Counted from the first letter of the stretch, positions 1-11,678 are shown. The stretch is 11,678 nt of DNA from an uncultured archaeon (GCA_964447495.1 CAYUTF010000041.1:1-11678), one strand, 5' to 3'. Numbers and translations are program-made. Notes: generated by a model from the letters alone, not told the origin.

Positions 1-45
1 AATAATAAAACTTTTTGGATTAATTAAATTTTTACTCAATAATCA

Positions 46-63
46 CTTAATTAGGTAATTAAG
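46..63. promoter_or_regulatory. Perfect inverted repeat upstream of aor, candidate operator
   Basis: CTTAATTA-GG-TAATTAAG, 8-bp arms, 33-50 bp upstream of ATG 96. The AT-rich context lowers its significance. Confidence 0.35.
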
Positions 64-95
64 GATAAAATTCTAATAAGACAGCTTGAATTAGA

Positions 96-1964
96 ATGAA
101 TCAATTATTTGGGGATATCAATTATGGTTTTTCTGGTAAACTCCTTAATATAAACCTTAATAAGCGGATATCTTCAAAAGAAAAGCTTAATAATAAGTAT
201 GCAAACCAATTTTTTGGCGGAGCTGGTTATGCTTGTAGATATTTATTCGACAATATAGAAAGAGAGACTGATCCTTTATCTGCTGAAAATATCTTATTCA
301 TTATGAATGGCCCGTTCACTTTAACTAATGCACCTTTATTTAGTAGATTTGTTATATGCGCTAAATCACCATACACAGGTTTATGGGGCGAGTCTAACTG
401 CGGAGGAACATTTGGTCCAGAATTAAAGAGAGCGGGTTATGATGGTATTATTATTAAGGGTCAATCAAAAGATCCAATAATCATCAGTATTAGAGATAAC
501 AATGTTGAATTTTTTGAAGCGGAAGATTTATGGGGAAAGGGGATCAATAAAACAAGGAATTTACTAAAAGATAATATAGAATTTAAAAATTCAAAAATCC
601 TTTGTATCGGACAAGCGGGAGAAAATCAAGTAAAATTCGCTAATATTAATGCAGAAGGAAGATCGGCAGGAAGAACTGGTATGGGTGCTGTGATGGGGTC
701 AAAAAATCTAAAAGCAGTATTAGTTCAAGGTACTTCATTCAAACCTATTGTTGCTAATCCAAATAAATTTAAATCTTCAGTCAAGCATCTAATCAAATAT
801 TTAATAAATTCAGATTCCACCAAAGTTTTAAGGCATTATGGAACAAGTGCAGGAGTTTTAGGAGCTTATACAATAGGAGATCTTCCAATTAAATATTGGT
901 CAAAGGGGCGATGGAATAAAATTGATGATATTTCAGGAGAAAAACTAAGAGAGAATTTTTTAGTAAAAAATAACCCTTGTTTTGGTTGTGTGATAGGTTG
1001 TGGTAGAATTATAAAAATTAACAATCAATACCATAAAATCCTTGAATGTGAGGGTCCAGAATATGAAACAATCGCAGGATTTGGTTCAATGATACTAAAC
1101 AATGATCTTGAATCAATTGCAATTGCGAATGATATGTGTAATGATTATGGTCTTGACACGATTAGTACTAGTGGAGTCATAGCTTTCATTTATGACTTAT
1201 TCAATAAGGCATTGATAAATATTGGTGAGGTTGATGATCTTAGACTTGATTGGGGGAATAGTGATTCAATGCTAAAATTAATTACAAAAATCGCTAAGAA
1301 AGAAGGAATAGGGAAAATACTAGCTGAAGGCTCAAATAAAGTGGGAAAAAAATTCAATATTTCAAGAGATGATATTGCTACAATCAATAATTTAGAAGTT
1401 CCATATCATGATATGCGATTTTGTTATGGTATGGCTTTAACTTATGGATTTAGCCCAAGAGGGCCTTGTCATACTACGGCTGATGGCTTTAAGGTACTAC
1501 GAAAAGACAATCAGATAGATTTTTCTAGTCTTGGCATAAAAAAAATAAAAATGAATTCAAATAATAAAATAATGGCAAAAAATATCGTGAAAATACAAGA
1601 TTATAGGTCAATTTATTCAAGTTTAATTAATTGTTATTTCTCTAATCCACCACCTTCTTACATATGTGATCTTATTACACATTTAACTGGTGCTAATTTT
1701 GACATGACTCTTTTACAAATTTTCGGTGAGAGAATTTTTAATATGAAGAGATTATTTAATTTAAAAATGGGGTTGACATCAGAAAATGATTTTGTTCCTA
1801 AGATTCTTTTGGAACCTTTAAATGAGGGCCCAATAAAAGCAATGAGTCCAAATTTTAAGAAATTAAGAAAATACTATTATGGATATAGAAATTGGAATCC
1901 AATAAATGGTAAACCTAATCAAAAATTACTAAAAAAGTTAAAACTCGAGGACCTAAAATTCTAA
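96..1964 (+). CDS. aor: Aldehyde:ferredoxin oxidoreductase family (W-bis-pterin, 4Fe-4S) enzyme
   Basis: 622 aa with AOR-family motifs: KSPYTG, ESNCGG..GPELKRAGYDGIII, GRTGMGAVMGSKNLKAV, CFGCVIGCGR (CxxCxxxC Fe-S ligands), EYET, DYGLDTIS, RGPCH, SLINCYF (likely 4th Cys) and GERIFNMKRLFN. The substrate subfamily cannot be assigned by eye. Confidence 0.93.
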   Translation: MNQLFGDINYGFSGKLLNINLNKRISSKEKLNNKYANQFFGGAGYACRYLFDNIERETDPLSAENILFIMNGPFTLTNAPLFSRFVICAKSPYTGLWGESNCGGTFGPELKRAGYDGIIIKGQSKDPIIISIRDNNVEFFEAEDLWGKGINKTRNLLKDNIEFKNSKILCIGQAGENQVKFANINAEGRSAGRTGMGAVMGSKNLKAVLVQGTSFKPIVANPNKFKSSVKHLIKYLINSDSTKVLRHYGTSAGVLGAYTIGDLPIKYWSKGRWNKIDDISGEKLRENFLVKNNPCFGCVIGCGRIIKINNQYHKILECEGPEYETIAGFGSMILNNDLESIAIANDMCNDYGLDTISTSGVIAFIYDLFNKALINIGEVDDLRLDWGNSDSMLKLITKIAKKEGIGKILAEGSNKVGKKFNISRDDIATINNLEVPYHDMRFCYGMALTYGFSPRGPCHTTADGFKVLRKDNQIDFSSLGIKKIKMNSNNKIMAKNIVKIQDYRSIYSSLINCYFSNPPPSYICDLITHLTGANFDMTLLQIFGERIFNMKRLFNLKMGLTSENDFVPKILLEPLNEGPIKAMSPNFKKLRKYYYGYRNWNPINGKPNQKLLKKLKLEDLKF

Positions 1965-2041
1965 GAATAAAATATATATAATTTTAATTCCCTTTTTTCA
2001 ATATCTAAACTAATCTAGAGTACCTTTAAAACGTGATAATA

Positions 2042-2746
2042 ATGATGGAACGAAATGAGGAACATATTGTTGGAGGCGGAAAAATTCGAAGTATAATACT
2101 TGGACTTAATGATGGCTTAATATCAACTTTCACATTATTAGTGGGAGTTGCTGCGGCATCTTTTGCTGGGGGCGTAGGTACTAATATTATTATTTTGACA
2201 GGCATAGCTGCTATGGTATCAGGTGCGGTAAGTATGGGACTTGGAGAATATATCTCATCAAAATCAGAATATAAATATATTAAAAATGAAATTAAAAAAG
2301 AGAAAGCGGAAATTGAATTATTTCCAGAAGAAGAGAAACAAGAAGTAAAAAATTATTTTGAAAAGATGGGATTAGAGGGTAATACATTAGATGCCTGTGT
2401 GGACTCTATTACAAATAAAAAGGAGACTTGGCTTAATTTTTTAGTAAAAAGCGAACTGGGATTGGATGAACCCGAATCACCCTTAATAGGGGCTTTATTA
2501 ACATTTATAGCCTTTGTTATTGGTTCTCTAATCCCTCAAATTCCATACTTTTTAAGTATAGGATTTATTTCTTTGGTATTTTCATCAGTTGTATCGTTTA
2601 GTTCGCTCTTTATAGTAGGAGCTTTAAAAACCAAAATCACGGGTGAGAGGAAGATTAAGGGGGCTCTTGAAATGTTAATTATTGGTATTATTGCTTTTTG
2701 TATTTCTTACCTAATTGGATTGTCATTAGAACAGTTGATTTCGTAA
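2042..2746 (+). CDS. VIT1/CCC1 family Fe2+/Mn2+ transporter
   Basis: Motifs IILGLNDGL, GAVSMGLGEYISSKSE, a Glu-rich cytoplasmic metal-binding segment (EIKKEKAEIELFPEEEKQE...ELGL) and three C-terminal TM helices. The ORF track starts at GTG 2033, but GTGAT there looks like an RBS for ATG 2042 or 2045, so the start is uncertain. Confidence 0.92.
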   Translation: MMERNEEHIVGGGKIRSIILGLNDGLISTFTLLVGVAAASFAGGVGTNIIILTGIAAMVSGAVSMGLGEYISSKSEYKYIKNEIKKEKAEIELFPEEEKQEVKNYFEKMGLEGNTLDACVDSITNKKETWLNFLVKSELGLDEPESPLIGALLTFIAFVIGSLIPQIPYFLSIGFISLVFSSVVSFSSLFIVGALKTKITGERKIKGALEMLIIGIIAFCISYLIGLSLEQLIS

Positions 2747-2753
2747 AAAAAAA
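2745..2753 (-). terminator. Oligo-T terminator candidate after rubrerythrin
   Basis: T9 run on the minus strand 34 nt after the rbr stop, overlapping the stop codon of the convergent VIT1 gene. Confidence 0.45.
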
Positions 2754-2787
2754 GTATCCTTTTATACCTTAATAAAATCGTATCTAC

Positions 2788-3360
2788 TTATAACTTGATT
2801 TCATCAAAAAATTGTTGATCATGTCCACAATTAGGACAAATTAAAGGAAGCTGACTTAATTCAACATTTCCACAGATTTTACAAAGATAAACACCAATAT
2901 CACTTACATCTCTTCCACTTTCAAGAAGTTTTAAATATTTTGTAAACAGCGTACAATGTACTTTTTCTGCTTTTCTTGCTAAATTAAAACTAAATTCAGC
3001 AAGGTAAATGTCTTCTTGTCTAGCATTTTTAATATATCCCTTATACATTTTTTTAAATTCATAAGTTTCCCCGGAAATAGCTTGAATTAAATTATTTCTA
3101 GTAGTATTGACACTATTTAATAATTCAGAATCATTAGAGCTAACAATATCATCAATTTTGAATGATTCATTTGTAATTTTTTCTAAAGCTTGAAGGTGGT
3201 TTTTAATGTGAACTGCTTCAGCTAAAGATACAGCTTTAAATAATTTTGCAATCATAAAATGGTTTTCTTTAAGAGCTAACTTTGAAAATAACTCATATTT
3301 ACATTTTGCTGTGTTTTCACCAATAATTGCTTCTTTTAGGTTTTCAATTACACTATTAAT
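2788..3360 (-). CDS. rbr: Rubrerythrin (diiron four-helix bundle plus C-terminal rubredoxin-like domain), about 190 aa
   Basis: The frame stays open upstream of ATG 3255 to a TAG at 3361-3363 and encodes INSVIENLKEAIIGENTAKCKYELFSKLALKENHF, the rubrerythrin helix 1. Ligand motifs are GE(N), EAVH, GETYE..MY, EKVH and CKIC-x11-CPNC. The start is inferred at ATT 3358-3360; the ORF track start of 3255 would truncate the protein. Confidence 0.9.
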   Translation of the reverse strand: MNSVIENLKEAIIGENTAKCKYELFSKLALKENHFMIAKLFKAVSLAEAVHIKNHLQALEKITNESFKIDDIVSSNDSELLNSVNTTRNNLIQAISGETYEFKKMYKGYIKNARQEDIYLAEFSFNLARKAEKVHCTLFTKYLKLLESGRDVSDIGVYLCKICGNVELSQLPLICPNCGHDQQFFDEIKL

Positions 3361-3517
3361 CTAGATCAATCTCTTGAGATGTTATAATTGTGATTAATGA
3401 ATTTTTATTTTTTATTATAACGATTTATGTCTTTTTTAGATTTTTTTAAGAGATTATCTGCTCTTGCAAAATTTTAATCAAGATAATATATTAAAATAAA
3501 TATACAGAATGAATTTT

Positions 3518-3526
3518 AAAAAAAAA
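3518..3526 (-). terminator. Oligo-T terminator candidate after mcm
   Basis: T9 run on the minus strand 11 nt after the mcm stop codon. Confidence 0.55.
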
Positions 3527-3537
3527 TGTAACTTCTA

Positions 3538-6500
3538 TTATTCTTCTTTATTTGTAAATCGAATAAAATTATTTTTCGGTTCGTAAAGTGTACCTTCTTT
3601 GACAAGTTCTTCTAAGGCATCTTTAATCCATTTCTCATCTAATTCTTCTTCTAATTCAAGAATTTCTATGACATTTCTCTTTTCTAATGCTTTCCAATTA
3701 TTTTCTTCGAAAATTTCTTTTAATCTATTCAACAATTTATCAAGTTTACTAATAGAACTTCTTGATTGGCCTACTAAAATTCTATCCATATCGATTTTTC
3801 CTGTTGTTTCATCGTACCCCGTATCTTTTAGGTACCTTTTAAATAATTTTATTATTTCATCTACATCCTCTCTCAGTACTTTATTTCTCAGTGCCATCTT
3901 TGCATAAGCTTCACTTAATCTAACGAGAGCATCTAAATTTCTAGCTAAGATGGATACAATTGCATCCTCACTATCATAATCCCCTCTTAAATTTAAGTAA
4001 TAATCTTTGATTCTATCCTTTGCTTCATCAGTCAATAACGGATCACAGGTTCTCCGAGCATGTTTAATATATTTTTTTAGCAAAGCGCTATTAATTGGTG
4101 CCGAAATATCTGTTTTGTCATTATTTTGAGAGTCTTTTCCTAACATTGAATTTTGCAGTATAAATTCTGCCATTTGAGCATCATTTGTTGGATCAGGTTT
4201 ATCAATAACAACAAAGATCAGATCAAATCTAGATAAAAGCGAAGGGGGTAGATGTATATTTTGTGTTGGAGTTTTATATCTATCATATCTCCCAGAACGG
4301 GGGTTTGCTGCCGCAATAATTGCTGTTTGAGCTTTTAAAGTAGCCACTATTCCTGCTTTTGCAATACTTACGGTGTTATGAAGAATTACTCCTTGACTAA
4401 TAAAAGTATGATTTGGTTCTACGGTTATATCATAAACCCAAGGTGTATATTTACTATCTACGTTATTTATTAGTTCAATTTTCTTTATTCTGTCCCAATT
4501 TATTTCAGAATTTAATAAAGAATGTAATTTATCGATTTTATATTTAATTTCTTCGCAATGATTCTTTAATGATTTGATAATCTTCTTTCGAATAATTTCT
4601 CTTCTTTTTGAATTATATCCATTTCTTTCATAATAATCTATATTACCTCGTGTTAAACTACATATTTGAGCAATGTCATATTGAGAAAATCCAGTTATAT
4701 TTCTAAATTTCTTAATATTCTGAAATTCTTTAATTGCATCAATAATTCTACGAAATTTTCCTTTAATTAGATTTAAATCATTAGTAAATACATTTCTAGT
4801 AATACCATGATTTTTCTTTAAGTGTCTGTAATAATAACCATTATGTACTATTGCTAAATCATGTTTAAGTTTTATAATAGATTCTATTACAGAATTTGGG
4901 AAAATATCATGATGATATATTTTTATTTTATTAGGTTTAATTAAGTTTTTTACTTTTTCATAACGTTTGTCATTTATTTTGATTATTTCATTAAACAATT
5001 TAATTAAAGAATGTCCACGGATGTATACTTTGAATGAATCATTATATTTATCATAAACAATCCGGGAATGAATTCCTAACTTCAATAATAAATCTTGATA
5101 ATCCTCACTTAAACCTTTAGAAGCAGTTCGATAACACATTGCCGTTGACTCAACACTTCCATCACCTTTAAAAGCGCTAATTAAGAATGCTCTTGCAATT
5201 TCAACACTAGCTGCTAAAATTTTAGAAGGGATTCTCTTCTCTTTTGAGATTCTCATTACTTCTGAAAAATTTTCCAGCATCCAATGATATAAATTTATTG
5301 AGATATATCTTAGAGTAAATAAGCCATCTTCTCGGATGTTTATACTTGGTTCAAGATTGAAAGAATCTCTCATCAAATTACGAAATTCTCTAATTATAGT
5401 ATTATCCATGTTAGAAAAACCTATTTCTGCTCCAGAACCATTATAACTATGTCCTTCCGTAACTATATAACCTAGAATTCTTGCTATATTGGTATCTAAC
5501 TGTTTTGGGGTATGTATTTCCTTAGCAAGTGAGTGACTTGAGTATTCAAACTCGCAAAGTGGGATTGTTTGACAAGAATTAGGTATATAATTTGGTATTG
5601 GGATAAAATCATCCTCAGTACAATCGCATGCTTTAATACAGAATAATTGACCATCACGATAAACATATACTGGGTGTTCTGGTGTAATTCTAACGCGTCG
5701 TCCATTTGTAAATGTAAGTTCATAAAATATATCGGGAGCTTTATGACGACTAACTCGATTTACTTTAGTCTTAAATATTCTATTAAAATCAGTGGTGTAA
5801 AGACTTAGACTATCATATTGCAAAATTTGACAGTCTATACCATTAATAACACGCTCTTTATGTTTTTCCATTAAATTATCAATGAAATCTCCTATAATAA
5901 CTCTTTTTCCTTCTGTAGTAAGAATTTCAGTATTATAGTGGTAAGATTGTTGTTCCATCGCTTCATGAAGAGCAGATCTATCTTGGGGATCCATTTTGTC
6001 AAACTCATCAATCGCGGCAATACCACCATTGGCTAGCACAACAGCTCCCGCTTCAAGATTCATTTGACCTGTGTCTGAATCTTTGATTACTGCTGCTGTT
6101 AAACCCACCGCTGTAGAACCCTTTCCAGATGTATATATCCCCCGTGGGGATATATCTATGGCACTTTTTAATATTTCTGATTTCCCAGTTCCGGGGTCTC
6201 CCACAAATAATACATGAATATCACCTCTTTTAATACCCCCATCGGGTTTTCTCTTCCTTGTTCCAGCAAATAAACTTAAAGCACAAGCCATTTTCAAATC
6301 TTCTTGACCATAAATTGTAGGAGCAATCGATCTTGCAATTTTTTTTTGAACCATTGGTTCTTTTGATAATTTTTCAATTTCTTTTTTATCTTCTTTAGAT
6401 AAATCTGTTAAATCATCAGTTTTATCTTCAGGATCAATTAAATTTACATCTATATAAGTTTTAAACAGGGTACTATTGATGCTTTTTGTCGATTGAGCCA

Positions 6501-7236
6501 ATACAGATTTATATGTTCCTACAACTTTAACCCTATCTCCAGGTTTTACCGTATCTACCAAATCATGTTTTAAAATTGATTGTATAGATCTAGGAATTCT
6601 ACCAGCAGGTAAATCTTCTGGAATTTCTTGAATAGTCACACTTTGCCAATCTATAAATGTTGAATTTTTCGATATTAAACGAAAATCTGATTGTGCTTTT
6701 GCTTTGCAACTTTTTTTAATGCAAAATTTAGGCCACTTAATTCTTGAAGTAAGCTGAGTTACATTAAATTGAGTTTTACAAACCAAACACTCAAAAGTTG
6801 CATCAATTAATTTAGGTCTTATAGTAGAAATTCTGATTAAAATTCCTTTATAAGCTACCAGAGTATCTATATGTTTTGCTCTTAATCCTCTTAATGGAAT
6901 AGTTAATGGGCTTTTTTCATCTTTTGTGGAGATCCTAACAAAAAAATCTTGATCGATGGCTTTAGATCCTTGAAATTTTAAAGTGTTCTTGAACGCGTTA
7001 ATTGCTTCTTCAATTAAGGTTTCAGGATCTCTTCTCAACATCTCAGCTAATTGTGAATCAAATGCAAGAAGATCCTCGTAAAAAATTACTAAAGTATTGC
7101 TACTTTTAGAAATGATATCATTAATTTGCTCTTGATATTTATAAACCCCCGGTTTATCTTCAAATAGGCGATAAAAATCTTCAAATCTTTGAGTTTTATG
7201 AATCGGTACACTAGAACTAGAAGCAGGAGTTGCCAA
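3538..7236 (-). CDS. mcm: Replicative helicase MCM, intein-containing precursor (1232 aa; 708 aa after splicing)
   Basis: Zn finger CLVC-x18-CIKKSC, DWQSVTIQEIPEDLPAGRIPRS, Walker A GDPGTGKS (6178-6201), Walker B IDEFDKM, LHEAMEQQ|TVSIAKAG, AAANP, Arg finger SRFD, a sensor-2-like ARNLDALVRLSEA and a C-terminal winged helix. TTG start is forced by an in-frame TGA at 7243-7245 and preceded by AGGTGA. Confidence 0.97.
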   Translation of the reverse strand: MATPASSSSVPIHKTQRFEDFYRLFEDKPGVYKYQEQINDIISKSSNTLVIFYEDLLAFDSQLAEMLRRDPETLIEEAINAFKNTLKFQGSKAIDQDFFVRISTKDEKSPLTIPLRGLRAKHIDTLVAYKGILIRISTIRPKLIDATFECLVCKTQFNVTQLTSRIKWPKFCIKKSCKAKAQSDFRLISKNSTFIDWQSVTIQEIPEDLPAGRIPRSIQSILKHDLVDTVKPGDRVKVVGTYKSVLAQSTKSINSTLFKTYIDVNLIDPEDKTDDLTDLSKEDKKEIEKLSKEPMVQKKIARSIAPTIYGQEDLKMACALSLFAGTRKRKPDGGIKRGDIHVLFVGDPGTGKSEILKSAIDISPRGIYTSGKGSTAVGLTAAVIKDSDTGQMNLEAGAVVLANGGIAAIDEFDKMDPQDRSALHEAMEQQSYHYNTEILTTEGKRVIIGDFIDNLMEKHKERVINGIDCQILQYDSLSLYTTDFNRIFKTKVNRVSRHKAPDIFYELTFTNGRRVRITPEHPVYVYRDGQLFCIKACDCTEDDFIPIPNYIPNSCQTIPLCEFEYSSHSLAKEIHTPKQLDTNIARILGYIVTEGHSYNGSGAEIGFSNMDNTIIREFRNLMRDSFNLEPSINIREDGLFTLRYISINLYHWMLENFSEVMRISKEKRIPSKILAASVEIARAFLISAFKGDGSVESTAMCYRTASKGLSEDYQDLLLKLGIHSRIVYDKYNDSFKVYIRGHSLIKLFNEIIKINDKRYEKVKNLIKPNKIKIYHHDIFPNSVIESIIKLKHDLAIVHNGYYYRHLKKNHGITRNVFTNDLNLIKGKFRRIIDAIKEFQNIKKFRNITGFSQYDIAQICSLTRGNIDYYERNGYNSKRREIIRKKIIKSLKNHCEEIKYKIDKLHSLLNSEINWDRIKKIELINNVDSKYTPWVYDITVEPNHTFISQGVILHNTVSIAKAGIVATLKAQTAIIAAANPRSGRYDRYKTPTQNIHLPPSLLSRFDLIFVVIDKPDPTNDAQMAEFILQNSMLGKDSQNNDKTDISAPINSALLKKYIKHARRTCDPLLTDEAKDRIKDYYLNLRGDYDSEDAIVSILARNLDALVRLSEAYAKMALRNKVLREDVDEIIKLFKRYLKDTGYDETTGKIDMDRILVGQSRSSISKLDKLLNRLKEIFEENNWKALEKRNVIEILELEEELDEKWIKDALEELVKEGTLYEPKNNFIRFTNKEE
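4375..5946 (-). mobile_element. Intein (524 aa, precursor residues 431-954) with LAGLIDADG homing endonuclease
   Basis: It interrupts the conserved EAMEQQ|TVSIAKAG. Block A SYHYNTEILTTEG, block B ITPEHPVY, endonuclease blocks LGYIVTEGH (5449-5475) and LISAFKGDG (5158-5184), block H SKGLSEDYQDLLLKLGI, block F VYDITVEPNHTF, block G VILHN followed by Thr+1. Confidence 0.96.
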
Positions 7237-7242
7237 ATAGTT

Positions 7243-7248
7243 TCACCT
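7243..7248 (-). promoter_or_regulatory. Shine-Dalgarno site of mcm (AGGTGA)
   Basis: Minus strand reads AAAGGTGAAACTAT-TTG: an archaeal-type SD 6 nt before the TTG start. Confidence 0.8.
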
Positions 7249-7290
7249 TTTAAATTAAAGTTATATACCACAATTATTTTTTATGATTTT

Positions 7291-7315
7291 TTAATTCGTT
7301 ATATTAACGATTTAA
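7291..7315. promoter_or_regulatory. Imperfect palindrome overlapping the candidate mcm TATA box
   Basis: TTAAtTCGTTA-tat-TAACGAtTTAA has 10 of 11 arm positions complementary. The minus strand contains TTAATATA at 7307-7300. Confidence 0.5.
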
Positions 7316-7414
7316 GCTTATTAAACTGTAAATAATATTTATTGGAAAAAAATAATAAGACTGGTTAAATTTAGTAATATTTATTTTTGGTTTTTAGCAA
7401 AGTGAGTTATAAAT

Positions 7415-10400
7415 TCAACTTTCTTTCAATTTTGTTAATGTCTCACAGATGATTGGGTCTTGTGACATCTCACATCTTACTTTTAATAGGGAGATTACTC
7501 TTTTTTTAATTTCTTCATCTTCATATTTTACTGTTCTCCCAAAAATTAGAGCAATTGATTGCTGAGTTTCTATTGATGTCTCATCACTAAGATTTTTTAA
7601 CAATTTTGAAAGAATTTTAGTAAGTCCTATTTTCTTAATGATTTTTACCATGACATTTACGGTAGATCTTCTTACTTCTTCAGAAATATCTCCAAGAAGT
7701 TTAATAATATAATCAAATAACTTAATTATATCGTCAAAACCATAGATTTCTAATAAACTAGCTGATCGTTCTCTCACTATAGGATCCTTGTTCGTGATAT
7801 TATTTAATAATTTTTCAATAGGGATTTCTGAAGATTTTAGGTCTTTTAATGAAGACAAAAGATTCATAGATGAACGCCGAACCCAACTGTTTTTATCATC
7901 AAGTAAGTTAACAAGTTTTTTTATAATTTGTTGTTTATTATCAATCAAATTTATAATCTTTCCGATACTTAATATGCTTGCTTCTCTTACATTCCATTCT
8001 TCGTCATTTAATGTTTTATTGATTAAAACACTACATACATCAGAAGGAGATTTATAACCAATATATCCCATTATTTTAACCGTCGTTTCTCTAATAAATG
8101 GATCATTATCAGAAAGCATTTCTAAAAAAGGATTTAATGGAATTACATCAGGGGTTTTCTCAGTTATGATCATTATAATTTTTATCAAAGTAATTTTGAG
8201 AAATGACTCTTGTTTACCCATGATATCTATAAGGTTATCAATTACTGCTATGAATGAATTTGGAGATATCTTAGCAATTTTAGACAATAACTGTAATATA
8301 TATTTCTTTACTTCATTATTACTTTCATTTTGAAACGCATTTAAAAGCAAATTTATATTTATTTCAGTTTTAGTAATATCAATCATGCCATCAAGAGAAT
8401 TTAAACTATTTAACTTAATAGTAACGTTTTCAGCATTTAATGAATTAATTAATCGTGTATAAATCTCATCAGGATGTTTTTTAGCTATCTTTATAATGGT
8501 TTTAGAGATAATCCCTTTTGAGATAAATTTTGAATCATCTTGAATCATTATTAAATTTTCAAAAACTAAATTTGGAGATTCATCATATTTTTCAATTAAT
8601 AAGTTTGAGACTGTTTCTCTTACTTCTCTGTTCTCAAATTTAATGAAAGTTAAAAATATTGAGAGTATTTTTTCAGCATTTCTTTCCCACAATGCACCAA
8701 GTAAGGTTAATATACTCTCAGTGATTTCAGGATTGTTCTTGTCTATTTTGTTTATGATAATATCAAGATTTAAATCTTTTGGATTCTCATCAAAGTATTT
8801 CTTAAGAACTAAAATTGATGCATCTCTTACCGATTTATCTTTATCATTTAAAGCATCAATAAAAGGCATAGCATTTATGGAATACTTCTTAAAATTGTCT
8901 ATATTAGAAAATATATTAAAAATTGAAGCTCTTACTGAACTAGATGGATCTTTCATAAAAGGAATTAACTGTTGTATCAGATTAGAATCAATACTTTTTG
9001 TATTAATACTAGCCAGATTATTAATTGCTTGAGCTCTTATTTGCATATTTGGGTGATTAATTTTCTTGAATAAGATATCTTTTGGAAATTCATATGGAGT
9101 ATCATATAAAGTACTTAGGATTTCCACTTGAATTTGATTGTCCGGATCATCTATTAAATTAAGAATTTCATCTGGTTGGATCAATTCTTTCTTTAGAAGT
9201 TTTATTTTTAATAGATATTTTAGTCCAGTAAATTTAAATCTCCATTCTGAATCTTTAATTAAATTAAAAATTTTTTCTCTCGGAATTTTATTTAATATTT
9301 CGTTATTTAAGTTTAATAAAATCTTAGAGATCTGTAGACTTTTTACATAATTAGGAGATTCTAATGCTTCTAATAACCATGGTAAGATTAAATTGGGGGA
9401 ATCTTGAGATAATTTATTTAAAATATGAAAACACACTTTTCTCATAGTTTGATTTGGGTCTGATAATCCATCTAATAGTATATTTTTGTATTTCCAATTA
9501 TCAAGATTTATTTCAGAGCGAATAGCAATTCTTTCAAACATTAAAACTAGAGTTTTTTCAGCAAATTCACTTATTTTAGAATTCTTATTCTTAACAAAGT
9601 TAAAGAGGGGGATTGGATCAAAAGTTTGACCACATTGAGTTATTTTTGAAACTTTTAGATTTTGTATAAAATCACTTTTTCTTGATACAAAGAAATAGAT
9701 TGTAAAAATTAACATGGTTATTTCTTCAATAACAGCAGCCCAAGATAATATGCGATAGTTAGGAATAATTTGATTTGTGAACGTCCAAAAATTAAAAACT
9801 TCAACTAACTTATCTGAGTTTACAATTAAGAAGTTCACAAGGACATTAATCCCAATCGATGCCATTAAATAAGCTGAAAAGTAAATATCTATCCCTCTAT
9901 ATTTTATTTTTCTGCCCCAGAACCGAGTAAAATATCCAATGACTCCAAAGAACAGAGTGACAAAGACAAATACAGAAGTCATAGTGGATATAGCCAGAGA
10001 CCCAGTGAAAAATAATCCAATAGTCTGAAATAAAGAAATCCAAGCCCAAACAAATACAAATAACATCATACCGAAAATTATATATGGACTAGGATTAGAG
10101 AGAAACTGCTTAATTCCTCTCTTGCTATCTTCAAAATTTAGAAAAGAATAGCGTTTAATTTCGGGGATGTGATAATATACGTTGGAAATCCCCGCAATAT
10201 ATCCTTTTGATCCAAAGAATGTTAAAATCGTAATTGGATAAACAAGGATCCATGAAATCCATATTACCATAAAGGGAATGTTAAGAAAGGAAATTAAAAA
10301 AGGGGGGATTAAAAATATCAGGTAAAGTATAATTGCCATTAAAATTGAAACGAATTTGTTTTTAGAGATATTAATAATTTTTTTGCTTAGGAATTTATGA

Positions 10401-10771
10401 AATATAGTTAATCCTTCACTTTCTCTTCCTCTAATAGCAATAAAAAGGAAATCCACTAAAGGATAAAATGAGAGATAGAGCATACATATGATAAATGGGA
10501 GGAGTAAGGCTATAGGATGGATTTCTGGAGGCTCTATAGATGGGTTTGTCCAAAATTCGGGGGTCTCAATCGTAAAAATAACTGCCATCGCTACAACTAC
10601 CATAATGGATAAACTAAAAATAATACCATATAAAATTGAGATAATTCTATCTTTGATGTTGAATTCTCCTTTTTTAACCAAACTAACTTGTTTATTTATT
10701 ATAAAAAACCCAAAAGCAGAGAAAATTATAAATAATACAAAAAGAATCAATTCGACTAACAATTGTTTCAC
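7415..10771 (-). CDS. Polytopic membrane protein (about 9 TM, residues 1-362) fused to a long HEAT-repeat alpha-solenoid; function unknown
   Basis: Nine hydrophobic stretches in the first ~362 aa, then about 20 repeats of roughly 36-40 aa with an LxDxxxxVR-type signature (MKDPSSSVRAS, LNDKDKSVRDAS, LSDNDPFIRETT, LNDEEWNVREAS, LDDKNSWVRRSS, ITNKDPIVRERS, LGDISEEVRRST). GTG start, with an in-frame TAA just upstream at 10778-10780. Confidence 0.88.
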   Translation of the reverse strand: MKQLLVELILFVLFIIFSAFGFFIINKQVSLVKKGEFNIKDRIISILYGIIFSLSIMVVVAMAVIFTIETPEFWTNPSIEPPEIHPIALLLPFIICMLYLSFYPLVDFLFIAIRGRESEGLTIFHKFLSKKIINISKNKFVSILMAIILYLIFLIPPFLISFLNIPFMVIWISWILVYPITILTFFGSKGYIAGISNVYYHIPEIKRYSFLNFEDSKRGIKQFLSNPSPYIIFGMMLFVFVWAWISLFQTIGLFFTGSLAISTMTSVFVFVTLFFGVIGYFTRFWGRKIKYRGIDIYFSAYLMASIGINVLVNFLIVNSDKLVEVFNFWTFTNQIIPNYRILSWAAVIEEITMLIFTIYFFVSRKSDFIQNLKVSKITQCGQTFDPIPLFNFVKNKNSKISEFAEKTLVLMFERIAIRSEINLDNWKYKNILLDGLSDPNQTMRKVCFHILNKLSQDSPNLILPWLLEALESPNYVKSLQISKILLNLNNEILNKIPREKIFNLIKDSEWRFKFTGLKYLLKIKLLKKELIQPDEILNLIDDPDNQIQVEILSTLYDTPYEFPKDILFKKINHPNMQIRAQAINNLASINTKSIDSNLIQQLIPFMKDPSSSVRASIFNIFSNIDNFKKYSINAMPFIDALNDKDKSVRDASILVLKKYFDENPKDLNLDIIINKIDKNNPEITESILTLLGALWERNAEKILSIFLTFIKFENREVRETVSNLLIEKYDESPNLVFENLIMIQDDSKFISKGIISKTIIKIAKKHPDEIYTRLINSLNAENVTIKLNSLNSLDGMIDITKTEININLLLNAFQNESNNEVKKYILQLLSKIAKISPNSFIAVIDNLIDIMGKQESFLKITLIKIIMIITEKTPDVIPLNPFLEMLSDNDPFIRETTVKIMGYIGYKSPSDVCSVLINKTLNDEEWNVREASILSIGKIINLIDNKQQIIKKLVNLLDDKNSWVRRSSMNLLSSLKDLKSSEIPIEKLLNNITNKDPIVRERSASLLEIYGFDDIIKLFDYIIKLLGDISEEVRRSTVNVMVKIIKKIGLTKILSKLLKNLSDETSIETQQSIALIFGRTVKYEDEEIKKRVISLLKVRCEMSQDPIICETLTKLKES

Positions 10772-10862
10772 AGAGAATTATTTTATGTTAAGTAATTAAT
10801 ATATTTTTATTTCGGTAATAATACATAGTTTTAGTATATAAATGTAATTTAATTTATTAAAT
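10772..10862. promoter_or_regulatory. Divergent promoter region, HEAT-membrane gene / gins23
   Basis: 91-bp gap. The minus strand has AAAAA-TATATTAA (10803-10796, -32 to -25 from GTG). The plus strand has TATATAAA (10835-10842, -28 to -21 from ATG). Neither gene has an SD, consistent with leaderless transcripts. Confidence 0.5.
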
Positions 10863-11435
10863 ATGGTGAGTTTGAATTTGGAAAGACTAGAAGAAAATTT
10901 CAGAGACTATTTATTAAGATTAAATTTCATTTTTAAAAATCAAAATGTCATAACAGAATGTGTCAATGATTATCCAGGAGTGTCAGTATTGGGAGAAAAT
11001 GTTGGACCTTTTGAAAAGGGAAAGCAATATAAATTAAAATATTTTATAGCGGTACCTTTTATTAATAGTAATGTTTTAAAAGTATCAGGGGGCGAAAAAT
11101 GTGATAATGTTGATGTTCAACGGTATGCGATTAATGAACGTGATGATCAAACACTAATGCGAAGGGACAATAAATATTTTTTAAACAAGATTAAAGAGTT
11201 CAGAAAATTTATGGAAAGAGAAGTCGAGGAAAAGGTAAGACCTAAAGTTGAATTAGATCGCTATAATTCATATAATGCAAACATTGTGGATAGTAGATTA
11301 CTAAAATTATTAAGATTAGCAAAAGCAGAATTATCTTTAAATGATGAGGAAAAGTTAACTAATTCAGAGAAAAAATTATATAATCATATGTTCAGTATAA
11401 TTAAAGTTTGGAGAAGTTTTTTTTTAAATACCTAA
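10863..11435 (+). CDS. gins23: GINS complex subunit, Gins23 (Psf2/Psf3-like, B-A domain order)
   Basis: 190 aa. An N-terminal beta-rich B-domain-like segment (NDYPGVSVLGENVGPFEKGKQYKLKYFIA) is followed by a helical A-domain with RLLKLLRLA...LTNSEKKLY...WR, as in archaeal Gins23. Proximity to mcm supports the call. Confidence 0.78.
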   Translation: MVSLNLERLEENFRDYLLRLNFIFKNQNVITECVNDYPGVSVLGENVGPFEKGKQYKLKYFIAVPFINSNVLKVSGGEKCDNVDVQRYAINERDDQTLMRRDNKYFLNKIKEFRKFMEREVEEKVRPKVELDRYNSYNANIVDSRLLKLLRLAKAELSLNDEEKLTNSEKKLYNHMFSIIKVWRSFFLNT

Positions 11436-11469
11436 TTTCTATTTAATAATATATATCAAAATGAATTTA

Positions 11470-11678
11470 TTATTTAGATTTGCTTAAGTTTATTTCTCTA
11501 ATTCCGTATTTTTTGTAGTAATTTTCAATTTGATGGGCAATTTCTGGTTGTGGGTTTAAAAGATTTAAGATTTCGGTTATACTACTCATTGAATGATATT
11601 TTAATCCCATTTCCATTAAAATATCTTCAAAATATGATCCATCCTCTCGAATCTCTTCCCTGTTAGTTAAAGCAATTA
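11470..11678 (-). CDS. pyrE: 3' end (68 aa) of a gene entering from the window edge, probably orotate phosphoribosyltransferase
   Basis: Absent from the ORF track. Reads IALTNREEIREDGSYFEDILMEMGLKYHSMSSITEILNLLNPQPEIAHQIENYYKKYGIREINLSKSK*, resembling PyrE C-termini (LDRQE...SI....L...Y...YG). Ends in tandem TAA TAA. The PRPP-binding motif lies outside the window. Confidence 0.5.
   Translation of the reverse strand, partial: IALTNREEIREDGSYFEDILMEMGLKYHSMSSITEILNLLNPQPEIAHQIENYYKKYGIREINLSKSK

Follow-up and report, generated by a model that had tools for sequence, protein, structure and literature searches.

A nine-helix membrane protein with a HEAT-repeat arm, encoded head-to-head with gins23 across one Asgard archaeal order

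How the chromosome and the replisome are positioned within the archaeal cell is an open question, and one locus of an uncultured archaeon may bear on it. The window analyzed here, a stretch of 11,678 nt (GCA_964447495.1, CAYUTF010000041.1:1-11678), carries between mcm and gins23 a gene for a membrane-anchored HEAT-repeat protein (hereafter TM-HEAT), which the initial annotation regarded as a candidate membrane tether or scaffold for the replicative helicase. What kind of protein is this, how far does its association with replication genes extend across genomes, and what might it do at the membrane? Among the titles and abstracts considered from the Asgard, HEAT, GINS, replisome and DUF4332 literature, none describes the TM-HEAT family or a link to gins23.

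Architecture of the TM-HEAT protein

The TM-HEAT gene (7415..10771, minus strand) opens with a GTG start codon and encodes 1118 amino acids. Its database relatives number 257, nearly all of them 1109-1124 aa long, with membrane domains that are 60-79% identical, and the N-terminus of the protein lines up with the N-termini of relatives in an alignment; the ORF is a genuine conserved gene. The product is an integral membrane protein in which a domain of nine transmembrane (TM) helices, with its N-terminus outside and its C-terminus inside (aa 1-365; 9677..10771, minus strand), is followed by a predicted cytoplasmic HEAT solenoid of approximately 20 repeats (aa 366-1118; 7415..9676 on the same strand, stop codon included). 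A full-length AlphaFold 2 (AF2) model (pLDDT 84.7) comprises approximately 40 helices, or about 20 repeat pairs, and is all-helical over aa 367-1117. In Pfam, with gathering thresholds as cut-offs, the protein matches HEAT_2 with 102.7 bits (cut-off 27.7), HEAT with 99.3 (23.5) and HEAT_EZ with 50 (27), and the matches to HEAT_2, HEAT, Cnd1 and Adaptin_N all fall beyond approximately aa 578. Scores above threshold, together with a continuous all-helical fold in AF2, identify the arm as a HEAT solenoid. The general picture given by the initial annotation, a 1118-aa protein with about nine TM helices and about 750 aa of HEAT repeats, is borne out by the ORF, hydropathy, AF2 and Pfam; its DxxWxVR-type motifs are readable in the translation, and Pfam and NCBIfam agree with it that no catalytic domain is visible.

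Hydropathy analysis delineates nine hydrophobic segments, which correspond to long helices in an AF2 model of the membrane domain (pLDDT 83.9, pTM 0.81). Two features of the protein had been named in advance as speaking against a replication scaffold, namely an extracellular solenoid and a TM domain belonging to a known transporter-HEAT fusion. By the positive-inside rule, applied to K+R counts in alternate loops, the HEAT arm is cytoplasmic in 31/31 orthologues, and when the 31 orthologous membrane domains were compared with Pfam at E ≤ 1, none matched MFS, TLC or any shared family. Pfam and NCBIfam hold no family for this domain. Against the PDB, Foldseek with the membrane-domain model reached a best E of 0.5 and a TM-score of at most 0.18. 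The best result of the VIA wide fold search was SERINC3 (7rug_A; Z 8.4, rmsd 6.3, 213 aligned residues), a score under the level that VIA calls common for helical bundles, and fold searches of this kind exclude no family; the remaining VIA results are confined to the first two helices or to the initial HEAT repeats. An ESM Atlas search with aa 1-380 gave no usable match. On the basis of these sequence and model searches, the nine-helix domain appears to lack a known family and a clear solved fold. A few database relatives carry the source labels "MFS transporter" or "PDS5"; the former is unsupported, as 0/31 domains match MFS, and the latter is unsupported by the Pfam search.

Conservation along the protein peaks in the membrane domain and in the last HEAT repeats (aa 881-1118, the best conserved part of the arm), and these two peaks fit the expectation of two functional ends. 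Identity of the membrane domain is 60% within the family and 31% across families. Its conserved motifs include YPL(I/V)(D/E)F, GSKGYIAG, GYFTRFWGRKIKYR, GINVLVNF and AAVIEE, and G21, F52, P104, P179, G190 and N309 are invariant in the 31-sequence alignment. Two polar residues, the invariant N309 and E349 (present in at least 90% of the sequences), fall inside predicted TM helices, and the cytoplasmic loops of the domain are conserved as well. Since this exceeds the need of a passive anchor, it hints at a function of the membrane domain itself; the domain's task probably goes beyond anchoring and could lie in oligomerization, sensing, or lipid or ion binding.

The same features suit an alternative explanation, according to which TM-HEAT acts in the membrane in its own right, be it as a transporter, channel, lipid-handling enzyme or sensor, with the HEAT arm regulating or scaffolding this activity and the gins23 pairing being a historical accident. 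No part of the protein is better conserved than the membrane domain, whose intramembrane polar residues and conserved loops are more than anchoring requires, and a few database entries are labelled as MFS transporters. Nevertheless, the absence of any MFS or shared Pfam match in the 31 membrane domains, and of any solved transporter fold in the Foldseek and SERINC3 results above, speaks against it. We consider this explanation doubtful yet quite possible, and the gene context described below bears on it in both directions.

Gene neighbourhood and distribution across genomes

Downstream of the TM-HEAT gene lies mcm (3538..7236, minus strand; 1232 aa, TTG start), whose product is the MCM replicative helicase with its N, OB, P-loop and lid domains all present (Pfam MCM 296.9, MCM_OB 128.6, MCM_lid 81.8 and MCM_N 43.0 bits; NCBIfam MCM). 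Its P-loop domain is split by an intein (aa 432-955, window positions 4372-5943, minus strand; Intein_splicing, LAGLIDADG_3, and NCBIfam intein N- and C-terminal regions) containing a LAGLIDADG endonuclease domain, and the extein junction reads QQ/S...HN/TVSIAKAG in translation. The spacer between mcm and the TM-HEAT gene (7237..7414, minus strand; 178 bp) contains a T7 run (7346-7352), a TATATAA sequence (7261-7267) and GGTGA (7243-7247) ahead of the mcm TTG start; within the window's family, 14 of another 15 loci have similar gaps, of 137-390 nt. These motifs suggest that mcm may have its own promoter. Because adjacency to mcm is limited to one family (see below) and the spacer holds a T run and a TATA-like box, co-transcription with mcm is not indicated.

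On the opposite side, the TM-HEAT gene stands head-to-head with gins23 (10863..11435, plus strand; 190 aa). The product scores 39.5 bits (5e-10) against NCBIfam Gins23, below the cut-off of 120, and a profile of 30 Gins23 orthologues matches GINS structures in the PDB, including GINS 9moj_C (1.4e-9), Psf2 8ouw_B (4.4e-9), human Psf2 2q9q_A (3.4e-7) and Thermococcus kodakarensis 3anw_B (5.9e-6). The 91-bp, AT-rich spacer between the two start codons (10772..10862) has TATA-like runs facing each gene and is a putative promoter region. The initial annotation was accurate about the local arrangement: the 178-bp gap to a co-directional downstream mcm, the 91-bp divergent spacer and, through the profile matches, the identity of gins23 were all confirmed. 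In 28 of 29 sampled loci carrying the pair, the head-to-head spacer measures 27-250 nt, and in the remaining one the called ORFs overlap by 47 nt; across 136 genomes, the matched stretches lie 100-335 nt apart (median 118). Sharing a short promoter region might in itself suffice to keep two unrelated genes together, a consideration that counts against a replication link. In a 16-sequence alignment of Gins23, four of them from outside the order, no order-specific insertion that could be a candidate docking site was evident. A GC-skew turn near 8.5-9 kb was considered as an origin signal and rejected, as the skew simply tracks gene strand.

Searches of 400 genomes of the phylum recovered the membrane domain in 143, every one of them in the window's order, whose four families are all represented (f1 123/134, f2 1/1, f3 14/14 and f4 4/4; elsewhere 0/246). 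Among the 90 high-quality genomes of the phylum, the 39 with a match are all 39 of the order. The TM-HEAT orthologue group is confined to one Asgard order, where it is a core gene and mostly present as a single copy. It lies head-to-head with gins23 in 136 of the 139 genomes in which both genes were located (f1 120/122, f2 1/1, f3 13/13, f4 2/3), and the pairing is kept down to 26-35% membrane-domain identity; of the three exceptions, two reflect contig breaks and the third is a genome whose TM-HEAT gene has no gins23 beside it. The homologues are therefore not mostly in unrelated neighbourhoods, the outcome that had been named as adverse to a replication link. The expected conservation of the order mcm/TM-HEAT/gins23 stood for gins23 but not for mcm, which directly follows the TM-HEAT gene only in the window's own family (102/119 genomes); in the other families this link is lost, with more than 1 Mb separating the gene from mcm in three closed genomes. 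When the genes lying within approximately 8 kb were grouped into 56 clusters, gins23 alone proved consistently common to the window's family and the other families, and the gins23-mcm link itself is broken in the order's other families.

Outside the order, gins23 lies directly upstream of mcm in three of four genomes sampled, without a TM-HEAT gene. TM-HEAT occupies the place of the plain gins23-mcm operon of other Asgard lineages, and this adjacency indicates that the gene probably entered an old operon. In a genome of a sister family, gins23 is divergent from a gene of 407 aa, which was considered as a soluble or separate precursor and discarded, since its product has no Pfam family and is no membrane protein. 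Some TM-HEAT neighbourhoods include small GTPase and roadblock genes.

An accidental pairing would fit this history if the gene landed in the ancestral gins23-mcm locus and the back-to-back promoter region of approximately 100 nt was then hard to split. This version forms part of the explanation by a separate membrane function and shares its standing. Against it, every other neighbour pair, the functionally linked gins23-mcm pair included, was broken between families, whereas TM-HEAT/gins23 was retained almost throughout.

Paralogues and remote relatives extend the comparison. A second group with the same architecture (group B, 1172-1215 aa) occurs patchily in f2-f4 and in one genus of f1; its membrane domain is 26-29% identical to that of the orthologues (group A) and is matched by the group A profile at E 1e-32 to 1e-47. 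Group B is tied, like group A, to one small conserved partner gene, but this is a DUF4332 gene instead of gins23, and group B lies directly downstream of it on the same strand in 18/18 evaluable loci (16 genomes). The 260-aa partner has two DUF4332 domains with weaker TfoX_C and HHH_5 matches, and these weak HhH-family matches suggest that it may bind DNA. Such a recurrent tie to a probable DNA-binding protein is at odds with a separate membrane function, and it was counted as a second DNA-related link in favour of a tether. Conversely, remote TM-HEAT homologues, present in 3 of 201 genomes of other Asgard families, and larger f3 proteins combining the TM part with HEAT repeats lie among metabolic or unrelated genes (aromatic amino-acid lyase, AMP-binding enzyme, ADH, SPFH, acyl-CoA dehydrogenase) and no gins23 nearby. 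These surroundings favour a membrane function of its own and imply that the TM-HEAT superfamily as a whole is not tied to DNA.

Possible roles at the membrane

The near-constant head-to-head pairing with gins23 suggests that TM-HEAT may keep proteins of replication or of the chromosome at the membrane, and it is gene position that points to any role in replication. The explanation tentatively preferred here is that the HEAT arm constitutes a membrane-held docking platform for replication or chromosome proteins, co-regulated with gins23. The arm would form a protein-docking platform at the inner membrane face, and TM-HEAT and gins23 would be co-regulated from their back-to-back promoters. The arm would act on replication or chromosome proteins, in the simplest case by binding GINS/CMG or an associated factor, and the replication machinery or replicating DNA would thereby be held or sequestered at the membrane. 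A complex prediction for the HEAT arm (aa 365-1118, 31-row alignment) and Gins23 (30-row alignment) gave a score of 0.00 without controls, which counts neither for nor against binding.

The gins23 context would be equally expected of a negative regulator that sequesters Gins23 or GINS with its HEAT arm at the membrane and gates CMG assembly in response to the state of the cell envelope or of nutrient supply, as sensed through its membrane domain. The conserved polar intramembrane residues could suit a sensor, and divergent promoters are suited to expressing a binder in balance with its target; sequence alone does not separate such a regulator from a tether, and we know of no archaeal precedent for membrane sequestration of GINS in this manner. 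A role of this kind is regarded as improbable.

Within the docking-platform explanation, a more specific proposal is that TM-HEAT ties the archaeal replisome to the membrane, its HEAT arm binding GINS by way of Gins23 or else another CMG-associated protein, while group B and its HhH partner tie bulk DNA likewise; in this particular form the idea is rather unlikely. In Sulfolobus, replisome foci are described as peripheral, and the authors of the study proposed an unidentified membrane tether (PMC3384333). If the specific proposal were true, replication forks or origins in these Asgard archaea would operate at the membrane, and the protein would represent a prokaryotic integral-membrane counterpart of nuclear-envelope anchoring of chromatin and replication, in the lineage closest to eukaryotes.

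TM-HEAT is of interest as a membrane protein that is core to a whole order and has a large putative docking arm, and whose gene has remained next to gins23 for longer than mcm has. Should the replication link fail, the nine-helix domain would still be a conserved membrane fold without a known relative, and the family would still be an addition to the solenoid scaffolds that have expanded in Asgard archaea. The protein is directly testable: closed genomes of the order encode predicted relatives, and the arm, soluble by design, could be expressed alone.

Comparison with known HEAT-repeat proteins

The proposed likeness of the arm to adaptins, karyopherins and condensin found no support as specific kinship with any of them beyond the similarity of HEAT repeats in general. 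Foldseek returned at least 500 matches for TM-HEAT at E ≤ 0.001, and the matches listed are long HEAT proteins, with SF3B1 (1.7e-11), CAND1 and karyopherin-beta2 among the best. The family profile searched against the PDB matches designed alphaRep proteins and, as its best natural matches, PP2A-A (2.5e-19), INTS4 (3.3e-19) and AP-1/2 beta (approximately 1e-18). TM-scores of 0.2-0.36 and rmsd values of 15-30 Å against eukaryotic HEAT scaffolds indicate no specific orthology. The likeness to transportin is generic (Foldseek TM-score 0.19-0.36, rmsd 24-30 Å), and IBN_N, the Ran-binding N-terminal domain of importin-beta, is absent from the 13 Pfam matches at E ≤ 0.01. With respect to condensin and cohesin families, Cnd1 is matched with 56.6 bits over 142 of 162 positions, SCD reaches 29.2 bits with no single stretch passing, and Cohesin_HEAT stays below its cut-off; no SMC or kleisin genes were found in TM-HEAT neighbourhoods.

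The adaptin and coatomer trunks, exemplified by AP-1/AP-2 beta, deserve separate consideration, as they too place a HEAT trunk at the cytoplasmic face of a membrane. TM-HEAT could accordingly be conceived as their integral analogue, a coat-, adaptor- or tether-like membrane-shaping scaffold that organizes membrane domains or the cellular protrusions of these archaea instead of serving replication. An Adaptin_N match of 50.5 bits (cut-off 37), the place of the AP-1/AP-2 beta trunks among the best natural PDB profile matches, and the small GTPase and roadblock genes mentioned above would be in keeping with this idea. However, the best stretch of the Adaptin_N match covers just profile positions 88-311 of 524 and is comparable to other generic HEAT families, and these partial matches are no better than those to PP2A-A, INTS4, alphaRep, SF3B1, CAND1 and karyopherins. 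TM-HEAT ends in HEAT repeats, with no appendage (ear) domain in Pfam or AF2, and no coat-subunit genes are among the 56 neighbour clusters. Adaptins, moreover, are peripheral and act in heterotetramers, whereas TM-HEAT is integral. A membrane-shaping scaffold is considered very unlikely.

Bacterial fusions of transporters with HEAT repeats exist, such as the nucleotide transporter TLC/NTT-HEAT and MFS-HEAT proteins. They share with TM-HEAT the succession of a polytopic membrane domain and cytoplasmic HEAT repeats; TM-HEAT differs from MFS and TLC/NTT in having nine helices, not twelve, and none of its 31 orthologues matches MFS or TLC.

Returning to the docking platform, PP2A A, karyopherin-beta/transportin, CAND1, SF3B1 and INTS4 likewise consist of approximately 15-20 HEAT repeats without a catalytic domain. 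These proteins are soluble, whereas the TM-HEAT arm is fused to a nine-helix membrane domain, and by analogy with such soluble eukaryotic scaffolds the arm probably works as a protein-docking surface.

Gene content and spacers of the window

Six long open reading frames are present in the window. The first three encode an aldehyde:ferredoxin oxidoreductase (AFOR; 96-1964, forward strand), a VIT1-family iron transporter (2033-2746, forward strand) and a rubrerythrin (2788-3255, reverse strand). They appear to be a group for iron and oxidative stress without connection to the TM-HEAT finding, and the same trio (96-3255 in the window) follows mcm in several relatives from the window's own family, f1, one of the four families (f1-f4) of its order. 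The remaining genes are mcm (3538-7236, reverse strand; Pfam and NCBIfam), the TM-HEAT gene (7415-10771, reverse strand; 1118 aa) and a 190-aa reading frame (10863-11435, forward strand) with a weak Gins23 match in the Pfam/NCBIfam search. When a profile of 30 orthologues of the 190-aa protein was compared with GINS structures, it matched 9moj_C (1.4e-9), Psf2 8ouw_B (4.4e-9) and T. kodakarensis 3anw_B (5.9e-6); the protein is therefore Gins23.

The mcm frame is interrupted by a single intein with a LAGLIDADG endonuclease domain (aa 432-955; 4372-5943, reverse strand; Pfam, NCBIfam), located between ...EAMEQQ and TVSIAKAG, and the extein junction of MCM is readable in the translation. In relatives, the open frame of mcm measures about 710 aa where it lacks an intein; frames of about 1234 aa have one, and those of 1640-1850 aa apparently two, so that the intein content of mcm varies within the order.

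The spacers on either side of the TM-HEAT gene, 178 bp to mcm and 91 bp to gins23, agree exactly with the initial annotation. Rich in A and T, the 91-bp spacer has TATA-like runs close to both ends, and its counterparts span 27-250 nt in 28 of the 29 loci sampled that have the pair; in the other one, the called reading frames overlap. Ahead of mcm, the 178-bp spacer has seven consecutive T (7346-7352), the motif TATATAA (7261-7267) and, six bases ahead of the mcm TTG start, a GGTGA. To judge from these motifs, the T run is likely a terminator and the TATATAA region a separate mcm promoter.

Architecture and topology of the TM-HEAT protein

The initial description of about nine transmembrane helices followed by a long HEAT part was borne out by AF2 models built from an alignment of 31 orthologues, covering the membrane domain alone (pLDDT 83.9, pTM 0.81) and the full-length protein (pLDDT 84.7, pTM 0.58), both of which display nine long hydrophobic helices and then approximately 20 HEAT repeat pairs (aa 367-1117). 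In Pfam, too, matches to HEAT_2, HEAT, Cnd1, Adaptin_N and further HEAT-type families fall past about aa 578, and aa 1-400 are free of any match. An extracellular solenoid would have spoken against a role at the replisome. In all 31 orthologues, Lys and Arg residues in alternate loops number 13-23 on the side of the HEAT arm versus 0-6 on the other side, a bias from which the positive-inside rule predicts an outside N-terminus and a cytoplasmic arm throughout the set.

Conservation is highest in the membrane domain and in the final HEAT repeats (aa 881-1118), with identities of 60% and 56% within f1, respectively, and 31% for both in the other families; the corresponding values for the middle of the arm are 40-44% and 22-23%. 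Six membrane-domain residues are invariant in the 31-sequence alignment (G21, F52, P104, P179, G190 and N309), and well-kept motifs include YPL(I/V)(D/E)F, GSKGYIAG, GYFTRFWGRKIKYR, GINVLVNF and AAVIEE.

Searches with the membrane domain returned no shared Pfam family across the 31 orthologous domains (E<=1), nothing in NCBIfam, no usable match in the ESM Atlas and a best Foldseek E value of 0.5 against the PDB; the family profile matched PDB sequences through the HEAT part only. An independent VIA search gave SERINC3 (Z 8.4, rmsd 6.3, 213 aligned), below what this tool cites as usual for helical bundles. The membrane domain thus has no relative in these family and fold searches, blanks that do not prove a new fold. 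Regarding the transporter-HEAT fusion that the initial annotation had set against its own proposal, no transporter family and no clear transporter fold was matched. An MFS identity is not supported, with 0 of 31 orthologues matching MFS in Pfam (E<=1).

By fold, the HEAT arm resembles SF3B1, CAND1 and karyopherin-beta2 (TM 0.2-0.36), that is, long solenoids in general, and by sequence profile it resembles alphaRep, PP2A-A, INTS4 and AP beta, with no family-specific signature standing out in either comparison. This generic HEAT similarity is what speaks for a coat- or adaptor-like role of the protein, which we consider improbable.

The gins23/TM-HEAT pairing outlasted every other local linkage

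The positions of the membrane domain, the N-terminal part of MCM and Gins23 were compared across genomes. The initial annotation had placed the TM-HEAT gene between mcm and gins23 and proposed a replisome tether or scaffold; the gins23 side of this order proved conserved, but the mcm side did not hold outside f1. Among the matches listed, gins23 adjoins the TM-HEAT gene head-to-head in 136 of 139 genomes with both (f1 120/122, f2 1/1, f3 13/13, f4 2/3), a count that leaves out four genomes with one gene listed and 23 further membrane-domain matches. Matched stretches are 100-335 nt apart. Of the three exceptions, two have the gene at the start of a contig, and one (genome G280) is real, with no Gins23 in the locus. 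In f1, mcm follows on the same strand in 102 of the 119 genomes with both listed (median start-to-start distance 3519 nt), the two genes lying on different contigs in the remaining 17. In f2 and f3, mcm does not follow the TM-HEAT gene: over 1 Mb separates the two in three closed genomes, and ten others have them on different contigs. In f4, mcm is 2 Mb away in one closed genome, and one further genome has it 4 kb upstream.

Clustering of neighbors at 31 loci inspected in full (393 reading frames, 56 clusters) identified Gins23 as the only neighbor consistently shared between f1 and the other families. It occurs in 12 of 15 non-f1 loci, and two more contain a divergent Gins23 (cluster c36; NCBIfam Gins23, 3e-5); a zinc-ribbon gene is common to both sides a few times, and MCM a single time. 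Four genomes sampled from outside the order all lack the TM-HEAT gene; three of them have gins23 immediately upstream of mcm in the same orientation, and in the fourth the two are 3 kb apart. The simplest history is that the TM-HEAT gene entered an old gins23-mcm locus in the ancestor of the order and kept gins23 even where mcm moved off. The head-to-head pairing has outlasted all other local linkages, that of gins23 with mcm included.

The f1 block runs topoisomerase VI B, topoisomerase VI A, two small genes, gins23 (divergent), TM-HEAT and mcm, which makes it a DNA-topology and replication gene cluster; its part upstream of gins23, beyond the window's right end, is found at 10439-15890 of locus L054, with equivalents in L055-L066. 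Topoisomerase VI B of f1 (1024-1244 aa) has extra C-terminal HeH/LEM-like and Rho_N (SAP-like) matches, and topoisomerase VI A is followed by a protein of 130-176 aa that belongs to no family and, at most loci, by one resembling phosphoribosyltransferases. Genome G166 contains two full blocks from topoisomerase VI A to mcm on different contigs (L059 and L060), one with three small reading frames inserted ahead of mcm; either a genuine duplication or the binning of two strains may explain this. In f3, the flanking genes encode a molybdopterin oxidoreductase, TPR and radical-SAM proteins, and none belongs to replication.

We tentatively prefer to read the TM-HEAT protein as a membrane-anchored docking arm that would be co-regulated with gins23, its HEAT arm acting on replication or chromosome proteins. 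A variant in which it is a sequestering regulator seems rather unlikely, and sequence does not separate it from a tether.

Distribution, paralogues and putative function

A database search with aa 1-400 retrieved 257 relatives, nearly all of 1109-1124 aa and 60-79% identical over that region, labeled, where a source was given, as Promethearchaeota, Lokiarchaeota or other Asgard and mostly named "HEAT repeat domain-containing protein". The membrane domain was detected in 143 of 400 genomes of the phylum, every one in the window's order (f1 123/134, f2 1/1, f3 14/14, f4 4/4; 0 of 246 genomes outside it), including each of the order's 39 high-quality genomes. TM-HEAT is a core gene of this one order. 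When 332 genomes with a completeness of 80% or more were searched with a profile, the 201 genomes outside the order contributed only three weak matches: remote TM-plus-HEAT proteins, about 1090-1100 aa long, from two other Asgard families (L082 7367-10639, reverse strand; L083 8149-11448, forward; L084 3-2924, forward), with a YPFFQFLF-type motif as the counterpart of YPLVDFLF in the window. Their neighbors are metabolic genes, and no gins23 lies within about 8 kb. Such metabolic neighborhoods, together with a membrane domain that is very strongly conserved, favor the main rival to the docking arm, a membrane function of the protein's own with its gene's place beside gins23 locked in through the shared promoter region, which is a quite real possibility.

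Closed f3 genomes encode one or two further TM-plus-HEAT proteins (1172-1210 aa) as well as larger relatives, 1488-2037 aa long, which carry HEAT repeats and have only part of the membrane domain in common (profile positions about 240-400; L071 4966-11079, reverse strand; L072 7422-11981; L073 7068-11750; L074 7743-12209). The neighbors of these giants are unrelated (ADH-like, acyl-CoA dehydrogenase), and their presence suggests that membrane-HEAT proteins have expanded in f3. One paralogue group, group B, was detected in 16 genomes belonging to f2, f3, f4 or a single f1 genus (E <= 1e-50). With pairs matched by hand from two tables, it comes immediately after a gene for a 260-aa protein with two DUF4332 domains at 18 of 18 evaluable loci (16 genomes), a nineteenth row being a non-evaluable fragment at a contig start; examples with TM-HEAT proteins of 1172-1209 aa are L067 7065-11479, L068 7524-11889, L069 7055-11365 and L070 7443-11759. 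In these examples, the called reading frames are -1 to 1 nt apart. Because the DUF4332 domains also show weaker, helix-hairpin-helix-type matches (TfoX_C, HHH_5, Cdd1), this partner is probably a DNA-binding protein.

The superfamily includes a second subfamily that is likewise paired, in this case with a probable DNA-binding protein. A literature search found no paper on the TM-HEAT family or its link to gins23. No characterized system is known to join such an integral membrane domain to a HEAT scaffold tied to CMG genes.
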